A DNA stretch of 64,000 nucleotides from Bacteroidales bacterium (GTDB taxonomy: Bacteria > Bacteroidota > Bacteroidia > Bacteroidales > VadinHA17), in assembly GCA_041686075.1 (NCBI GenBank), contig JAWLEO010000009.1:30488-94487 (forward strand), in the 5' to 3' direction. This document shows positions 1 through 64,000 of the stretch, in pieces. Both the position numbers and the translations under genes were made by a program. A model generated the notes under the pieces. The model was not told the DNA's origin. It saw nothing but the letters and a program-made list of their open reading frames with translations, and did no database searches. Numbering within the stretch: position 1 is the first letter of the stretch; the number at the start of each line of letters is the position of its first letter.

Positions 1-27
1 ATAAGCCTAACATAAACTAAACGAAAC

Positions 28-516
28 ATGAAAAAGTTGATTATCCTTCTTGCCATTACCTTAATAAGCATTACAGCCAGCTCGCAGGCATTGGAATTTA
101 ATCTCAGGGGCGGTGTTAATTTCCAGGGCTCCCATTCACCCGATAAAAAAGCATCCATACTGCCACACATGGGCCTGATGACAGGCATGCAAATATCAAA
201 TATAGGCATATATGCCGAGGTGCTCTTTTCAATACACGATGATCCCGAATGGGCTGAAAGAGCCAGCTATTTCGTGCCTTCAGTGCTGGCCCGCTACTTC
301 GTAATAAAAAATATCTACGTGGAAGGAGGGATAACATATTATATACTGGCTGAAGAACAGATCGAAGGCTCAGCCGTTGACTTCCCGGATAAAAAGGTGG
401 GATTTATGGCCGGGGGCGGCCTGTCCGCCGGACCCTTCGACCTCGGACTGCGGGGTAACCTTCCCGTAAAAAGCATACAGGCAACCGCCTCCTACCGCTT
501 CGGTAAAAGACGTTAA
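28..516 (+). CDS. small outer-membrane beta-barrel (porin-family) protein
   Basis: 162-aa ORF with signal peptide MKKLIILLAITLISITASSQA. The remainder has an amphipathic beta-strand pattern rich in G/Y/F. Confidence 0.55.
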   Translation: MKKLIILLAITLISITASSQALEFNLRGGVNFQGSHSPDKKASILPHMGLMTGMQISNIGIYAEVLFSIHDDPEWAERASYFVPSVLARYFVIKNIYVEGGITYYILAEEQIEGSAVDFPDKKVGFMAGGGLSAGPFDLGLRGNLPVKSIQATASYRFGKRR

Positions 517-549
517 ACGGGCACAGCTCCCCTAAAAAGGAAATAAAGG

Positions 550-1149
550 CTACAATTTATGGCGCGAGCTAAGGGTGGCGATGATGTCGCTGAAAGCATA
601 AGCCCTGGCCCTGAGCAAAACAAGCAGGTGGTATACAAGGTCGGCTGCCTCCTCGAGGAAAAGATCATCATTCCCATTGTAAGCCTCAAGGATAAGCTCC
701 ACAGCTTCCTCCCCAACCTTCTGGGCTATCTTCTTTGTACCCTCGTCAAATAAACGCGCAGTGTACGAAGTGCCGGGGTCAGCTCCCTCACGCGACGAAA
801 TGACAGACTCCAGGTAGGGGATGAAGTCCAGGCTGTCCTTGCGGTTCACCTCGCCCCAGCAGGTGTCGGCACCGGTATGGCAGACAGGCCCGTCAGGTAT
901 GGCCCTGGCAAGAAGGGTGTCGCCGTCACAGTCGGTCTTTATATCTACCAGCCTGAGGTAATTGCCCGATGTCTCTCCCTTGGTCCATATCTCCTGCCGT
1001 GAACGGCTGAAAAAAGTCAGCCTACCACCTTCCTTTGTCAGCCTGTAAGCCTCCTCGTTCATGTAGGCCAGCATGAGCACTTTTGACGTTGTGGCATCCT
1101 GCACTATGACAGGCACCAGGCCGTCGCCCTTGTCAAAATCAATATCCAT
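550..1149 (-). CDS. hisIE: bifunctional phosphoribosyl-AMP cyclohydrolase / phosphoribosyl-ATP pyrophosphatase
   Basis: The N-terminal half is HisI-like (GLVPVIVQD, CDGDTLL, CHTGADTCW). The C-terminal half is HisE-like (KIAQKVGEEAVE, EAADLVYHLLVLL). It is the last gene of the his operon. Confidence 0.9.
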   Translation of the reverse strand: MDIDFDKGDGLVPVIVQDATTSKVLMLAYMNEEAYRLTKEGGRLTFFSRSRQEIWTKGETSGNYLRLVDIKTDCDGDTLLARAIPDGPVCHTGADTCWGEVNRKDSLDFIPYLESVISSREGADPGTSYTARLFDEGTKKIAQKVGEEAVELILEAYNGNDDLFLEEAADLVYHLLVLLRARAYAFSDIIATLSSRHKL

Positions 1150-1206
1150 TGTATCTTATCCTTAATTAAGTAATTGATCAAATAAATTAAAGGGGCAAAA
1201 ATAATA

Positions 1207-2676
1207 TTATCTTCTCACTCTTATCCCATTCCGTGCCAGGTATTCCTTCACCTGGCCTATGCTTAGCTCTCCATAGTGGAAGAGTCCGGCAGCCAGCGCC
1301 GCATCTGCCCTGCCCCTGACAAAGGCATCCCTGAAATGAGACAGCTCACCGGCACCGCCGGAAGCTATCACCGGTACACCCACCATATCGCTTATACGCG
1401 CAAGCACATCATTGGCATAGCCATTACGTGTGCCGTCATGATCCATCGAGGTGAAGAGCACTTCGCCAGCCCCCCTGTCAACACCTTCCCTCACCCATTC
1501 AAAAAGGTCTATGCCCGCCGGCACCCTGCCGCCGTTAAGGTATACCTGCCAGCCCCCCTCTTCGCGGCGGGCATCAACAGCCAAAACAATGCACTGCCTC
1601 CCGAACTTATCCGCCATCTCATTAAGGATGGCCGGGTCACGCACCGCAGCTGAATTCACCGACACCTTGTCGGCACCGTTGGCCAGCATGGCATTGACAT
1701 CCTCGAGACAGGAAATGCCACCGCCCACGGTAAAGGGTATGTTAACCGCCTGCGCAACATTCCTCACCAGCCCGGCCAGCGTCTTTCTTTTTTCGTGCGT
1801 GGCAGTGATGTCCAGGAACACAAGCTCGTCGGCCCCCTCATCGGAATAGCGCCGGGCCAGATCAACGGGATCGCCGGCATCGCGCAAGCCCACGAACTTA
1901 ACTCCCTTGACCACCCTCCCATTCTTTACATCAAGGCATGGTATTATCCTCCGCGCCAGCGTCTCCAGGGGGTAGGGCTCAAGGGGTATCCGCGACTCGT
2001 AAAAAGCCTTGCCGCTGATAACACTCGCTATACCTGCCTCATGCAGTTCCCTGAGATCATCAAGGCTGCCCAGCCCCCCGCTGGCCGTAAGCTCAAGCCC
2101 CGGGAACCTCTCAAGGATGTCCCTGTACAGCCCCACAGACGGGCCCTCCAGGGTACCGTCGCTCATAATATCGGTGCATATAACCTTCCGCACCCCCCTG
2201 CCCACATAGTAATCGAGAAAATCAAAAAGGCCTGTCGATGATGTTTCCAGCCACCCGCCAACAGCTATATTACCGTCTTTCACATCCGCACCAAGGATAA
2301 TCTTTTCCGGTCCATATCTATCCAACCAGTCCAAAAAAACGCCTGGCTCCTTCACCGCCACAGATCCCACGTTAACCATTGCCGCCCCGGCCTTAAAAAC
2401 GCTTTCGATATCGGCACCGGTCTTCACTCCCCCTCCAAAATCAACAAGGAGGCGCGTCGACATACATATCTCCCGCAGCACATCCAGGTTCACAATACTC
2501 CCCTGCCTGGCGCCGTCAAGGTCCACAAGGTGAAGCCTCTTAAAGCCCGCAGCCTCAAATTGCCTGGCCACCTCCACAGGATCGCCCCCGTATTCGGTCA
2601 CACTGTCATAATCGCCCCGCGTAAGGCGCACGCACTTACCGTCAATTATGTCTATAGCAGGTATTATCTCTATCAT
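1207..2676 (-). CDS. hisA/hisF: fused HisA (ProFAR isomerase) - HisF (imidazole glycerol phosphate synthase cyclase subunit)
   Basis: Single 489-aa ORF. Residues 1 to about 240 are HisA-like ([15 protein letters not shown]). The ORF continues without a stop or Met into a HisF-like half ([20 protein letters not shown] ... [10 protein letters not shown]). Confidence 0.85.
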
Positions 2677-3266
2677 AGCTTCAAAAAATTATTCAATATT
2701 TCAATCCCCGCCTCCCCTGATTTTTCCGGGTGAAACTGGCATCCAAAAAAGTTATCTCTTTCAATGGCAGCGGCGAAAATCCCATGGTAATAGCTGTTTG
2801 CCGCTGTATATTTATTGTGGGGAACATAATAGCTGTGCACGAAGTACATGTTGGTCCCCTCACCTATCCCTTCAAAGAGTCTGCCCCGGAGATTATCAAT
2901 TATATTCCATCCCATATGAGGCACCTTGATATTACCTTCAGCCCTACCCCTGAAATCTTGCACCCTGCCACCCAGAACGCCAAGGCATTGAGTGTCTCCC
3001 TCATCGCTTACCTCCATCATCAATTGCATCCCCAGGCATATGCCCAGCACAGGCTGCTCCAGCACGGGGATCAGCCTGTCAAGCCCCTTCTCCCGTATCC
3101 TCCTCATGGCACTGATGGCATTGCCCACGCCGGGAAAAATTATCTTATCGCTGCCCGAGATGACCTTCTCATCGGCAGTGAGCACCGGATCGTAAGCCAG
3201 CTTCCTGCAGGCATTGGCAACCGAGAAAAGGTTGCCGGCCCCGTAGTCGATGATTGATATTTTCAT
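2673..3266 (-). CDS. hisH: imidazole glycerol phosphate synthase, glutamine amidotransferase subunit
   Basis: 197 aa with [12 protein letters not shown], the nucleophile elbow GICLGMQL and FVHSY. Its stop overlaps the hisA/F start (ATGA). Confidence 0.9.
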
Positions 3267-3274
3267 TTATAGTC

Positions 3275-4924
3275 TCAGTATTTGGTGCTTTGTATTCTGT
3301 TATCTGTTATTTCCATTGCCTGCTTAAGTGAGCGTGCGAATCCTTTAAAGACTGCCTCAATAATATGATGGTCATCTTCGCCTTCCGCTTCAATATTAAG
3401 GGTGAAGCCGGCATTGTCAGCCAGCGAGCGGAAGAAATGCTTAAACAGACTGGCGGGGATGCCGCCTGTAACATCAGTATGTAGGTTAACATCCCACACC
3501 AGCATGTTCCTGCCACCGATGTCGATTGCAACCGTTGCCCTGCTCTCGTCCATGGGCATGACAAAACCGTAGCGGTTCATTCCCTTCCTGTCGCTTAAAG
3601 CCTCATTCAGTGCCTGCCCCAGGCTTATGGCAATGTCTTCCACGGTGTGATGTATGTCCACATCGATATCGCCCGAGGCCCTGATAAGAATGTCGGTCTT
3701 GCTGTGGAAAGCAAATAATTCCAGCATGTGGTCGAGGAAGCCCTTGCCTGTCTGTATATCTGCTATGCCCCTGCCACGCAGGTTGATATCAACAAGGATA
3801 TCTGTCTCCCTGGTACGCCTGCGCTTCACCGCCTGGGAACCTAGCTCTTCATCCGCCGCAGCCGGCACACCCCTGAAGAAATTATTTATCTCGTCAAGGA
3901 GGATCATATTCTCGTCTTCCCTTCCCACTGTTATCCTTAGGCACCCCTCACATAAGGGCATAGCCGAACGGTCGCGTACAACAATGCCCTTTGCCAGTAG
4001 GTAATTATACAGCCTGGTGGGCTCCTCTACCCTCACCAGGATAAAGTTTGCATCCGAGGGAAAGACTTTTTTCACTCCTTTTATTTTTCCCAGCACCGCT
4101 GCGAGCTTTTCCCTGTTCCTGGTGATCCTTTCCACCTGCGACCGGTACACCTCCTCCCTGTCCAGGGCATTGAGTGCCGCTGCCAGGGTGAGGCTGTTTA
4201 CATTATATGGCATCTTAATGGAGTTCAGCACCTTGACCAGGTCGGGGTGGCCGAAGCCGATGCCCAGCCGTGCCCCTGCCATGGCGCGTGCCTTGGAAAA
4301 GGTGCGCATGATAAAGATATTTTCAAATTGACTGATCTTGGGGAGAAAGCCTTCCGTCCCCGAAAAATCGACATAAGCTTCATCGATTACAACAAGCCCG
4401 TCAAAGCGATCAACAATCTTTTGCACTTCTGCCACGGGAGCCAGCTTACCGGTGGGGTTATTTGGCGAACAAATAAACACTATCCTGGTATTGTCATCCA
4501 CGGCCTTCATTATCTCTGCCGCACTGAAAAGAAAATCATTGCCGGGAAGGACTTCTTTCACCGTCACGCTATTTGTTTCTGCCACCACCCTGTACATGCC
4601 ATATGTGGGAGGGATGGTTATCACGTTGGACACGCCAGGTACGGTGGTGGCCCTCACCACCAGGTCGAGTATCTCATCGCTGCCGTTACCCACGATGATC
4701 CTGTCCTCCCCTATGCCGGTCATGCCGCTGATCCTTTGCTTCAATTCCGGTTGCAGCGGATCGGGGTACCTGTTGAGCCCTGTCACACCCCTGAATGAAG
4801 AAGCGTAGGGATTTTCATTTGCATCCATATAGATCCTGGCCCTCCCGGTAAATTCATCCCTCGCCGACGAATACGGCTTCATGGTCACCAGGTCGGGACG
4901 GATTATGCTTTTCATCTTGCTCAT
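3275..4924 (-). CDS. hisC/hisB: fused histidinol-phosphate aminotransferase (HisC) - imidazoleglycerol-phosphate dehydratase (HisB IGPD domain)
   Basis: 549-aa ORF. The N-terminal ~350 aa are class-II aminotransferase-like (YPDP, NPNNPTG, SFSKA). The C-terminal ~180 aa are IGPD-like (TGKGFLDHMLELFAFHS, DIHHTVEDIAISLG, DDHHIIEAVFKGFARSL). No HAD-type phosphatase domain is seen. Confidence 0.85.
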   Translation of the reverse strand: MSKMKSIIRPDLVTMKPYSSARDEFTGRARIYMDANENPYASSFRGVTGLNRYPDPLQPELKQRISGMTGIGEDRIIVGNGSDEILDLVVRATTVPGVSNVITIPPTYGMYRVVAETNSVTVKEVLPGNDFLFSAAEIMKAVDDNTRIVFICSPNNPTGKLAPVAEVQKIVDRFDGLVVIDEAYVDFSGTEGFLPKISQFENIFIMRTFSKARAMAGARLGIGFGHPDLVKVLNSIKMPYNVNSLTLAAALNALDREEVYRSQVERITRNREKLAAVLGKIKGVKKVFPSDANFILVRVEEPTRLYNYLLAKGIVVRDRSAMPLCEGCLRITVGREDENMILLDEINNFFRGVPAAADEELGSQAVKRRRTRETDILVDINLRGRGIADIQTGKGFLDHMLELFAFHSKTDILIRASGDIDVDIHHTVEDIAISLGQALNEALSDRKGMNRYGFVMPMDESRATVAIDIGGRNMLVWDVNLHTDVTGGIPASLFKHFFRSLADNAGFTLNIEAEGEDDHHIIEAVFKGFARSLKQAMEITDNRIQSTKY

Positions 4925-5001
4925 TGTTTCTTAGTGTTTGTAGTTTTTTTTTCAACTTTTCATCCTCGCTTCATACTTACCCCTTCCGCTCATGACCTCA
5001 T

Positions 5002-5097
5002 ATCTCGCATCTCACATTTCGCCTCTCGCCTCTCGCATCTCGCCTCTCGCATCTCGCCTCTAATTCCTTCCCCTGCTCCCTGCTCCCTGCCCCCTGC
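5002..5097. repeat. simple-repeat tract inside the hisD-hisC/B spacer: (CTCGCMT)n followed by (CCCTGCT)n
   Basis: Direct reading gives ctcgcatctcacatttcgcctctcgcctctcgcatctcgcctctcgcatctcgcctc, then cccctgctccctgctccctgccccctgc. The same units occur at five or more other loci in the window. Confidence 0.85.
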
Positions 5098-5131
5098 ATT
5101 TTTCCCTCCATTCATAATTCATAAATAATAA

Positions 5132-6412
5132 TTAATACTTCCTTTTTCTTATTCGTACAGCATTCACATGGGCATCCAGGTTTTCCGCTTCGGCCATCTT
5201 CTCAACATAGGGACCTATCACTGCCAGTCCTTTTTCAGACACTTTCTGAAAAGTTATCTTTTTCAGGAAGCTGTCGAGCGACACACCGCTCCATCCCCTG
5301 GCAAAACCATTGGTGGGAAGGGTATGGTTTGTCCCCGAAGCATAGTCCCCCACGCTCTCGGGGCTGTAGTTGCCCAGGAAGACCGAGCCCGCATTGACAA
5401 CCCTCTCTGCCATCCCCTCGGGATCTCTCACCGAGAGTATCAGGTGTTCAGGGGCATAATCATTCATCACCTCTATAAGCTCCGTCGTTCCCGGCACTAT
5501 GATGGCTGCCGACCCTTCAAGGGCCTTATCGATTATTTCCTTGCGACTGAGATTTTTCTTTTGTTGCTCCAGCTCCCGTGCAACCCGATCCGCAAGCTCC
5601 CTCTCTGTGGTCAGCAGCACAGCCTGGCTGTCCGGGCCGTGCTCGGCCTGTGATAGCATGTCAGCGGCAATGAATGCAGGTTCAGCTGTTTCATCAGCCA
5701 CCACCATAACCTCGGAGGGACCGGCAGGCAGATCTATGGCAATGCCTTCCCTTGCAGCAATCTGCTTGGCCGCTGTCACGTACTGGTTCCCCGGCCCGAA
5801 GATCTTATCGACCCTGGGGACGCTTTGAGTGCCGAAAGCCATTGCCCCCACCGCCTGTATCCCTCCTGCCTTGAATATCTTTGTCACACCCGTTACCGAG
5901 GCAGCATAGAGTATGACAGGGTTTATTTCGCCCTTGCTGTCGGGGGGAGTACACATAATTATCTCTTTGCATCCCGCCACACGTGCAGGCACGGCGAGCA
6001 TAAGGACGGAGGAGAAGAGCGGAGCCGTCCCGCCGGGTATATAAATACCCGCTTTCTCGAGGGGCACTCCTTTTTGCCAGCAGTACACTCCCGGCATGGT
6101 GCCTATCATCCTGGGCACTGTCTTCTGGCTTGCATGGAAGAGTTCAATATTTTCCACCGCCCTGTTAATGGCTTCCTTCAGGCCGTCGTCAATGCCTTCG
6201 ATTGCTCTGTCTATTTCTTCGGGGCCGACAAGTATATCGTCCAGCCGGGCGCCGTCATACTTGAGGGTGTACTTTGCCAGTGCACTGTCGCCATCCTTTT
6301 TTATAGCATCGAATATTTCATTCACCAGTGGCTCTATCTCAGAGAGATCCTGCACCGGGCGTTTAAGTATCTCTCGCGTTTCATTGATGTTTGTATATTC
6401 AAATATTCTCAT
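5132..6412 (-). CDS. hisD: histidinol dehydrogenase
   Basis: 426 aa, HisD-like throughout (SQAEHGPDSQ, GDYASGTNHTLPT). Confidence 0.9.
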   Translation of the reverse strand: MRIFEYTNINETREILKRPVQDLSEIEPLVNEIFDAIKKDGDSALAKYTLKYDGARLDDILVGPEEIDRAIEGIDDGLKEAINRAVENIELFHASQKTVPRMIGTMPGVYCWQKGVPLEKAGIYIPGGTAPLFSSVLMLAVPARVAGCKEIIMCTPPDSKGEINPVILYAASVTGVTKIFKAGGIQAVGAMAFGTQSVPRVDKIFGPGNQYVTAAKQIAAREGIAIDLPAGPSEVMVVADETAEPAFIAADMLSQAEHGPDSQAVLLTTERELADRVARELEQQKKNLSRKEIIDKALEGSAAIIVPGTTELIEVMNDYAPEHLILSVRDPEGMAERVVNAGSVFLGNYSPESVGDYASGTNHTLPTNGFARGWSGVSLDSFLKKITFQKVSEKGLAVIGPYVEKMAEAENLDAHVNAVRIRKRKY

Positions 6413-6438
6413 ATCCGTGGTTTTTAAACTTTTTATTA

Positions 6439-7299
6439 TCAGACTACCATCTTTTCAATAGGTATGACCAGTATGCCCTGGGCTCCCTTCTTCTTTAACT
6501 GACCTATAACCGCCCAGAAATCGGTTTCGCTGATCACCGAATGGACGGAGCTCCATCCCTCCATGGCCAGGGGCATGATTGTCGGGCTTTTCATCCCCGG
6601 AAGTATATTGCATATATCTTTTAGCTTATCATCAGGGGCATTCAGCAGGATGTACTTATTATTCCTGCTTGCCAGCACCGACCGTATCCTGAACAGTATC
6701 TCATCTGCTATGGCCTGCTTTTCATTATTCAGGCCGGGGCCCTTGACCAGGCAGGCCTCCGACCTGAGTATCACCTCCGCTTCTTTGAGCCCGTTTTTAA
6801 AGAGGGTGCTCCCCGAGCTTACCAGGTCACATATGCCATCGGCCAGGCCGATATTGGGTGCTATCTCCACCGATCCCGCTATCTCGTGGATCTCGGCATC
6901 GAGCTTGTTCTCGCGAAGAAATCTCCTGAGGGTGTTGGGATATGATGTGGCCAGTTTCTTACCCTTGAACCAGGTGGGGCCGTTATAGGCCTCATTCTTG
7001 GGTATTGCCAGGGAGAGGCGGCAACGGGAAAAGCCAAGTTTTTCGACGACCTCGCATTGTTTTTCTTTTTCAATGACAACATTCTCCCCCAGTATTGCAA
7101 TATCGGCCACCCCGTCTTCGAGGTATTGGGGTATATCCGAATTCCTGAGGAAGAGAACGTCGGCCGGAAAATCACGGGCAGGAGCTATCAGCTGGTCGAA
7201 ACCATTGTCAATCCTTATCCCGCACTCGCCGAGGAGGGACAGTGAGCCGTCATGCAGCCTGCCCGATTTTTGCACTGCGATTTTTAATCTTTGATACAT
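6439..7299 (-). CDS. hisG: ATP phosphoribosyltransferase, long form with C-terminal regulatory domain
   Basis: 286 aa, LKIAVQKSGRL start, DLVSSGSTL motif and a C-terminal HisG_C-like ~75 aa. It is the first gene of the his operon. Confidence 0.9.
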   Translation of the reverse strand: MYQRLKIAVQKSGRLHDGSLSLLGECGIRIDNGFDQLIAPARDFPADVLFLRNSDIPQYLEDGVADIAILGENVVIEKEKQCEVVEKLGFSRCRLSLAIPKNEAYNGPTWFKGKKLATSYPNTLRRFLRENKLDAEIHEIAGSVEIAPNIGLADGICDLVSSGSTLFKNGLKEAEVILRSEACLVKGPGLNNEKQAIADEILFRIRSVLASRNNKYILLNAPDDKLKDICNILPGMKSPTIMPLAMEGWSSVHSVISETDFWAVIGQLKKKGAQGILVIPIEKMVV

Positions 7300-7317
7300 A
7301 TTTGTTCGTTTTTAGGC

Positions 7318-7355
7318 ATAAAAAAACCCGCCTTTGCTAAATGCACCGGCGGGCC
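7318..7355 (-). terminator. intrinsic terminator (attenuator) between the his leader peptide and hisG
   Basis: The minus strand reads CCCGCC-GGUGCAUUUAGCAAA-GGCGGG followed by U7, ending about 20 nt before the hisG ATG. Confidence 0.7.
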
Positions 7356-7395
7356 GTGGTCTTTTTCCTATATTATTATAGCACTATATACACCA

Positions 7396-7455
7396 TCATC
7401 CGCTCGCCGGAAGGCAAGTAACATGATGATGATAATGTAATGCTGTGTTGTTCAT
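7396..7455 (-). CDS. hisL: candidate his operon leader peptide MNNTALHYHHHVTCLPASG
   Basis: Minus strand ATG AAC AAC ACA GCA TTA CAT TAT CAT CAT CAT GTT ACT TGC CTT CCG GCG AGC GGA TGA. Four His codons lie in a 5-codon run. It sits between a promoter-like box and the terminator. Confidence 0.65.
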   Translation of the reverse strand: MNNTALHYHHHVTCLPASG

Positions 7456-7472
7456 TGTTTTTTCTGTGGATA

Positions 7473-7505
7473 CAAATATATGTTATTATTTCTAATATAA
7501 ACAAA
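7473..7505 (-). promoter_or_regulatory. Bacteroidota-type promoter candidate (-33 TTTG / -7 TATATTTG) for the his leader and operon
   Basis: Minus strand TTTG (7505-7502), then 21 nt, then TATATTTG (7480-7473). The leader ATG lies 17 nt downstream behind an A-rich leader. Confidence 0.5.
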
Positions 7506-7534
7506 TGGATACTTAAAAAAGTTGAGAGTGAGCT

Positions 7535-7588
7535 GAGAATGAGTTTAGAATGCCTGCCTGCCGGCAGGCAGGAGTTTAGAATGAGTTT
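7535..7588. repeat. (GAATGAGTTTA)3 tandem repeat interrupted in phase by a perfect 20-bp palindrome
   Basis: gagaatgagtttagaatg [cctgcctgccggcaggcagg, 7553-7572] agtttagaatgagttt. Removing the palindrome restores an uninterrupted 11-bp-period array. Confidence 0.8.
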
Positions 7589-7600
7589 GTTAATAGTAGT

Positions 7601-7967
7601 TATTCACCGCCTCCAGCGGTGATTGTGTTACAAAACCCTGCTCCCTGCTCCCTGCCCCCTGCAAAACCCACGGAGTGAATAATAGCCGGGGTTTCACCCC
7701 CGGATAAATGTGGCACAATAACAATCCCACCCGCGGAGCGGGTTAATAATAATATCCCTGCTCCCTGCCCCCTGCCCCCTGCAAAACCCACGGAGTGGGT
7801 AATAGCCGGGGTTTCACCCCCGGATAAAAGCCACAAAAAAACCCCCCCCCCGCGCGCGCGGATATTTTTGTTTTTGCCCCTTATCCGCAGGTGGGACTGC
7901 GGATATTCCTATTCACCACCTCCGGCGGTGTTTGGTATTACAAAAAGCCCTCTCCCGCGCGCGCGGG
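7601..7967. repeat. cluster of REP-like hairpins upstream of the RAYT gene
   Basis: Contents: type-A hairpins ATTCACCRCCTCCRGCGGTG (7601-7621, 7911-7930); a type-B hairpin ATCCGCAGGTGGGACTGCGGAT (7883-7904); CCGGGGTTTCACCCCGG x2; ACCCRCGGAGYGGGT x2; CCGCGCGCGCGG x2. A 73-bp block is repeated with a 120-bp period (7636-7708 and 7756-7828). Confidence 0.85.
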
Positions 7968-8020
7968 ATAAATAATTTCTTATCTTTGGTGTAATCGCTG
8001 TATCAATTAAATATTTAATT

Positions 8021-8473
8021 ATGTCTACTTACACACAAATCCTTTATCAGGTTGTGTTCGGAAGTAAAAAATGTACACCGTTTCTTACAAAGACCAACCA
8101 GGATGAATTATTCAGGTACATGGCCGGGATACTTAAGAACAAGAAATGTTTTACCTACATCGTCGGGGGACATTCAAATCACATCCATCTTGTTTTCAGC
8201 CTGCATCGTACTATTGCACTCGCAGATCTTGTCCGGGATGTAAAGAAAGCATCGGAGGAAATGATGTTTAAAACGAAAGGTAAATTCGTCAGGTTCATAG
8301 GCTGGCAATCGGGCTATGGTGGGTTCACTTATTCGTACGGTTCGCGCGAACAGCTGATCAGGTATGTGGAAAACCAGGCGGAGCATCACAGGAGGATTAG
8401 CTTCAGGGAGGAATTAATTGGTTTCCTCAAAGATTTTGGTGTGGAATATAACGAAAAGTATCTTTTTGTATGA
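8021..8473 (+). CDS. REP-associated tyrosine transposase (RAYT; IS200/IS605 Y1 transposase-like)
   Basis: 150 aa with HUH motif HSNHIHLVFS and C-terminal YVENQAEHH (catalytic Tyr helix). It is flanked on both sides by REP-like hairpin arrays. No IS ends or tnpB were seen. Confidence 0.8.
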   Translation: MSTYTQILYQVVFGSKKCTPFLTKTNQDELFRYMAGILKNKKCFTYIVGGHSNHIHLVFSLHRTIALADLVRDVKKASEEMMFKTKGKFVRFIGWQSGYGGFTYSYGSREQLIRYVENQAEHHRRISFREELIGFLKDFGVEYNEKYLFV

Positions 8474-8478
8474 TTTCC

Positions 8479-8696
8479 TATTCACCGCCTCCAGCGGTGG
8501 GGTAATCTGGGATGATGCCTTTTCCACAGGTGTGACTGTGGCTATTATTATTCACCACCTCCGGCGGTATTGTGATTGTTGTTGATCCTGCTACCCACAG
8601 GTGGGACTGTGGCTATTGTTATTCACCGCCTCCAGCGGTGATTGAGCTACCCACAGGTGTGACTGCGGCTATTATTATTCACCGCCTCCGGCGGTG
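8479..8696. repeat. array of alternating type-A and type-B REP-like hairpins downstream of the RAYT gene
   Basis: Type A at 8479-8500, 8547-8568, 8621-8640 and 8677-8696. Type B (CCACAGGTGKGACTGYGG) at 8524-8541, 8595-8612 and 8651-8668. All are in the same orientation. Confidence 0.85.
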
Positions 8697-8723
8697 ATTG
8701 CTCGGCAAAAGCCCTTAAGGGGC

Positions 8724-10250
8724 TCACCGCTTATCGCTTGTCCTGAGCGAAGTCGAAGGGCTCATCGCTTTTCCTAGTGCTTGCTGCCAGTCGCGAATAT
8801 GGTTTTCAACGGTGGCCTTATCCATGGACGGCTCGAAGACCCTGTCGGGGTGCCAGTGCTTCTTCAGCTGATCGACACTGTCCCAGAAACCTATGGCCAG
8901 TCCTGCAAGGTAGGCAGCACCGAGTGCTGTGGTCTCCATCACCGCGGGCCTTATAACAGAAGCATTCAGTATATCAGCCTGGAACTGGAGGAGGAGATTG
9001 TTCACCGAGGCTCCGCCGTCGGCACGTATCTCGCTCAGGCCCCTGCCAAAATCCGTTTCCATGGCCATAAGCACATCCCTCACCTGGTAGGCTATGCTCT
9101 CCAGGGCAGCCCGTGCAAAATGACCCTTCGTCGTTCCGCGGGTGATCCCCGTTATTGTTCCCCGGGCATGGGGATCCCACCAGGGTGCACCAAGTCCCGC
9201 CAAAGCAGGAACGAAATAAACGCCGCCGTTATCTTCCACCGTAAGTGCAAGGTCTTCACTGTCCCCGGCATCTTTTATTATCTCCAGGCCATCCCTGAGC
9301 CACTGAACGGCCGCACCGGCAATGAAGACCGAACCCTCGAGTCCGTATACAAGCTCATCGCCTATCTGCCAGGCTATGGTGGTAAGTAGTTTATTAGCCG
9401 ACATAACGGGCTTATCTCCCGTGTTGAGAATCATGAAACAACCTGTTCCATAAGTGTTCTTGACCATGCCTTCGTCAACGCAGAGCTGACCGAAAAGAGA
9501 TGCCTGCTGGTCGCCCGCAATGCCTGCCACGGGCACTGCAAAGCCGGTGACGGTGCTGTCGCTCATGCCATATATCTCAGAGCATGTCCTCACCTCCGGC
9601 ATTATTTTATTGGGGATGCCAAAGAGTTTAAGCATGTCATCATCCCATTCCAGGGTTTTTATATTGTAAAGCATGGTGCGGCTGGCATTGGTGATATCGG
9701 TGGCATGGAGTCCCTTGCCGGGACCGCCGGTAAGCTTCCACAGGAGCCAGCTGTCAACAGTGCCAAAACATAAATCACCTTCCATGGCTTTTTGCCTGGC
9801 CCCGGGCACATTATCGATCATCCACCTGATCTTGGTAGCAGAAAAATAGGCATCGGGTATCAGTCCCGTGCGTTTCTGTATCATTTGATCAAGGCCATCA
9901 TCAATAAGCCTGTCGCATATGTCTGCCGTGCGCCTGTCCTGCCACACTATGGCATTATACACAGGTTTTCCTGTTCTCCTGTCCCATAGTACGGCCGTCT
10001 CACGCTGGTTGGTAATACCCAGGGCAAGGATATCCCTTCCCTCCACACCGGCCCTGGCTGTCACTTCCGAGATAACCGACATCTGGCTTGACCATATCTC
10101 CAGCGGGTCATGCTCCACCCAGCCCGGACGAGGATATATTTGCCTGAACTCCTTCTTTGCCATGCTCACCACCCGCCCCTTATTATCGAACAGTATGGCA
10201 CGGGAGGTGGATGTTCCCTGGTCGAGGGCTAATATGTATTTCTTATCCAT
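8724..10250 (-). CDS. glpK: glycerol kinase
   Basis: 508 aa with [17 protein letters not shown] and [14 protein letters not shown] family throughout. The last ~15 codons run into a repeat motif. Confidence 0.9.
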
Positions 10251-10380
10251 TATGCACTATTAATTTTTGAACGGTTCAAGATACGGAAATATGATAAGGG
10301 TAGCTAAAGGGTGTATTAAAAGTCCCATATTATTTAGAAATGTTCTAAATATTGATTCTTTTGAAAAAAAATTTGCCACA

Positions 10381-10397
10381 CCGAAAACGTTTGAAAC
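10381..10397. promoter_or_regulatory. candidate LacI-family operator (CCGAAAACGTTTGAAAC) upstream of the MFS-GH65-GH13 genes
   Basis: It contains the palindromic core AAACGTTT. It is near-identical to CCGCAAACGTTTGAAAT at 27941-27957 in the susC/lacI divergent region. Confidence 0.5.
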
Positions 10398-10518
10398 ATA
10401 AGTGTCACGGACAGTTACTTTAAAAGCATCTTATTACACTGATTTTAAATGATATAAGATCAACTTTTTTGTGTATTTTTGATATAGATCAAGAAAAACA
10501 AGAAAAAAGCCTTCCCTG

Positions 10519-12063
10519 ATGAGTGACAAGATAAAAATGAAGCCAAAGCTCAGTTTCTGGCATATATGGAATATGAGTTTTGGTTTTCTGGGTATCCAGT
10601 TTGGCTTTGCCCTTCAGAACGGTAATGTGAGCCGTATTTTCCAGACTCTTGGTGCCGAGATAGACAGGATACCGATATTATGGATAGCGGCACCTGTCAC
10701 GGGCCTCATCGTGCAGCCCATCATAGGGCACATGAGCGACAAAACCTGGGGCCGCCTGGGGCGTCGCCGCCCCTATTTCCTTGTCGGGGCCATCATGGCG
10801 TCGATTGCCCTGATACTGATGCCCAACTCACCTGCCCTCTGGGTGGCGGTGGGTATGTTATGGATAATGGATGCTTCCATAAACATCTCCATGGAACCTT
10901 TCAGGGCTTTTGTCGGTGATATGCTGCCCGACCGGCAGCGCACCCTTGGTTTCACCATGCAGAGCTTCTTCATAGGCACGGGTGCTTTCATTGCCTCCTG
11001 GCTGCCCTATATATTAACCAACTGGTTCAATATATCAAACACCGCTCCCGAAGGCCAGATACCCGATACCGTGAAATACTCATTTTACCTCGGGGGCATT
11101 GTCTTCCTCCTTGCGGTTGTATACACCGTGGTTACCACCAGGGAATATTCACCCGAGGAGCTCAACAGCTTTGAGCGCAGTGAAAAACCTGACAGGCCGG
11201 CAGATGTGGAGGGTGTGGATGAAAAATCAAAATATGTGAGACGTGGTGTTATCTGGACCGCGGCAGGTATAATATTAGCCTTGCCTGTAATATATTTCGA
11301 CCTGGAGAAGGAACTGTACATACTGGCAGGCGGTTTTGCTTTCTTCGGTATTTTACAGTTATTGAGTGGTTTATATATCCATTACGGCAGGGAGCGTACA
11401 GGACTGGTAAGCATTATAACCGACCTTTACCGGATGCCCAAAACCATGGCACAGCTGGCCGTGGTGCAGTTCTTCTCCTGGTTTGCCCTCTTCTCCTTAT
11501 GGATATACACAACAGCGTCTGTCACCTCCCGCATATACGGCACCACGGATACCACATCCCTCCTGTACAATGAAGGGGCCAACCTGGTGAGCGGCATGTT
11601 TGGATGGTATAACCTCTTTGCCGCCGTCTTCGGATTACTGATCCTGCCCTTCCTGGCCAGGGTCTTCAACCGTAAGATAACCCATTCGATAGCCCTCGTT
11701 GCAGGGGGCCTGGGACTGATGTCTATCTTCATAATCAACAATCCCCAGCACCTGATATTTTCCATGGTGGGTGTAGGGCTGGCATGGGCCAGCATCCTGG
11801 CCTTGCCCTATGCCATACTCACGGGATCGCTTCCTACCAATAAGATGGGGGTCTATATGGGGATATTCAATTTCTTCATCGTGATACCGCAGATACTGGC
11901 AGCAACAATACTGGGCTTTATGGTGAGGAACTTTTTTAACAACGAGGCCGTGTATGCCCTCTTGACGGGTGGCGTTTCGCTCATCGTGGCAGCTGTCATT
12001 ATTTTGTTTGTAGAGGATACAACAGACATACGTAAGAAAAAGAAAACTGAAAATAATCAATAA
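10519..12063 (+). CDS. MFS/GPH-type sugar (maltose/sucrose-like) proton symporter
   Basis: 514 aa with about 12 hydrophobic segments and the GRLGRRRPYFLVG loop typical of the GPH/SLC45 family. It sits immediately upstream of GH65. Confidence 0.75.
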   Translation: MSDKIKMKPKLSFWHIWNMSFGFLGIQFGFALQNGNVSRIFQTLGAEIDRIPILWIAAPVTGLIVQPIIGHMSDKTWGRLGRRRPYFLVGAIMASIALILMPNSPALWVAVGMLWIMDASINISMEPFRAFVGDMLPDRQRTLGFTMQSFFIGTGAFIASWLPYILTNWFNISNTAPEGQIPDTVKYSFYLGGIVFLLAVVYTVVTTREYSPEELNSFERSEKPDRPADVEGVDEKSKYVRRGVIWTAAGIILALPVIYFDLEKELYILAGGFAFFGILQLLSGLYIHYGRERTGLVSIITDLYRMPKTMAQLAVVQFFSWFALFSLWIYTTASVTSRIYGTTDTTSLLYNEGANLVSGMFGWYNLFAAVFGLLILPFLARVFNRKITHSIALVAGGLGLMSIFIINNPQHLIFSMVGVGLAWASILALPYAILTGSLPTNKMGVYMGIFNFFIVIPQILAATILGFMVRNFFNNEAVYALLTGGVSLIVAAVIILFVEDTTDIRKKKKTENNQ

Positions 12064-12092
12064 AAATAGTAAATACAGAAGGTACTTGATTT

Positions 12093-14402
12093 ATGAAGCG
12101 CAGCTATAAAATTGACGAATGGAAGATAATCGAGGAAGGGTTCAGCCCCGAAAAGAATCGTGCCTCGGAAAGTGTTTTTTCCATAGGTAACGGTCATATG
12201 GGGCAAAGGGCAAATTTCGAGGAGAGCTACAGTGGTGACAGCCTCCGGGGCAGCTATATCGCCGGTATATATTACCCAGACAAGACACGCGTTGGCTGGT
12301 GGAAAAATGGTTATCCCGAGTATTTTGCCAAGGTGCTTAATTCCCCAAACTGGATAGGCATTGATGTGAGCATCGATGGTGAGCAGCTTGACCTGGCAAA
12401 ATGTGAGATTCTGTCGTTCCGCAGGGAGCTTAACATGAAAGAGGGCATTCTTTCGAGGTCTTTCCGGGTAAGGATGAACAATGGCATTGTTGCCGAGGTT
12501 AATGCCAGCAGGTTCGTCAGTCTCGATGACCATGAGCTGGGCGCTATAAAGTATTCGGTCAAACTGCCTGACAAAGGGGCAAGGCTGGGCTTTAACGTCT
12601 TTGTCGATGGTAACGTGGTGAATGAGGATGCCAACTACGGTGAAATATTCTGGAATGAGAACAGGCGAGCAACAGAAAATGGCACTGCCCTGCTGGTAAG
12701 CACAACACGAAAAACAAATTTCACCGTTGCCTTTGCCGTAGATTATGCACTCTACAGGGGAAAGAAAGAGGTGGATACAGAGCCTGAGGGTCACAAGAGG
12801 GAGAAATTTGCAGGCCATAGCTTTGAAGTGGAAGCCGGGGCAGGCGAAGAATACACCCTCTATAAGTACGCCGCCATACTGAGCTCGGAGAACAACCCCG
12901 TGGACGGGATTGGCCAGCTGGCCATGACCAGGGTCAGGGAAGCCTCATCGAAGGGCTTCAACGTCCTTCTTGATGCACATAAAGAGGCCTGGCAGAAAAA
13001 ATGGGATGAGAGTGATATAGTTATCGAAGGAGACCCCGCGGCCCAGCAGGGCATCAGGTTTAACATCTTTCATCTTTACCAGACCTACCAGGGTGATGAT
13101 AAGAGGCTTAACATAGGACCCAAGGGTTTTACCGGGGAGAAATACGGTGGCTCCACCTACTGGGACACCGAGGCCTTTGCCTTTCCCTTTTACCTGATGA
13201 CAGCCGATCTCCATGTTGCAAGAAACCTCCTCCTCTATCGCTACAGGCACCTGGCCAAGGCTATTGAGAACGCGGGTAAGCTGGGATTTGACCGCGGTGC
13301 AGCCCTCTATCCCATGGTTACGATCAATGGCGAGGAATGCCATAACGAGTGGGAAATAACGTTTGAGGAAATACACAGGAATGGTGCCATCGCTTATGCA
13401 ATATACAATTACATTGAACATACGGGTGACAGCAGCTACCTGGAAGATTACGGGCTGGAAGTGCTTATTGCTCTTTCACGTTTCTGGAGACAGAGGGTCA
13501 ACTACTCGGAACCTAAGATGAGGTACGTCATTCTTGGTGTCACCGGCCCCAATGAGTATGAGAATAATGTTAACAATAACTGGTATACCAACAAGGTTGC
13601 CCAATGGACATTACAGTATACCCTCGATTGCATCGGTGAAGTGAAGTCATCAGCGCCGGCAAAATACAAGGACCTGGCAGAAAGGACAGGCTTTGAAGAA
13701 GAAATAGAAACAATAGAATGGAAGGAGATAATAAATAAGCTTTATTTCCCCTATGACGAAGAAAGAGATATCTTCCTTCAGCAGGAAGGATACCTGGACA
13801 AGCTACAGCAGACAGCTGATGATATAAGGCCCGAAGAAAAACCTATCAACCAGCACTGGTCATGGGACCGCATACTGAGGTCATGCTTTATTAAGCAGGC
13901 CGACGTTCTGCAGGGATTATATTTTTTTGAGGACGAATATGATACCGAAACCATAAAGAGAAACTATGATTTTTACGAACCGCGAACAGTGCATGAGTCT
14001 TCCCTTTCCCCAAGTGTGTATTCAATAATGGCCAGCCGGATAGGGAGGATAGACAAGGCATATGAATTATACCTCAGAACGGCAAGGCTGGATATTGACG
14101 ACATAAACAAAGAGGTCAGGGAAGGCTTGCATATCACTTCCATGGCAGGCACCTGGCTGTCTATAGTGGAAGGTTTTGCCGGACTTAAGGTGAGGCGGCA
14201 AAAGCTTTATATTAACCCGCTGATACCCCGAGCATGGGAGATGTACTCATTTATGATACGCTTCATGAATAAGCTGCTGAAGATAAGTGTAAGCGAAGGC
14301 AGGGCAGAAGTGGAGAACCTGTCAGATGAAGAGGTCACCATCAATGTGGCTGGTGAGAAGAAAAGCGTAGGCGCCGGAAACATTGAATTCTTTAAAATTT
14401 AA
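12093..14402 (+). CDS. GH65 alpha-glucoside phosphorylase (maltose phosphorylase-like)
   Basis: 769 aa, GH65-like throughout (FTGEKYGGSTYWDTE, NEYENNVNNNWYTN). Confidence 0.85.
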   Translation: MKRSYKIDEWKIIEEGFSPEKNRASESVFSIGNGHMGQRANFEESYSGDSLRGSYIAGIYYPDKTRVGWWKNGYPEYFAKVLNSPNWIGIDVSIDGEQLDLAKCEILSFRRELNMKEGILSRSFRVRMNNGIVAEVNASRFVSLDDHELGAIKYSVKLPDKGARLGFNVFVDGNVVNEDANYGEIFWNENRRATENGTALLVSTTRKTNFTVAFAVDYALYRGKKEVDTEPEGHKREKFAGHSFEVEAGAGEEYTLYKYAAILSSENNPVDGIGQLAMTRVREASSKGFNVLLDAHKEAWQKKWDESDIVIEGDPAAQQGIRFNIFHLYQTYQGDDKRLNIGPKGFTGEKYGGSTYWDTEAFAFPFYLMTADLHVARNLLLYRYRHLAKAIENAGKLGFDRGAALYPMVTINGEECHNEWEITFEEIHRNGAIAYAIYNYIEHTGDSSYLEDYGLEVLIALSRFWRQRVNYSEPKMRYVILGVTGPNEYENNVNNNWYTNKVAQWTLQYTLDCIGEVKSSAPAKYKDLAERTGFEEEIETIEWKEIINKLYFPYDEERDIFLQQEGYLDKLQQTADDIRPEEKPINQHWSWDRILRSCFIKQADVLQGLYFFEDEYDTETIKRNYDFYEPRTVHESSLSPSVYSIMASRIGRIDKAYELYLRTARLDIDDINKEVREGLHITSMAGTWLSIVEGFAGLKVRRQKLYINPLIPRAWEMYSFMIRFMNKLLKISVSEGRAEVENLSDEEVTINVAGEKKSVGAGNIEFFKI

Positions 14403-14414
14403 AATATAAAAACC

Positions 14415-15791
14415 ATGAGAAAGCAACAATCATTATTGATATCATGTATCCTTGCCCTTGCCCTCCTTATGACAGCATGCGGCGGTGAAAGCAGCAAGGA
14501 GGAAGCTTCGGGTGACCTTCCTTATGACAAGCCGGTGTGGAGCAGGGATGCCGTACTCTATGAACTGAATGTAAGGCAGTTTTCCGAAGAAGGCACCTTC
14601 AATGCCGTGGAGAGCAGGGTGGATGAACTTGCTTCCCTGGGTATTGATGTTATATGGTTCATGCCCATACATCCCATCGGTGAAGTGAATCGCAAAGGAA
14701 GCCTTGGATCATATTATTCGATAAAAGATTTTATGGATGTCAATCCTGAGTTCGGCACGATGTATGATTTCAAGTCACTTGTCGACAGGATACACCACGC
14801 GGGCATGTATGTTATGATGGACTGGGTGCCCAACCATTCATCATGGGACAACCACCTGGCCGAGGAACATCCTGACTGGTATGTGAAAGACTCAGCAGGT
14901 AACTTCGTATCTCCCTACGACTGGACCGATGTGATACAGTTTGACTGGAGCAATGAAGACCTCCAGGAATATATGATGAGTGCCCTCCTATACTGGGTTG
15001 AATATGTTGATGTGGACGGCTTCAGGGTTGACCATCCCCATGTGACCCCTGCCGATTTCTGGCTGGAGGTAAGGCTCGAGCTGGAAGAAATAAAGCCTGT
15101 CCTTATGCTCGCGGAAAATGAAGACAGGGTGGAGTTCCTGGATAATGGCTTTGATATCAACTATTCATGGGAGCTGCATCACCTGATGAACCAGGTGGCA
15201 CAGGGTGAGGCCGAAGCAGCCGACCTGGACGAAGCACTTAAGAGGGATCTCAATAAATTTCCTGACCATGCCTACAGGCTCCGCTTTTTAACCAACCATG
15301 ATGAGAATTCATGGGCCGGCACCATTGAAGAAAGGCTGGGTGATGCACATGAAGCCTTTGCAGCCTTTATGTATACCATACCAGGGATGCCTCTTTTATA
15401 TAACGGACAGGAAGTGGGCCTCAACAAGAGGCTTGAATTTTTTGAGAGGGACCCCATAGAATGGCACGAGTCGTACCTGACCGATTTCTACACTTCCCTC
15501 AATACAATGAAAGAGGAAAACCCGGCCCTGCATAATGGTGATTTCGGTGGTGACTTTACGGTTGTTGATGTTTCGGGTGATGAAGATGTATATGCATATT
15601 CCCGGACAAAAGATGATAACATTGTGGTGAGCATAATCAATTTTGATGAGGAGGATGCGGAGTTTACCCTGAGCGATGATCTTGCAGGGGAATATATTAA
15701 TTACCTGAGCGGCGTCCCGGTTAATATCAGTGGCGACCAAAGCATAGCCCTTGCCGGATGGGGGTATATGGTGCTGGTAGCAAGGGAATAA
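14415..15791 (+). CDS. GH13 alpha-amylase family lipoprotein
   Basis: Lipobox LLMTAC. GH13 regions DWVPNHS, DGFRVDH and FLTNHDE are present. Confidence 0.85.
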   Translation: MRKQQSLLISCILALALLMTACGGESSKEEASGDLPYDKPVWSRDAVLYELNVRQFSEEGTFNAVESRVDELASLGIDVIWFMPIHPIGEVNRKGSLGSYYSIKDFMDVNPEFGTMYDFKSLVDRIHHAGMYVMMDWVPNHSSWDNHLAEEHPDWYVKDSAGNFVSPYDWTDVIQFDWSNEDLQEYMMSALLYWVEYVDVDGFRVDHPHVTPADFWLEVRLELEEIKPVLMLAENEDRVEFLDNGFDINYSWELHHLMNQVAQGEAEAADLDEALKRDLNKFPDHAYRLRFLTNHDENSWAGTIEERLGDAHEAFAAFMYTIPGMPLLYNGQEVGLNKRLEFFERDPIEWHESYLTDFYTSLNTMKEENPALHNGDFGGDFTVVDVSGDEDVYAYSRTKDDNIVVSIINFDEEDAEFTLSDDLAGEYINYLSGVPVNISGDQSIALAGWGYMVLVARE

Positions 15792-16180
15792 AGTATTATT
15801 TAAGATTCCAGATTTAAGATTGCCTTACGGCGAGCTCGAATCACTCGCTTGCCTGCGGCAAACTCGAGATTCTCGGTTTAAGATTTAAGAATTATTATTC
15901 ACCGCCTCCGGCGGTTAAGCAATGGACCAATCAAACCCTGATTGCCATCAGGCAGGAAATAATGGAATTTTGGAATAATGGAACGATGGAATAGTGGGTG
16001 AATTATTCTACAAGATTCATAAAACCTAATCCCATTATTCCAATATTCCATTACTCCATCATTCCAGAGGGAATACATCCCCCTGACCCCGTTGGCTCCC
16101 TTCCTTCGACAAGCTCAGGACAAGTTGGTCGTCGAGCTCGTCCCGCTTCGCGGTTCTCGGTTCAAAGGGGGACCATGCGG
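15792..16180. repeat. 390-bp intergenic mosaic of simple repeats and hairpins
   Basis: Contents in order: (TTTAAGA)n flanking a GC-rich core; a type-A REP (15894-15914); CCTGAT-TGCC-ATCAGG; a GGAAT-type long hairpin (15955-16065); the 12-bp palindrome GACGAGCTCGTC; and CCGC-TTC-GCGG. Confidence 0.8.
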
Positions 16181-18940
16181 TTAGTGTTTGATGATTCGGC
16201 GAGTGGCGGTGTGGCCGGCGGCGGTGGCGCGGATGAAGTAGAGACCGCGGGGCAATGTAGCCAGGTCCAGTGAGTGTCCTACTGCATCTTTAAACGACGC
16301 CACCTTCCTGCCTGATATATCAAGGATATCGATATCCACTGCCCTGCCGGCGTATTCCCCGGCGATGCTGATAAAGAGCATGTCATCAACAGGGTTGGGA
16401 TAGACGGTGAACCATCCGTCATTCTCCTTTTCAAAGACTATATCTTCAACCGAAACCATCAGCTCGGGTTTGGTAAGCCTTTCAGATGTATATATACGAT
16501 ATTCCCCGGGCTCCAGGCTTATCACAGTTTGTGTATCATCTATGTTCACCGAATCACCGGTGAAATATTCGTACCACCAGCCTGTATTATGGAAGTCGCC
16601 GCTAATCATACCCGTAGTAACGTCAAAATTACCCAGGACAATAACGTTCATCGATTCATGGCTTATCTTAATCCTTTTCTTCAAACCATCGTCAACAATC
16701 TCAAAATCTGAAGAAGAGAAGGCGGGATTCTCTCTTTTCAGCTTTATCAGGGCTGCAAAGGTCCAGTACAACCTGTTCCTGGCAGGTACATTGAAATAGT
16801 CCCACCGTATTGGCTTCTTCCCTGTTCTGCCGTTGTAATCGATTGAATAGTCATAGCCCAGTTCACCAAACTGCCATAGCATCTTGGGTCCGGGGACGGT
16901 GAAAAAGCATGCTGCCGCCAGGGCCAGCCTTTTTATTGCTGTTCCGGGATATTGAACATCATAGCTGCCTGATGAATTACCCCAGGTTATATTTTTATAC
17001 ATCATCCTCTCCTCATCGTGGCTCTCCATGTATGTCACCAGGTGGGGAACATTCCATCCCCTGGCCAGGTATGATCCCCAGGTGATGGAGGCATTGTAGC
17101 CCATGGACAGTTCCTGGTAACGGTCACTCATCTTGCCCCAGGGCATCATACCATATTCGGCCAGTTCCTTTTCCTCCGTGTTATCTGCAAAATGCTCAAG
17201 GATAACATAGAAACCGGGGTCTACCGACCAGATATGATCGGCATACATCTTCCATATGGCCACCCTTGAAGCATCATAGGCGTTCCAGGCCGAAATGCTG
17301 CCCCGGGTATTGTTCTGCGTGAATCCCTTGGACAGGTCGAAGCGGTAGCCGTCGACCTTATATTCCTCGATCCAGTGGCTCATAACTCTTTTGGAAAAGG
17401 CACGTGTATATTCACTCTCATGGTTAAAATCATGAAAGACATTGAAATCGTGAGTGGCTGTTACGTTATACCACGGGTTTTCCTCTGTTACATTGTTGGT
17501 GGCGTCGTTCCAGTAGAGGACAGCCAGTGGCGAGGAGCCCGTGGAGTGGTTCAGCACAACATCAAGTATAACGGCTATGCCACGCCGGTGGCATGAATCG
17601 ACCAGTGCTTTAAGGTCATTTTTTGTACCGTAATACTTATCGGGTGCCAGGTAGTAGGCCGGGTTGTATCCCCAGCTCAGGTTACCGTCGAATTCATTTA
17701 CCGGCATCAGTTCTATGGCATTGACTCCCAGGTTGTCAAGGTAATCGAGTGTGTCGATGAGTGTGAGGTAATGATGTGTGTCCAGGAAGTCACGCATGAG
17801 AAGCTCATAGATAACAAGGTCCTCTTTGGCCGGGCGCTCAAAATCGCTTATGGTCCATTCATATTCGGGTTCAGCGGTTTGCAGTATTGATACCAGGCCC
17901 GTTGTTTTGCCTTCGGGGTATTCTATCAGGCCGGGGTAAGTATCGTCGGTGATATATTCATCATTCCAGGGATCAAGGACTTTTTCAGTGTATGGATCCC
18001 CTATCCTTATTGACTCGTCAACCAGGTACTGGAACCTGTATTCCTGTCCGGCAGTCAACCCATCTATACTTATCCAGAAGCGTTCACCGTCGGCTGTTTT
18101 TTTCATGTAGCCCTCTTCACAGGCAAGCCAGTTGTTAAAATCGCCCAGGACAAAGGCATCTGACTTGCCCGGTGCTGTCAGTACCAGGGTCACCGAGTTG
18201 TCGCCCGTATAGTTAATCCCGTCTTTCATGCCCGTGGGGACTTCCTCTGTCACCGGGTCGCTTTTTACAAACATGTACAATGAGTCGGATGCTATATCGG
18301 GCATGGCATAAGCAGTGATCTTAATCCATTTTCCTCCATATTCATCTGCAGGCACCGTATAAGTTAGCAGTTCCGGATCATCACTCCTGTATGTTCTCAC
18401 ATCGTCGATGAACAATACCAGTGAGTCTGCAAGGGTAGCCGATGCTTCGATCGCCAGGTCTTCATTCAATGAAGAGATAACAGACTGTTCAGAGGGATTT
18501 GTTATTGTAACATTAAGTCCTGCCTCAAAGACATCAACAAAGAGGTCTGCCGTTTGCAGGTCAGCGCTGGCATCACGAAAGACAAAGGCCAGTTTAACCA
18601 CGTCCTCATCGCCGGTCATATTGGGATAGAAGTCCTCTATGCTGGGTGATATTTCCAGCTTATACCTGTAATCGCCCAGGTAGCTAAGCTGGGGCTGGTT
18701 GGAGTTATTACCCCAGTCGCCTATAACATTCACCCAGTCACTGCTGCCCGAGAGTATCACGCCCGTATGGGCATAGAGGTCACCGGTGTAATTATTAAGC
18801 TCGCCTGTGTCTTCATCACTGTTATAATAAACGGTGATGGGCTGTCCCATGGTTACTATTGAGGGGCTGGTTTCTATGATCTGTGCCGGCAATGCCATAG
18901 ACAGGAGAGCCAGCAGCAGAGTCCAAAAAAAATTCTTCAT
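16181..18940 (-). CDS. secreted multidomain GH13 enzyme (CBM48-like module) with T9SS C-terminal sorting domain
   Basis: 919 aa with a signal peptide. GH13 regions VVLNHS, DGYRFDLSKG, ILEHF and YMESHDE are present, plus a CBM48-like GDFNNW...YRFQY. The C-terminal ~80 aa (VYPNPVDDMLFI...LPRGLYFI) is typical of a T9SS type-A CTD. Confidence 0.8.
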   Translation of the reverse strand: MKNFFWTLLLALLSMALPAQIIETSPSIVTMGQPITVYYNSDEDTGELNNYTGDLYAHTGVILSGSSDWVNVIGDWGNNSNQPQLSYLGDYRYKLEISPSIEDFYPNMTGDEDVVKLAFVFRDASADLQTADLFVDVFEAGLNVTITNPSEQSVISSLNEDLAIEASATLADSLVLFIDDVRTYRSDDPELLTYTVPADEYGGKWIKITAYAMPDIASDSLYMFVKSDPVTEEVPTGMKDGINYTGDNSVTLVLTAPGKSDAFVLGDFNNWLACEEGYMKKTADGERFWISIDGLTAGQEYRFQYLVDESIRIGDPYTEKVLDPWNDEYITDDTYPGLIEYPEGKTTGLVSILQTAEPEYEWTISDFERPAKEDLVIYELLMRDFLDTHHYLTLIDTLDYLDNLGVNAIELMPVNEFDGNLSWGYNPAYYLAPDKYYGTKNDLKALVDSCHRRGIAVILDVVLNHSTGSSPLAVLYWNDATNNVTEENPWYNVTATHDFNVFHDFNHESEYTRAFSKRVMSHWIEEYKVDGYRFDLSKGFTQNNTRGSISAWNAYDASRVAIWKMYADHIWSVDPGFYVILEHFADNTEEKELAEYGMMPWGKMSDRYQELSMGYNASITWGSYLARGWNVPHLVTYMESHDEERMMYKNITWGNSSGSYDVQYPGTAIKRLALAAACFFTVPGPKMLWQFGELGYDYSIDYNGRTGKKPIRWDYFNVPARNRLYWTFAALIKLKRENPAFSSSDFEIVDDGLKKRIKISHESMNVIVLGNFDVTTGMISGDFHNTGWWYEYFTGDSVNIDDTQTVISLEPGEYRIYTSERLTKPELMVSVEDIVFEKENDGWFTVYPNPVDDMLFISIAGEYAGRAVDIDILDISGRKVASFKDAVGHSLDLATLPRGLYFIRATAAGHTATRRIIKH

Positions 18941-18957
18941 AACGACCCGGATTAATT

Positions 18958-20808
18958 TTATTTAATTTCCAGTATATATGGTTTGTACGGTGATAATTTT
19001 ATTTTATCACCCAGTTCATAATGCCTGCCGCTCAGAACATCCCTGCCCGACTCTTTACCTTCGAGCACCTCGTTGAAGCGTTCCAGGTTAAGTTCATATG
19101 GTGATGCATTTTTATTAATTATCACCATCACCATATCATTCTCATTGTACCTGAAGTACACGTAGGTGCTGTGTTCAGGGGCAAAGTGGATGAGTTTACC
19201 AGTATGTATAACCTCTGCCGTTTTGCGCCAGTTGAGCAATTTCTTAAAGAGGTTCTGCATGTTCTTTTCTTCCCCGGACATCCCTTTGCCGGTGAAGGCA
19301 TTCACCCTGTCCCCGGCCCAGCCTCCCGGAAAGTCCTTGCGTATATATCCATGGTCATCGCCTTCCCTGTGGGTCATAAGTATTTCGGTGCCGTAGAAGA
19401 TCTGGGGTATGCCCCTTGTTGTTAAGAAGTACACTATGCCGTTCCTGAAGAGGTCACGGTTCATGTCCATTTGCATATAGAACCTCGGCATATCGTGGTT
19501 ATCGGGAAAGACAAGCAGTTTATAAGGATCGGGATAGAGGAAGTCATTGGCCAGCATCTCGTATATCTTTATCAATCCGCTGTTCCAGCCTTCTTTCTCT
19601 GTCAGTCCCTTGCTCACGGCATCCTGGAGGGGGAAATCCATGAGGCTCGGTAATTCACCTTCATAGCCATCCTTATTATCCTGTCCTTTTTGCCAGTATG
19701 ACACTATTGCCGGGTTCAGGCTCCATTCCTCACCCACTATATTAAAATGGGGATATTCTTTACTGACCCTCCTGTTCCACTCTGCCATCATATGTTTATC
19801 GGGATAGGGATAGGTATCCATTCTTATTCCTGCTATGCCGGAATATTCTATCCACCATATGCTGTTCTGAATGAGGTATTCTGCCATAAAAGGATTTTCC
19901 TGGTTCAGGTCGGGCATGGCAGGGGCAAACCAGCCATCGGTCATCCCTTCTTTATCTGCCTGTGAGGCATAGGGATCCTGGTTTACCGTCCGCCTGTGGT
20001 TTGTACGCACAAATTCGGGGTGACTGAGCCAGTCGTCAGCCGGAAGGTCATCCATCCACCAGTGGCCGGTGCCGCAATGGTTGAAGATCATATCCATGAT
20101 CACCTTCATGCCTTTTTCCTTTGCTTCCCTGATCATTTCAACATAATCTTCGTTGGTACCGAAACGCCTGTCCACCTTATAAAAGTCAGTGGCTGCATAG
20201 CCATGGTACGACCATTCTGGCATATCGTTTTCCAGGACTGGATTAAGCCAGATAGCTGTAAAACCCATTTTTTCGATATAGTCCAGGTGGTCTCTTATTC
20301 CTTTTATATCGCCTCCGTGTCTTCCATACCGTTTCCTCCGGTTGAGACCCTCCTTCATCCCTTCGACCTCATCATTGGAAGGGTCGCCGTTAGCGAAGCG
20401 GTCGGGCATGATTAGGTACATCACATCCGGGTTGTCAAAACCTTTTCTTTCGGCTGATCCGGCTTCCCTCTCCAGGAGCTCATATCCTTCTTCAAAAGTA
20501 TTATCCTCATCATCCGTGAATCGTATCTTAAATATGCCCGCTTCTGTTTCCGGTGCCAGGTCAAGATTGATAAAGAGGTAATTATTGTTATTGGTACGGT
20601 CAACAGAGACCAGGCTGATCCCGCCATAATCAACACTCACCCTGTAATCTGCTATATCCTCACCATGCACCATCAGCTGAAGGCCGGGATGGTTCATCCC
20701 TGTCCACCAGAATGGAGGTTCGATGCGATCGATCGGGGCTTGTGATTTAACAGGTACAGTCATAATGGCAATAGCATAGAGCAGTAATAGTTTTATTTTC
20801 ATTATCAA
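18958..20808 (-). CDS. GH13 cyclomaltodextrinase/neopullulanase-like enzyme (SusA-like)
   Basis: 616 aa with a signal peptide and an N-terminal IEPPFWWTGM cyclomaltodextrinase-N-like domain. GH13 regions DMIFNHCG, GIRMDTYPY, VGEEWS and FPDNHDMPR are present. Confidence 0.85.
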   Translation of the reverse strand: MIMKIKLLLLYAIAIMTVPVKSQAPIDRIEPPFWWTGMNHPGLQLMVHGEDIADYRVSVDYGGISLVSVDRTNNNNYLFINLDLAPETEAGIFKIRFTDDEDNTFEEGYELLEREAGSAERKGFDNPDVMYLIMPDRFANGDPSNDEVEGMKEGLNRRKRYGRHGGDIKGIRDHLDYIEKMGFTAIWLNPVLENDMPEWSYHGYAATDFYKVDRRFGTNEDYVEMIREAKEKGMKVIMDMIFNHCGTGHWWMDDLPADDWLSHPEFVRTNHRRTVNQDPYASQADKEGMTDGWFAPAMPDLNQENPFMAEYLIQNSIWWIEYSGIAGIRMDTYPYPDKHMMAEWNRRVSKEYPHFNIVGEEWSLNPAIVSYWQKGQDNKDGYEGELPSLMDFPLQDAVSKGLTEKEGWNSGLIKIYEMLANDFLYPDPYKLLVFPDNHDMPRFYMQMDMNRDLFRNGIVYFLTTRGIPQIFYGTEILMTHREGDDHGYIRKDFPGGWAGDRVNAFTGKGMSGEEKNMQNLFKKLLNWRKTAEVIHTGKLIHFAPEHSTYVYFRYNENDMVMVIINKNASPYELNLERFNEVLEGKESGRDVLSGRHYELGDKIKLSPYKPYILEIK

Positions 20809-21962
20809 AAGGTATAATTAAAAGTCATATAATCCATGCCCTGGAGGATATTTCCCTGGAAGTCAAAGAAGGTATTACAATCAAAAGCGGATCCTGTGCC
20901 CCACTGTGTTTTGGCATTGGAGCTTATCCATGCCGGTTCCCAGTAGAATATACCCTTACCGCCGCCATCGATTATTTCCTGGGTGAGTTTCCTGAGGTAT
21001 TTATACTGTCCTGCTTCCGTTGCAGGATAGTTGGGCACGAGCTTATCAACATCCAATATGTTGGGGTATGAGTCAGCATTTTCCAGTGTCCAGGGGTATG
21101 CTGTCTCAAGTACCATAACATCTTTACCATAGGTATTTTTAAGTTCCCGTATATATTCACTCACATCATTCAGTGAAACGGATGACCAGATATAATAATA
21201 TGACAATCCTATTATATCATATTCAGCCAGCCCTTCCCGGCTCAGTCCGTTAAGCCAGTTATTCACATTTTCAGGCTGTGCGACATGTATCAGGACCTTT
21301 GTATCGACAGAACTTTCTGCGGCTGCATCCCTCACTGCATTTATTGCTTTGTTTATAAGGCTGATGAATTGTGCTGTATTGTCCCACCTGTCGCCATGTG
21401 GAAGGACGAAGCCGGGGTTTATTTCATTACCCACCTGGACATATTCCGGCATAAGGCCCTGGCCATCGAGCTTCTTCAGGGTCTGGTAAGTATAATTATA
21501 GATGCTATCGCCGAGTGTCTCAGGGTCAAGTCCTTCCCATGCTTCCGGTGGCACCTGTTTGCCCGGGTCGGCCCAGTTGTCCGAATAATGAAAATCGAGC
21601 AGCACTCTCATCCCCTCTTCTTTGGTTCTCTGTATACCCAGGCGTACATCTTCAAAATCGTGATACATCTTATCACCACCGTAGAGGTCGGCTGTCCAAG
21701 CCGGGGTGTGGAAAAGGCGGAAACGCACCGCCCCGGTACCGTATTTGCTGAAGATTTTATAGGGATCGGTCACCTTACCTGAATCGATATAACTACCTCC
21801 GTGGTCAAGTATCTCATTAACATAGCTCAGGTCGGCACCCATAAGGAAGGTATCGGGTTTATAAAACACCCGCTGATCTTCGTTTCCTTCAACCTCATTC
21901 TTATTACATGAAAGCATTGTAACGGAGGCCAGGACAAGTATAGACAATATTGATCTCATCAT
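20805..21962 (-). CDS. GH53 family protein (endo-beta-1,4-galactanase-like)
   Basis: 385 aa with a signal peptide. It has GADLSYVNE, VQVGNEINPG (acid/base region) and VMVLETAYPW (nucleophile region). Its stop overlaps the downstream GH13 start by 4 nt. Confidence 0.7.
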   Translation of the reverse strand: MMRSILSILVLASVTMLSCNKNEVEGNEDQRVFYKPDTFLMGADLSYVNEILDHGGSYIDSGKVTDPYKIFSKYGTGAVRFRLFHTPAWTADLYGGDKMYHDFEDVRLGIQRTKEEGMRVLLDFHYSDNWADPGKQVPPEAWEGLDPETLGDSIYNYTYQTLKKLDGQGLMPEYVQVGNEINPGFVLPHGDRWDNTAQFISLINKAINAVRDAAAESSVDTKVLIHVAQPENVNNWLNGLSREGLAEYDIIGLSYYYIWSSVSLNDVSEYIRELKNTYGKDVMVLETAYPWTLENADSYPNILDVDKLVPNYPATEAGQYKYLRKLTQEIIDGGGKGIFYWEPAWISSNAKTQWGTGSAFDCNTFFDFQGNILQGMDYMTFNYTF

Positions 21963-22010
21963 AAAGTAAAGATTTTAACACCGGTAAGTTATCAAGTTAA
22001 TAAAAGAGGA

Positions 22011-22055
22011 TAAAAAAAGGTTGTGAAGAAAGAATTTTTTTCTCTCAACACAACC
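22011..22055 (-). terminator. candidate intrinsic terminator after the susE-like gene
   Basis: Minus strand GGTTGTG...CACAACC stem followed by TTTTTTTA. Confidence 0.5.
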
Positions 22056-22074
22056 ATTTTCTGAATCCAAAATC

Positions 22075-23142
22075 CTAATTTTTAACTACCGTATAAGTGT
22101 AAATCGCCTGGCTCAGATCGAGCGTAATGGTGTAGTTACCTGCTTCAGGTATAGGAATATTAGATCCTCCCGGTTCTAGAATGCCATCCGGCTCATCATC
22201 ACCAAAGTTGAGAGCCCAGTCATCGTTAGCACGGAACTTGAAATCCCCTGCCTGGAGGTCGAGGGTAACTTCAAGAACGTCATCAGTGTCATTATAGGTC
22301 ATATCCACATCCACGCTCCAATCGTAAGGAGGCACGGCACCGCCGATAATACCCCACTCGGTGCGCAATATTGAATATGTTGCCGCATCCAGGTCTGCCT
22401 TTATCCTGTGCAGTCCGGGGTCAGTGTTTATCATAATATTATTCCCGCCCCATGCTCCTATCTGCAGTGTGCCGGAGGTACCTGACGGATCGGGATCACC
22501 TATTGTATTATCCTCTTCCCATGCGGGCACTTTAAGTAATTTAAAGTAACTGGGATTGGAATATGTATAGATATATCCCTCATACTTTTCGTTAAAGTTT
22601 GCCGACCATATCACCGATGATGAATCACCGGCGTTCCAGCTATTATGATCACCGGGAACGAAGAGTCTCGGGTATATAATGACTTTCTCGAAGGGAGTGA
22701 GGGTAAAGCTGATCACATTTGAATAGACGGTGTCTATCTCTTCATGCAATACAGCCATTAACCTTGCTTCCAGGTCCACCGGCTGCTCGGGGGTGGCACC
22801 CATTGCCATCAGTGTCCCGTTCAGGTCTCCCACCGTGAAGGCCAGTCGTTGGCCGTTGGTATTACCAAGCTTCATATATTCAGCAAAATTATTCCCTGCA
22901 AAGTCCATCTGTAAGAAATATGTTGCTGCAGCGTTAAAACCATAGTCAGCCTTGTTCCATGTAAAGGCCACTATATCGTCTTCATTTTCTTCAAGGAGGA
23001 CTTCACTGTCGCCTGCCAGAGCACTTCTCAATACCGGTCCGGTGAGTGTATCCGACAGGAAGGGTCCTTCCTTGTCTTTCTCGCAAGACTGGAAAAATAT
23101 CAATCCCAGTATTGCCATTAATATGATAGTTACTTTCTTCAT
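22075..23142 (-). CDS. susE: SusE/SusF-like starch-binding outer-membrane lipoprotein
   Basis: The start was taken at the internal MKKVTIILMAILGLIFFQSC lipobox, because the longer ORF overlaps susD. It has an N-terminal SusE-like segment (AFTWNKADYGFNAAATY). The C-terminal module has W/FKFRANDDW starch-binding-like motifs. Confidence 0.7.
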   Translation of the reverse strand: MKKVTIILMAILGLIFFQSCEKDKEGPFLSDTLTGPVLRSALAGDSEVLLEENEDDIVAFTWNKADYGFNAAATYFLQMDFAGNNFAEYMKLGNTNGQRLAFTVGDLNGTLMAMGATPEQPVDLEARLMAVLHEEIDTVYSNVISFTLTPFEKVIIYPRLFVPGDHNSWNAGDSSSVIWSANFNEKYEGYIYTYSNPSYFKLLKVPAWEEDNTIGDPDPSGTSGTLQIGAWGGNNIMINTDPGLHRIKADLDAATYSILRTEWGIIGGAVPPYDWSVDVDMTYNDTDDVLEVTLDLQAGDFKFRANDDWALNFGDDEPDGILEPGGSNIPIPEAGNYTITLDLSQAIYTYTVVKN

Positions 23143-23155
23143 AGCTATTAATTTT

Positions 23156-24757
23156 CTAGTTTTCACCATATCCGGGGTTTTGCTCCAGGTTTGGATTCGC
23201 TCCGCGGTCGGCATCGGGTATCGGGAAAAGTTTATATTTCGGATCTGTTGGTATCCCATCTTTTGCCGCTCCCTTAAACTGCCAGAGATAATCTCCGCCG
23301 GTGAATAAACCGAAGCGTATAAGGTCGGTCCGGCGGTGGCCTTCAAAGTGGAATTCCCTGCCTCTCTCGTCCAGTATCCAGTCGAGTGTAAGCTGTCCGG
23401 CTGAAATTTCCCCTGCAGGGCCTTCATAAGCCCTGTTACGTACCAGGTTAACATAGGTAAGGGCATCGTTGGCATTTGAGTTAGTGGCCCCGCGCAGGTG
23501 TGCCTCTGCATACATGAGGTATACGTCTGCCAGCCTGAGAAATGGAATGTCAGTATCGGCGTGTGTAGGGTGGGAGCCTGCCACACCTTCGGAGGTTAGG
23601 TTCGTCCATTTTGTCAGGCGATATCCTTCGGATGGTTCAAACTGGTCTTCAATATCCAGTGTCTGACCATCGGTCCAGATCATAGCCCTCTTATCTGTTG
23701 CTCCTGTTATGTCGGGGAAGACAGCAACAAATTCCCTTATTGTCCTGAGTCCGTTCCATGCTTCGCTTGTTCCCCAATCGGCAGGCGTCATTGTGCCGCC
23801 TACGGTGGCGCAAACCAGGAAGGTGCTGCCACCCCATGTCTTGATGGACTGGCCATCCTGGGGTATTGCAAAGATTACACCACTGGCAGTATGGTTATCG
23901 GCCATGAACAACTCCGGATATGAATCGTGGAGTGTAAAGCCTGCATTGATAACATTCTGGCAATTGGTGATCACCCCGTCGTAGTTTGGTGTACCTGTAT
24001 ATACTTCTGCATTAAGGTAGAGTTTAGCAAGGAGGATCCATGCCGCTGCCTGGTCAAAACGACCGTAGTCATTTGTCATGGGCGGCGGAAGGTCATCAAC
24101 CAGGTCGAGCAGTTCAGCTTCGACATAGTCATAGAGGTCAGCCCTGCTGATTTGTTCGGGCAGGAATGAACCCACCTCGTCTTCTTCAGTTACGAAGGGC
24201 ACGTTGCCAAACATATCGAGGGCGTGGTAGTATGTAAGGGCTCGCATCATACGTGCTTCGGCCCTGTAGCCCCTTATCGTTTCCTTTTCAGCATCGGAGA
24301 ATCCCCTTTCATCCAGCTTGCTCTCAGCTGACTCCCTGATAAATTCATTACATAAGGATATCTGGTAAAATACCCTTGAGTACATATTTGTTATAAACTC
24401 GTTTGAAGGCGACCAGTCCATTTCCTGGTAATCCCTGAGGTTACCGTCGTTCCATGACAGTATAGCCTCATCGGTAGGCAGTTCCTGTGCGTAAAAATAT
24501 GCCCTGTGGTACTGTCCGAATCCCTCATCCAGTCCGCTCAGGTCATTCATGCCATGCGGCCCTTGCTGCCCGCTCAGGGCCAGGCCGGCATATACTTTAG
24601 CCAGTACTAATTTGTAGTTAGCTGCATCCTGATATACTGTTGCAGATGTTATAACGTCGTCATCAAGAGGTATTGTATCAAGGTCATTAATACAGGATGT
24701 CAGCGACATAATAATGCTTACAACTGCAACAACTGATATTTTGATATATTTATTCAT
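23156..24757 (-). CDS. susD: SusD/RagB family nutrient-binding outer-membrane lipoprotein
   Basis: 533 aa with lipobox SLTSC, SusD-like helical repeats and the C-terminal RRTDLIRFG motif. It follows susC directly. Confidence 0.85.
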   Translation of the reverse strand: MNKYIKISVVAVVSIIMSLTSCINDLDTIPLDDDVITSATVYQDAANYKLVLAKVYAGLALSGQQGPHGMNDLSGLDEGFGQYHRAYFYAQELPTDEAILSWNDGNLRDYQEMDWSPSNEFITNMYSRVFYQISLCNEFIRESAESKLDERGFSDAEKETIRGYRAEARMMRALTYYHALDMFGNVPFVTEEDEVGSFLPEQISRADLYDYVEAELLDLVDDLPPPMTNDYGRFDQAAAWILLAKLYLNAEVYTGTPNYDGVITNCQNVINAGFTLHDSYPELFMADNHTASGVIFAIPQDGQSIKTWGGSTFLVCATVGGTMTPADWGTSEAWNGLRTIREFVAVFPDITGATDKRAMIWTDGQTLDIEDQFEPSEGYRLTKWTNLTSEGVAGSHPTHADTDIPFLRLADVYLMYAEAHLRGATNSNANDALTYVNLVRNRAYEGPAGEISAGQLTLDWILDERGREFHFEGHRRTDLIRFGLFTGGDYLWQFKGAAKDGIPTDPKYKLFPIPDADRGANPNLEQNPGYGEN

Positions 24758-24775
24758 TTCCTTATTCTTTTAACA

Positions 24776-27733
24776 TTAATAAGTCAGACTAACACCAAAG
24801 AGGAAGATCCTCGGGCGCGGGTATAGATTATTGTCAATACCGCTTGCCACTTCCGGGTCAAGTCCCCTGTATTTAGTTATCAGCAGGAGATTTTCTGCTG
24901 ATGTATAGAGCCTGAGATTAAGTTTACCTGCCAGCAGGTTATCAAAGTTGTAACCCAATGATGCATTGTCGATCTTCAGGTAAGAGCCGTTCTCAATGTA
25001 GTAGTCAGAGAAATATTTTGGGTTCTCAAATTGCGTTTCCAGGAGGTTCCTGTTGGCATTACCCAGGCATCCTGAAAGGTAGATGCTGGCATATGAGCCG
25101 GAATTTGAGAAAGTATTATTGTAGACATAATTCCCAAGGGCCACTCTCCCATTAAATGAAAAATCGAAGTTTTTGTACCTTACCATTGAGTTGAAGCCCA
25201 TGAAAATATTGGGGTCAGGATCTTTGTACCTGTACCTGTCTTCAACGGTTATTGCTCCGTCACCGTTCCTGTCGACATACAATCCTTCGATGGGTTCTCC
25301 ATCCTGGTTATAGACCTGTTCCCATACGTAGAACGAGTAGTGGGGATGGCCCACGCTGTGTATCTGGATTGTATTGCCCACAGCACCCGAGATACCTCCA
25401 ATCATTACACCTTCATAATCGGGATCGTCAACCTGGGTCAGCCTGGTTATCTTGTTCTCGTTATAGGTAAGGTTAAAGCCGGCATCCCATGAGAAATCGG
25501 GTTTTGATATGATTATACCATTGATAGTGAATTCAATACCCCTGTTTTCCATGTTACCGACGTTGGTGAGTATCTGGTTCGTGAGGTTGGTGCCTGCGGG
25601 TACGGGTATAACATTGATAAGGTCTCTTGTAAACCTGTAATAGGCATCAATTGCACCTGTAATCCTGTTATTCAGAAAACCGAAATCGAGACCGACATTA
25701 TAAGTATCCGTTTCCTCCCATTTCAGGTTTACATCATAGCCCTCCGGTCTCAGAGTGGTGATGAAAGTATTGCCGAAGAGGTACCTTGCATTGTCTTCAC
25801 TGTATGTATATCTTGCCTGGTAAGGATAGTCATTAGCTGAAATATCCTGCTGGCCTGTAACGCCGTATCCCAGTCTTAACTTAAGATCTGATACCGGGCT
25901 GCCCGACATAAACTCTTCTTCTGCAATATTCCATGCCAGTGCCACCGAGGGGAATAATTCCCAGCGTGTTTCAGGTGAGAATTTCGATGAGCCGTCCTGG
26001 CGTAGTGTAACAGTTACAAGGTAACGGTCCATGAAGACGTAGTTAAGACGTCCGAAGAAGGACACCAGGTAACTTTCTGTTTTATAGTCAGTGTCCTGGT
26101 TCAAAACCGTTTCATTGAAATTGGTGGAGTAATAAGTCCCTTCCCTGTAGAAATGCTGCCATGAATAACCACCCACGGCGTTTATACGGCTGCTTATCTG
26201 CGGCAGTTCCTTATTATAGGTGAAGTAGAAGTCCAGCAGGGAGTTTTGTTTCCCCTGGGTGTAAGTGGATTTTTCACCCCCGCCGTTTACGGGATCATAA
26301 CCCCATGGGGCTTCCTGCGGTACAATTATGTCGCCGTTACTGCTTGATCCGTCATGTCCGACATTAAGCCTGGCACTAAGCTCAGGAAGGAAATGCATCT
26401 TATATTCCACCTGGACGTTACCGATAATCCTGTTAACTGTTGAAACATCATCCCTCATCATGAGTTGAGCCATCGGGTTGGTTGTAGCCGTGAAGAAGGG
26501 TGATCCATCAGGATTGGTCCATGTAAAATAACCCCCGTAGGGACTGTCTTCATCGTACACGGGGTGTGTCGGGTCCATTGATACAGCACCTCCTATTGCA
26601 CCCCTGTTGGCAAAAGTATTGTCAACATTCATCCCTTTAACATTAAGATCGACCGTGAGATGATCATCCAGGAATGAGGGGTTTAAGTTCAGGGAGCCGG
26701 TTGCCCTTTTCAGGTTGTCCGTTTTAAGAATACCGTCCATATCCGAGTAACTCAATGATACACGGTAAGGAAGGTTTTTATAGGCACCCGAAAAGTTAAG
26801 GTTATGGTCGTGGCTCACCGAGGTACGGTATATTTCGTCCTGCCAGTCGGTGCTAGCCGTTCCCAAAAGGTCGGTTACATTACTGTTACCTGCATACTTA
26901 TCAAGCACCAGTTCACGATATTCATCAGCGCCAAAAACGTCCACCTGGTTGAATCGTGAGCTTACTGACACGCTACCGTTGTAATTAATTTCCATTGGCT
27001 GGCCGGCTCTGCCCTTCTTGGTTTCAATAATGATAACACCATTGGAAGCTCTCAAACCGTATATAGCGGTTGCTGAAGCATCCTTAAGCACTGTAAACGT
27101 TTCAATATCGGAAGGGTGAATAGTGTTGAGCGGGTTTCTCATACCTGATATGCCTTCATTGTCAAGAGGCACGCCGTCAATCACTATAAGCGGGTCATTG
27201 CTGGCAGACAGTGACGAACCACCCCTGATCCTGATCCGTGCTCCTTCACCGGGAGCACCACCACCATCGGTGATCTGCACGCCTGCAATCTTACCAACAA
27301 CAAGCTGCTGCGGGGAAGTTATCTGTCCCCTGTTAAAATCTTCAGCTTTGACAGCTGAAACAGAGCCTGTTGCGTCTTTTTTGGGGGTTGTACCATATCC
27401 TATAGTAACAACCTCCGCTATCTGCATCACGTCGTATTCAAGTTCGACATTTATAGTAGTACGGTTATTAACAGGAACTTCCTGTTCAATATAACCGATA
27501 AAGGAGAACACCAGAGTGGCATCAGGACTTACCTCGATGCTGTATTCTCCGTCAGCATTGGTGGTTGTACCCCTTGTTGTACCTTTGACGAGTACATTAA
27601 CTCCGGGCAAGCTGATCCCCTCCAATGCGTCAGTAACCGTTCCGGTAACAGTTATCTGTTGACCGAAGAGGATACTGCTCATCATAATACCGGCGACGAA
27701 AAGCATCAATCGCCGAATCAATAATCTGTTCAT
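24776..27733 (-). CDS. susC: SusC/RagA family TonB-dependent outer-membrane transporter
   Basis: 985 aa with a CarboxypepD_reg-like N-terminus (ITVTGTVTD...LPGVNVLVKGT), a plug and a beta-barrel ending ...FGVSLTY. There is no STN/anti-sigma extension. Confidence 0.9.
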   Translation of the reverse strand: MNRLLIRRLMLFVAGIMMSSILFGQQITVTGTVTDALEGISLPGVNVLVKGTTRGTTTNADGEYSIEVSPDATLVFSFIGYIEQEVPVNNRTTINVELEYDVMQIAEVVTIGYGTTPKKDATGSVSAVKAEDFNRGQITSPQQLVVGKIAGVQITDGGGAPGEGARIRIRGGSSLSASNDPLIVIDGVPLDNEGISGMRNPLNTIHPSDIETFTVLKDASATAIYGLRASNGVIIIETKKGRAGQPMEINYNGSVSVSSRFNQVDVFGADEYRELVLDKYAGNSNVTDLLGTASTDWQDEIYRTSVSHDHNLNFSGAYKNLPYRVSLSYSDMDGILKTDNLKRATGSLNLNPSFLDDHLTVDLNVKGMNVDNTFANRGAIGGAVSMDPTHPVYDEDSPYGGYFTWTNPDGSPFFTATTNPMAQLMMRDDVSTVNRIIGNVQVEYKMHFLPELSARLNVGHDGSSSNGDIIVPQEAPWGYDPVNGGGEKSTYTQGKQNSLLDFYFTYNKELPQISSRINAVGGYSWQHFYREGTYYSTNFNETVLNQDTDYKTESYLVSFFGRLNYVFMDRYLVTVTLRQDGSSKFSPETRWELFPSVALAWNIAEEEFMSGSPVSDLKLRLGYGVTGQQDISANDYPYQARYTYSEDNARYLFGNTFITTLRPEGYDVNLKWEETDTYNVGLDFGFLNNRITGAIDAYYRFTRDLINVIPVPAGTNLTNQILTNVGNMENRGIEFTINGIIISKPDFSWDAGFNLTYNENKITRLTQVDDPDYEGVMIGGISGAVGNTIQIHSVGHPHYSFYVWEQVYNQDGEPIEGLYVDRNGDGAITVEDRYRYKDPDPNIFMGFNSMVRYKNFDFSFNGRVALGNYVYNNTFSNSGSYASIYLSGCLGNANRNLLETQFENPKYFSDYYIENGSYLKIDNASLGYNFDNLLAGKLNLRLYTSAENLLLITKYRGLDPEVASGIDNNLYPRPRIFLFGVSLTY

Positions 27734-27940
27734 GGATTTTTGTTTATTAACGGGTTACACATTTTTCTAGGTTAATATATAGTATTAATTAGTTCCAGGT
27801 AAAATATATTCAGACTCCAGAGGTATACAATAATAATATGAAATATATAAAATTTTTCTGTTTTTTAAAGACCAACAGGTAAATTTCGTAAGTTTATTAT
27901 TTCTATCCAATTCTTTACCAGTATTTTACTGCAATCGTTT

Positions 27941-27957
27941 CCGCAAACGTTTGAAAT
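27941..27957. promoter_or_regulatory. candidate LacI-family operator (CCGCAAACGTTTGAAAT) in the susC / lacI divergent region
   Basis: It contains the perfect 10-bp palindrome CAAACGTTTG (27944-27953). A second half-similar site, TGCAATCGTTTCC, lies immediately upstream. It matches the 10381-10397 motif. Confidence 0.5.
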
Positions 27958-28039
27958 CACCAGTTAATCCAATAACTGATTGATTCGAAATAGAAAAAAA
28001 ATAATTAATTTTACCTGAACGGTCTTATTTAGACAGATT

Positions 28040-29056
28040 ATGCATAAAGAAAATGTAACATTAAAAGATATTGCCAGGGAGCTGGAGATATCGCCTTCCA
28101 CGGTATCCAGAGCCTTGAAAGATCACCCTGATATAAGTCCTGAGACTAAAAAACTGGTGAATAAGCTTGCCGATAAATGGAATTACAGGCCCAATCCCAT
28201 TGCACTGAGTCTTAAAGGAGGTGAAAGCCGTACGGTGGGTGTTGTTGTTCCCGAAATAGTTCATTATTTCTTTTCATCGGTTATCAGCGGGATAGAGGAT
28301 TATGCCAATGAGCATGGTTACAATGTTATGATATGCCAGTCAAACGAGGATTACGAAAAAGAGGTTAACAGCATACAGACCCTTGTCAACAGCCGTGTTG
28401 ACGGAATACTCATATCCATTGCCAAGCTAAGCCGCAACATGGAACATCTTCACCAGTTAAAGAACAGGAACGTGCCCATTGTCTTTTTTGACAGGGTAGC
28501 CGCCGGGGTGGAGAGCGACAGTGTTGTCGTGGATGATGCCGAGGGAGCTTATATGGCAACCAAGCATTTGATCCTTGAGGGAAGGAAGAGGATAGTCCAC
28601 CTGTCGGGTCCACCCAACCTGCTTATTTCCAAAGACAGGATTGACGGGTATATACGGGCATTGAATGAATTCCAGTGCAATGTTGCCGAAGAAAACATAG
28701 TGAAGTGCGACCAGGTGCAGGAAGCCGAGTGGATAGTGCCCAGCCTGATGAAAAGGACACCTCCGCCCGATGCTTTCTTCTGTGTAAACGACTTTACGGC
28801 AGCCCAGACCCTGAACATAGTAAAGAAGCTTGGTTACAGGGTTCCCGGGGATATTGCCATTGTTGGATTCACCAATGGCCAGCTATCGAGTCTCACCGAC
28901 CCGGGTTTGACCACTGTTGACCAGCACGGTTATGAAATGGGACGTGAAGCAGCCCACCTCCTCCTGGACAGGATAAAGGACAGGGGTCTGCCCTACCGGA
29001 AGAGGGTGATAAGGACGGACCTGGTGGTGAGGGGGAGCAGCGTGGCAGAAGTATGA
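28040..29056 (+). CDS. LacI family transcriptional regulator
   Basis: 338 aa with N-terminal HTH VTLKDIARELEISPSTVSRALKD and a periplasmic-binding-like sugar domain. Confidence 0.85.
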   Translation: MHKENVTLKDIARELEISPSTVSRALKDHPDISPETKKLVNKLADKWNYRPNPIALSLKGGESRTVGVVVPEIVHYFFSSVISGIEDYANEHGYNVMICQSNEDYEKEVNSIQTLVNSRVDGILISIAKLSRNMEHLHQLKNRNVPIVFFDRVAAGVESDSVVVDDAEGAYMATKHLILEGRKRIVHLSGPPNLLISKDRIDGYIRALNEFQCNVAEENIVKCDQVQEAEWIVPSLMKRTPPPDAFFCVNDFTAAQTLNIVKKLGYRVPGDIAIVGFTNGQLSSLTDPGLTTVDQHGYEMGREAAHLLLDRIKDRGLPYRKRVIRTDLVVRGSSVAEV

Positions 29057-30492
29057 AGGTTTATTTTCAAGGCAAAGGCCAGATCCGAGGGTATTTTTTT
29101 GGCAGGTATGGCGATAATGTATTCATCACCTGATCTGCGCCATTTAAGTCTACCTTTTGTTCCCAGCATTTCGATAAGGGAACCCCGTGGTATTTCTATG
29201 CCGCCGATGTGTATTTCTTCAGGCATCTGTTCACCTTCGTCCAGGAGGTAAATGGCATATACAGTATCATCACCTTTTGATGTGTAACATATCTTATTTT
29301 CTTTATAAGGCTCTATTGCCCGTGTTTCATAGATAGCCTCTGAATTAATATCCATCCACCCTCCTATCTCTTCCAGCAGGTCATAAGCCTCAGGATGCCA
29401 TCTCCCATCGGGACCGGGGGCAATATTGAGAAGCAGGTTGCCTCCTTTGGCAACTATATCAACCAGCATGTGAACAGCCTTCATTCCGCTCATATATTTT
29501 GCATTGGGTGTCCACGACCATCCTCCCCCGGATATTATACATGACTCCCAAGGGTATGGAAGAGCCTCGCCGGGAACCGTGTTTTCAGGGGTTAGGTAAT
29601 TCTGGTTTTTGCCATACACAGCCCTGTCAACGACGATGAGGCCTGGCTGTTTCAGCCTGGCTTTGCTAACCAGCTCATCCATTCGTATATCCTGGTTTTG
29701 TATCCTCTTTGGTTTGTCTATATTCATCGTTTCATATGCCTGTCTCACTTCATCGGGGCTGCGTTTTTTCACCCAGCCGCCGTCAAGCCAGAGGATGTCC
29801 ACCCTGCCGTAATGGCTCATGAGTTCCATTATCTGATTATGTGTGTACTCTACAAATTTCTCCCATCGCCCAGGGTGGAGATTTACACTGTAGTTAACAT
29901 TCCTGTCGGGTGTGGCAAAGTAGGGCCACCAGTAATACTCACTGTGCCAGTCGGGCTTCGAGAAATAGGCACCGGCCCACATCCCCTCAGCCCTGAAGGC
30001 ATCGAATATTTCCTTTGTAACATTGGCACGTGGATGTGAATGAAAGGGTGTTTTGCTATCGGTTATTTTATAGTCGGTATAGTCGGTATCGAACATACAG
30101 AAGCCGTCATGGTGCTTGGTGGTAAAGACCACGTACCTCATACCTGCATTCCCTGCTGCCTCTGCCCATTTGGCGGGATCAAAATTGACAGGATTAAAGG
30201 TGGTCTGCAGGTTTTCATATTCCTCTTTGTATTCATTGTAATCATCCTTATCCCTCTTGCACCATCCTTCATCTTCCGAGCATATCGACCACGACTCCAC
30301 CACTCCCCACTGGCTGTATGGGCCCCAGTGCATCAGGAGTCCGAATTTCAGATCCTGCCAACGCTCCAGTTTTTCGAGAACAAGTGGGTCGGTTTCGGGG
30401 ACATACCTGCCGGGATGATGCTGCGACAACACGGTTGCCGATATCAGCAGGCAGAACAAAACAATGATAAGTGCTTTCATAATGGTGATCAT
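28993..30492 (-). CDS. GH29 alpha-L-fucosidase
   Basis: 499 aa with a signal peptide, GLLMHWGPYS and TTKHHDGFCMFD. Its 3' end overlaps the convergent lacI-family gene by 64 nt. Confidence 0.8.
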   Translation of the reverse strand: MITIMKALIIVLFCLLISATVLSQHHPGRYVPETDPLVLEKLERWQDLKFGLLMHWGPYSQWGVVESWSICSEDEGWCKRDKDDYNEYKEEYENLQTTFNPVNFDPAKWAEAAGNAGMRYVVFTTKHHDGFCMFDTDYTDYKITDSKTPFHSHPRANVTKEIFDAFRAEGMWAGAYFSKPDWHSEYYWWPYFATPDRNVNYSVNLHPGRWEKFVEYTHNQIMELMSHYGRVDILWLDGGWVKKRSPDEVRQAYETMNIDKPKRIQNQDIRMDELVSKARLKQPGLIVVDRAVYGKNQNYLTPENTVPGEALPYPWESCIISGGGWSWTPNAKYMSGMKAVHMLVDIVAKGGNLLLNIAPGPDGRWHPEAYDLLEEIGGWMDINSEAIYETRAIEPYKENKICYTSKGDDTVYAIYLLDEGEQMPEEIHIGGIEIPRGSLIEMLGTKGRLKWRRSGDEYIIAIPAKKIPSDLAFALKINLHTSATLLPLTTRSVLITLFR

Positions 30493-30602
30493 AGAATTTA
30501 ACAGGTCTAAGATAAAAGAAAATTGGCTTTCATAAGTTTTCGTCTCTTGTCTTCAATAGAATCTTTTTCGTACATTTACATATTAACTTAAAAAACCGGC
30601 AT

Positions 30603-32252
30603 ATGATCAAAGAAAGACTCATAGGATACATCGAAGACAGCATAAGGAAAAACTGGACTATCGAAGCACTCTCAAATTACAAGGAAGACGGCTACACCTA
30701 TAAAGAAATAGCCGAGAAGATGATAAAGTTACACCTGATCTTCGAAAAAGCAGGTCTCGGGAAGGGGGACAAAGTATCCCTTATCGGCAAAAACTCGGCT
30801 AACTGGTGTGTTGTATACCTGGCAACAGTCACCTACGGCGCTGTAATAGTGCCTATACTACCGGATTTTAAAAAGGATGACCTGTTAAACATAATCAATC
30901 ATTCCGATTCCAAGTTCCTTTTGATTGATAAACATATAATGGACAAGCTTGAATATGAAAAAATGCCTGCGGTGAGCAATGTAATGTATACCGAGGATTT
31001 CAGTTATGCCTACGGCAGGGACAAAGAAGTTAAAAAGCTGGTTGGAGACATCGATAAGGTTTTTAACGAAAAATACCCTGAGCTTACCCCGGACATGATC
31101 AAATTTTCAGATATTGACAATGAAGAGATTGCCGTTATATCCTATACTTCGGGCACAACAGGCTTTTCGAAAGGAGTTATGGTACCTCATCGCAGCCTGG
31201 CCGCCAATATCAGGTTTGCACAGAACAATATGCCGCTTGAGCCGGGTGATAATATTGTCAGCTTTCTGCCCCTGGCACACACTTACGGTTGTGCCTTTGA
31301 GTTTCTTTTTCCCTTCACTTACGGCTGCCATATCACCATACTTACAAAGACCCCATCACCACAGATAATAATCCAGGCCTTCAAAGAAATAAGGCCCCGG
31401 CTTATCCTGTCGGTTCCGCTCGTTATAGAAAAGGTGTACAAGAAAAAGCTTTTACCGGTATTAAATAAGCCTGTGATGAAAATCCTGCTTGCCATACCGG
31501 GCGTAAACAAGCTTTTATTGAAAAAGATAAAAAAGTCCTTATATGAATCCTTTGGAGGTAATTTCCACGAGATGGTGATCGGGGGAGCAGCTTTTAATGC
31601 CGATGTTGAAAAATTCTTCAGGAAGATAGGTTTCCCCTTCACCGTAGGATACGGAATGACGGAATGCGGTCCGCTTATCAGCTATGCATCATGGGATACC
31701 ACAAAGCTGGGGGCCTCCGGCAGGCCCGTGGATACCCTGGAGGTTACCATTGATTCAGAAAACCCCCAGAAGGAAGTGGGCGAGATAATACTACGGGGTG
31801 ATAACGTAATGCTGGGATATTACAAAAACGAAAAAGCGACAAAAGAAGTTATCGATGAAAATGGATGGATGCATACCGGGGACCTTGGCATAATAGATGA
31901 AGAAGGTAATATCTTTATTAAAGGACGCAGTAAGAGCCTTCTCCTGGGACCCTCCGGAAAAAATATTTATCCTGAAGAGATTGAGTCACTGATCAATAAC
32001 CAGTACCTCGTTGGAGAGTCCGTTGTCATCATGGAAGATAATAAACTGGTGGCACTTGTTTATCCCGATTTTGAACAGATGGAGAAGGATGGAATCAGTA
32101 AGGACCAGCTGGAGGAGATGTATGAGAAGATAAGGAAGGAATTAAATGAAAGGCTGCCCGAGCATATGAATCTCACCAGGTTCAAGATTTCCGAGGAGGA
32201 GTTTGCCAAAACCCCCAAGAGGAGCATTAAACGCTTCCTGTACACCGAGTAA
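30603..32252 (+). CDS. AMP-dependent synthetase/ligase (long-chain acyl-CoA ligase-like)
   Basis: 549 aa with the AMP-binding motif ISYTSGTTGFSKGVM and GWMHTGDLG. Confidence 0.8.
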   Translation: MIKERLIGYIEDSIRKNWTIEALSNYKEDGYTYKEIAEKMIKLHLIFEKAGLGKGDKVSLIGKNSANWCVVYLATVTYGAVIVPILPDFKKDDLLNIINHSDSKFLLIDKHIMDKLEYEKMPAVSNVMYTEDFSYAYGRDKEVKKLVGDIDKVFNEKYPELTPDMIKFSDIDNEEIAVISYTSGTTGFSKGVMVPHRSLAANIRFAQNNMPLEPGDNIVSFLPLAHTYGCAFEFLFPFTYGCHITILTKTPSPQIIIQAFKEIRPRLILSVPLVIEKVYKKKLLPVLNKPVMKILLAIPGVNKLLLKKIKKSLYESFGGNFHEMVIGGAAFNADVEKFFRKIGFPFTVGYGMTECGPLISYASWDTTKLGASGRPVDTLEVTIDSENPQKEVGEIILRGDNVMLGYYKNEKATKEVIDENGWMHTGDLGIIDEEGNIFIKGRSKSLLLGPSGKNIYPEEIESLINNQYLVGESVVIMEDNKLVALVYPDFEQMEKDGISKDQLEEMYEKIRKELNERLPEHMNLTRFKISEEEFAKTPKRSIKRFLYTE

Positions 32253-32269
32253 TAAATAGTGACCGTCAC

Positions 32270-32962
32270 ATGAGCAAACTGCACAGGTACCTGATTGTTG
32301 TGGCAGGGGGCAGGGGATTGAGAATGGGTGCCAAAGGGCCCAAACAATTCCTTTTGCTTGCCGGTCAACCAATGATCTTTCACACCCTTAACAGGTTTCT
32401 TCAATATGATCCCGATATTGAACCTGTAATAGTATTGCCCCCGGGTAGTGAAGGGACATGGAAAGAACTCTGTAAGGAATACAATTTCAGTCACCGCCAT
32501 AATATAATAAAAGGAGGAAGCGAGAGATATGATTCTGTCAAAAACGGACTTTCACTGGTCAGGCAGAAATCACTGGTGGCGGTGCATGATGCTGTAAGGC
32601 CCCTTGTGTCACGTGAAACAATAGACCGCTGCTTCACCGTGGCGGCTAAAAAGGGTAATGCCGTGCCCTTTGTCAGTCCTTCAGAATCGGTGCGGGAAAT
32701 AATTGATGATAAGCGGAACAGGCCCCTTGTACGTGAGAGGGTGGCCCTGATACAGACACCCCAGGTTTTCAGATCTGATATCATCCTGACAGCCTACGCC
32801 AGGGTATACAAGCCCTCTTTCACCGATGACGCCTCCGTTGTTGAAGCCGCCGGGAATAAGATAGAGCTGGTGGAAGGGAACCGGGAAAACATAAAGATAA
32901 CGACAAGGGAAGAGATGGATATTGCCAAGGGGATTTTAAGTATTAATTACGAGAGGCGATAG
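32270..32962 (+). CDS. ispD: 2-C-methyl-D-erythritol 4-phosphate cytidylyltransferase
   Basis: 230 aa with VVAGGRGLRMG...PKQFL and VHDAVRP. Its stop codon lies inside the GCGATAG repeat arm. Confidence 0.85.
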   Translation: MSKLHRYLIVVAGGRGLRMGAKGPKQFLLLAGQPMIFHTLNRFLQYDPDIEPVIVLPPGSEGTWKELCKEYNFSHRHNIIKGGSERYDSVKNGLSLVRQKSLVAVHDAVRPLVSRETIDRCFTVAAKKGNAVPFVSPSESVREIIDDKRNRPLVRERVALIQTPQVFRSDIILTAYARVYKPSFTDDASVVEAAGNKIELVEGNRENIKITTREEMDIAKGILSINYERR

Positions 32963-33655
32963 GCGATAGGCGAGATGCGAAATGCGAACCGAGCAGCGGG
33001 AGTTTCCCGAGTACTCGGGAAGCGAGTGCTGCGAGCTCGCGAGTGGATAGTGATTGTGGCCAGTGGGAACGAGCAAAGGCGAGACGGAGTGAAACGGAGT
33101 CCCTGACCGACCGCATCGAAGATCCAGACCGAAGCGTCTGGAGGGAGTCCGCCTTCGTCCTACGGATTACGGCGGACGAAGCGTCAGGGATACGAAAAAA
33201 ATTACGAAATATGAATTAATTGATTTATATTTGATTTTATTCTCGCTGTATAAAATGTCAGAAGCATTATTAAATAGAACAAAGAAATTTTGTTTAGATG
33301 TCATTTTTCTTGCTAAAAAATTGCCTAAGACTTTTCTTGGGAACTATATCAGGGCACAGATTACAAGATCAGGATGCTCTGTGGCTTCAAATCATCGGGC
33401 TGCAAGGTTGGCGCAGAGTAAAGCTGGATTTGTAGCCAAAATAAGCATCGTTATTGAGGAAGCTGATGAATGTTCATTCTGGTGTGAAATTATAGAGTAC
33501 GAAAAGCTCCTAAATGATCCACTATTGGATAAGGTTTATAAAGAAGCTGATGAGCTGACTTCAATTTTTGTAGCTACCAGAAAAACCATCGAAAAAAATA
33601 ATAAATAATCTTCATCCTTATTTTTTATTTCGCATCTCGCATCTCGCATCTCGCA
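32955..33655. repeat. inverted-repeat cassette 1: (GCGAKAK)n arm / four-helix-bundle gene / (MTMTCGC)n arm
   Basis: The left arm ggcgataggcgataggcgagatgcgaaatgcga (32955-32987) is complementary to the right arm cgcatctcgcatctcgcatctcgca (33631-33655). Confidence 0.75.
33255..33608 (+). CDS. four-helix-bundle protein (23S rRNA intervening-sequence protein / DGR Avd family)
   Basis: 117 aa from the ATG at 33255 (the ORF track starts at a TTG at 33231). Family-typical pattern: ...QITRSGCSVASNHRAA...F..K..IVIEEADECSFW. A TATATTTG box lies at 33226-33233. Confidence 0.7.
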   Translation: MSEALLNRTKKFCLDVIFLAKKLPKTFLGNYIRAQITRSGCSVASNHRAARLAQSKAGFVAKISIVIEEADECSFWCEIIEYEKLLNDPLLDKVYKEADELTSIFVATRKTIEKNNK

Positions 33656-33790
33656 ATTAATTTTAGTTTCCCGGTCCAAGCCCTGCCACTATCATTCCAT
33701 AAGAGTCCGTATTCATCGATTCTGCATCCTGAATATGCGCTTATTTTTTTATCTTGCAAGATCATTTCAAATAAATAAAACTTACGGATC

Positions 33791-34552
33791 ATGAAAAAAA
33801 CCATACTTCCTCTTATTCTTGCTCTTTCCTTAATAATGAATTCCTGCGCTGAATTAATGACTGCCTTACAGACGGCTACAGGGGATACTCCTCTTACCGA
33901 AGCCGAGGTTAGAGAAGGGCTGAAGGAGGCCCTGATAAGAGGAGCCAGGATATCGGCTGAGAAACTGGCCGCTCAAAACGGTTATTACGGCGATGAATTA
34001 ATAAAGATTTACCTTCCCCAGGAGGCATCGGTAATAATTGATAATATCTCAAAAATACCGGGTGGTCAGCAACTCGTGGATGATGTGATTCTGCGTATTA
34101 ACAGGGCTGCCGAAGATGCTGCAAAAGAAGCGGCACCCATCTTTATAAGCAGCATACGGCAGATGACGGTAAGGGATGCCTTCAGTATATTGAATGGTGA
34201 AGATGATGAGGCCACCCAATATTTGATAAGGACAACCTACGATGAGCTGTTCAACCTCTACAGTCCCAAAATACAGAGGTCGGTTGATAAGGACATAGTG
34301 GTAAATATGTCGACCCAGGATTCCTGGGATGCCCTGACCGGACAGTGGAACAAGTTTGCCTCATCACTCGCGGGAAGACTTGCCGGGGTTCATACGGTAG
34401 AGACAAACCTGGGCGATTACCTTACCGGGGAAGCACTGGATGGGATGTTTGTAAAAGTGGCGGAGGAAGAGCTGAGGATAAGGGAAGATGTAAGTGCCAG
34501 GGTGACACCTATTCTTCAGAAAGTATTCGGTAGTCTCGACGACAAAGAATAA
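33791..34552 (+). CDS. DUF4197-like lipoprotein
   Basis: 253 aa with lipobox IMNSC. The helical, charged repeat pattern resembles DUF4197 (assigned from memory). Confidence 0.5.
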   Translation: MKKTILPLILALSLIMNSCAELMTALQTATGDTPLTEAEVREGLKEALIRGARISAEKLAAQNGYYGDELIKIYLPQEASVIIDNISKIPGGQQLVDDVILRINRAAEDAAKEAAPIFISSIRQMTVRDAFSILNGEDDEATQYLIRTTYDELFNLYSPKIQRSVDKDIVVNMSTQDSWDALTGQWNKFASSLAGRLAGVHTVETNLGDYLTGEALDGMFVKVAEEELRIREDVSARVTPILQKVFGSLDDKE

Positions 34553-34566
34553 AATGCAATTGCCGG

Positions 34567-35706
34567 ATGGCTGAAGCCGCAAAGGGAAAGACAATAATCA
34601 GCTATAAAGATCTGGATGTTAAGCTCACCAATCGTGCTGATGAACATATACTGGCCCTGTTAAAACGCACAGTCCTGGGTACCAGGGGAGGCATGAGGCA
34701 CCAGCTCATGCACATAAAAGAAAAGATATCAGCTTACAGGGACAATATCCGGTTTGTTTCCCTTTATAAAAAGGACAGGCTCACCGGAACGATCGGTTTC
34801 TGTTACCGTAAGATAATGACCGCAGGCAAATATTTCCACAGCTCTTATCTCAGATACTTCGCTTTCATGCCTCTTTTCCAGGCTGCCCTGGATTCCAGGG
34901 GTTCTAGCCCGGGCAAGCGACTGGCCGGCAAGGAGGAAAGATGGAAAGAAAGGGTGTTTGCTTTTATCCGTAAACCGCAGATGCTGGATTACCCGGGCTA
35001 TGAGAAGGGTGAAAAACACGTGGTTTATGCTTACGTGGAAAGCAAAAATGAAAGATCAAAAAACATTATTCGCCAGGTGGGCTTTGAACATATCAGAACT
35101 TTCTCTACCGTGGCCTTCAGCCGTTTCAATCCCAGCCAATCAGACGAAGTGGTCAAGCTCCGGGCAAGCGAAGTAAAGAAAATGAAATCACTTCTTGAAA
35201 AATTCTACGCCGGGCATTCCTTTTTTTCAGATGAGTTCAGCTTCTATGATAATAGATTTTATGTCATAAAAGAAGACGATGAAATTGTTGCAGGCTTATC
35301 TGTTATACCTTCGTCATTCAGGATCGTGGACATTCCCGGTGCCTGGGGCTGGATGTTTATGAAAATATTGCCGTTTATACCCTTTTTTAGAAAAGTTTTT
35401 CAGCCTGAAGAACTCCGTTTTTTGGTCTTTGAATCTATCTTCTTTAAAGAGGGAAGGGAAAAATGCCTGGAGAGACTTATGGAATCAGCATGTGCCATTG
35501 AAGGTTATAAGCTGGCCCTGCTATGGCTCGATGACCGGAGTGACTTATATGAGGCGGTCAGTACGCGAATAAAGCTGGGAGCATTGAACAAAATCCTCGA
35601 TGCCCAGGCCGCTATGGTTTTTGCCAGTTTCATTAATTTCTCAGCGGAAGAAAAGAAGCCATTCTTTAAACAGCCGGCGTATATTTCGGGCTTTGATTTT
35701 ACATGA
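34567..35706 (+). CDS. hypothetical protein, possible tandem GNAT-fold acyltransferase
   Basis: 379-aa ORF. The segment AYVESKNERSKNIIRQVGFEHI resembles the GNAT motif-A neighbourhood. No firm assignment. Confidence 0.4.
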   Translation: MAEAAKGKTIISYKDLDVKLTNRADEHILALLKRTVLGTRGGMRHQLMHIKEKISAYRDNIRFVSLYKKDRLTGTIGFCYRKIMTAGKYFHSSYLRYFAFMPLFQAALDSRGSSPGKRLAGKEERWKERVFAFIRKPQMLDYPGYEKGEKHVVYAYVESKNERSKNIIRQVGFEHIRTFSTVAFSRFNPSQSDEVVKLRASEVKKMKSLLEKFYAGHSFFSDEFSFYDNRFYVIKEDDEIVAGLSVIPSSFRIVDIPGAWGWMFMKILPFIPFFRKVFQPEELRFLVFESIFFKEGREKCLERLMESACAIEGYKLALLWLDDRSDLYEAVSTRIKLGALNKILDAQAAMVFASFINFSAEEKKPFFKQPAYISGFDFT

Positions 35707-35725
35707 TTTCCGGGCAATAAAAATT

Positions 35726-36448
35726 AAGGCTGAGGCTGAGGCTAAGGCTAAGGTTCCCTCCTCCGCTGAAGCTTCGGAGGGCAGAGAGAAGGCTGAGGCT
35801 GAGGCTAAGGCTAAGGTTCCCTCCTCCGCTGAAGCTTCGGAGGGTAGAGAGAAGGCTGAGGCTAAGGCTAAGGCTAAGGCTAGGAATATCTTCGATGATT
35901 TATTTAGATGATTTATAATGAATTTTAATTTTTTGCTTATTTTTATATAACGATCGGTAATAGTATTCGCTGCATTTATTCATTAGATAAACTATTCACA
36001 GAAATTAAAATGGCATATAAAGATTTTACTGAGATGCCTGTTTGGAAGAAAGCATTTTATCTTCTTTTATTAGTATACAGGTTAACCAAAAAATACCCTG
36101 CTGAGGAGAAATTCTTTTTGGTATCAGATATGCGTAGAGCTGCTCATTCGGTTACTAATAATACCGCAGAAGGTTTTGGCAGATATGAATCATTTGATAA
36201 AACCAGGTTTTATAAAATAGCTAGGGGTAGCTGTTACGAGCTTATTAATCAAAGTCTTGCCTCGAGAGCACTAGATTATATTACAAGTCATGAAAAGGAT
36301 GAACTGGTAAATGGATACCGTGATGTTATTTCCGAATTAGATTCCATGATAAAAACCATCGAAACCACAAAAAAAGAAATACACCGGTACTGATTTAAAT
36401 TTATAATAGCTCAATTCTCTCCTTAGCCTTAGCCTCAGCCTTAGCCTT
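35726..36448. repeat. inverted-repeat cassette 2: (RAGGCT)n arms around a four-helix-bundle gene; the left arm carries a 63-bp tandem duplication
   Basis: The left region 35726-35884 holds 63-bp units at 35726-35788 and 35789-35851 plus a partial third. Each unit is (RAGGCT)4-5 plus the hairpin CCTCCG-ctgaagctt-CGGAGG. The right arm ctccttagccttagcctcagccttagcctt (36419-36448) is its complement. Confidence 0.8.
36010..36393 (+). CDS. four-helix-bundle protein (23S rRNA IVS protein / Avd family)
   Basis: 127 aa with the family pattern RRAAHSVTNNTAEGFGRYESFDKTRFYKIARGSCYEL. Confidence 0.75.
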   Translation: MAYKDFTEMPVWKKAFYLLLLVYRLTKKYPAEEKFFLVSDMRRAAHSVTNNTAEGFGRYESFDKTRFYKIARGSCYELINQSLASRALDYITSHEKDELVNGYRDVISELDSMIKTIETTKKEIHRY

Positions 36449-36530
36449 CTTATTCCTTGAATATCCGGAATAATCTTGCTAATATTACACCATCCTGAGA
36501 ACCTTGCCTTAACTATTTAATAAACTTCAA

Positions 36531-36707
36531 ATGAAACACATAAGCCTCTCGCTGATCTTATTCCTCCTACTGGCTGCCTGCAGCAAAAATATTAAGCATG
36601 AAGGCGGGCCTCATGACCTCGTGTTTGATGACCTGGTCTCTTCATGGGATGAGGCAGCAAACTCTTTGAAAATATTATATTTAGAGCAAAAGAAGAATAA
36701 CACGTAA
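36531..36707 (+). pseudogene. 58-codon lipoprotein-signal ORF, possibly the N-terminal remnant of a larger gene
   Basis: MKHISLSLILFLLLAAC lipobox, then ...HDLVFDDLVSSWDEA..., stopping 10 nt before the GH29 gene. It is below the ORF-track cutoff and was read by hand. Confidence 0.3.
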
Positions 36708-36717
36708 AATTGATAAT

Positions 36718-38031
36718 ATGAAAGAAAAAGTTACCTACCTCCTGCTTGTAATATTAATTACTATCTGCAGCCTGCCCCTCCAGGCCCAGGAGGGCAAAAA
36801 AGAAAAAGCTGAGAGAATGCAATGGTTCGAAGAAGCAAAACTGGGTATTTTCATTCACTGGGGCATCTATGCCGTAAAAGGCATTGATGAGTCATGGTCG
36901 TTTTATAACGGTTATATCTCTTACGATGACTATATGAAGCAACTGGAGGGCTTCACTGCAGATAATTATAATGCTGCGAAGTGGGCTTCCCTGATAAAGG
37001 AAAGCGGTGCCCGCTACGCGGTGCTGACCAGCAAGCACCATGATGGTGTGGCTTTGTGGGACTCAAGGTATAGTGACCTCAACGTGGTGGACCAAACACC
37101 GGCAGGAAGAGACCTTATAGAGCCCTTTGTAAAGGAACTCCGGAAGAAAAAACTGGAAGTGGGACTTTACTATTCATTGCTCGACTGGTCGCATCCCGAT
37201 TATCCTAATTTCACCCGTGAAAAGAAAAGGTACACGGACGACCCCGAGAGACATGCTGCATTTACCGAGTTTAACCACGGCCAGATAGTTGAGTTAAGTA
37301 AGAAGTATAAACCTGATCTTTTCTGGTTTGATGGCGACTGGGAGCAGAGTGCCGAATGGTGGAAGGCAAAGGAAATAAGAGATATGGTGCTGGATTATAA
37401 AAGTGATGCTATTATTAACAGTAGACTCCAGGGATACGGAGATTATGACACACCGGAACAGGGATTGCCCGTGAAAGCACCGGATAGTGAATACTGGGAA
37501 CTATGCATGACCATGAATGACTCATGGGGCTACCAGCATAATGACAATAACTATAAAAGTAGCTCCCAGATAATAAGGATATTTGCCGAATGCCTGTCAA
37601 TGGGTGGCAACCTCCTGCTTGACATAGGCCCCATGGCTGATGGCACCATACCTGGGGAGCAGGTAAATATACTGGAAGAAATGGGGAGGTGGACATCCAA
37701 GCACAGCGAAGCAATTTACGGGACAAAGGCCGGCTTGCCCCCGGGGTGTTTCTATGGTCCATCCACCCTTTCGCCCGACAGTACAAAATTGTACCTTTTC
37801 ATGGATGGCAGGCACGTTGACGGTCAGCTGATGCTGGAAGGAGTGAAAAACAAGATAAACAGGATATACGTGGTGGGGAACGGCACCAGGCTCGAGCATA
37901 AAGAATACCTCAGGCCTTACTGGAGCAATCATGCAGGTTTGATATTTATTGATGTGCCTGACGAAGTGGTGGACGATAAGATGACGGTGATCTGCCTTAT
38001 TCTGAATGGGAAAATTGACCTGGGATATTAA
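36718..38031 (+). CDS. GH29 alpha-L-fucosidase
   Basis: 437 aa with a signal peptide, GIFIHWGIYA and TSKHHDGVALWDS. Confidence 0.8.
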   Translation: MKEKVTYLLLVILITICSLPLQAQEGKKEKAERMQWFEEAKLGIFIHWGIYAVKGIDESWSFYNGYISYDDYMKQLEGFTADNYNAAKWASLIKESGARYAVLTSKHHDGVALWDSRYSDLNVVDQTPAGRDLIEPFVKELRKKKLEVGLYYSLLDWSHPDYPNFTREKKRYTDDPERHAAFTEFNHGQIVELSKKYKPDLFWFDGDWEQSAEWWKAKEIRDMVLDYKSDAIINSRLQGYGDYDTPEQGLPVKAPDSEYWELCMTMNDSWGYQHNDNNYKSSSQIIRIFAECLSMGGNLLLDIGPMADGTIPGEQVNILEEMGRWTSKHSEAIYGTKAGLPPGCFYGPSTLSPDSTKLYLFMDGRHVDGQLMLEGVKNKINRIYVVGNGTRLEHKEYLRPYWSNHAGLIFIDVPDEVVDDKMTVICLILNGKIDLGY

Positions 38032-38032
38032 T

Positions 38033-38333
38033 AAGGCTAAGGCTGAGGCTAAGGAGGGCATCCGGGTGATTGCAATATGCTTATTGCTATTTTTGGGGAT
38101 ATTAAACATATTCAGGGGTAATAGGGTTGAAAAAGTTGAATAAAGTTGAGAAGAATAAGTTTAAAACGAGAAGGTTTAAGTGATTTATATTGGACTTAAG
38201 AAATAAACTTTTAGACTATTTATCTTTAGACTGCCGACTGGACCGGCGAGGTTCTAAATCCTTGAATGCAAACCAGAAAATTGAAACCCTCCTCTATTCC
38301 TTAGCCTTAGCCTTAGCCTTAGCCTCAGCCTTA
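38033..38333. repeat. ORF-less inverted-repeat element with (RAGGCT)n arms
   Basis: Left arm aaggctaaggctgaggctaagg (38033-38054). Right arm ccttagccttagccttagccttagcctcagcctta (38299-38333). The ~245-bp A/T/G-rich loop has no credible ORF. Confidence 0.75.
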
Positions 38334-38912
38334 TTTCCTAACTATCCCGTAAAACAATATATCAATAATGGCATCAAGGCGGGCATCAATGCCATAGTTT
38401 CTTTTCTCCCAAAAAAGCGGCAGTTCCAGTCCTTTCAGGGCTGTTTGTACTGCCAGTGCCGCAAGCCCGGTGTTTTCAAGGTTGAAATGACCCGAACGTA
38501 CCCCCATCCACAAGACATAACGTATCAGGGCTATCTCCATCAGATCATATTTCTCCCGTTGTTTTTCTATGAAATTAAAATGATCAAGATCCCTGTTGAA
38601 TATCGCATTGTAATAATTGGATAATTTTTCGAACGACTTCATTCTTACCTTAACATACCTTCTTAATCTCAGCTCAGGATCATCAGTGCTTTTTATGGCT
38701 GCAGATAGCTCATTCCTAAGCACTTGTGCTTCGTGGTCAACTACCGCTTCAAAAATTTCTTCCTTACTTTTAAAATAGTAATATATCGAACTTTTACCCT
38801 TGTTCAATGCCCTGGCAATCTCCTCCATGGTCGTTTTCTTAAAGCCGTAGCGACTGAATATCTTACTGGCACTCAGTACTATCTTTTCTCTAAATTTTTC
38901 TTTGTCAACCAT
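38331..38912 (-). CDS. TetR/AcrR family transcriptional regulator
   Basis: 193 aa with N-terminal HTH FSRYGFKKTTMEEIARALNKGKSSIYYYF. Its stop codon lies inside the repeat arm. Confidence 0.8.
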   Translation of the reverse strand: MVDKEKFREKIVLSASKIFSRYGFKKTTMEEIARALNKGKSSIYYYFKSKEEIFEAVVDHEAQVLRNELSAAIKSTDDPELRLRRYVKVRMKSFEKLSNYYNAIFNRDLDHFNFIEKQREKYDLMEIALIRYVLWMGVRSGHFNLENTGLAALAVQTALKGLELPLFWEKRNYGIDARLDAIIDILFYGIVRK

Positions 38913-39015
38913 TTGCTGAAAAATTCAGTTACAGGTGCAAGTTATTCATATTATTCATTAAAAGAAATTGTTTGATGAATTTTTTAGAATTAATCGGTCG
39001 AATATTCGAATAATA

Positions 39016-39578
39016 GCAGGGAGCAGGGAGCAGGGAGAATGCAATAATCTGTAATAATTCATATATTTATTTAAAAATTATTAGTTTATAACTCGTTGCA
39101 TTAAAACTGGAAGAACATGAAAAATTTTCGATTTGAAGATTTAAAGATTTGGCATGATGCCATTAATCTCGGAGACAGGCTATTTGATATTGCAGAAATA
39201 GCTGATAGCAAAAAGCTCTATAAATTTGCGGAGCAATTAAGAAGCTCAGGTTTATCAATTTCAAATAATATAGCAGAAGGAGCCGGGTCTTTTTCAAAAA
39301 AGGAATTCAGTCAATTCCTTAATATTGCCAGAAGATCAGTTTTTGAGTGTGCAAATATGATTATAATATTCCACAGAAGATTAATAATTGATGATTTAGT
39401 TAAAACCGAAATTATAAGTGATCTGGCTTACTTAAGCAAAAGAATTACATCTTTCAGGAACTCACTTATATAACATAAGCTTCTTCGGACCCTTAGTGAG
39501 GCTTCCAAACTATTTACTAGCAGAGTGAAGTAGGTAATTTAACTTTATTCCCTGCTCCCTGCTCCCTGCTCCCTGCTC
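39016..39578. repeat. inverted-repeat cassette 3: (GCAGGGA)n arms around a four-helix-bundle gene
   Basis: The left arm gcagggagcagggagcagggag (39016-39037) is complementary to the right arm tccctgctccctgctccctgctccctgctc (39549-39578). Confidence 0.8.
39117..39473 (+). CDS. four-helix-bundle protein (23S rRNA IVS protein / Avd family)
   Basis: 118 aa with the family pattern QLRSSGLSISNNIAEGAGSFSKKEFSQFLNIARRSVFE. Confidence 0.75.
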   Translation: MKNFRFEDLKIWHDAINLGDRLFDIAEIADSKKLYKFAEQLRSSGLSISNNIAEGAGSFSKKEFSQFLNIARRSVFECANMIIIFHRRLIIDDLVKTEIISDLAYLSKRITSFRNSLI

Positions 39579-40377
39579 AACCTGCCTTAATCCTGTGTCT
39601 TCTCAAGCTTATTATGAGGCCCACAACTCCCAGCAGTATGAAAGGCAGGCTTAACCACTGGCCCATGTTAAGGGCCATGCCTGATTCAAAAGCAACCTGG
39701 TCTTCCTTCACGAATTCAACAAAAAGCCGGAATGTGAAAACCAGTATCAGGAAGAGGCTGAAAGGCACGCCACTGATAAATTCCCCTTTTTTCCTCCAGT
39801 ATATCCTGTAAAGAACTATGAAGGTGATCAAGTATGCAAGCGCTTCATATATCTGGGTGGGATGCTTTGGAACCGTTTCCCCGGCGCGCAGGAATACAAA
39901 GCCCCATGGCAATGTTGTTTCAACACCATATATCTCGGAATTCATAAGGTTGCCAAGGCGTATCAGGGCCCCGCCGAGGGCAACTACAATCACTATCCGG
40001 TCGAGTATCCATATATAAGGTTTCTTCTCCTTCCTTACAAAAAGCCATAGAACAAAGAGGATACCAATGGCTGCTCCATGGCTGGCCAGTCCACCCCTCC
40101 ATACTTTAAGTATCTCAAGAGGGTTACTCAGGTAATAAGATGGTTCGTAAAAAAGGCAATGACCGAGGCGGGCACCTACTATGGTACCAATAGCTACATA
40201 TATGGTTAACCTGTCAAGCACTTCATCCCTTAATCCTTCATTCCTGAAGATCTTCTTGAAAATAAGGTAGCCTAAAAGAAAGCCCAGGGCAAATAGAACA
40301 CCGTACCACCTGGGTGCAAAATTTCCGATCCTGAATATTTCGGGATTAACATCCCAGGTTATAATAGCAAGTTCCAT
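39577..40377 (-). CDS. lgt: prolipoprotein diacylglyceryl transferase
   Basis: 266 aa, polytopic, Lgt-like (RWYGVLFALGF, WRGGLASHGA). Its stop codon lies in the repeat arm. Confidence 0.85.
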   Translation of the reverse strand: MELAIITWDVNPEIFRIGNFAPRWYGVLFALGFLLGYLIFKKIFRNEGLRDEVLDRLTIYVAIGTIVGARLGHCLFYEPSYYLSNPLEILKVWRGGLASHGAAIGILFVLWLFVRKEKKPYIWILDRIVIVVALGGALIRLGNLMNSEIYGVETTLPWGFVFLRAGETVPKHPTQIYEALAYLITFIVLYRIYWRKKGEFISGVPFSLFLILVFTFRLFVEFVKEDQVAFESGMALNMGQWLSLPFILLGVVGLIISLRRHRIKAG

Positions 40378-40527
40378 GACGATTCTTTTTGATACAGGGT
40401 GCTAAATTAAGAAATTTGTTTTATTGAATGAATTAAATCAGGTAAGCGCTTCAATTTTTGAAGGAGGCGCAGGAATGAAAAATGAAAAATTTCATGTAGG
40501 TTTGTAATCCTTTATTATATTTTTCTC

Positions 40528-42396
40528 ATGGGAACAGAAAGGCGAAAAATCAGCATATTGATCATATCGTCTCTGCTTATTGCGTCCTGTGCAAAGGTAA
40601 GCTCTCCCTCGGGCGGACCAAGGGATGAAGAGCCACCACAGGTGGTGAGCAGTGAGCCTGAAAATGCTTCGGTTAACTTCGAGAGTAAATCATTTGAAAT
40701 CACTTTCGACGAATATTTTGTTCTCGATAACGTAGACCAGGCCTTGATGATTTCGCCACCGCTTAAGGAAAAGCCCGAAATAAAGACCAGGGGAAAATCA
40801 CTTATAGTGGAAATGGATGAAGATGAGGAGCTCAATGATAATGTCACTTATTCCTTCAATTTCCTTAACTCCATAAAAGACCTGAATGAGAATAATCCGA
40901 TTACAAATTTCAAATATGTATTCTCAACAGGTGATCACATTGATTCACTATCGGTGACCGGGTATATTTATGATGCCTTTGATCTTGAAGCAGGAGAAGA
41001 AATACTGGTTTTGCTTCATTCACAAATGGCCGACAGCGTACCACGGACAGTATTACCCTCCTATATTACCAGGGCCCTGGAAAACGGGAAGTTCCGAATA
41101 GACAATATCGCTGCCGGGGAATACAAAATATACGGGCTTAAAGATGGTAATAACAACAAGAAATATGACCCCCCAAATGAAGCCTTTGCTTTTTTGGACT
41201 CTTCAATATATATAAGTCCAGCCAATAACTATATACCTCACCGGCCCGACACCATACCTGCTGAATCCGATTCAACGCTTGTAAGCGTACAGGATACAGC
41301 ACAAATTGATTCCGAAAATCTTGCTGACTCCATGATATATGAACGTATCCCGGGTAAAGAGTATGAACTTTTCTATTTTGTTGCCCCTAACAAACAACAA
41401 TACCTTAGCGGAACAGACCGTCCAGCTCCTTACCATTTGCAATTCACTTTTGCCCTGCCCGTTGATACCTCTTCGTTTAAGTTACAGTTTGCTGACACTG
41501 AAAGAGAGGTTCAATACATCCGGGAAGTGTCAGCAGAAAAGGATACTTTCCGGATATGGCTCACCGACAGCGCATTTTATTCCCGTGAATTGATCACTGT
41601 TTACCTGGAACATCCTGCAACCGACACACTGGGACAACTTCAAATGGTGCTTGATACAATAAAGCTAAGGTACAGGACCCCGGTGCGTGGCAGGGAAGCA
41701 AGAGCTATAACGGCAGTGAGCCTGCCCTTCACCACAAACCTGTCACAACCGGCCGGACTGAAACCGGGACAAAAACCCGAGTTTGTCTTCCAAACCCCTA
41801 TGCTCGACCCTGACACTTCACTCATAAGACTTTATCTGAAGAGCGATACACTGTTGGAGAAAAAGGAATATACGGTTCAGCGTGACAGCCTTAACCCAAA
41901 AAAATTCAAGCTTGAAACAGACCTGGTGGCCGACAGCTCCTACGTGCTTGTTATGGATCAAGGTGCGTTCAGCAATATCTACGGTCATACAAATGACTCC
42001 AGCTCTTACACTTTCAAGGCCAGGCATCCCGAACAGTTTGGTAAACTCACAATGAATATAACAGCTTATGAAGGAGATATTATTGTTCAGCTTATGGACT
42101 CGGGGGAAAAGCTTGTAAGGGAGGAAAAAATGACCCTCCCGGATGAAAAAAGCCTTGTATTTCAATACCTGGACAGCAAGGAGTATATCATAAAAGTTAT
42201 TTGCGATATTGACGGAAACGGGAAATGGACAACAGGGGATTATGACCTTAAACGTCAACCCGAACCTGTATCCTACTACCCGAAAAAAATAAATGTTAAG
42301 GCAGGATGGGAAATGATAGAAGACTGGGCCTTAACAGATCTCAGGCAAAAGAATGAAACTATCAGCAGCACCAGGGGTAAAGTTGAAGAAAAATAA
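40528..42396 (+). CDS. Ig-like (SbsA-type) domain lipoprotein, function unknown
   Basis: 622 aa with lipobox LLIASC and an N-terminal PPQVVSSEPENASVNF Ig-like segment. Confidence 0.5.
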   Translation: MGTERRKISILIISSLLIASCAKVSSPSGGPRDEEPPQVVSSEPENASVNFESKSFEITFDEYFVLDNVDQALMISPPLKEKPEIKTRGKSLIVEMDEDEELNDNVTYSFNFLNSIKDLNENNPITNFKYVFSTGDHIDSLSVTGYIYDAFDLEAGEEILVLLHSQMADSVPRTVLPSYITRALENGKFRIDNIAAGEYKIYGLKDGNNNKKYDPPNEAFAFLDSSIYISPANNYIPHRPDTIPAESDSTLVSVQDTAQIDSENLADSMIYERIPGKEYELFYFVAPNKQQYLSGTDRPAPYHLQFTFALPVDTSSFKLQFADTEREVQYIREVSAEKDTFRIWLTDSAFYSRELITVYLEHPATDTLGQLQMVLDTIKLRYRTPVRGREARAITAVSLPFTTNLSQPAGLKPGQKPEFVFQTPMLDPDTSLIRLYLKSDTLLEKKEYTVQRDSLNPKKFKLETDLVADSSYVLVMDQGAFSNIYGHTNDSSSYTFKARHPEQFGKLTMNITAYEGDIIVQLMDSGEKLVREEKMTLPDEKSLVFQYLDSKEYIIKVICDIDGNGKWTTGDYDLKRQPEPVSYYPKKINVKAGWEMIEDWALTDLRQKNETISSTRGKVEEK

Positions 42397-42420
42397 TCGT
42401 CTCAATATAATTATGGAATA

Positions 42421-43377
42421 ATGAATGAAAAAGAAATAGTAGCAGGCATTGATATAGGGGGTACAAATACTGCTTATGGACTTGTAAATAAAGAAGGCAA
42501 GATAATATCTGAAGGCAGCCTGACAACCGACCGGTCACCCCGGCCCGATGGCTTTATAAAAAAACTCGCCGCGGAAATCAATAAGCTTGCCGCTGATGTT
42601 AAAGGCATGGATCTTAAAGGAGTCGGCATAGGCGCACCCAACGGAAATCACAATAAAGGAACAATCGAACTGGCACCCAACCTTGCATGGAAGGGCATTG
42701 TTCCCTTTGCCGATAAAATGGAGAAAGAACTAAAGAAAGCCGTTGTTCTCACCAATGACGCCAATGCGGCAGCAGTTGGCGAGATGCTCTTCGGGGGCGC
42801 CAGGGGAATGACCGACTTTCTGATACTTACCCTTGGGACAGGGCTTGGAAGCGGCTTCGTGGTGAATAATGAAGTGGTATACGGCAATTCGGGATTTGCA
42901 GGTGAATACGGCCATGTCACAGTAATACCCGGGGGTAGGGAATGTGGCTGTGGAAGAAAGGGTTGCCTGGAAACCTACGTTTCAGCTACAGGCATTGTGC
43001 GAACTGTAAAAATATTCATGGAAGAAAGAAAAGAAGCCAGCCTGCTGAGGGAAATAAACCCTGCTGTGATCGATTCCAAAATGGTGGCAGAAGCAGCGGC
43101 AAAAGGAGATAAGCTGGCACTCGATGCTTTTGATTATACAGCTGAAATACTCGCACTGGCAATAGTGAACGCCGTCGTTGTTACAAGCCCTGAAGCTGTC
43201 TTCCTCTTCGGAGGACTGGCAAAAGCTGGTGACCTCCTCTTTGATCCACTCAGGAAATATGTTGATAAACTGGTGATGCCCGTGTTCAGGAATACCTTTG
43301 AGGTCTTGCCCTCGTCTATCCCCGAGACAAATGCCGCAGTCCTGGGAGCAGCAGCCCTGGCGTGGAAAGAACTATAA
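42421..43377 (+). CDS. ROK family sugar kinase (paralog 1)
   Basis: 318 aa with GIDIGGTNT, NDANAAAVGE and the zinc motif GHVTV...CGCGRKGCLETY. Confidence 0.85.
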   Translation: MNEKEIVAGIDIGGTNTAYGLVNKEGKIISEGSLTTDRSPRPDGFIKKLAAEINKLAADVKGMDLKGVGIGAPNGNHNKGTIELAPNLAWKGIVPFADKMEKELKKAVVLTNDANAAAVGEMLFGGARGMTDFLILTLGTGLGSGFVVNNEVVYGNSGFAGEYGHVTVIPGGRECGCGRKGCLETYVSATGIVRTVKIFMEERKEASLLREINPAVIDSKMVAEAAAKGDKLALDAFDYTAEILALAIVNAVVVTSPEAVFLFGGLAKAGDLLFDPLRKYVDKLVMPVFRNTFEVLPSSIPETNAAVLGAAALAWKEL

Positions 43378-43462
43378 GAGTTTATTTGGAATTATCATTG
43401 TTTAGTCATAACTTTATTAAAATAAAAGGTTCGGTTAGTTCAGAACTAAAATCTGGCATGCT

Positions 43463-44116
43463 TTGAACAGGATTACAGTAATTAATACCAGGTTTGAGAA
43501 AGATTATCCTGACCTGTCTGATGTATCAGACATGCTGGATAGGCTGTCTGAGAAACATCCCATCAATACAGTTAATTGGGCTATTACAGAATATAAGCCT
43601 GAAGTAAATTTTAAAATAGCATATGGCAATAAGGAGATATACCTGAAATATTACGTGGGGGAGGAATATGTAAAGGCGGAGAAAACAGGCATAAACCAGG
43701 AAGTGTATGAGGATTCCTGTGTTGAATTCTTTTTTGCACCCGCTGGTGACGGGATATACTACAACCTGGAATTTAACGCTATCGGGGCCTTTCTCATTGG
43801 TCATGGAACGGGAAGGCATGACAGGAGCAGAATAGACCCTGCACCAGCAGGAAAGATACGATGCCTGCCCAGCCTGGGAAGAGAACCCTTCCCCGAAAAG
43901 CAGGGCTACCAGGAGTGGTCTCTCACCGTGGCCATCCCTTTAACGGTTTTTGTGAGGCATGCACTTGAGAGCCTCCGGGGTTCCTGGTTTAAAGCTAATT
44001 TTTATAAATGCGGGGATGATCTCACCGAGCCTCATTATCTTAGCTGGAATCCGGTTCTTTCTGAAGAACCTGATTTTCACCGGCCGGAATATTTTGGAGA
44101 AATATATTTTGAATAA
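43463..44116 (+). CDS. CBM9-like / DOMON-like protein without signal peptide
   Basis: 217 aa. The start is a TTG in the ORF track and is uncertain. The pattern DSCVEFFFAP...YYNLEFNAIG...ANFYKCGD resembles carbohydrate-binding family 9-like proteins (assigned from memory). Confidence 0.45.
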   Translation: MNRITVINTRFEKDYPDLSDVSDMLDRLSEKHPINTVNWAITEYKPEVNFKIAYGNKEIYLKYYVGEEYVKAEKTGINQEVYEDSCVEFFFAPAGDGIYYNLEFNAIGAFLIGHGTGRHDRSRIDPAPAGKIRCLPSLGREPFPEKQGYQEWSLTVAIPLTVFVRHALESLRGSWFKANFYKCGDDLTEPHYLSWNPVLSEEPDFHRPEYFGEIYFE

Positions 44117-44137
44117 TAAACTAAATTCATACATGCA

Positions 44138-45343
44138 ATGATCAGGGGAAATGTAATAATAGGACAATCAGGAGGGCCGACAGCGGTAATCAATTCCAGC
44201 CTGGCAGGGGTGATACACGCTGCCAAGGATTCTCCGGGTATTACCGGGATATACGGGATGCAATTTGGCATTGAAGGCTTTATGAATGAGTTGCTTATTG
44301 ACCTGGGCCGTCAGTCCGAAAAGGTAATTAAAGGATTGCGAAGCACTCCTTCTTCAGCCCTGGGATCATCAAGGCATAAGCTGGTGGAAAAAGATTTCCC
44401 GGTGATCCTGGAAGTACTGAAGAAATACAATATCAGGTATTTCTTTCTCATTGGCGGCAATGATACAATGGATACTATTAACAGGGTGGAAAAATACTGC
44501 CGGGGAAAGGATTACGAACTCATCGGAACAGGTATTCCCAAAACGGTGGATAACGACCTCTTCGGCACCGACCACACCCCGGGTTTCGCTTCAGCCGCAA
44601 GGTCAAATATCCTCAATGTTATGCAGGCAGGAGTGCTGGCCAGGGATATGCAAAAGGTTGATAAGTTTGTTGTTTACCAGACCATAGGACGTGATTCCGG
44701 GTGGCTGGCACTGGCTACTGCCCTTGCGGCAAAAAAGGAAGCAGATGCACCCCACCTGATATATGGTCCTGAATTTCCTTTTGACAGGGATAAGTTCCTC
44801 AGTGACGTGGAAAAATATATCAACTTGTACGGTTATGTTTCAGTTGTATGCGGTGAAGGACTGAAATATGCTGACGGCACGCCTGTTAGTCAATCAGCAA
44901 CAAAAGATAAATTCAGCAATATTGAATTTGGGGCTATGGGAGGCGCTAGCGTTGGCCTGAACCTGCATGGCATGATACACAAGGAATTTGGTTTCAGGGG
45001 AGAATTTCAGATCACGGAATCACTTATAATGAGTGATATCGTCAGGGCTTCAAAACTAGATCTCCAGGAAGCATACCTGTGCGGAACAAAGGCAGTTGAA
45101 ATTGCTGAATCAGGTGAGTCAGGTTATATGGTGAGCATGATAAGGCTGAAAAATCAACCTTACAGGATTGACTACGGGAAAGTGCTCCTTGGCGATGTGG
45201 CTGTGAAAGCCAAACCTGTGCCCGAGGATTATTACAACGAGGAAGGTAATTACGCCTCCCGTAAATTTATTGAGTATATGTTGCCACTGGCGGGGGAATT
45301 ACCTGAATTTACAGAGCTGGAAAAAATAAAACCAAAAATATAA
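44138..45343 (+). CDS. pfp: phosphofructokinase, probably PPi-dependent (PFP)
   Basis: 401 aa with GQSGGPTAVINSS, GGNDT and IPKTVDNDL...TDHTPGF. The Asp and Lys at the positions equivalent to E. coli PfkA G104 and G124 are the PPi-type signature. Confidence 0.75.
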   Translation: MIRGNVIIGQSGGPTAVINSSLAGVIHAAKDSPGITGIYGMQFGIEGFMNELLIDLGRQSEKVIKGLRSTPSSALGSSRHKLVEKDFPVILEVLKKYNIRYFFLIGGNDTMDTINRVEKYCRGKDYELIGTGIPKTVDNDLFGTDHTPGFASAARSNILNVMQAGVLARDMQKVDKFVVYQTIGRDSGWLALATALAAKKEADAPHLIYGPEFPFDRDKFLSDVEKYINLYGYVSVVCGEGLKYADGTPVSQSATKDKFSNIEFGAMGGASVGLNLHGMIHKEFGFRGEFQITESLIMSDIVRASKLDLQEAYLCGTKAVEIAESGESGYMVSMIRLKNQPYRIDYGKVLLGDVAVKAKPVPEDYYNEEGNYASRKFIEYMLPLAGELPEFTELEKIKPKI

Positions 45344-45353
45344 AATAAAGCCT

Positions 45354-46127
45354 ATGCCTACGGAATTCAATAAAATTGCCCTTTCATTGCATGCTCACCC
45401 TGATGATGCAGAGGCATGGAATGCCGGCACTCTTAAGTTGCTGAGAGACAAAGGATATAAAATAGTAATAGCAACCTTAACGGCCGGTCAGATGGGTGGC
45501 TGCAATATGACCATGGAAGAAACGGCGGAAATACGAGAGCAGGAAGCAAAAAAAGCAGCCGCGGTGCTGGATGCCGATTATTACTGCCTCGGCGGCCCCG
45601 ACGGCTTCCTTTTGGATACAAAGGATATGCGCCTGAAAGTAATATCTCTCATGCGAAAGGTAAAGGCAGGTATCGTATTTACACACCTGCCCTATGACTA
45701 TCATTCCGACCACAGGATAACGGCCAATATAGTGGAATCAGCCGCCATGATCTCATCCCTCGACCCCGTACCCGTTGAAGAGCCACCCCTGGAGGTGGTT
45801 CCCTTATTATACCATACCTCACCACTTACCCTCAGTGATCCCCTGGGTTCAGAAATTGCAGATCCTCATTTTTATGTTGATGTGAGCAGTGTAATCGACA
45901 GCAAACGCCAGATGCTGGAGCATCATGTCTCCCAGCAGGAGCTGATGAGACACATGCATAAGATGGAGGATTTTTTTGGATATGTGGTTGAAGGAAATAA
46001 AAATTACGGCAAAGACGTTAATGTCGAGTATGCAGAGGTATACTGGCAACATATGGGCGGAGGCTTTCAGAAAGAAAAGCAGGTACAGAGAGATCTTAAA
46101 GAATTTATCATAAATAACAACTATTGA
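45354..46127 (+). CDS. PIG-L/LmbE family N-acetylglucosaminyl deacetylase
   Basis: 257 aa with HAHPDDAE near the N-terminus and a downstream H-x-D-H (YHSDHR) motif. Confidence 0.8.
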   Translation: MPTEFNKIALSLHAHPDDAEAWNAGTLKLLRDKGYKIVIATLTAGQMGGCNMTMEETAEIREQEAKKAAAVLDADYYCLGGPDGFLLDTKDMRLKVISLMRKVKAGIVFTHLPYDYHSDHRITANIVESAAMISSLDPVPVEEPPLEVVPLLYHTSPLTLSDPLGSEIADPHFYVDVSSVIDSKRQMLEHHVSQQELMRHMHKMEDFFGYVVEGNKNYGKDVNVEYAEVYWQHMGGGFQKEKQVQRDLKEFIINNNY

Positions 46128-46131
46128 CATT

Positions 46132-47148
46132 ATGAACTTAAAAGAAGAGCGTTACAGTAAATTTGCACTGGTCCGGGAAATGATGGAGACACCCGAAATT
46201 ATTAAAACATTTGACCAGGAGGAAGCACACAAAATCGGTAAGCTGGTTAAAACTAAGAAAGGGATGTTCCTGACAGGAGAGGGAAGCAGCAGAATATTCC
46301 CCGCCAAAAGAGTGATTTATGATCTCCTGCGCAGGGGAACTGACCTTAAAGCATTCACCGATGGCTCAACCCAGGCACTGGAATATAATTTGAATGAGCT
46401 CGCTGTCTTCGGGGCATCGAACTCGGGCAAGACCAAGGAAGTGATAAGGCTTTTTAAGAAACTCAAGGAGGAAGGGCATGAGGCACGCTTTGGCCTCACC
46501 GCTAATATTGATACATGGCTTGAAGAACTGGCAGTCGAAACACACATCCTCAAATGTGGTAAGGAAGATGCCGTGGCAGCAACAAAATCAGTTTTTGAAC
46601 AGGCCCTCTTCTATGATGCACTTCTTCATTACCTTGACGGTGACGATATGGGAGGCCTTAATGAACTCGCAGACCATGTCCTTGAGGCCATGACGGTTAA
46701 AATTGATGACAAAGTCACCGATATCATCAGCAAGGCCGGTGTTATTTACTTTGCCGGAAGAAATACAGGTGTTGCCGAAGAACTAACCCTCAAAACAAAT
46801 GAGATAACAAGGAAGAAATCTGAATTTCTTGAAGGCACATACGCCGTGCACGGCATAGAAGAGGTGATGAATAAGGACGAAGTGCTTATATGGATCAGCC
46901 CCTTCCCTGACGAGATGGAAAAGTTTGACGAATGTTTGATCAAGGGTGTTGGTGTAAATATTGTTGCGATAGCTGATCATGACACACGGTTTCCCACCCT
47001 GGTAATTCCTGACGGTGGTAAATACAGGGAATATGTTGAGCTGGCAGCAGGATGGAATATACTGGTTGAAACAGGCATCAGGCTCGGCATCGACCTGGAC
47101 AAACCCGAGCGGGCACGCAAGGTGGGTAATGTATACACCGGTTCCTGA
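46132..47148 (+). CDS. SIS-domain sugar-phosphate isomerase/deaminase (NagB-II/GlmD/AgaS-like)
   Basis: 338 aa with two SIS-like halves (LTGEGSSRIFP; GASNSGKTKE; FAGRNTGVAEE). Confidence 0.7.
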   Translation: MNLKEERYSKFALVREMMETPEIIKTFDQEEAHKIGKLVKTKKGMFLTGEGSSRIFPAKRVIYDLLRRGTDLKAFTDGSTQALEYNLNELAVFGASNSGKTKEVIRLFKKLKEEGHEARFGLTANIDTWLEELAVETHILKCGKEDAVAATKSVFEQALFYDALLHYLDGDDMGGLNELADHVLEAMTVKIDDKVTDIISKAGVIYFAGRNTGVAEELTLKTNEITRKKSEFLEGTYAVHGIEEVMNKDEVLIWISPFPDEMEKFDECLIKGVGVNIVAIADHDTRFPTLVIPDGGKYREYVELAAGWNILVETGIRLGIDLDKPERARKVGNVYTGS

Positions 47149-47253
47149 GCACCGGCTCGCGGCTAAATTTATGGCAAGCCTTTCCCGGCTTGAATCATTG
47201 TGCTATATTTGTTAGTCTAACAATGAATCCGTTATTAACATATCATACTGCAA

Positions 47254-48225
47254 ATGGCTAAAAGACAAATTGCTGTCGGGATAGACATTGGTGGCACCAA
47301 CACTGTATTCGGACTTGTCGACAGGGAAGGTAAAATACTCTCGGAGGGAAGAGTAAAGACAAGCGAATTTGAGGATGTGGAAGTCTTCGTTGCTGCCTTG
47401 TATGAAAAGATTAATGTTACCGTGAGGAAACTGGGTAATTCAGCTGAACTGCTGGGTTACGGCATTGGTGCACCCATGGGTAATATTAATAAGGGTACAA
47501 TAGAACATCCCTCCAACCTCCCATGGAAAGGTATCATTCCACTGGCTGATTTATTTGGAAAGCACACTTCACTGCCGGTAACCGTTACCAATGATGCCAA
47601 TGCGGCTGCTGTTGGCGAAATGATATATGGAGGTGCCAGGGGTATGAAGAATTTTGTGGTGATAACATTGGGCTCGGGCCTGGGAAGTGGCCTGGTGGTT
47701 GATGGCAAACTGGTTTACGGTGCCAATGGCTTCGCAGGTGAAATAGGACATACCGCGATCAGGCCGGGAGCCTCAAACAGGATGTGCGCCTGTGGCAGGA
47801 AGGGATGCCTTGAGACCTATGTTTCAGCATCGGGCATTAAGAGAACGGTGCTTAAAATAATGGCCGACAGCATAGTCGATAGTGAACTGAGGGAATTGAG
47901 TTTCAATGAGCTCAATTCAAAAATTATCCATGATGCTGCACTGAGGGGCGATCCCATTGCACTGGAGGCTTTTGAACATACGGGAAGAATGCTGGGCTTC
48001 AAACTGGCCGATGTGGTTGCACATACCAATCCCGAGGCTATCTTTTTGTTTGGAGGACTGGCACTGGCAAAAGATCTTATCTTTGAACCGGCCCGTGAAT
48101 ATATGGAAGAACACCTGTTGAGCATTTACAAAGGCAAGGTGGAGTTGCTCCCTTCACAACTAAGCACTCAGAATGCTGCAGTGCTGGGCGCCAGCTCACT
48201 GGTATGGACTATTAAAGAATTATAA
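47254..48225 (+). CDS. ROK family sugar kinase (paralog 2)
   Basis: 323 aa, clearly paralogous to 42421-43377 (GIDIGGTNT, NDANAAAVGE, CACGRKGCLETY). A TATATTTG box lies at 47204-47211. Confidence 0.85.
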   Translation: MAKRQIAVGIDIGGTNTVFGLVDREGKILSEGRVKTSEFEDVEVFVAALYEKINVTVRKLGNSAELLGYGIGAPMGNINKGTIEHPSNLPWKGIIPLADLFGKHTSLPVTVTNDANAAAVGEMIYGGARGMKNFVVITLGSGLGSGLVVDGKLVYGANGFAGEIGHTAIRPGASNRMCACGRKGCLETYVSASGIKRTVLKIMADSIVDSELRELSFNELNSKIIHDAALRGDPIALEAFEHTGRMLGFKLADVVAHTNPEAIFLFGGLALAKDLIFEPAREYMEEHLLSIYKGKVELLPSQLSTQNAAVLGASSLVWTIKEL

Positions 48226-48623
48226 TGAATACTCTGATGACCAACTTCCCCGAAATCCTGAATTATATTCTGGGCGCATTATTTATCCTGATAGTATTTT
48301 CACTGGGCTATGCCTACCTGAAGCCCCACAGGATTCATAAGAGATATCCTTATTCAACACTCCTTCTCAAGATAAGCTACCTGCTTTACCTGCTGGTGCT
48401 GCTGGTGATAGTCTATCTTGCAAGTCTCGTAAAAGAAGGACTGGGGGCAGTATTCCTGGGGGTGGAATTCTATGCCTTCCTGCTGGTGCTCTTTGTACCC
48501 ACCATAGGTGTCTTTGCCCGTAAACTCGGACAGTTCAGAAAAAACAGGGAAAATTATTACTACTTCTTCACAGTCGTGAACATTTTGAGCATAATAGCCC
48601 TGGTTGTTATGTACGCAATATAG
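48225..48623 (+). CDS. small integral membrane protein, unknown function
   Basis: 132 aa with four hydrophobic segments. Its start overlaps the ROK stop (TAATG). Confidence 0.5.
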   Translation: MNTLMTNFPEILNYILGALFILIVFSLGYAYLKPHRIHKRYPYSTLLLKISYLLYLLVLLVIVYLASLVKEGLGAVFLGVEFYAFLLVLFVPTIGVFARKLGQFRKNRENYYYFFTVVNILSIIALVVMYAI

Positions 48624-48628
48624 AATTT

Positions 48629-48892
48629 AGGCTGAGGCTAAGGCTAAGGCTAAGGGGAAGGCAGGGGGCAGGGAGCAGGGAGCAGAGAGCAGGGAGCAGG
48701 GAGCAGGGGGCAGGGAGCAGGGAGCAGGGAGCAGGGGGCAGGGGGCAGGGTGGTCAAAATGGAACTGCTACCAGCTGCCAAATCATAATTAATAATTAAT
48801 ACTTAATTTCTCCTTCTCCTCACTGTGTCCGCCGAAGCTAGGCACGGATCGGGAGATCCGCGCCAGCGAAGGTGGAGCCTCAGCCTTAGCCT
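48629..48892. repeat. ORF-less composite element: (RAGGCT)n arm, 13 x GCAGGGR heptads, hairpin core, complementary arm
   Basis: Order of parts: aggctgaggctaaggctaaggctaagg (48629-48655); (GCAGGGR)13 (48661-48750); GGCACGGATC-GGGA-GATCCGCGCC hairpin (48841-48864); gagcctcagccttagcct (48875-48892). Confidence 0.8.
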
Positions 48893-48949
48893 AATATTAT
48901 TATTTTTTATTACTTTTGACTACTCATAGCCACTGAAATAAAGCAAGGA

Positions 48950-50059
48950 ATGCTGATCGGGGAAAAACATTACGAATCTATATGGCTTAACAAAGACGAT
49001 GATACTATTGTAAATATCATCGATCAAAATAAATTACCTTTCAAGTTTGAGATCTTAGACCTAAGATCGGTCGATGATGTCTTCAATGCCATCAGGAGTA
49101 TGAGCCTCAGGGGCGCTCCCTTAATAGGAGCAGCGGCCGCCTACGGTATGTACCTTGCCTGCCTGGAGATAACAATATATACAAAGACCAGGGACCATCT
49201 CAGGAATGCTGCAAAATACCTTGTTTCGGCACGCCCCACCGCGGTAAACCTGGAATGGGCGGTACAGAAGCAGATGGATCAACTGGCAAAAAATTGCAGG
49301 CGTGACAGGCTTGTCAAAACATCACTCAAGATTGCCCGGGACATTGCGAAGGAAGAAAAAGATAAATGCAGGAAGATAGGTGAATCGGGACTTGAAATTA
49401 TCAAAAAGATAAGCGAAAGAAAAAAAGGTGAAGACGTCAATATACTAACACACTGCAATGCCGGGTGGCTGGCATGTGTTGATTATGGCACAGCAACTGC
49501 CCCAATATATCTTGCCCATGACCGGGGCATCAAGGTACACGTCTGGGTCGATGAAACAAGGCCCCGCAACCAGGGAGCCAGGCTCACAACCTGGGAGCTT
49601 CAAAACCACGGTGTGCCATGTACGCTGGTAACTGACAATGCAGGCGGTTACCTCATGCAGAAAGGCAAGGTCGATATTGTTATTACCGGCAGCGACCGTA
49701 CCAGCCTGGGCGGCGACACGGCCAATAAGACGGGAACCTACCTAAAAGCACTGGCTGCCAAACATAACAATATACCTTTTTATGCAGCACTCCCAACATC
49801 CTCCATTGACGCTGATATTAAAAACGCTTTGAAAGAGATCCCTGTGGAAGAAAGGGACGCTAGGGAGGTATTATATGTTGAAGGATTGTATAACGATAAA
49901 ATTATAAATGCGAGGATAAGTCCGGAAAATACCAGGGCTGTAAATTATGGTTTTGATATAACGCCTGCTGAACTTATTACCGGTTTGATAACGGAAAAAG
50001 GCATATGCAGGGCAAGAGAAGAAGATATCAGAAAATTGTTATCAGAAAAAAAGGATTAA
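48950..50059 (+). CDS. mtnA: S-methyl-5-thioribose-1-phosphate isomerase
   Basis: 369 aa with LRGAPLIGAAAAYG, TRPRNQGARLT and ANKTGTY (eIF-2B-related family). Confidence 0.85.
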   Translation: MLIGEKHYESIWLNKDDDTIVNIIDQNKLPFKFEILDLRSVDDVFNAIRSMSLRGAPLIGAAAAYGMYLACLEITIYTKTRDHLRNAAKYLVSARPTAVNLEWAVQKQMDQLAKNCRRDRLVKTSLKIARDIAKEEKDKCRKIGESGLEIIKKISERKKGEDVNILTHCNAGWLACVDYGTATAPIYLAHDRGIKVHVWVDETRPRNQGARLTTWELQNHGVPCTLVTDNAGGYLMQKGKVDIVITGSDRTSLGGDTANKTGTYLKALAAKHNNIPFYAALPTSSIDADIKNALKEIPVEERDAREVLYVEGLYNDKIINARISPENTRAVNYGFDITPAELITGLITEKGICRAREEDIRKLLSEKKD

Positions 50060-50061
50060 AT

Positions 50062-50661
50062 ATGGAAGGAGTTATTAAATTTAATTGTTACTGGACCCAG
50101 TCCGGACCAGTTATTCCTGATGAGCCATATCACATTCTGAACTACTGGAGAGAAGTATTATTTAATATGGACCTGATCGGTGCCTATGAAAATGGTGTTG
50201 GATTCGGTAACATGAGTTGCCGCCAGGGTGATAGCAATAAGTTTTTTATTACAGCATCTGCAACCGGTGAGATACCCGTACTGGAGCCCGGTCACTATGT
50301 TAGGGTGGAAGGTTATAATTTCGAGGATAATGCCGTAAAGTGCACCGGGCCCCTCAAAGCCTCTTCAGAGTCGCTGACACATGCAGCTATTTATCAGGCA
50401 GACCCCGGAACTAACGCCATAATACATGTGCACAGTCTTGAACTATGGAAAAAACTGAAGGGCAAAGTGCCAACAACAAAAGATGAATTTGAATATGGCA
50501 CTGCAGGTCTGGCACTTGATATATTCAGGTTGTTCGAGGAAACCGATGTAATAGAAAAAAGAATAATTGTAATGGGTGGAGATCCTTCCGGCCTGATCAC
50601 TTTCGGTAACGAAATGGATGAAGCTATTAATGTCCTGATGTCATATATAGGAGAAGACTAA
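50062..50661 (+). CDS. class II aldolase/adducin-family protein (MtnB dehydratase or Ald2-type MTRu-1-P aldolase)
   Basis: 199 aa from the ATG at 50062 (the track start at 50005 overlaps mtnA). It has GNMSCR and the His-rich HAAIY...AIIHVHS metal site. Its stop overlaps the mtnP start (TAATG). Confidence 0.7.
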   Translation: MEGVIKFNCYWTQSGPVIPDEPYHILNYWREVLFNMDLIGAYENGVGFGNMSCRQGDSNKFFITASATGEIPVLEPGHYVRVEGYNFEDNAVKCTGPLKASSESLTHAAIYQADPGTNAIIHVHSLELWKKLKGKVPTTKDEFEYGTAGLALDIFRLFEETDVIEKRIIVMGGDPSGLITFGNEMDEAINVLMSYIGED

Positions 50662-51401
50662 TGGAAAAAATAGGCATAATAGGAGGTTCAGGACTGGAAG
50701 ACCCATACATACTTAAAGACCAGAAAGAGGTAGAATGCACCACCTGCTGGGGAGAGCCTTCATCTCCCCTACTCAGCGGTAAAATACATAATAAGGAGGT
50801 AATACTCCTTGCGCGGCATGGCAGGGAACATACCATCCCTCCCACCCAGGTTAACAACAGGGCTAACATATGGGCACTGCAAGAAAACGGATGCAGCAAG
50901 ATAATATCAACCACTGCCTGCGGAAGCCTTCGTGAAGAGATCGGGAGGGGCCATATAATTATCCCCGATCAGTTCATTGACTTTACCCGCAGGAGGGAGC
51001 TTAGCTTTTACGATATTTTTGATCCCGGTGATATGAAGCACACTCCCATGGCCGATCCCTTTGACAGGGAAATGCGCAAGCTGCTTATTAAGGCAGGCCG
51101 CAAACTGGATTTTCCCCTGCATGAAGCAGGAACCATTATTACTATCGAGGGACCAAGGTTTTCGACACGTGCCGAATCAAAAATGTTCAGAATGTGGGGT
51201 GCCGATCTCGTGAATATGTCCATAGCCCCGGAAGCCATACTCGCCAATGAGCTGGGTATACCCTATGTAACCATTGCCATGAGCACCGATTATGATTCAT
51301 GGCATGAGGATGAAGAACCCGTATCATGGCAGGAGGTTATCAGGATATTTAATGAGAATGTGACCAAGGTGGTGAATCTCATCCAGAAATTCTTCGAATG
51401 A
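50661..51401 (+). CDS. mtnP: S-methyl-5'-thioadenosine phosphorylase
   Basis: 246 aa with IGIIGGSGL, ARHGREHTIPP and VNMSIAPE. Confidence 0.85.
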   Translation: MEKIGIIGGSGLEDPYILKDQKEVECTTCWGEPSSPLLSGKIHNKEVILLARHGREHTIPPTQVNNRANIWALQENGCSKIISTTACGSLREEIGRGHIIIPDQFIDFTRRRELSFYDIFDPGDMKHTPMADPFDREMRKLLIKAGRKLDFPLHEAGTIITIEGPRFSTRAESKMFRMWGADLVNMSIAPEAILANELGIPYVTIAMSTDYDSWHEDEEPVSWQEVIRIFNENVTKVVNLIQKFFE

Positions 51402-51748
51402 AAATCCCTGCAGTCACTGACGCAACCTTAAAAGCCCCTTAACCATCTATACAAAAGATAGGGCAGATATAAAAAGTCTAAAAAATCATTGTCACATTAC
51501 ATGACGTAAGTCAAAGAGAAGAATTTGAATAAAATATTAAGTATGTCATTTGATTTGCTTTATATATTTAATTTTTTGTTTTGGTAAGCCAATGGAAAAT
51601 ATATCATGATGCTGAAGAAAAACCCTGAAAAAATGAACATTTTATTAATATTTTAATATATTTGGCTTCCTGATGCAGAAAAGAAGCAGAAAAAAAACAA
51701 AATAACTTAAAATCTAATTCCACTTCTATAAACCTAAAACAATAACTT

Positions 51749-54700
51749 ATGAAGAAAATTTCTGTTTTAATCATGTTCCTGGCCGTCCTGGGCTTACAGT
51801 TAGCACAGGCGCAGGTCAGACAGATCACGGGTACCGTGACCAGTGCAGAAGACGGGTCACCCTTACCTGGTGTACAGATTGTTGTTGTTGGCACAACCAT
51901 TGGTGCTATTACTGACGTTGACGGTAATTACGCCATTAATGTACCTGAGGATGCCGAACAATTACAGTTCACTTTCGTGGGACTGACAACTCAAACAATC
52001 GACATCGAAGGCAGATCTGAAATTGATGTAGTAATGGAAGAGGATCTCCAGGCCATTGGGGAAATAATCGTTACCGGTTATAGTGCCCGTGGTAAGAATC
52101 AGCTAACCGGATCAACAGTCCAGGTTGGTGCTGACAAATTGAGAGAGACTCCAGTCAGTTCGGTTGACCAGACCCTCCAGGGTAAGGTGGCCGGTCTGAC
52201 GATCAACACTACTTCGGGTACTCCGGGGTCGGTACAGCAGATCAGGATCAGGGGCGTAAGCTCCCTTACAGCCACCAATGATCCTCTGATCGTTATTGAT
52301 GGTGTTCCCGTAATCCAGGGTAACATATCCGGTTCGGGTGCCATGTCATCACTAACCTCACTTGCTGCACTTAACCCCGACGACATCGAGTCAATAACCG
52401 TGCTGAAAGATGCTTCTGCCACCTCGGCTTACGGTGCCAGGGGGTCAAACGGTGTTATCGTTATTACCACAAACAAAGGTAAAGTAGGTAAAACAAGGTT
52501 CAACCTTTCAACCAGCTACGGTTTCCAGAACAAAGCCGTTGACGGACGTGGGTCGCTCAGTGCTCCAGAGAGGGAAGAACTATACCTTGAAGCCATTCTT
52601 AACTCCTATGGTGAAGATTATGGCCTTTCAACCCCGGAACAGGCATATGACTTCGCGGTTGATAACAGCCTGTTTGGTATTAATTCATACATCACATGGC
52701 ATGCAGCAGGCGAACCTATGGAGGACTGGGGCGAAGTTGTCCTCAACAAGAATGCTCCTGTCTACAAGGTGAATCTCTCTGCTTCAGGTGGTGATGATGT
52801 ATCATCATTCTACACTTCACTGGGTTATCATAATCAGGAAGCCGTGGTTATCGGCAACCTTTTCGAAAGGATCACCGGGCAGCTGAATTACCAGAGAAAG
52901 TTCAGTGATAAGTGGAACTTCTCCACAACAAACACTGTTTCATATACCAACCAGGATAAGATTTTCCTGGAGACTTCAGCCTATTTTGGCAACCCCCATA
53001 TCCTGAAGTACTTCATGGATCCAACAATTCCTGCTTACAATGAGGACGGTTCATATAATATCGATTACAGCGCATCGATATTCAACATCCTCTACCTCCA
53101 GGAAAACAATATCAGGTGGAACCACATGCTCAGGCTGCTGTCGAACAGCTTCGTAGAGTATGAGATCATTGACAACCTGAAATTCAAGTCGCTTTATGCA
53201 TTCGACTATATCCTTGGTCATTACAAGCTTTACCGTAACAGGTATCATGGTGACTCCAAGGATGAGAATGGTACTGCCTATGCCAGTATCGACCAGGATT
53301 TCAACATGGTGTTCCAGAACTCACTTGACTATACTTTGAACTTCCTTGACAATCACAGGGTTGATCTGAAAGCCCTTATCGAGTTCCAGAAATTTAAGTC
53401 ATGGTTCGTTGATGCCTACGGTGAGAACTTCGTAACCGACGGTCTTACCAACGTTGCATCAGCAGGATCCAACTTTGACGGTTCATCCTCATTCAGTGAC
53501 TGGGCCAACCTGTCGTACCTTGGTATGGTGAATTATAACTACATGGGCAAGTACATTGCTGACTTCACCTTCAGAAGGGAAGGATCATCGAGGTTTGCCG
53601 AAGACCGCAGGTTCGGTAATTTCTGGGCTGTAGGTGTTGCATGGAATATGAGCCAGGAAAATTTCATGGCAGGAGCAGCATTCGTTGACAACCTGAGGTT
53701 CAGGGCATCATATGGTGTTAGTGGTAACTCGGGTGTAGGTTTGAATGCCTTCCAGTCATTGCTTGGCTATGGTGCTGACTATGCTGGGGCAGGTGCCGTA
53801 TATCCATCGGGTTACGGTAACAACATGTTGACATGGGAGAAAAACAAGAACTATGATGTTGGCTTCGACTATGCCATATTGAATAACAGGATAAGCGGTT
53901 CTTTCTCCTACTTTAACAAAGAAACCTTCGACCTGCTGCAGAACGTACCGCTGACCAGAACCTCCGGTTTTAGCAGTATTACCAGGAATGTTGGTGCAAT
54001 GGTTAACAAGGGTATCGAGACAATTATGGATCTTGAGGTTATCCGTAGCACGGACTTCAACCTGAGCTTCAATGCCAACTTTGCCACCCTCAATAACGAA
54101 GTTACGGAGCTGGCAAAAGATGCTGAAGGTAACGATATAGTTATATCGAACAGCTATAAGAGGGTAGCAGTGGGACACACCTACTACGAGTGGTACATGA
54201 GAGAATGGGCCGGGGTTGATCCTGAAACAGGACTGCCACAGTGGTATGTCAACGAAACTGACGACGAGGGTAATATAATTGACCCCGAAGCACTTACCGG
54301 AAACTACAATGAAGCTAACCGTACCTGGTTAGGCAAGAGTGCCATACCAACCTGGTCGGGTGGTGGAGGTATACATGTTGACTTCAAAGGTGTATACCTT
54401 GATGCCAATGTCTATGTTTGCGGTGGACACATGATAAACGAGGAATGGGACCACTACACATGGGATAACGGTCTTTACTCCGTTGGTTATTTCAACGGTG
54501 TTACAAAACTGCTTGAAAGGTGGCAGGAACCGGGTGATATAACCGACATCCCCAAGTTCCAGTTTGCTTTCAGGCCACAGAATGCTGTAAGCACCTCAAC
54601 ACGTGTTCTTTTCAAGGGTGACTACATGAGACTTAAGGACATTGTGCTGGGCTACCAGCTTCCTGCATCACTCCTGTCAAGGCTTAAACTAAACGGCGCC

Positions 54701-54853
54701 TCAATATATGCAAGGGGAACAAACATGTTCACCTATGCATTTGATCCTGACACAAGAGAAGGATTTGACCCGGAAACAGCGGCCAACGGATATACCGGAC
54801 TTGAAACGCCGCCTATCAAATCACTCGTATTCGGTATAAACTTAAATTTCTAG
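51749..54853 (+). CDS. SusC/RagA family TonB-dependent outer-membrane transporter
   Basis: 1034 aa with a signal peptide, a CarboxypepD_reg-like N-terminus (ITGTVTSAEDGSPLPGVQIVVVGT), a plug and a barrel ending ...FGINLNF. Confidence 0.9.
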   Translation: MKKISVLIMFLAVLGLQLAQAQVRQITGTVTSAEDGSPLPGVQIVVVGTTIGAITDVDGNYAINVPEDAEQLQFTFVGLTTQTIDIEGRSEIDVVMEEDLQAIGEIIVTGYSARGKNQLTGSTVQVGADKLRETPVSSVDQTLQGKVAGLTINTTSGTPGSVQQIRIRGVSSLTATNDPLIVIDGVPVIQGNISGSGAMSSLTSLAALNPDDIESITVLKDASATSAYGARGSNGVIVITTNKGKVGKTRFNLSTSYGFQNKAVDGRGSLSAPEREELYLEAILNSYGEDYGLSTPEQAYDFAVDNSLFGINSYITWHAAGEPMEDWGEVVLNKNAPVYKVNLSASGGDDVSSFYTSLGYHNQEAVVIGNLFERITGQLNYQRKFSDKWNFSTTNTVSYTNQDKIFLETSAYFGNPHILKYFMDPTIPAYNEDGSYNIDYSASIFNILYLQENNIRWNHMLRLLSNSFVEYEIIDNLKFKSLYAFDYILGHYKLYRNRYHGDSKDENGTAYASIDQDFNMVFQNSLDYTLNFLDNHRVDLKALIEFQKFKSWFVDAYGENFVTDGLTNVASAGSNFDGSSSFSDWANLSYLGMVNYNYMGKYIADFTFRREGSSRFAEDRRFGNFWAVGVAWNMSQENFMAGAAFVDNLRFRASYGVSGNSGVGLNAFQSLLGYGADYAGAGAVYPSGYGNNMLTWEKNKNYDVGFDYAILNNRISGSFSYFNKETFDLLQNVPLTRTSGFSSITRNVGAMVNKGIETIMDLEVIRSTDFNLSFNANFATLNNEVTELAKDAEGNDIVISNSYKRVAVGHTYYEWYMREWAGVDPETGLPQWYVNETDDEGNIIDPEALTGNYNEANRTWLGKSAIPTWSGGGGIHVDFKGVYLDANVYVCGGHMINEEWDHYTWDNGLYSVGYFNGVTKLLERWQEPGDITDIPKFQFAFRPQNAVSTSTRVLFKGDYMRLKDIVLGYQLPASLLSRLKLNGASIYARGTNMFTYAFDPDTREGFDPETAANGYTGLETPPIKSLVFGINLNF

Positions 54854-54857
54854 TACA

Positions 54858-56249
54858 ATGAAAAAATTTATATATACATTATTCACAATCGCACTGCTGG
54901 TGGGTGTACTATCCTCCTGCAGTAAGGAAGCCCTGGATCCTAAACTTGCGCAGGCCAAAGCGGTTGAGGGAAGCATAAACACCGTTGAGGATATTAAAGG
55001 CCTCGTATACGGTGCTTACAACAGGATGACCTCAAGCGGCTACTATGGAAGGGATTTTATCATCTGGGGCGAAGTAAGAAGTGACAACTGTTTCTCAAAC
55101 GGTAACTCGGGTAGATTCGTTGTTGACGCCAGGATGGATTATACCAATAGCTTCGGCGGCCACTGGTCAAATGCATATGGTGTAATAGCCATTGCCAATA
55201 TTATCATCAACACCGATCCCTCCACCATAGAAGGGGATGCAGATCAGCTCGATCATTACATCGGGCAGGCATATGCACTAAGGGCACTTTGCCATTATGA
55301 CCTTCTGATCTATTACGGACAGATGCACAATGGTGATGTTGACGACCTCGGTGTACCTTATATCAAGGAGTATAAGAGTGAAGAACTTTACCCGCCAAGG
55401 GATACATGGCAGAATAACCTCACAGATATCTATGCCGATATCGACATGGCTATCTCAATGATGGATCCCTCGCTGGATGACGGTTCAAAAGAGTTTTTCA
55501 CCTATTACGGTGCCCATGCATTGAAAGTAAGGGTGGCAACATACTTCGGCGACTGGTCTGATGTCGTAAGTGCCGCTCAAACAATTATCAACTCGGGCAA
55601 CTATGATATTGTTCCCGGTGCTGACTTTGCAAATTCGTTCCTTGTCGACGGCGCTGTGAACTCAATCTTTGAACTTGCTTTCAGCCCTGTGGACAACGCC
55701 AATATCAACGGACTGCAGTATATCTACAGGGGAACATCCTACGGTGATGTCCAGGCTCTTGAAGACCTCTACCTGGCTTTTGATGCGGGTGACGTAAGGG
55801 CCGCTCCCGATATGATAGGACCCGACCCCGATGTTCCGACCAGGGATTACTGTAACCTTGGTAAATATCCTTCATACGACTATTCGGACAATGTGCCCGT
55901 ACTGCGTTATGAAGAGATTATACTGAGCTATGCTGAAGCACTCTGGAGAATCAATCCTGCAGATGCCAATGCATTGACCCAGCTTAACCTTGTTCCTGCA
56001 GAGAGGGGTGCCCTGGCATACACCGAAGTTAACGAAGACAATATCCTCCTTGAAAGAAGGAGGGAATTCTGCTTCGAAGGCATGAGGTTCCACGACCTGG
56101 CACGTACCGGCAGGGATATTCCGTATGTTGATACCTTTAACCAGACACACCTAGGACCTGCTTACGGAACATGGAAATTTGCATTCCCGATCCCGCTTGG
56201 TGAAATGGATTGCAATCCCAATATGTTACAGAACAACGGATATGAATAG
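54858..56249 (+). CDS. SusD/RagB family lipoprotein
   Basis: 463 aa with lipobox VLSSC and the C-terminal RREFCFEGMRFHDLAR motif. It lies directly downstream of the SusC gene. Confidence 0.85.
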   Translation: MKKFIYTLFTIALLVGVLSSCSKEALDPKLAQAKAVEGSINTVEDIKGLVYGAYNRMTSSGYYGRDFIIWGEVRSDNCFSNGNSGRFVVDARMDYTNSFGGHWSNAYGVIAIANIIINTDPSTIEGDADQLDHYIGQAYALRALCHYDLLIYYGQMHNGDVDDLGVPYIKEYKSEELYPPRDTWQNNLTDIYADIDMAISMMDPSLDDGSKEFFTYYGAHALKVRVATYFGDWSDVVSAAQTIINSGNYDIVPGADFANSFLVDGAVNSIFELAFSPVDNANINGLQYIYRGTSYGDVQALEDLYLAFDAGDVRAAPDMIGPDPDVPTRDYCNLGKYPSYDYSDNVPVLRYEEIILSYAEALWRINPADANALTQLNLVPAERGALAYTEVNEDNILLERRREFCFEGMRFHDLARTGRDIPYVDTFNQTHLGPAYGTWKFAFPIPLGEMDCNPNMLQNNGYE

Positions 56250-56273
56250 AAACTAAAACACGCTATAAGAAAA

Positions 56274-56305
56274 AATGCCCCGTGCCGCGGGGCATTTTTT
56301 TTTGG
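56274..56305 (+). terminator. intrinsic terminator after the SusD gene
   Basis: ATGCCCCG-tgccg-CGGGGCAT stem-loop followed by T9. Confidence 0.75.
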
Positions 56306-56322
56306 AATATTGACTCACCACG

Positions 56323-56404
56323 CTGGCGCGAGTCTCCAGACTCGTGCCAGCTCATTTCATCAAGCTCAGAGTCAAACAGGCACAGGTCTGGAGACCTGCG
56401 CCAG
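56323..56404. repeat. inverted doublet of GGCAC-N5-TGGA-N5'-GCGCCAG hairpins
   Basis: 56323-56350 is ctggcgcgagtctccagactcgtgccag (minus orientation). 56379-56404 is ggcacaggtctggagacctgcgccag (plus orientation). Confidence 0.75.
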
Positions 56405-56475
56405 CTAAGTTCTAATGAACATATGTCCCCCCTTTTTTGTCTTAACTGTTGAATATTTTTTGTATCTTAAAGAAT

Positions 56476-57774
56476 ATGAAATCAACAGGGCCCTTTGAAA
56501 AAGTCTCCACTCAGAGTCTTGCACATCTTATTGACGGGGAAAACATAAGGATAATTGATGTACGATCACCCGGAGCATACAATGGCTGGCCATTGATGAA
56601 TGAAAAACGTGGCGGACATATCAAAAACGCAAAGAGCCTGCCCTCCAAATGGGCCGATTACATTGACTGGATAGAAATAGTAAGACACAAGGGCATAAAG
56701 CCCGAACATGATATAATCATTTATGGTTATGCTATAGATGAAAGCATTAAAGTAGCAGAACGCTTTGCAAAAGCCGGCTACGATAAACCCAGGATCTACA
56801 CCTCCTTCATTGATGAATGGTCAGCAATGGACAAACTGCCGATGCAGAGGCTAGAAAGATACCGGCATCTAGTATCGCCTGAATGGGTAAACAGTTTGAT
56901 AAAGGGGAATAGGCCCCTGCATTATGAAAATGATAAGTATATACTCGTGCATGCCCATTACCGTAACCGTGATGCCTACCTGAGCGGACATATCCCCGGG
57001 GCTATTGATATGGACACCCTGGCCCTTGAAGCACCCGAGACATGGAACAGGCGTTCGCCGTCTGAACTTAAAGAAGCACTTGAAAGCCACGGTATAACAG
57101 CCGATACCACTGTTGTGGTATATGGTAAATTTATGTTCCCCGACAATAATGATCCTTTTCCGGGAAGCGCCGCCGGAGACATAGGAGCAATACGTTGCGC
57201 CTTTATAATGATGTATGCCGGTGTGAGGGATGTCAGGGTGCTTAACGGTGGCTTCAGAGCATGGACTGATGAGGGATATGAAGTAACCTATAATGACGAG
57301 CCAAAAAGAACTGTGAATGAATTTGGCTGCAAAATACCCGCAGAGCCGCGGCTGGCCGTTGATACCCCGGAGGCAAAAAAACTTATACAATCACCTGACA
57401 GTGAACTGGTATGCGTACGCAGCAGACCTGAATACCTGGGTGAAGTAAGCGGCTATAATTATATTGAAGCGAAAGGAAGAATACCGGGTGCCGTTTTTGC
57501 CGACTGTGGCTCCGATGCATACCACATGGAGAACTACAGGAATGTTGACCATACCACCAGGGAATTTCATGAAATAGCTGATATATGGAATGCAAGCGGA
57601 ATAACTAAAAATAAACATCTTGCTTTCTATTGTGGCACAGGGTGGAGGGGAAGTGAGGCCTGGTTTAATGCATGGCTGATGGGATGGCCCCGCGTATCAG
57701 TATATGACGGTGGATGGTACGAATGGAGCAATGACCCTGATAATCCATACGAAAGGGGAGAACAGTCAGACTAG
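56476..57774 (+). CDS. eanB: multi-rhodanese-domain sulfurtransferase, EanB-like
   Basis: 432 aa from the ATG at 56476 (the track uses a TTG at 56449). Rhodanese-like repeats are present, and the C-terminal active-site loop is FYCGTGWRGSEAW. It lies immediately upstream of an EgtD-like methyltransferase gene. Confidence 0.6.
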   Translation: MKSTGPFEKVSTQSLAHLIDGENIRIIDVRSPGAYNGWPLMNEKRGGHIKNAKSLPSKWADYIDWIEIVRHKGIKPEHDIIIYGYAIDESIKVAERFAKAGYDKPRIYTSFIDEWSAMDKLPMQRLERYRHLVSPEWVNSLIKGNRPLHYENDKYILVHAHYRNRDAYLSGHIPGAIDMDTLALEAPETWNRRSPSELKEALESHGITADTTVVVYGKFMFPDNNDPFPGSAAGDIGAIRCAFIMMYAGVRDVRVLNGGFRAWTDEGYEVTYNDEPKRTVNEFGCKIPAEPRLAVDTPEAKKLIQSPDSELVCVRSRPEYLGEVSGYNYIEAKGRIPGAVFADCGSDAYHMENYRNVDHTTREFHEIADIWNASGITKNKHLAFYCGTGWRGSEAWFNAWLMGWPRVSVYDGGWYEWSNDPDNPYERGEQSD

Positions 57775-57804
57775 AAAAATTGATCCACAGTTTACGCCTG
57801 AATT

Positions 57805-58770
57805 ATGAGAGAAAATACTATTGCACTTACCGGCCTGGCCAGAGACACGCTTAAGGGTTTATCCGCTGAACCTAAATACCTTCTGCCAAAATACTTCTAT
57901 GACGACAGGGGAAGCAGGATATTTGCTGAGATCATGCAGATGCCTGAATACTACCTCACTGACTGCGAGATGGAAATATTCAGGGAGCAGAAAGAACAAA
58001 TAGTACATTTGCTTACCGATAAAGAAAAAACTCAGGAGATTATCGAACTGGGGCCTGGCGACGGGATAAAAACCGAACATTTGCTTAAACAACTTACCGA
58101 CAATCATGTCCCATTCAAGTATATACCTGTGGATATAAGCAGTAAGGCAAATAATGACCTGGTTAAAAGGTTGGTTTCAGTAATCCCCGGTATTAATATT
58201 AAACCCGAAACGGGTGATTTTTTCAAACTGATGAAAGAAATGATCCGGCAGGAGAGCACGGGCAGGAGCATCCTTTTCCTGGGTTCAAGCATAGGTAATT
58301 TATCTGATGATGAGCTGAATGACTTTCTCTCAAAGCTGTCTGCACTGACAAGGACCAATGACCGGGTATTAATTGGTTTCGATCTCAAGAAATCACCATC
58401 CGTAATAATGGATGCATATGACGATCCACATGGTCTTACACGTGACTTTAATCTTAACCAGCTTGTGAGGTTAAACAGGGAGCTGGATGCCGATTTTGAT
58501 CTGCAGTTGTTTAAACACAAACAGGTATATGAAGCGCACAGCGGGGAAATGAAAAGTTACCTGGTATCCCTGGAGGACCAGGAAGTGAATATTGCGGGGC
58601 TGGGTACTAAAGTCAGATTCAGAAAGGGGGAGTCAATATTCATGGAATTATCCCGTAAGTTCGATATGGAACAGGTAAATCATATGGCTGCTTCATTTGG
58701 CTTCAAAATACTCAAAAATTTCACTGACAGCCGAAACTATTTCCTAGACTCTTTATGGATAAAACTATAA
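57805..58770 (+). CDS. egtD: L-histidine N-alpha-methyltransferase (EgtD/EanA-like)
   Basis: 321 aa with PKYFYDDRGSRIFAEIMQMPEYYLTDCE, ELGPGDG, FLGSSIGN and DDPHGLTRDFNLN (EgtD family hallmarks). Confidence 0.75.
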   Translation: MRENTIALTGLARDTLKGLSAEPKYLLPKYFYDDRGSRIFAEIMQMPEYYLTDCEMEIFREQKEQIVHLLTDKEKTQEIIELGPGDGIKTEHLLKQLTDNHVPFKYIPVDISSKANNDLVKRLVSVIPGINIKPETGDFFKLMKEMIRQESTGRSILFLGSSIGNLSDDELNDFLSKLSALTRTNDRVLIGFDLKKSPSVIMDAYDDPHGLTRDFNLNQLVRLNRELDADFDLQLFKHKQVYEAHSGEMKSYLVSLEDQEVNIAGLGTKVRFRKGESIFMELSRKFDMEQVNHMAASFGFKILKNFTDSRNYFLDSLWIKL

Positions 58771-58788
58771 TGGATCCACCTTCCGAGT

Positions 58789-59004
58789 GGGTCAGGGGAG
58801 ATGTATTGCCTCTGGAATACTGGAATGAAGGGGTGAGCTTATATGAAGATTATAGCCTTGTAGAATGCAAGGATAAAGAAATATAGTGCTACCTGGTAAA
58901 ACAACTGAATAGTATAAAAGTCTAGTACCCTTTATCCAATCACTTAGAATAATTAACCCATTATTCCACTATTCCAGTATTCCATTATTCCAATATTCCA
59001 TAGG
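58789..59004. repeat. GGAAT-type hairpin element, inverted copy of the 15955-16090 element
   Basis: gggtcaggggagatgtattgcctctggaatactggaatgaagggg (58789-58833) ... cccattattccactattccagtattccattattccaatattccatagg (58957-59004). The first block is the reverse complement type of 16060-16090. Confidence 0.75.
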
Positions 59005-59093
59005 ATCGTGCCTGCAAATCTGAACATGGCTTTCATTTCCAAAATTATTCGTATTTTGTAGGAAAAGAACCTTAGCTAAGCCATTCGGATAAC

Positions 59094-59873
59094 ATGAAAA
59101 ACTTCAAGAAAACATTTCTATTTTGCTTATTATTCCTGCTCATTGCCGGGACCGCCCGGTCACAGTTTTACCAGGTATACGGGTATACCACACTTGACCC
59201 CAGCGAAAAAGAGCTGGTGTACTGGACATCTTATATTCCCTCCTCTGACCATACTTATTCCTTTTTTGGAAATGATGTAAGTCGAAAGGGTCTACTTGCC
59301 CATTCAATTGAATTTGAGTATGGCTTAAGCCCTGTATGGACTGTTGCTTTCTATATGGATTTTGAGCAACCTGCGGGTGAAAGCCTGAAATGGGTAAGGA
59401 CAAAAGCCGTTATGCTTCATTATTCTCTTTTTGAGAAAGGACAATTACCTATCGACCTCGCATTATACGGGGAATACAAATTGCCCAGAAAAGACTATGA
59501 AATATCAGAAGAGCTGGAATTTAAGCTAATAATGGAAAAGGATTTTGGCTCACACCGCTTCATACTCAATCCGACCTTTGAAAAAAAGATAAGCGGGCCG
59601 GATATTGATGAAGGAGTGGAATTTGCACTTAACGGGGCATACACTTTTATAAGGAGTCTCCGGTTCCAGCCAAGGATTGAATATTATTCAAAAATGGGCG
59701 AGCTATATGATATGGACATTTATGGTGACCAGAAGAATTACCTATTCCCTTCCTTTGATTTCTTCTTTGGAAAATACTACCAGTTCAGGTGGCATGCAGG
59801 TGTGGGTTTCGGATTAACCGATCCTGCTGACAATATCATCATAAAGAGCATATTTTCATTTGAATTCTTTTAA
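59094..59873 (+). CDS. outer-membrane beta-barrel protein, unknown family
   Basis: 259 aa with a signal peptide (…IAGTARSQ), alternating beta-strand pattern and C-terminal ...FSFEFF. Confidence 0.5.
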   Translation: MKNFKKTFLFCLLFLLIAGTARSQFYQVYGYTTLDPSEKELVYWTSYIPSSDHTYSFFGNDVSRKGLLAHSIEFEYGLSPVWTVAFYMDFEQPAGESLKWVRTKAVMLHYSLFEKGQLPIDLALYGEYKLPRKDYEISEELEFKLIMEKDFGSHRFILNPTFEKKISGPDIDEGVEFALNGAYTFIRSLRFQPRIEYYSKMGELYDMDIYGDQKNYLFPSFDFFFGKYYQFRWHAGVGFGLTDPADNIIIKSIFSFEFF

Positions 59874-59894
59874 CAGAAAATAAATCATCAGTAT

Positions 59895-61265
59895 ATGAAG
59901 ACTAAAAAATTTATATTTCCGCTAATAGCTGTCTCCGTTGTCATAATTCTCTCCAGTATGGTTATCCTTAATAACAGGGAAAACCAGAATAAACAATATT
60001 ATTATTTCGAAGACCCCATTGATTGCTCGGGCTGTCACTGGGACCGCTACGAGCGGTTCAGTGTATCTCAGCATTCCAAGGGTTATACAGGTGATTTCTT
60101 CCAGGCTCAGTATTTCGATCTTGTCCTGCCGTCTCTCGAACTTAACGATACGGTGGCAAATGCTCACGAAGGATGTATAGGATGTCATTCACCCTCAGCT
60201 TTTCTCTCAGATGACCTGATCCCTCCCCGGACAGAAGAGCCTGATAATCACTGGAAACCTGCAGACTACACAAAGACAAGGGCTGACAGGGGCATTTTCT
60301 GTGATTTCTGCCATACCCTCGACCGCTTTGAGCACGATCCTCCATTCAACCATGACTATATATCCCATGCTACGGCAGAGGTGGATCCCAAGCGTGCCGA
60401 TCTTCCCTTCCCCTGGTCACCACATCACGAAACACAGATGTCTGAAATTTACGAAGCCGAACAGATATGCGCCACATGTCATAATGAACTGAATCCATAT
60501 GGTGTCTGGGTTAAGGAAACAGAACGCGAATATGCTGAAAGTGTTTACCCTGACAGGGGAATACCATGCCAGTCATGCCATATGCAACCAATGCAGGGTA
60601 AACCGGCTAAAATGGGGCTTATCAGGGACCATAATACTGACCACTGGTGGGGAGGTGGATTTGCAGAGTTCGTCGAAGGTGCAGCAGGTGTTTATTTCCA
60701 GGAAGATTTCGGTACCGTATTAAAAGGTGAACAAATCGATTTTTCAATCATGGTTAAGGCACTTGCCACGGGTCATAATTTCCCTACGGGCTCAGTGGAA
60801 GAGCGTGATGTATGGCTGCACGTAAGCCTCAATAACCTGGAGGGCGAAGAGGTGCTTCATATACCCGTGCCAGAGAATCCGGAGGATCCCAATGATAAAT
60901 ATTTCATTACCAGCAATGCGAAAATTGCACACCCCTCACACAGCACTCTTTCCGATCCTATAGAAAGGGACGGTCTTACGGAAGGCGACAGGCTATATCA
61001 CAGTGCCTTTATTGATTCCGAAGGGGAATTTACCTATGCCCAGTGGTTGGCTGTTGAAATTATTGAAAACCGTCTTGAACCCCTGGAGGAAAGAATTGAA
61101 AACTATTCATTTATACCACCAGAGGATATACCCGACGGCGAATACAGGCTTACTGCAGTCCTTAAATATCGACGGATGCCTGATCCCCTGGCAGATTATC
61201 TTAACATCGACCGCAGGCCCGTCATCGAGGTTTCGAGGGATGTACGTAAGATAGAGATTGAATAA
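59895..61265 (+). CDS. membrane-anchored pentaheme c-type cytochrome
   Basis: 456 aa with an N-terminal hydrophobic anchor. It has five CxxCH motifs (CSGCH, CIGCH, CDFCH, CATCH, CQSCH) in the first ~240 aa, followed by a ~200-aa heme-free C-terminal domain. Confidence 0.8.
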   Translation: MKTKKFIFPLIAVSVVIILSSMVILNNRENQNKQYYYFEDPIDCSGCHWDRYERFSVSQHSKGYTGDFFQAQYFDLVLPSLELNDTVANAHEGCIGCHSPSAFLSDDLIPPRTEEPDNHWKPADYTKTRADRGIFCDFCHTLDRFEHDPPFNHDYISHATAEVDPKRADLPFPWSPHHETQMSEIYEAEQICATCHNELNPYGVWVKETEREYAESVYPDRGIPCQSCHMQPMQGKPAKMGLIRDHNTDHWWGGGFAEFVEGAAGVYFQEDFGTVLKGEQIDFSIMVKALATGHNFPTGSVEERDVWLHVSLNNLEGEEVLHIPVPENPEDPNDKYFITSNAKIAHPSHSTLSDPIERDGLTEGDRLYHSAFIDSEGEFTYAQWLAVEIIENRLEPLEERIENYSFIPPEDIPDGEYRLTAVLKYRRMPDPLADYLNIDRRPVIEVSRDVRKIEIE

Positions 61266-61320
61266 TACAACCTTTTAGGGTTTTATTTCGTCTGAGGAAT
61301 AGAGGAAAACGCTTTAATAA

Positions 61321-62019
61321 ATGAAAAAGATATTTCTTTTATTCTGGATATTCTGCATTGCAGTCATAAGCGCTTGCGAAAAAGATGAGTTAAAACTTCC
61401 TGCTGAAGTTAAACTGGAGTTTGACATGAACTTCTTTAACCTGGAAGGAAATACCAAAGCAGGACAAAAATTTACTGTCGATGAGGCTTATCTAATATTG
61501 AGCTCTCTTGAGTTTGACGGTAAAAGGGAACAGGGTGAGGATTACTTTTTCACCAGTCCCTTCGATGAACCTGTAAGGGCAGAAATGCATACAGGTCTTA
61601 CTAATCAAAATATATCATTTGATGTCCCCCAGGGTATTTATAATGTGATTGAATTGAACCTGGCCCTGGGAGATGGGGAAGGCCCCGCTTTACAGCTCCG
61701 CGGAAGATTTCAATTAGGACCTTTTGTTGATGTCCCCGTTCTCTTTGAATATGCTTTCAGTGAAGAGATAAGGGTACGTGCAATGAACAAGGAAGGAAAC
61801 AGGCAGGTAATATTAAAAAAGGATACCCCGGCTACAGCCACCGTAATACTGGATGCCCCATTTATGTTTCAACTGATAAATATGGGTATCCTCAAAAATG
61901 CCGAGCATTTTGTAATTGAAGGTGAGGAAACAATAGTAATAAATAACGAAAAAAATATAGATATATTTAATATACTGGCTACCAGGCTTGACAAGTCTTT
62001 ACAGGTGATTTTTGAATAA
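61321..62019 (+). CDS. lipoprotein, unknown function
   Basis: 232 aa with lipobox VISAC. Confidence 0.5.
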   Translation: MKKIFLLFWIFCIAVISACEKDELKLPAEVKLEFDMNFFNLEGNTKAGQKFTVDEAYLILSSLEFDGKREQGEDYFFTSPFDEPVRAEMHTGLTNQNISFDVPQGIYNVIELNLALGDGEGPALQLRGRFQLGPFVDVPVLFEYAFSEEIRVRAMNKEGNRQVILKKDTPATATVILDAPFMFQLINMGILKNAEHFVIEGEETIVINNEKNIDIFNILATRLDKSLQVIFE

Positions 62020-62022
62020 ACA

Positions 62023-62571
62023 ATGCAGGTTGACCTATACAGTGAAGAAGAGATACTGGAGGGTTGTAGAAAGAATAACAGGCAGTACCAGGAGATCCTC
62101 TACCGAAGGTATGCCCGTAAAATGTACGGGATATGTATGAGCTATGCCGGTAACAGAGACCTGGCACAGGACATATTGCAGGATGCGTTCATAAAAGTGT
62201 TTAAGAAAATAAAGCTTTATAAAAGAGAGGGTTCGCTTGAGGGATGGATCAGAAGGATAATAGTAAATACGGCAATTGACCATCTAAGAAAGGAAACACT
62301 TAAACATAATTACATTACTGAACAGGAAGAAATTATTGAAGAGGAGACATATGAGCCCGATGTACTTGAAAAACTGAAGGCCCAGGACGTCCTGGACCTT
62401 GTTGCACAACTGCCTGATGGAGCCAGGATGATCTTTAATTTATATGCGGTGGAAGGATTTACACATAAAGAGATAGCAGCAAAAATGGATATCAGTGTAG
62501 GAACATCAAAATCCCAATTCAGCAGAGCAAGGAAAATGTTGATGCAACTGATAAATAAACACAGTGCCTGA
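62023..62571 (+). CDS. ECF (sigma-70 family) RNA polymerase sigma factor
   Basis: 182 aa with region 2 (DLAQDILQDAFIKVF, GWIRRIIVNTAID) and region 4 (EGFTHKEIAAKMDISVGTSKSQFSRARK). Confidence 0.85.
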   Translation: MQVDLYSEEEILEGCRKNNRQYQEILYRRYARKMYGICMSYAGNRDLAQDILQDAFIKVFKKIKLYKREGSLEGWIRRIIVNTAIDHLRKETLKHNYITEQEEIIEEETYEPDVLEKLKAQDVLDLVAQLPDGARMIFNLYAVEGFTHKEIAAKMDISVGTSKSQFSRARKMLMQLINKHSA

Positions 62572-62573
62572 TC

Positions 62574-63770
62574 ATGGATTTTTTGAAATGGTATAGAAAT
62601 AAAATCGAATCAAGTGAGCTGGAGCCCCCGGTTAACACCTGGGATAATATCCGGGATGAGCTTGATATCGATAATTCATGGCAGCTTATTGACAGTTATC
62701 TGACCGGTAGGAGAAGATTTATTGCCCGACTGAGGATTTCCGTTGCTGCCAGTCTCCTGGTACTTACCCTGGCAGGAGCAGGCTGGATATATTTTTCCAC
62801 GATCAATACAGGTAAACAAGAGGAAACAGCGGAAATTATACCGGCTGAAGACACTGGAACCGGAACCGGTGAAGATGCTGAAAAGTTCATACGGAAAAAT
62901 GATGCCCCGCCTGAAATTCCTGTTAATGATACTCCCGTAATTAAAGTATTAATGGCTGGCCTTGACAATGAATTAAAAGAGATGGCGCTCGAGAATGTAA
63001 GCTTTGAAGACCACTCACCCGGAAGACAGGAAGGCAATATTGAAAGGTTGAATGTTAGTAATCCAGACATAACTGGCCAGCAGTATATTGATTACATGGA
63101 TATCACTGTCGACCCTGAAGTTGTCAATTATGATAAACAGAAAAAAGGCAGAAAGACTTTCAGTAAATTCTACATTGGCACAAGGGGCCAGCTGGCCAAC
63201 ACCTGGCTGGTGAACCAGAAAACCATCAGCGGCTTCAAAAGTACAAGTCTTGTATCTACAAATGCCACCTTCGGATCAAATTTCGGCTTTTACGCCGGGA
63301 CCAACCTCATTAACAGGCTTGATCTTCAGATGGATTTTAATATCCTGGCACAGAACAAGCAGGATTACAATGAGTATTTAAACGGGCAGTATGTAACAAA
63401 TAAACTGAAGCTTGACTACTCCCAGCTGGCGTTATCATTTCGCTATTATATCATGTCAGATAGATTTCTGGAGGGAGAACACGGTGTAAACCTCGGTGCC
63501 TATATGGCCTACCTGCATAATGCTTATCAAAATATTGAGGGTGAAACCTTTTATCTTTCCGATAATTATAACAACATGGATTACGGCCTCCTCCTTGGCT
63601 ATGAATATATTTTCCCTCTTTACGGACAACTCGGTCTCGGCACAGGCTTCAGGGCATATTATGGTTTGAGTAACATTTATGCCGGCGATGAAAATATACC
63701 GTATTACCTGAATATAACAAATAATGCCTCGGTAAATATCACTTTATCCCTCAAATACTTAATAAAATAA
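62574..63770 (+). CDS. anti-sigma-like membrane protein with C-terminal beta-barrel-like domain
   Basis: 398 aa lying 2 nt after the sigma gene. It has an N-terminal cytoplasmic segment, one TM (ISVAASLLVLTLAGAGWIYF) and a C-terminal ~200 aa with an OMP-like alternating pattern. Confidence 0.5.
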   Translation: MDFLKWYRNKIESSELEPPVNTWDNIRDELDIDNSWQLIDSYLTGRRRFIARLRISVAASLLVLTLAGAGWIYFSTINTGKQEETAEIIPAEDTGTGTGEDAEKFIRKNDAPPEIPVNDTPVIKVLMAGLDNELKEMALENVSFEDHSPGRQEGNIERLNVSNPDITGQQYIDYMDITVDPEVVNYDKQKKGRKTFSKFYIGTRGQLANTWLVNQKTISGFKSTSLVSTNATFGSNFGFYAGTNLINRLDLQMDFNILAQNKQDYNEYLNGQYVTNKLKLDYSQLALSFRYYIMSDRFLEGEHGVNLGAYMAYLHNAYQNIEGETFYLSDNYNNMDYGLLLGYEYIFPLYGQLGLGTGFRAYYGLSNIYAGDENIPYYLNITNNASVNITLSLKYLIK

Positions 63771-63850
63771 CCTGGCCTTCCAACCCTTTTAAAGGGCTTA
63801 TCGTCTTTTTTACAGAAAGGAAATTTTGAATAAACATAAATTTTAATAAT

Positions 63851-64000
63851 CATGAAAAAATTATTCAGCTTAATTATCCTGACCTTTGTTGCAGCCTTCA
63901 TTTTCACAGGCTGCGAAAAAGATGGCAATACAGGAACCCTTCACCTGTCAATAACAGATGCACCTGTTGACAATTCAGATGTTGTTGGAATCTGGCTTAC
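63851..64000 (+). CDS. lipoprotein, DUF4382-like, 3'-truncated by the window end
   Basis: MKKLFSLIILTFVAAFIFTGC lipobox followed by LHLSITDAPVD. The ORF is partial. Confidence 0.45.

Follow-up and report, generated by a model that had tools for sequence, protein, structure and literature searches.

Most of the PF05635/TIGR02436 family members that we examined were packaged like an rRNA intervening sequence (IVS), yet lay between ordinary genes. Inverted repeat arms (score of at least 13.5) flanked 113 of 157 related genes (72 %) from at least six phyla, as compared with 6 of 207 control genes (3 %) from the same loci, showing that the architecture is strongly and specifically tied to this four-helix-bundle family across phyla. 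Three such cassettes were present in the window, the 64,000-nt stretch of Bacteroidales DNA analysed here. By analogy with the rRNA elements, we lean towards the explanation that cassette 1 (32950–33655) belongs to an old and widely distributed cassette type whose arms would form a duplex in the transcript, be cut by RNase III and also recombine.

To our knowledge, a function for this very large family is known only in diversity-generating retroelements. If the explanation is true, the family gains a concrete context (arms, RNase III and possibly repeat binding by the protein), the rRNA IVSs become a special case of a general cassette, and an origin is offered for hairpins of intergenic simple repeats, the cyanobacterial STRRs among them. 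The IVS anatomy is known from rRNA, while for its arrangement around four-helix-bundle genes between ordinary genes we found no published description in literature searches with the family names, PF05635 and the arm sequences, whose coverage excluded most subscription journals.

Anatomy of the cassettes in the window

Cassette 1 occupies the spacer between ispD and a DUF4197 gene and consists of a PF05635/TIGR02436 gene flanked by inverted heptamer-repeat arms (Table 1), the left of which takes in the final codons of ispD together with its stop (32960–32962). No terminator-like site was detected between ispD and the DUF4197 gene in a sigma-70 promoter and terminator scan that was itself uninformative. 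The arms that the initial annotation had described as complementary (32955–32987 and 33631–33655) did match, at 86–94 % over 18–28 nt, the repeat search pairing 32956–32983 with 33627–33654 (86 % over 28 nt), 32963–32988 with 33629–33654 (88 % over 26 nt) and 32970–32987 with 33637–33654 (94 % over 18 nt); the complementarity is good, short of perfect. The best inverted match of the flanks scored 18.5, as compared with 9.2±0.9 (maximum 11.5) in dinucleotide shuffles, and the arm duplex was calculated at −41 kcal/mol, as compared with −19±3.6 kcal/mol for shuffled arms.

Table 1. Cassette features and gene-less arm pairs in the window
Feature	Position	Strand	Description
Gene-less hairpin, octamer arms	15958–16066	+	AATAATGG (5 units) / CCATTATT (4.4 units), 34-nt loop
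Cassette 1 left arm	32950–32988	+	G/purine-rich heptamers GCGATAG/GCGAGAT/GCGAAAT, ~4.4 units
Cassette 1 GC-hairpin block	32989–33195	+	Small GC-rich hairpins separating left arm from promoter-like region
Cassette 1 leader	33196–33254	+	AT-rich; TATATTTG box at 33226–33233
Cassette 1 gene	33255–33608	+	117-aa four-helix-bundle protein; PF05635, TIGR02436
Cassette 1 right arm	33627–33655	+	C/pyrimidine-rich TCGCATC heptamers, 3.7 units, complementary to left arm
Cassette 2 left arms	35725–35882	+	Three AAGGCT/GAGGCT hexamer arrays: 35725–35753, 35789–35816, 35852–35882
Cassette 2 gene	36010–36393	+	127-aa four-helix-bundle protein
Cassette 2 right arm	36421–36450	+	CCTTAG/CCTCAG hexamer array
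Gene-less arm pair, cassette-2 unit type	38032–38333	+	TAAGGC (3.8 units, 38032–38054) / CCTTAG (5.8 units, 38299–38333)
Cassette 3 left arm	39015–39037	+	AGCAGGG heptamers, 3.3 units
Cassette 3 gene	39117–39473	+	118-aa four-helix-bundle protein
Cassette 3 right arm	39549–39578	+	TCCCTGC heptamers, 4.3 units
Gene-less arm pair	48629–48892	+	AGGCTA (48629–48655) / AGCCTC (48876–48892)
Gene-less arm pair	58813–59001	+	TGGAATACTGGAAT / CCATTATT (5.5 units), 131-nt loop

The hairpins, the AT-rich stretch with its box and the 117-aa ORF were all found as first annotated, except that the GC-hairpin block measures ~205 bp instead of ~270 bp. The block has no counterpart in the orthologous cassette of the relative L172 and is therefore a secondary, lineage-specific insertion; its first hairpin gave the only Rfam match up to E 1, a sub-threshold one to Transposase-2 RNA. 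In cassettes 1 and 2 alike, the GC hairpins seem to have been inserted separately and later. The TATATTTG box, kept as TATATTTA in L172, resembles the Bacteroidota −7 promoter element, and the AT-rich leader is possibly an internal promoter.

The same architecture, with PF05635 genes inside the arms, was confirmed for the two further cassettes of the initial annotation. Cassette 2 lies between a 379-aa gene and a small ORF; its three left arrays are separated by two GC-hairpin copies, the whole forming a 63-nt tandem of 2.4 copies, and its left and right arms are 93–100 % complementary. Cassette 3 lies between a TetR gene and lgt, with its gene antisense to both, its right arm overlapping the lgt stop codon (minus strand) and its arms 100 % complementary over 22 nt. 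Taken together, the arms of the three cassettes span 18–30 nt at 86–100 % complementarity, their duplexes (−41 to −61 kcal/mol) are far more stable than those of shuffled arms (z=−6 to −13), and the whole-cassette MFE and centroid folds are closed by the arms in every case (z=−4.7 for cassette 1). All three contain a promoter-like box inside the arms, so that a cassette's own mRNA would be without the 5′ arm.

The three proteins scored 44.9, 94.0 and 84.3 bits, respectively, against PF05635 (cut-off 33.8) and 66.1, 90.6 and 78.5 bits against TIGR02436 (cut-off 24), with E values of 1.4e-11 and 2.9e-18 for cassette 1. They belong to the S23p/TIGR02436 branches and, as had been proposed, are only distantly related to each other, with pairwise identities of ~25 %. 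The closest solved structure to the cassette 1 protein is 2RLD (E 2e-11), while the cassette-2 family profile matches 2GSC (XCC0516; E 1e-23), both deposited with five chains. A single-sequence search with the cassette 1 protein returned 5,169 clusters at 50 % identity. All three proteins were without a match among the PADLOC defence-system models, and tblastn against a phage collection gave no match. The dN/dS ratios were 0.056 for cassette 1 (against L172), 0.088 for cassette 2 (against the relative L002) and 0.12–0.144 for cassette 3, showing strong purifying selection on the proteins. The dS values were 0.6–0.9 for cassettes 2 and 3, as compared with 1.0–2.3 in flanking genes, and 1.86 as compared with 1.99 for cassette 1; we dropped the lower dS as a sign of transfer, since composition bias (if the genes are AT-rich, as the window suggests) and NG86 saturation could yield the gap.

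A point beyond the initial annotation is that the cassette repeat units recur at other places in the window where no four-helix-bundle gene is present, namely four gene-less arm pairs and a number of orphan arrays, indicating that arms can persist without the gene. The pair at 38032–38333 begins directly 3′ of the fucosidase stop codon and encloses a 244-nt AT-rich loop, while the loop of the pair at 48629–48892 contains 12.9 copies of GCAGGGA and a GC hairpin. No four-helix-bundle remnant was found in the gene-less loops by six-frame profile search and blastn, the sole similarity being a 22-nt promoter-like stretch. The window also carries an IS200-like Y1 transposase gene, flanked by unrelated, REP-like hairpins, and gave zero Rfam matches at gathering thresholds over its whole length, hence no rRNA.

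Arms across the protein family

Arms were scored as the inverted match of the gene flanks, with 13.5 or more as the mark, and compared with dinucleotide shuffles, direct repeats and neighbouring control genes. In the cassette-2 family, the inverted arms beat every shuffle in 62 of 78 genes and direct repeats did so in three; at cassette-3 loci, 57 of 79 genes reached 13.5 with inverted arms and seven with direct repeats; and five of the seven distinct loci of the cassette-1 family had arms at or above the mark. The initial annotation's expectation that family genes would generally have arms, inverted rather than direct, was thus borne out for the majority, while about a quarter of the members were without clear arms. 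The carriers were Bacteroidota, Ignavibacteriota, Chloroflexota, KSB1, Marinimicrobia, Calditrichota, one Thiohalospira and cyanobacterial plasmids, whose four-helix-bundle genes have heptamer or hexamer arms; in Nostoc punctiforme the upstream array reaches the start codon and includes AGGAG. Among cultured organisms, cassettes are carried by Maribellus sp. CM-23, Sunxiuqinia elliptica CGMCC 1.9156, N. punctiforme (plasmid pNPUN01), Flavobacterium columnare (between gmk and nadD) and Bacteroides thetaiotaomicron. Several copies may occur per genome, as with the three within 7 kb of the window and four loci from one MAG.

A typical arm was composed of ~4.5 units (medians 4.3–4.6) of 6–8 nt, 26–31 nt in all, although arrays ranged from 3 to >13 units. 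The period was 6 in 60 of 71 cassette-2-family arrays, with the unit AGGCTR, and 7 in 57 of 61 cassette-3-family arrays, with the unit GCWNRGR, each unit being specific to its subfamily across phyla. Within the units, the positions AGG and GC...G were 92–97 % invariant and the others nearly free. The upstream arm was purine-rich in 115 of 116 cassettes and had more G than C in 114 of 116.

At the free unit positions, pairing within cassettes was barely better than between them (0.74 vs 0.72 and 0.73 vs 0.67), and among arm mismatches G:T showed no excess over A:C (51 vs 49 and 48 vs 68). Compensatory change at fine scale, which would mark a stem in the sense RNA, is therefore not in evidence, and nothing in these two tests shows pairing in that RNA to be the selected property. 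Arms in cis did outscore permuted partners (16.7 vs 13.2 and 17.9 vs 12.1; z ~11), a result that we set aside as proof of selection for pairing because matched array length and shared descent may explain it. The initial annotation's claim of conserved complementarity without conserved arm sequence did not stand as worded, since the type and period of the unit follow the protein subfamily and part of each unit is near-invariant; its covariation argument at the element level is only partly right. The near-invariant positions speak for a factor that recognises the sequence, or for a process that generates repeats, rather than for pure selection on a stem.

Most cassettes with clear arms sit between ordinary same-strand genes, the left arm starting a median of 6–9 nt past the upstream stop codon. 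Where the flanks are co-directional, the cassette gene was co-oriented with them in 68 cases and anti-oriented in seven, which is the sole informative orientation figure; co-orientation with both neighbours was rejected as a special feature, being found for 81 % of cassettes and 84 % of ordinary genes in the loci.

Comparison with relatives and with known systems

Comparison with relatives, a second point beyond the initial annotation, showed that the cassette interior flips evolutionarily between fixed arms. The cassette-2 interior is inverted in L002 with respect to the window, within homologous flanks. The cassette-3 site has three arrangements in three relatives with the arms fixed, the interior being flipped between the window and L187, and cassette 3 together with the TetR gene being inverted in L189. 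Since the interior flipped while the arms stayed put, the arms appear to act in DNA too. No mixture of orientations was seen within a population, and no recombinase gene adjoins the cassettes, whose neighbours encode IspD, DUF4197, the 379-aa protein, alpha-L-fucosidase, TetR and LGT. Relatives carry a GH38 gene between cassette 1 and the DUF4197 gene that is missing from the window, and L002 has TTCGCAT-like repeats upstream of DUF4197. Contigs often broke at arms.

The initial suggestion that the cassettes may be selfish or mobile was supported in part: one orthologous nuoD-like site holds two different cassette types, and cassette 2 is absent in L172. Against it stand the strong purifying selection and the vertical retention of many sites across genera (Prolixibacteraceae and Ignavibacteriaceae, among others). 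We did not treat the L172 locus as an unoccupied cassette-2 site, because its downstream gene differs too and the comparison is unclean. No target-site duplication was seen by eye at cassettes 1–3.

ORF-bearing 23S rRNA IVSs, as in Coxiella burnetii and in helix 45 of Leptospira, carry an S23p ORF. In the Coxiella IVS, RNase III has been shown experimentally to cut the 28-bp terminal stem in the middle, and tandem GACAGAT heptamers, of strain-variable copy number, lie upstream of the S23p ORF (PMC4990558). The rRNA elements and the cassettes thus have in common the protein family in the loop, terminal inverted repeats (a ~28-bp stem in the former), a total length of ~430–700 nt and, for cassette 1, tandem heptamers upstream of the ORF (of the GCGAGAT type). 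Because the Coxiella IVS matches this build, the reading of the initial annotation, an IVS-like cassette outside rRNA, is supported as a statement of anatomy. The cassettes differ from the rRNA IVS in their host, a spacer between protein-coding genes instead of an rRNA helix, and in the promoter-like boxes inside the arms of the window cassettes. In addition, their proteins are under strong purifying selection, whereas in Coxiella the ORF is reported as decaying and probably not translated, and RNase III cleavage is proven for the Coxiella IVS but only predicted for the cassettes.

The arms also resemble the cyanobacterial STRRs, ~7-nt tandem repeats in operon spacers that can form hairpins. 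STRR heptamers such as those between hupS and hupL have been proposed to act in transcript stability or translational coupling (PMC2670836), and an STRR inside the RNase P RNA gene is mentioned in a passage of PMC2858038 that cites Vioque (1997). The period (7 nt in cassettes 1 and 3, 6 nt in cassette 2) and the capacity to form hairpins match, while unit sequences and organism differ; the STRR literature that we found describes no enclosed gene and cyanobacteria only, whereas the cassettes here are from a Bacteroidales-like bacterium. We found no published link between STRRs and the PF05635 family.

The Avd protein of diversity-generating retroelements has this four-helix-bundle fold too, its pentameric barrel binding RNA stem-loops (bioRxiv 10.1101/2023.10.23.563531). 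Unlike these retroelements, the cassettes adjoin no reverse transcriptase gene, and general repeat scans of the three cassette regions returned the arms and the 63-nt tandem, with no template/variable repeat pair. REP/BIME elements with RAYT (Y1) are likewise short, abundant, hairpin-forming intergenic repeats after stop codons, but the arms are simple tandem repeats bracketing a specific gene family rather than a unique palindromic unit. Like the cassettes, Bacteroidales invertons have a promoter-containing segment between inverted repeats, and its orientation varies between relatives; unlike invertons, the cassettes have no adjacent site-specific recombinase gene, and their arms are simple repeats of 25–90 bp.

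Proposed mechanism and alternative explanations

In the mechanism that we favour, the cassette is a four-helix-bundle gene (S23p/Avd fold) set between two inverted short-tandem-repeat arrays, the G/purine-rich one first and the C/pyrimidine-rich one last, and placed at or a few bases past the upstream stop codon; this is the anatomy of the ORF-bearing 23S IVS moved to spacers of protein-coding genes. A transcript crossing the cassette from either direction would make the G-rich arm first, which would pair with the C-rich arm in a duplex of ~25–30 bp that loops the cassette out. RNase III, by analogy with rRNA intervening sequences, would cut this duplex, freeing the cassette RNA from the RNAs of its hosts, with both host cistrons left usable. 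In DNA, the arms would double as substrates for recombination, by which cassettes are inverted and perhaps exchanged, and the conserved unit positions suggest a sequence-specific reader of the repeats, possibly the encoded ring-forming protein itself. We counted against this mechanism the promoter-like boxes inside the arms, the antisense position of cassette 3 with respect to its hosts, the approximately one-quarter of members without clear arms and the gene-less pairs and orphan arrays.

The arms might instead serve in DNA only, as recombination substrates by which cassettes are inverted, deleted or exchanged, with complementarity maintained by intramolecular gene conversion or template switching and the RNA stem a by-product. 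The interiors flipped in L002 (cassette 2) and in L187 and L189 (cassette 3) with respect to the window, the strand symmetry of the mismatch spectrum, the absence of GH38 from the window with the TTCGCAT-like repeats in L002, and the frequent contig breaks at arms would all agree with this, and the shared simple units would supply portable homology between sites. We nevertheless consider it unlikely, since it leaves unexplained the G-rich-first polarity of 115 of 116 cassettes, the 68:7 co-orientation, the abutment of arms on stop and start codons and the build shared with rRNA IVSs of proven RNase III processing, and no recombinase gene adjoins. A MITE-like non-autonomous transposon, whose terminal inverted repeats would be the arms and whose transposase would be encoded at another locus, seems very improbable. 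Inverted-repeat ends, multiple copies per genome, the two cassette types at the nuoD-like site, the lack of cassette 2 in L172 and the Y1 transposase gene in the window could be cited for it. However, the arms are simple repeats of variable length, unlike defined transposon ends, the Y1 gene is flanked by unrelated hairpins, target-site duplications were not seen by eye at cassettes 1–3, many sites are vertically kept, and L172 is no clean empty site.

That a homopentameric ring protein reads its own units in RNA or DNA, for autoregulation or for control of stem folding or processing, with complementarity secondary, would make the repeat units candidate binding sites. Such a role is consistent with the tracking of protein subfamily by period and motif across phyla, with the partly invariant units, with the absent fine-scale pairing signal and with the median of ~4.5 units per arm beside five-chain crystals of the relatives 2RLD and 2GSC, and further with the RNA binding of Avd and the Nostoc array. 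As the whole account it appears rather doubtful: the link between unit and subfamily is equally expected from common descent of the cassette as one unit, arrays vary from 3 to >13 units, gene-less pairs persist, and an arm of 26–31 nt also suits the substrate length of RNase III. Mere coincidence, in genomes littered with STRR-like simple-repeat hairpins among which the four-helix-bundle genes happen to stand, would accommodate the units shared by the gene-less pairs and orphan arrays of the window. It is scarcely credible, the comparison of arms in 72–79 % of family genes with 3 % of neighbours bringing it close to refuted, and isolates and distant phyla show the association too, with unit type following the protein subfamily.

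Beyond the RNase III-processed cassette that we favour, it is conceivable, although we hold it to be speculative and on balance improbable, that the cassettes form one phylum-spanning class of intervening sequence for any long-lived transcript (rRNA, stable-RNA loci and operons), in which a pentameric protein would read its own 6- or 7-nt units and govern stem formation or RNase III cleavage, and of which STRRs and the simple-repeat hairpins of Bacteroidota would be arms or footprints. In practice, metagenome assemblies are broken by the arms, which can also reverse the orientation of genes from one strain to another and may influence host-operon expression.

Cassettes and gene-less arm pairs in the window

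The initial annotation had placed a four-helix-bundle gene (PF05635/TIGR02436, S23p/Avd fold) in the loop of a long inverted repeat, and had described the same architecture with different arm units at two further loci. The arms of the first locus (cassette 1) were found where they had been claimed, and matches to both family models bore out the identity of the gene. All three parts described between them (GC hairpins, an AT-rich stretch with a box and the ORF) were present, although the hairpin block was shorter than the ~270 bp claimed. The left arm overlaps the ispD stop codon (32960-32962). The arms of cassette 1 exceed chance expectation: its flanks gave an inverted match score of 18.5 as compared with 9.2±0.9 for shuffles, the arm duplex reached -41 kcal/mol as compared with -19±3.6 for shuffled arms, and both the MFE and the centroid folds were closed by the arms (z=-4.7). 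Cassettes 2 and 3 repeated this build with other units, and the three proteins were, as had been noted, distant relatives (~25% identical to one another). No further four-helix-bundle gene of this family was found in the window.

Features of the cassettes and gene-less arm pairs in the window
Feature	Position	Description
Cassette 1, arm pair	32956-32983/33627-33654	28 nt, 86% complementary (repeat search)
Cassette 1, inner arm pair	32970-32987/33637-33654	18 nt, 94% complementary (repeat search)
Cassette 1, GC-hairpin block	32989-33195	~205 bp, after left arm
Cassette 1, AT-rich leader		bears TATATTTG at 33226-33233
Cassette 1, ORF	33255-33608	117 aa; PF05635 E 1.4e-11; TIGR02436 E 2.9e-18
Cassette 2	35725-36450	build as cassette 1; hexamer arms AAGGCT
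Cassette 3	39015-39578	build as cassette 1; heptamer arms AGCAGGG
Gene-less arm pairs	15958/16032; 38032/38299; 48629/48876; 58813/58958	

Units of the cassette arms recurred elsewhere in the window (Tandem Repeats Finder). A systematic scan found seven inverted simple-repeat arm pairs, three around four-helix-bundle genes and four gene-less, with no detectable remnant of such a gene in the gene-less loops. One of these pairs (38032-38333), of the cassette-2 unit type, immediately follows the stop codon of the fucosidase gene and reaches that of TetR, on which it ends; its loop of 244 nt holds no family ORF and bears a box, GATTTATATTGGA, resembling the promoter-like box of cassette 1. In another (AGGCTA/AGCCTC, 48629-48892) the loop holds 12.9 copies of GCAGGGA and a GC hairpin, with no gene, one unit type being nested in the loop of another. 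The window also has orphan arrays. Three of them lie side by side at 5002-5141 between two apparent minus-strand genes (ATCTCGC, 8.6 copies; CCCTGCT, 3.9; ATTCATA, 4.6); read along the minus strand they correspond to the G-rich left arms built of cassette-1 and cassette-3 units, and no complementary partner was found within 1.5 kb.

Arms around related genes

We fetched 80 genome loci of the cassette-2 family (the protein subfamily related to that cassette gene), 80 metagenome loci of the cassette-3 family and a handful of the cassette-1 family, and scored arms as the best ungapped match between 500 nt upstream and the reverse complement of 300 nt downstream of the gene. The inverted match exceeded the maximum of 40 dinucleotide shuffles in 62/78 cassette-2 family genes (direct repeats, 3/78), the inverted score was at least 13.5 in 57/79 genes of the cassette-3 loci (direct repeats that high in 7), and clear arms were present at five of seven distinct cassette-1 family loci. 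A score of 13.5 was reached by 56/75 family genes as compared with 6/207 other genes of the same loci, used as controls (3%). Most family genes sampled thus have complementary arms, inverted rather than direct, and the arm observation is confirmed and greatly generalised. Carriers among the loci fetched include Bacteroidota, Ignavibacteriota, Chloroflexota, KSB1, Marinimicrobia, Calditrichota and one Thiohalospira, with Maribellus and Sunxiuqinia as isolates. The arrangement also occurs on cyanobacterial plasmids: in Nostoc punctiforme pNPUN01, AGGAGTC/AGAATTC heptamers follow a stop codon and run up to the ATG of the gene, after which come ACTCCTG/ACTTCTG and the next ATG, and Geminocystis has AAGGGA/TCCCTT arms between parA and parB.

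The unit period tracked the protein subfamily, being 6 nt in 60/71 upstream arrays of the cassette-2 family and 7 nt in 57/61 of the cassette-3 family; cassette-1 relatives carry heptamers such as GCGAGAT, GAGAGAT and GAATGNC. Arms had a median of 4.3-4.6 units (26-31 nt), and the unit logos mixed near-invariant and free positions (hexamer, A-G-G-C-[T/G/A]-[A/G]; heptamer, G-C-[A/T/G]-N-[A/G]-G-R). The upstream arm was purine-rich in 115/116 cassettes, with G>C in 114; since the G-rich arm of the inverted repeat comes first on either strand, this polarity is independent of gene direction. The left arm started a median of 6-9 nt past the upstream stop codon and the right arm ended 28-53 nt ahead of the next start codon. 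Where both neighbours were callable (n=84 cassettes), both were on the strand of the gene in 68 and both opposite in 7. Many sites are kept across genera, among them one in Prolixibacteraceae, one in Chloroflexota, a Marinimicrobia ABC-transporter site and an Ignavibacteriaceae site at which the cassette lies upstream of a gene beginning MEVIMPKMGESV.

In a cassette-3 orthologue (L189, GCA_016928075.1, 3360-3465) the right arm has grown to ~13 CTCCCTG units and the left arm has ~4; arm length is unstable and unequal. At an Anaerolineales locus (L030, ~2900-3430) each side of the gene bears a complete small hairpin (AAGGCT array, short loop, AGCCTT array) in place of a single arm, so that pairing of the arrays is possible not only across the gene but also locally.

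Role of the arms in DNA and proposed role in RNA

The arms demonstrably have a role in DNA, by inversion. In a relative whose protein is 90% identical (L002), the flanks of cassette 2 are homologous to those in the window and the interior between them is inverted, and the lgt-TetR site occurs in three arrangements, with cassette 3 co-oriented (L187), flipped (the window) or flipped together with TetR (L189), while the arms have not moved. A role in RNA is favoured by the 68:7 co-orientation with co-directional flanks, by the arms abutting stop and start codons, by the lack of a terminator-like site in the ispD-DUF4197 interval and by an arm length suitable for an RNase III substrate, and, by analogy, the IVS (intervening sequence of rRNA) precedent would point the same way. 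The evidence best supports a model of an IVS-type cassette with arms active in both molecules: in the transcript the arms would pair and loop out the cassette, RNase III would then probably cleave the arm stem, and in DNA the arms demonstrably act by inversion. Processing by RNase III is inferred.

Several results count against simple selection for a stem. G:T mismatches were no commoner than A:C mismatches (51 vs 49 and 48 vs 68), and free unit positions matched within cassettes about as between them (0.74 vs 0.72, hexamer family; 0.73 vs 0.67, heptamer family). The invariant positions point the same way, as they suggest that the units are probably also read sequence-specifically, possibly by the encoded four-helix-bundle protein. 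Cis arms did score above permuted partners (z~11), an advantage explicable by common descent and by arrays of matched length. The element-level covariation claimed earlier therefore holds only coarsely, in that both arms share a unit and subfamilies differ in it; at fine scale the argument does not hold.

The Coxiella 23S IVS (428 nt, in helix 45) is closed by terminal inverted repeats that pair into a stem of 28 bp, and its loop carries an S23p ORF. Tandem GACAGAT heptamers, two or three depending on the strain, stand just 5' of the ORF, and mid-stem RNase III cuts were demonstrated in vitro and by RACE (PMC4990558). The window cassettes agree with it point by point in anatomy and differ in host molecule, upholding, as anatomy, the description of an IVS-like cassette outside rRNA. 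The earlier interpretation thus has partial support, through its anatomy and its IVS analogy. Because no rRNA, the defining host, was found in the window, they are not members of the rRNA IVS class; the resemblance in possible mode of action stands. ORF-bearing rRNA IVSs rank as the nearest known system, followed by the heptamer hairpins of cyanobacterial STRRs, which occur in the hupS-hupL spacer (PMC2670836) and within the gene for RNase P RNA (Vioque 1997, as cited in PMC2858038), then by Avd, the pentameric RNA-binding protein of diversity-generating retroelements (bioRxiv 10.1101/2023.10.23.563531), by REP/RAYT elements, of which the window itself holds an apparent example, and by invertons. 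In a literature search with most subscription journals outside its range, we found no published account of four-helix-bundle genes that lie, outside rRNA, between arms of tandem repeats.

Selection, possible turnover and inserted hairpins

The cassette proteins had dN/dS values of 0.056, 0.088 and 0.12-0.14, and are therefore under purifying selection rather than decaying passengers; the dS of cassettes 2 and 3, below that of their flanks, is ambiguous in meaning. Three cases hint at turnover. An orthologous spacer after a nuoD-like gene ending ...CPPEIER holds one of two cassette types: in two species a gene of another subfamily, whose arms are GTTTRAW heptamers, and in two others a cassette-2-like gene with AAGRCT arms (L037 5308-5698, L062 5229-5625, L067 5184-5571 and L081 ~3000-3366). 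Cassette 2 is absent in L172, where the downstream gene also differs. In L193 (807-2003) a cassette of the cassette-1 family, with a very long GAGTGAT/GAATGAT upstream array, has the genes for a tmRNA (807-1204) and a tRNA-Arg (1931-2003) on either side, a context of stable-RNA genes, not an operon. We infer that cassettes may be mobile; no family members were found in the phage collection.

Relatives have a GH38 gene that separates cassette 1 from DUF4197 and is absent in the window (stretches considered: L002 2940-2990; L172 9473-12796). Repeats of the ATGCGAA type stand immediately 5' of DUF4197 in L002, and the GH38 gene may thus have been lost through recombination of similar repeats.

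An IS200-like Y1 transposase gene (window 8021-8473; PF01797 E 5.8e-16) has numerous copies of the GC hairpin TTATTCACCGCCTCCAGCGGTGATTG and its relatives on both sides (7560-7990 and 8475-8700), with a two-copy 56-nt tandem among them, and resembles a RAYT accompanied by REP-like elements; CCCTGCT heptamer arrays (7636-7662 and 7756-7782) are interleaved with these hairpins. The arms may attract REP-like hairpins. Small GC hairpins were inserted at arms independently in two lineages, after the cassette 1 left arm in the window (32989-33195) and inside the right arm in L172 (9380-9455), and in cassette 2 a hairpin was duplicated along with the left arm (35754-35851).

Follow-up and report, generated by a model that had tools for sequence, protein, structure and literature searches.

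The locus described here raises the question of why a small protein gene should lie between two complementary arrays of a hexamer, and of how one of these arrays came to hold a 63-bp tandem repeat. The DNA analysed, hereafter the window, is a stretch of 64,000 nucleotides from a Bacteroidales bacterium, and the element in question, cassette 2, has as its neighbours a 379-aa gene and a GH29 fucosidase gene, both on the same strand. An earlier sequence-only reading had proposed a four-helix-bundle (4HB) gene between complementary (RAGGCT)n arms, and this architecture was borne out (Table 1). The 127-aa ORF scored 94 bits against PF05635 (cut-off 33.8, E 8e-27) and 90.6 bits against TIGR02436 (cut-off 24), and it matched a solved homologue, XCC0516 (PDB 2gsc), at E 4e-15. 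The 4HB gene is intact, and dN/dS values of 0.087 and 0.10 against its two closest orthologues show that purifying selection acts on it. The AT-rich leader is partly conserved in these two orthologues (TTATTTTTATA...CGCTGCATT), and more distant orthologues have a leader of ~45 nt in its place. Few small genes annotated as "hypothetical" are as common in Bacteroidota and other phyla as those of PF05635, a family also called the "ribosomal-RNA intervening-sequence protein" family. Cassettes of this type are widespread and poorly described; cassette 2 is a well-documented case.

Table 1. Features of cassette 2 and of its insertion site, with positions in the window.
Feature	Position	Strand	Remarks
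Insertion-site left flank, TTTCCGGGCAATAAAAATT	35707-35725	+	Abuts stop codon (35704-35706) of upstream 379-aa gene
Hexamer tract 1, left, AAGGCTGAGGCTGAGGCTAAGGCTAAGG, 4.7 units	35726-35753	+	Repeat searches
Hairpin module H copy 1, TTCCCTCCTCCGCTGAAGCTTCGGAGGGCAGAGAG	35754-35788	+	Dispersed hairpin family: conserved loop, covarying stems
Hexamer tract 2, left	35789-35816	+	Sequence identical to tract 1
Hairpin module H copy 2, GGGTAGAGAG variant	35817-35851	+	Sole copy in the one-unit-shorter assembly
Hexamer tract 3, left, 5.2 units, gene-proximal	35852-35882	+	Repeat searches
AT-rich leader of 4HB gene	35883-36009	+	Partly kept in two closest orthologues
Four-helix-bundle (4HB) protein gene, 127 aa	36010-36393	+	PF05635 and TIGR02436
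Right arm, CCTTAGCCTTAGCCTCAGCCTTAGCCTT, 4.7 units	36421-36448	+	Starts 27 nt past 4HB stop codon
Insertion-site right flank, CTTATTCCTTGAATATCCGGAA	36449-36470	+	TTATTCCT and later TAATATTA match G012/G007 empty sites

The left arm is a composite structure. We found 2.4-2.5 copies of the 63-bp unit at 35726-35884, in agreement with the 2.5 copies claimed earlier (Tandem Repeats Finder: 35726-35879, period 63, 2.4 copies, 97% matches, zero indels, score 294). A repeat search put the two full copies, 35726-35788 and 35789-35851, at 98% identity, the sole difference being a C/T exchange (GGGCAGAGAG vs GGGTAGAGAG). Each unit consists of (RAGGCT)4.7 followed by TTCCCTCCTCCGCTGAAGCTTCGGAGGG(C/T)AGAGAG, that is, a hexamer tract of ~28 nt and a hairpin module of 35 nt. 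The whole unit had been regarded as arm; this stands for the hexamer tract but not for the hairpin, which is an independent dispersed element inside the tract. Its family has ~25 copies in the genome with the loop TTCGCTGAAGCTWCGG and with stems that covary (CCTCC/GGAGG, CCACC/GGTGG, CCGCC/GGCGG, CAGCC/GGCTG), and 74 metagenome contigs contain an exact match to the 24-nt core. The left arm holds a second, unrelated dispersed hairpin element. A related hairpin splits the arms of a paralogue (on contig C14) and of an orthologue (G001), and hairpin elements were found within arrays both here and in other genomes. The 103-aa ORF at 35600-35911 had been taken for a translation of the repeat, and rightly so: it has no family match, and its length shifts by 21 codons with the repeat (public annotations give 72 aa or 51 aa, set solely by the copy number), so we rejected it as a real gene.

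Comparison with genomes that lack the cassette defined its ends. In two genomes of the same genus (G012 and G007), we found empty sites in which CAATAAAAAT is directly followed by ATTATTCCTAATATTA, while here CAATAAAAAT is followed by the array. The junctions, AAAAAT/TAAGGCT and AGCCTTC/TTATTCC, carry no target duplication, and on this comparison of filled and empty sites the ends of the insert are the outer ends of the arrays. The match to the empty site extends over ~27 nt, and the source species are only ~60% identical in the flanking gene. Two further genomes hold decayed forms: a genome of the same genus (G006) has a solo, near-identical right arm at the same site, and in G001 the 4HB gene is truncated and inverted relative to the flanks, its right arm being split by a GC-rich hairpin insert. 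Read together, these sites place the cassette here before three species of the genus split, with decay in two of them. A scan of metagenomes for the left junction of this locus gave zero matches. With no transposase in the cassette and no target-site duplication, it is neither an insertion sequence nor a MITE; it encodes no movement enzyme, and no movement event was caught.

The pairing of gene and arms extends well beyond this locus. The genome has 17 PF05635 genes, most of which are flanked by inverted arms of short repeats, each gene with its own unit, and 74 of 94 cassettes from the genome and its relatives score above the 95th percentile of a non-cognate null. The arm score of cassette 2, 27.5, is higher than every non-cognate upstream/downstream pairing among the 94 cassettes (null 95th percentile 12.5, maximum 19.5). 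Using the single 4HB protein as query, we found that every relative that is at least 61% identical and can be read on both flanks carries RAGGCT/AGCCTY arms, at unrelated loci. These relatives span Bacteroidales, Rikenellaceae and Saprospiraceae MAGs, and dS is saturated against most of them. As far as these flanks can be read, the 4HB gene lineage carries RAGGCT/AGCCTY arms wherever it is located. Left arms have a common 9-mer in 23 of 26 pairs with at least 75% protein identity, in 27 of 52 pairs at 60-75%, and in ~1-3% below 60%. The pair L109/L118, with 89% identical proteins and different arms, was considered as an exception and rejected, the arms being nested and variant forms of one related unit. 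In L059 and L065, irregularities of one arm are mirrored in the other. Orthologues whose left arm could be read have one left tract of ~4-6 units, which argues for a length constraint on the arms and not for runaway growth; the left arm of L059 consists of short spaced blocks, and that of L057 is a masked run of N. One orthologue (L019/L056) has a tandemly duplicated right arm.

We then folded the cassette as RNA. The right arm is complementary to all three left tracts: the middle tract with two flanking bases gives 30 nt at 97% complementarity to 36421-36450, the proximal tract 22 nt at 100% to 36421-36442, and the distal tract plus flank 39 nt at 85%. Between tract 1 and the right arm the pairing extends over 28 nt, and the one non-Watson-Crick position, the single arm mismatch of the cassette, is a G.U on sense (+ strand) RNA. 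Several pairing registers had been predicted, and indeed the right arm has different partners in the two folds, the middle tract at minimum free energy and the first tract in the centroid structure. In the fold of the cassette (-214.5 kcal/mol, z -3.9) the arms are paired, the hairpins form CCCUCC/GGAGGG or CCUCCG/CGGAGG stems, and TTCCGG of the left flank pairs with CCGGAA at 36464-36470. An inverted repeat is identical on both strands, and the arms alone therefore do not single out a strand, or RNA over DNA. Across the family, G.U outnumbers A.C by 21:9 in the strongest arms (p 0.04) and by 98:83 overall, which hints at a sense-strand excess. Neither a convincing sigma-70-type promoter nor a convincing terminator was found in the leader, and we found no terminator between the genes. 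A search of the 64-kb window against Rfam gave nothing at the gathering threshold, the repeat giving chance miRNA-level matches only.

We favour the reading, at a probability of roughly 0.55, that cassette 2 is a selfish element resembling an intervening sequence (IVS), with arms that pair in the transcript and a duplication produced by recombination between hexamer tracts. The selfish unit would comprise the left array, the leader, the PF05635 gene and the right array, sited between two host genes of the same strand. In a read-through transcript, an RNA stem of 28-30 bp with one G.U would form between the right arm and one or other of the three left tracts. This stem is a possible substrate of RNase III, for which the genome has a gene (C15:56529-56897), and by analogy with rRNA IVSs the cut would free the message for the 4HB protein without loss of host gene function. 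A REP/RPE-like hairpin would have inserted into the hexamer tract, and unequal recombination or replication slippage between the flanking tracts would then have made, and could remove, units of 63 bp. The encoded protein probably binds nucleic acid as a pentamer, like its relative Avd.

ORF-bearing IVSs in 23S rRNA are also found in Leptospira. In Coxiella burnetii, RNase III cuts the helix-45 IVS (with S23p), whose stem measures 28 bp and whose heptamers number 2 or 3 depending on the strain (Warrier et al., 2016; PMC4990558). Like these IVSs, which are regarded as selfish, cassette 2 has an ORF of the PF05635 family in the loop of a terminal inverted-repeat stem of ~28 bp, the 30 nt at 97% falling within the ~20-30 bp usual around an IVS ORF, and appears to have inserted at a former small palindrome. 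In both Coxiella and cassette 2 the short tandem repeats on the 5' side vary in number, from 1.5 to 2.5 units in our case. Cassette 2 differs in lying between protein-coding genes and not in 23S rRNA, as the neighbours and the Rfam search of the window indicate, and in having arms made entirely of tandem hexamers. Purifying selection clearly acts on its 4HB gene, in contrast to the decaying ORF of Coxiella (PMC4990558). Excision by RNase III has been demonstrated for Coxiella and would apply to cassette 2 by analogy.

An alternative that we regard as unlikely is that the arms act as DNA, forming cruciforms or single-strand hairpins that serve as sites of recombination or transposition, so that RNA pairing would be incidental. 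The agents would be host recombination or a trans-acting hairpin-specific enzyme, such as the Y1 (RAYT-like) transposases. The inverted gene remnant in G001 is what recombination between inverted arms is expected to leave, the lineage sits at many unrelated loci, the array ends coincide with the insert ends, hairpin elements occur within arrays in this and other genomes, and the genome has three Y1 transposase genes with REP-like hairpins. Nevertheless, there is no target duplication and no transposase inside or beside the cassette, and units that vary by lineage make a single sequence-specific enzyme unlikely. The mismatch of cassette 2 is moreover G.U-compatible only as sense RNA, and G.U is in excess by 21:9 in the strongest arms. 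Action of the arms as DNA and pairing in RNA are not mutually exclusive.

Another possibility concerns the protein itself, whose solved homologue 2gsc has five chains. The 4HB protein, as a probable pentamer, might read its own arrays at about one unit per subunit and regulate, protect or propagate the cassette, the three tracts of ~5 units being three candidate binding sites. Array lengths fit this idea (tracts of 4.7, 4.7, 5.2 and 4.7 units, left arms of 4.7-5.7 units in orthologues, and a genome-wide mode of four perfect units in 45 of 116 RAGGCT arrays), as do the five chains and the way in which the arm unit follows the protein clade. We nonetheless consider such reading of the arrays improbable: the 116 RAGGCT arrays face only two cognate genes, co-inheritance of gene and arms is equally expected from descent of the cassette as a whole, and ~28 nt is also the length of an RNase III substrate. 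Avd, which belongs to the same protein family or fold, acts in diversity-generating retroelements; unlike those systems, cassette 2 has neither a reverse transcriptase nor a template/variable repeat pair nearby. We rejected a retroelement of this type, the only RVT_1 match in the genome being a broken fragment on contig C35.

The recombination part of the favoured IVS-like reading can be followed in the copy number of the 63-bp unit, whose boundaries fall inside the hexamer tracts. The sequence-only reading had suggested comparing arm copy number, and between assemblies we found a difference of one unit: a public assembly with 100% identity across 20 kb is shorter by exactly one unit of 63 bp (1.5 copies), and a separate assembly with a 224-kb contig has the 2.5-copy form of this genome. 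Logan contigs of two public runs, SRR31818007 and SRR31818008, match the locus. Thus a block of hexamer tract and hairpin is tandemly duplicated, and its number differs by one between otherwise identical assemblies. The same architecture recurs elsewhere, as four tract-plus-hairpin units at C6:116404-116630 and, at C8:~99000, as at least two copies of a different tract with hairpin plus a third, diverged hairpin. The 63-bp copies are one SNP apart and the 20-kb flank has zero SNPs between assemblies, which suggests that an older duplication has contracted, or was collapsed in assembly. These data do not bear out the earlier statement that the arms are actively expanding. The one-unit difference could be due to assembler collapse, the copies having 56 identical bases in common. 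That the duplication, or its copy-number difference, is an artefact altogether is very improbable: although 56 identical bases are hard for short k-mers, and a Logan contig of a public run begins exactly at 35853 with other contigs breaking in RAGGCT arrays, both this genome and the separate assembly have 2.5 copies, the SNP between copies would not be created by artefactual expansion, and the 1.5-copy assembly resolves the four-unit C6 array identically to this genome.

Short intergenic repeats of 6-9 nt have remained unexplained for decades. RAGGCT arrays resemble the dispersed intergenic G-rich heptamer repeats of Xanthomonas and Nostoc, which also prefer about four units and of which many are paired, always convergent (G-rich first) and mostly between genes of the same strand (Rehm et al., 2015; PMC4692102). 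Our data agree with this polarity, as the G-rich array came first in 67 of 72 cassettes (p 6e-15) and in all eight opposite-type RAGGCT array pairs within 1 kb, read by eye from the array list. G-rich-first order may prevent the exposure of the C-rich array as single-stranded RNA, a Rho loading site, before its partner exists. The heptamers were read as G-quadruplex formers (PMC4692102), unlike RAGGCT, which has GG only and no G-tract of three; as such a structure requires four or more runs of at least three G, G-quadruplex arms were rejected. A term search of that paper found no mention of S23, 'intervening' or 'four helix', and in the literature searched no paper ties PF05635 genes to flanking tandem arrays outside rRNA. 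As a side observation, the 2gsc homologue is a protein of Xanthomonas campestris, and Xanthomonas is one of the two genera named for the heptamers of Rehm et al. (2015).

New here are the composite unit, the copy-number difference of one unit, the conservation of the arms, the ends of the insert and the G-rich-first polarity. A broader reading, which we put forward as a tentative whole, is that repeat-armed 4HB cassettes form a bacteria-wide selfish class riding on transcripts, for which 23S rRNA IVSs would be one niche. Members would have arms of ~4-5 units, a lineage-inherited unit, insertion at the tip of a pre-existing palindrome and the G-rich array first. Such rules would be adaptations by which an insertion does no harm when transcribed, through RNase III cutting and a C-rich array hidden from Rho, and tandem arrays would be the favoured targets of a second hairpin element that crosses phyla. 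If so, intergenic 'repeat vocabularies' would be layered products of two elements and unequal recombination, and if the RNA-stem model is true, the cassettes would offer genes a general route into operons without polar effects. For the locus itself, filled and empty sites can be compared, sister species show intermediate stages of decay, there is a natural copy-number variant, array polarity is strict, and one arm unit is kept across orders while synonymous sites saturate. It also illustrates how arms may change, the left run having apparently been invaded by a hairpin repeat and then duplicated. One apparent "repeat arm" can thus be two nested elements, which matters for annotation and assembly, since spurious ORFs of 51-103 aa are called and contigs break in such repeats.

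Lastly, we compared the nested hairpin with known palindromes. REP/REPIN elements with RAYT transposases and Rickettsia palindromic elements (RPE) are short palindromic repeats, and the comparison concerns the hairpin only. Like these, it is a short imperfect palindrome with many copies and covarying stems, both intergenic and in frame within genes (here the linker of the E2 acyltransferase, and genes on metagenome contigs). Unlike REP elements, it is often inside tandem arrays, and its identical 24-nt core spans contigs of 29-69% G+C, a much wider range than that of a species-specific REP. A search of the literature for the hairpin sequence returned no paper, and 4HB genes lay beside the hairpin in 1 of 62 metagenome contexts, which is no enrichment. 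As in REP/RAYT systems, the genome has hairpin-flanked Y1_Tnp genes, but the REP-like hairpins around these three genes are of other types, and module H was not seen beside any of them. One of these flanking types (GCTGGCGCG...CGTGCC) lies nested within the loop of one hairpin from the module-H family.

On the forward strand the genes run in the order DUF4197 gene, unassigned 379-aa gene, cassette 2, 58-codon remnant and GH29 fucosidase gene, and cassette 2 at 35726-36448 has the structure proposed by the sequence-only reading, namely a four-helix-bundle (4HB) gene flanked by complementary hexamer arms. Tandem Repeats Finder reports a 63-bp period at 35726-35879 (2.4 copies, 97% matches, score 294), each unit starting with the hexamer tract AAGGCTGAGGCTGAGGCTAAGGCTAAGG and continuing with TTCCCTCCTCCGCTGAAGCTTCGGAGGG(C/T)AGAGAG, with a single-base difference between the two full copies. 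Against the three left tracts, the right arm shows complementarity over 30 nt at 97%, 22 nt at 100% and, with flanks, 39 nt at 85%. The label "arm" holds for these hexamer tracts, but the left arm also contains a nested hairpin element. Membership of the 127-aa ORF in its two families is clear, and the structure of a homologue has been solved (2gsc, Xanthomonas XCC0516). The 103-aa ORF over the repeat gave no match in the family search, in agreement with its earlier dismissal as a mere translation of the repeat. A terminator search between the neighbours of the cassette found no sigma-70-type terminator.

Features of cassette 2 and related elements of the source genome (C numbers, other contigs of that genome; all other positions refer to the window)
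Feature	Position	Strand	Description
First and second left hexamer tracts	35726-35753; 35789-35816		
Third left hexamer tract	35852-35882		
103-aa ORF	35600-35911		overlaps left-arm repeat
4HB gene	36010-36393	+	127 aa; PF05635 (23S rRNA intervening-sequence protein) and TIGR02436 (four helix bundle protein)
Right arm	36421-36448		
58-codon ORF	36531-36707		lipoprotein signal
Hairpin copies	C6:116404-116630		four tandem units of RAGGCT tract plus hairpin
Hairpin copy	C32		one, after eight AAGGCT units
Hairpin copy	C7		one, in frame, in linker of E2 dihydrolipoamide acyltransferase (region C7:63922-65196, outside window)
Y1-transposase gene	8030-8377		flanks ~7500-8700
Y1-transposase gene	C2:127349-127597		
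Y1-transposase gene	C69:3625-3969		

The source genome (3.5 Mb, 90 contigs) has 17 PF05635 matches, and most of these genes have inverted arrays on both sides, each of its own 6-9-nt unit. A non-redundant set of 94 cassettes, drawn from this genome and 40 relatives, was scored for arms: the 400 nt on the upstream side of each gene were compared with the 400 nt on its downstream side, and the top inverted match without gaps was taken as the score, with paired non-cognate flanks as the null. The score exceeded the null 95th percentile in 74 of the 94 cassettes and the null maximum in 43; cassette 2 scored 27.5 versus a null maximum of 19.5. Cassette 2 adds an unusually informative example to a class of cassettes known in rRNA and apparently undescribed elsewhere, since in the published literature we found only the rRNA case and surveys of gene-less repeats, and no description of the class outside rRNA.

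Relatives of the 127-aa protein at 61-90% identity occur in genomes of the same genus and the same family, and a collection of species-level genomes adds 18 loci with further relatives, in MAGs titled Bacteroidales, Rikenellaceae, Saprospiraceae and other Bacteroidota. All such relatives with both flanks readable have (RAGGCT)n upstream and (AGCCTY)n downstream, and their neighbour genes vary by locus. One MAG with six copies of the lineage has a RAGGCT-type array at every readable flank, and a Hanamia relative at 38% identity has arms of the GGTTTAGA type. dN/dS is 0.087 and 0.10 against the two closest orthologues, and dS against the remaining relatives is saturated, which argues that the arm unit has outlived neutral sequence. 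Among all cassettes, left arms had a common 9-mer in 23 of 26 pairs at a protein identity of at least 75%, in 27 of 52 at 60-75%, in 2 of 67 at 50-60% and in about 1% of pairs below 50%. The pair L109/L118, considered as an exception to this link between lineage and arm, was discarded, as the arms prove to be nested and variant forms of one related unit. Irregularities of one arm are mirrored in the opposite arm (L059, L065), which suggests that the two arms of a cassette evolve together. Orthologue arm tracts stay within about 2.5-6 units, and the 116 arrays of at least three perfect RAGGCT units found genome-wide have a mode of four; a few RAGGCT arrays are 17-27 units long, most of them at the ends of contigs, and so are a cause of assembly breaks. 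Tract length looks constrained despite these long arrays.

The order from 379-aa gene to fucosidase gene is kept across the genus. The spacer is empty in two related genomes, G012 and G007 (...CAATAAAAAT/ATTATTCCTAATATTATAC), and filled in the source genome (CAATAAAAAT/T(AAGGCT ... cassette ... AGCCTT)C/TTATTCCT...TAATATTACAC), slashes marking the junctions. This comparison points to the arrays as the insert ends: on a short empty-site match, the inserted DNA probably starts and stops with them. No target duplication is visible at the cassette 2 junctions when filled and empty sites are compared, and on this junction comparison an IS or a MITE was rejected. The target probably resembles a small AT-rich palindrome, the match again being short. 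At the same site, G006 has the right arm alone, CTCCTCAGTCTCAGCCTCAGCCTTAGCATCAGCCTT, and then the same downstream sequence, while G001, the closest species, has codons 14-71 of the 4HB gene, inverted and directly next to a right arm into which a GC-rich hairpin has been inserted, with an HTH_17 gene and a PIN_3 gene (L035, 1403-2405) in place of the cassette's left half. The solo right arm and the inverted remnant argue that the cassette predates these species and has decayed via deletion, inversion and invasion. The intact orthologues closest to cassette 2 are those of G006 and G004, at other genomic positions. HTH_17 and PIN_3 form a toxin-antitoxin-like pair, the PIN_3 gene being broken by a stop codon. 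The 58-codon ORF is the 5' remnant of a far larger gene: between the 379-aa and fucosidase genes of G004, G006 and G007, a homologous signal peptide opens an ORF of ~1.5-2.3 kb (or longer, as the contig of G007 stops within the ORF), and only about 42 homologous codons are left in the window, so most of the larger gene has been deleted.

The 35-nt hairpin recurs in the source genome without a 4HB gene. A search with its loop (CGCTGAAGCTTCGG, at most 2 mismatches) recovered ~25 hairpins there with covarying stems (CCTCC/GGAGG, CCACC/GGTGG, CCGCC/GGCGG, CAGCC/GGCTG and GGCC/GGCC), more than half of which adjoin tandem arrays of several different units. The hairpin's 24-nt core, CCTCCTCCGCTGAAGCTTCGGAGG, is present without any mismatch in 74 JGI metagenome contigs (L142-L215), in 62 distinct contexts with a G+C content of 29-69%, and the base on each side of it covaries there too. 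Tandem arrays of unrelated units surround some of these copies; others, judged from the flanks, are apparently within coding sequence, and one lies ~340 nt upstream of a 4HB gene. We found no paper containing the core sequence. From the copies without a 4HB gene, the covarying stems and the array contexts, we interpret the hairpin as an independent element of REP/RPE type that inserted into the hexamer tract. The source genome encodes three Y1 transposases (PF01797, RAYT-like), and on both sides of each gene stand GC-rich, REP-like hairpins of that gene's own family (TTATTCACCGCCTCCAGCGGTGATTG, for instance, at the copy in the window). A hairpin of one of these flanking types is nested within the loop of a member of the cassette 2 hairpin family; the resulting composite interrupts two arms, the left one of a paralogous cassette on C14 and the right one of the G001 orthologue. 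In the E2 linker, the hairpin module is followed by a run of RAGGCT units, the encoded peptide being ...EASSSAEATEDRKAEAEAEAEAKAKAEAKAEAK...; the linker of the G003 orthologue (72% identical) is unrelated and E/K/P-rich.

Both hairpin copies in the left arm of cassette 2 have the same imperfect junctions, AAGGTT before and AGAGAG after, which argues that they arose by duplication and not by two independent insertions. The boundaries of the 63-bp unit fall within hexamer tracts, as would be expected if tracts had recombined unequally or slipped. C6 shows this higher-order pattern too (4 copies); on C8, two hairpin copies and a third, diverged copy alternate with GCAGGGA tracts, and in one orthologue the right arm is duplicated with a ~70-nt unit. 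Comparing arm copy number between assemblies, where the sequence-only reading had proposed strains or metagenomic reads, gave 1.5 copies in GCA_046482335.1 (274-kb contig) versus 2.5 in GCA_051746125.1 (224-kb contig), the latter identical across 3219 bp. The former is 100% identical to window 29054-49473 save for one absent 63-bp unit, the retained unit being the T variant; the remaining arrays within those 20 kb, including a 13-unit heptad tract, are unchanged, as is the 4-unit array on C6. A Logan contig of run SRR31818008 has its first base precisely at 35853, so the tracts are points where graph assemblers break. We lean slightly towards a real polymorphism. The SNP between the copies, with none in the flanks, suggests that the 2.5-copy form is the older state and the 1.5-copy form a deletion or collapse. 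The proposed active expansion of the arms is not supported. A fourth near-identical assembly, GCA_964562315.1 (L044), differs at few sites once a masked run of N is set aside; heptad arrays hold two of them and a GC-rich hairpin region one (window 39007-39037 and 48667-48726 compared), and its contig starts and ends near RAGGCT-armed elements.

Folding of 35707-36470 as RNA gave -214.5 kcal/mol (z -3.9), with the outer flanks TTCCGG/CCGGAA paired. In the minimum-free-energy structure the right arm has the middle tract as its partner, and in the centroid it has the first tract, as the suggestion of several pairing registers would predict. The sole non-Watson-Crick position of the 28-nt pairing is G.U in sense RNA and C.A in antisense RNA. 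Sense-strand mismatches of G.U type versus A.C type number 13 versus 6 in this lineage, 98 versus 83 in all arms and 21 versus 9 in the cleanest strong arms (p 0.04), counts that weakly favour pairing in the sense transcript. In Coxiella's 23S rRNA intervening sequence (IVS), a PF05635-family gene lies in a 28-bp stem cut by RNase III, and the heptamer copy number differs between strains (PMC4990558). An RNase III gene is present in the source genome. Together, the fold, the G.U position, the RNase III gene and the Coxiella precedent lead us to favour an IVS-like model, in which the stem would form in a read-through transcript and would then be processed, making the cassette harmless to the host operon. 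By analogy, cassette 2 may thus work like an ORF-bearing rRNA IVS; unlike these it is not located in rRNA, which rules out an rRNA IVS proper. A diversity-generating retroelement was rejected, as was a G-quadruplex repeat for the arms.

The arrays also have a polarity. G exceeds C in the upstream arm of 67 of 72 cassettes (total G:C 867:289, p 6e-15), and far-upstream sequence has no G/C skew. Because an inverted repeat is identical on both strands, the rule concerns inside versus outside: on whichever strand one reads, the G-rich array precedes the C-rich one. All eight pairs of opposite-type RAGGCT arrays within 1 kb of each other in the source genome, read off the array list and not computed, have the G-rich array first. 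Paired repeats of Xanthomonas are always convergent, according to Rehm et al. (PMC4692102). If transcribed first, an array rich in C and poor in G would be an exposed Rho loading site, while one transcribed last would pair at once with the G-rich array, and such exposure is a possible reason for the polarity.
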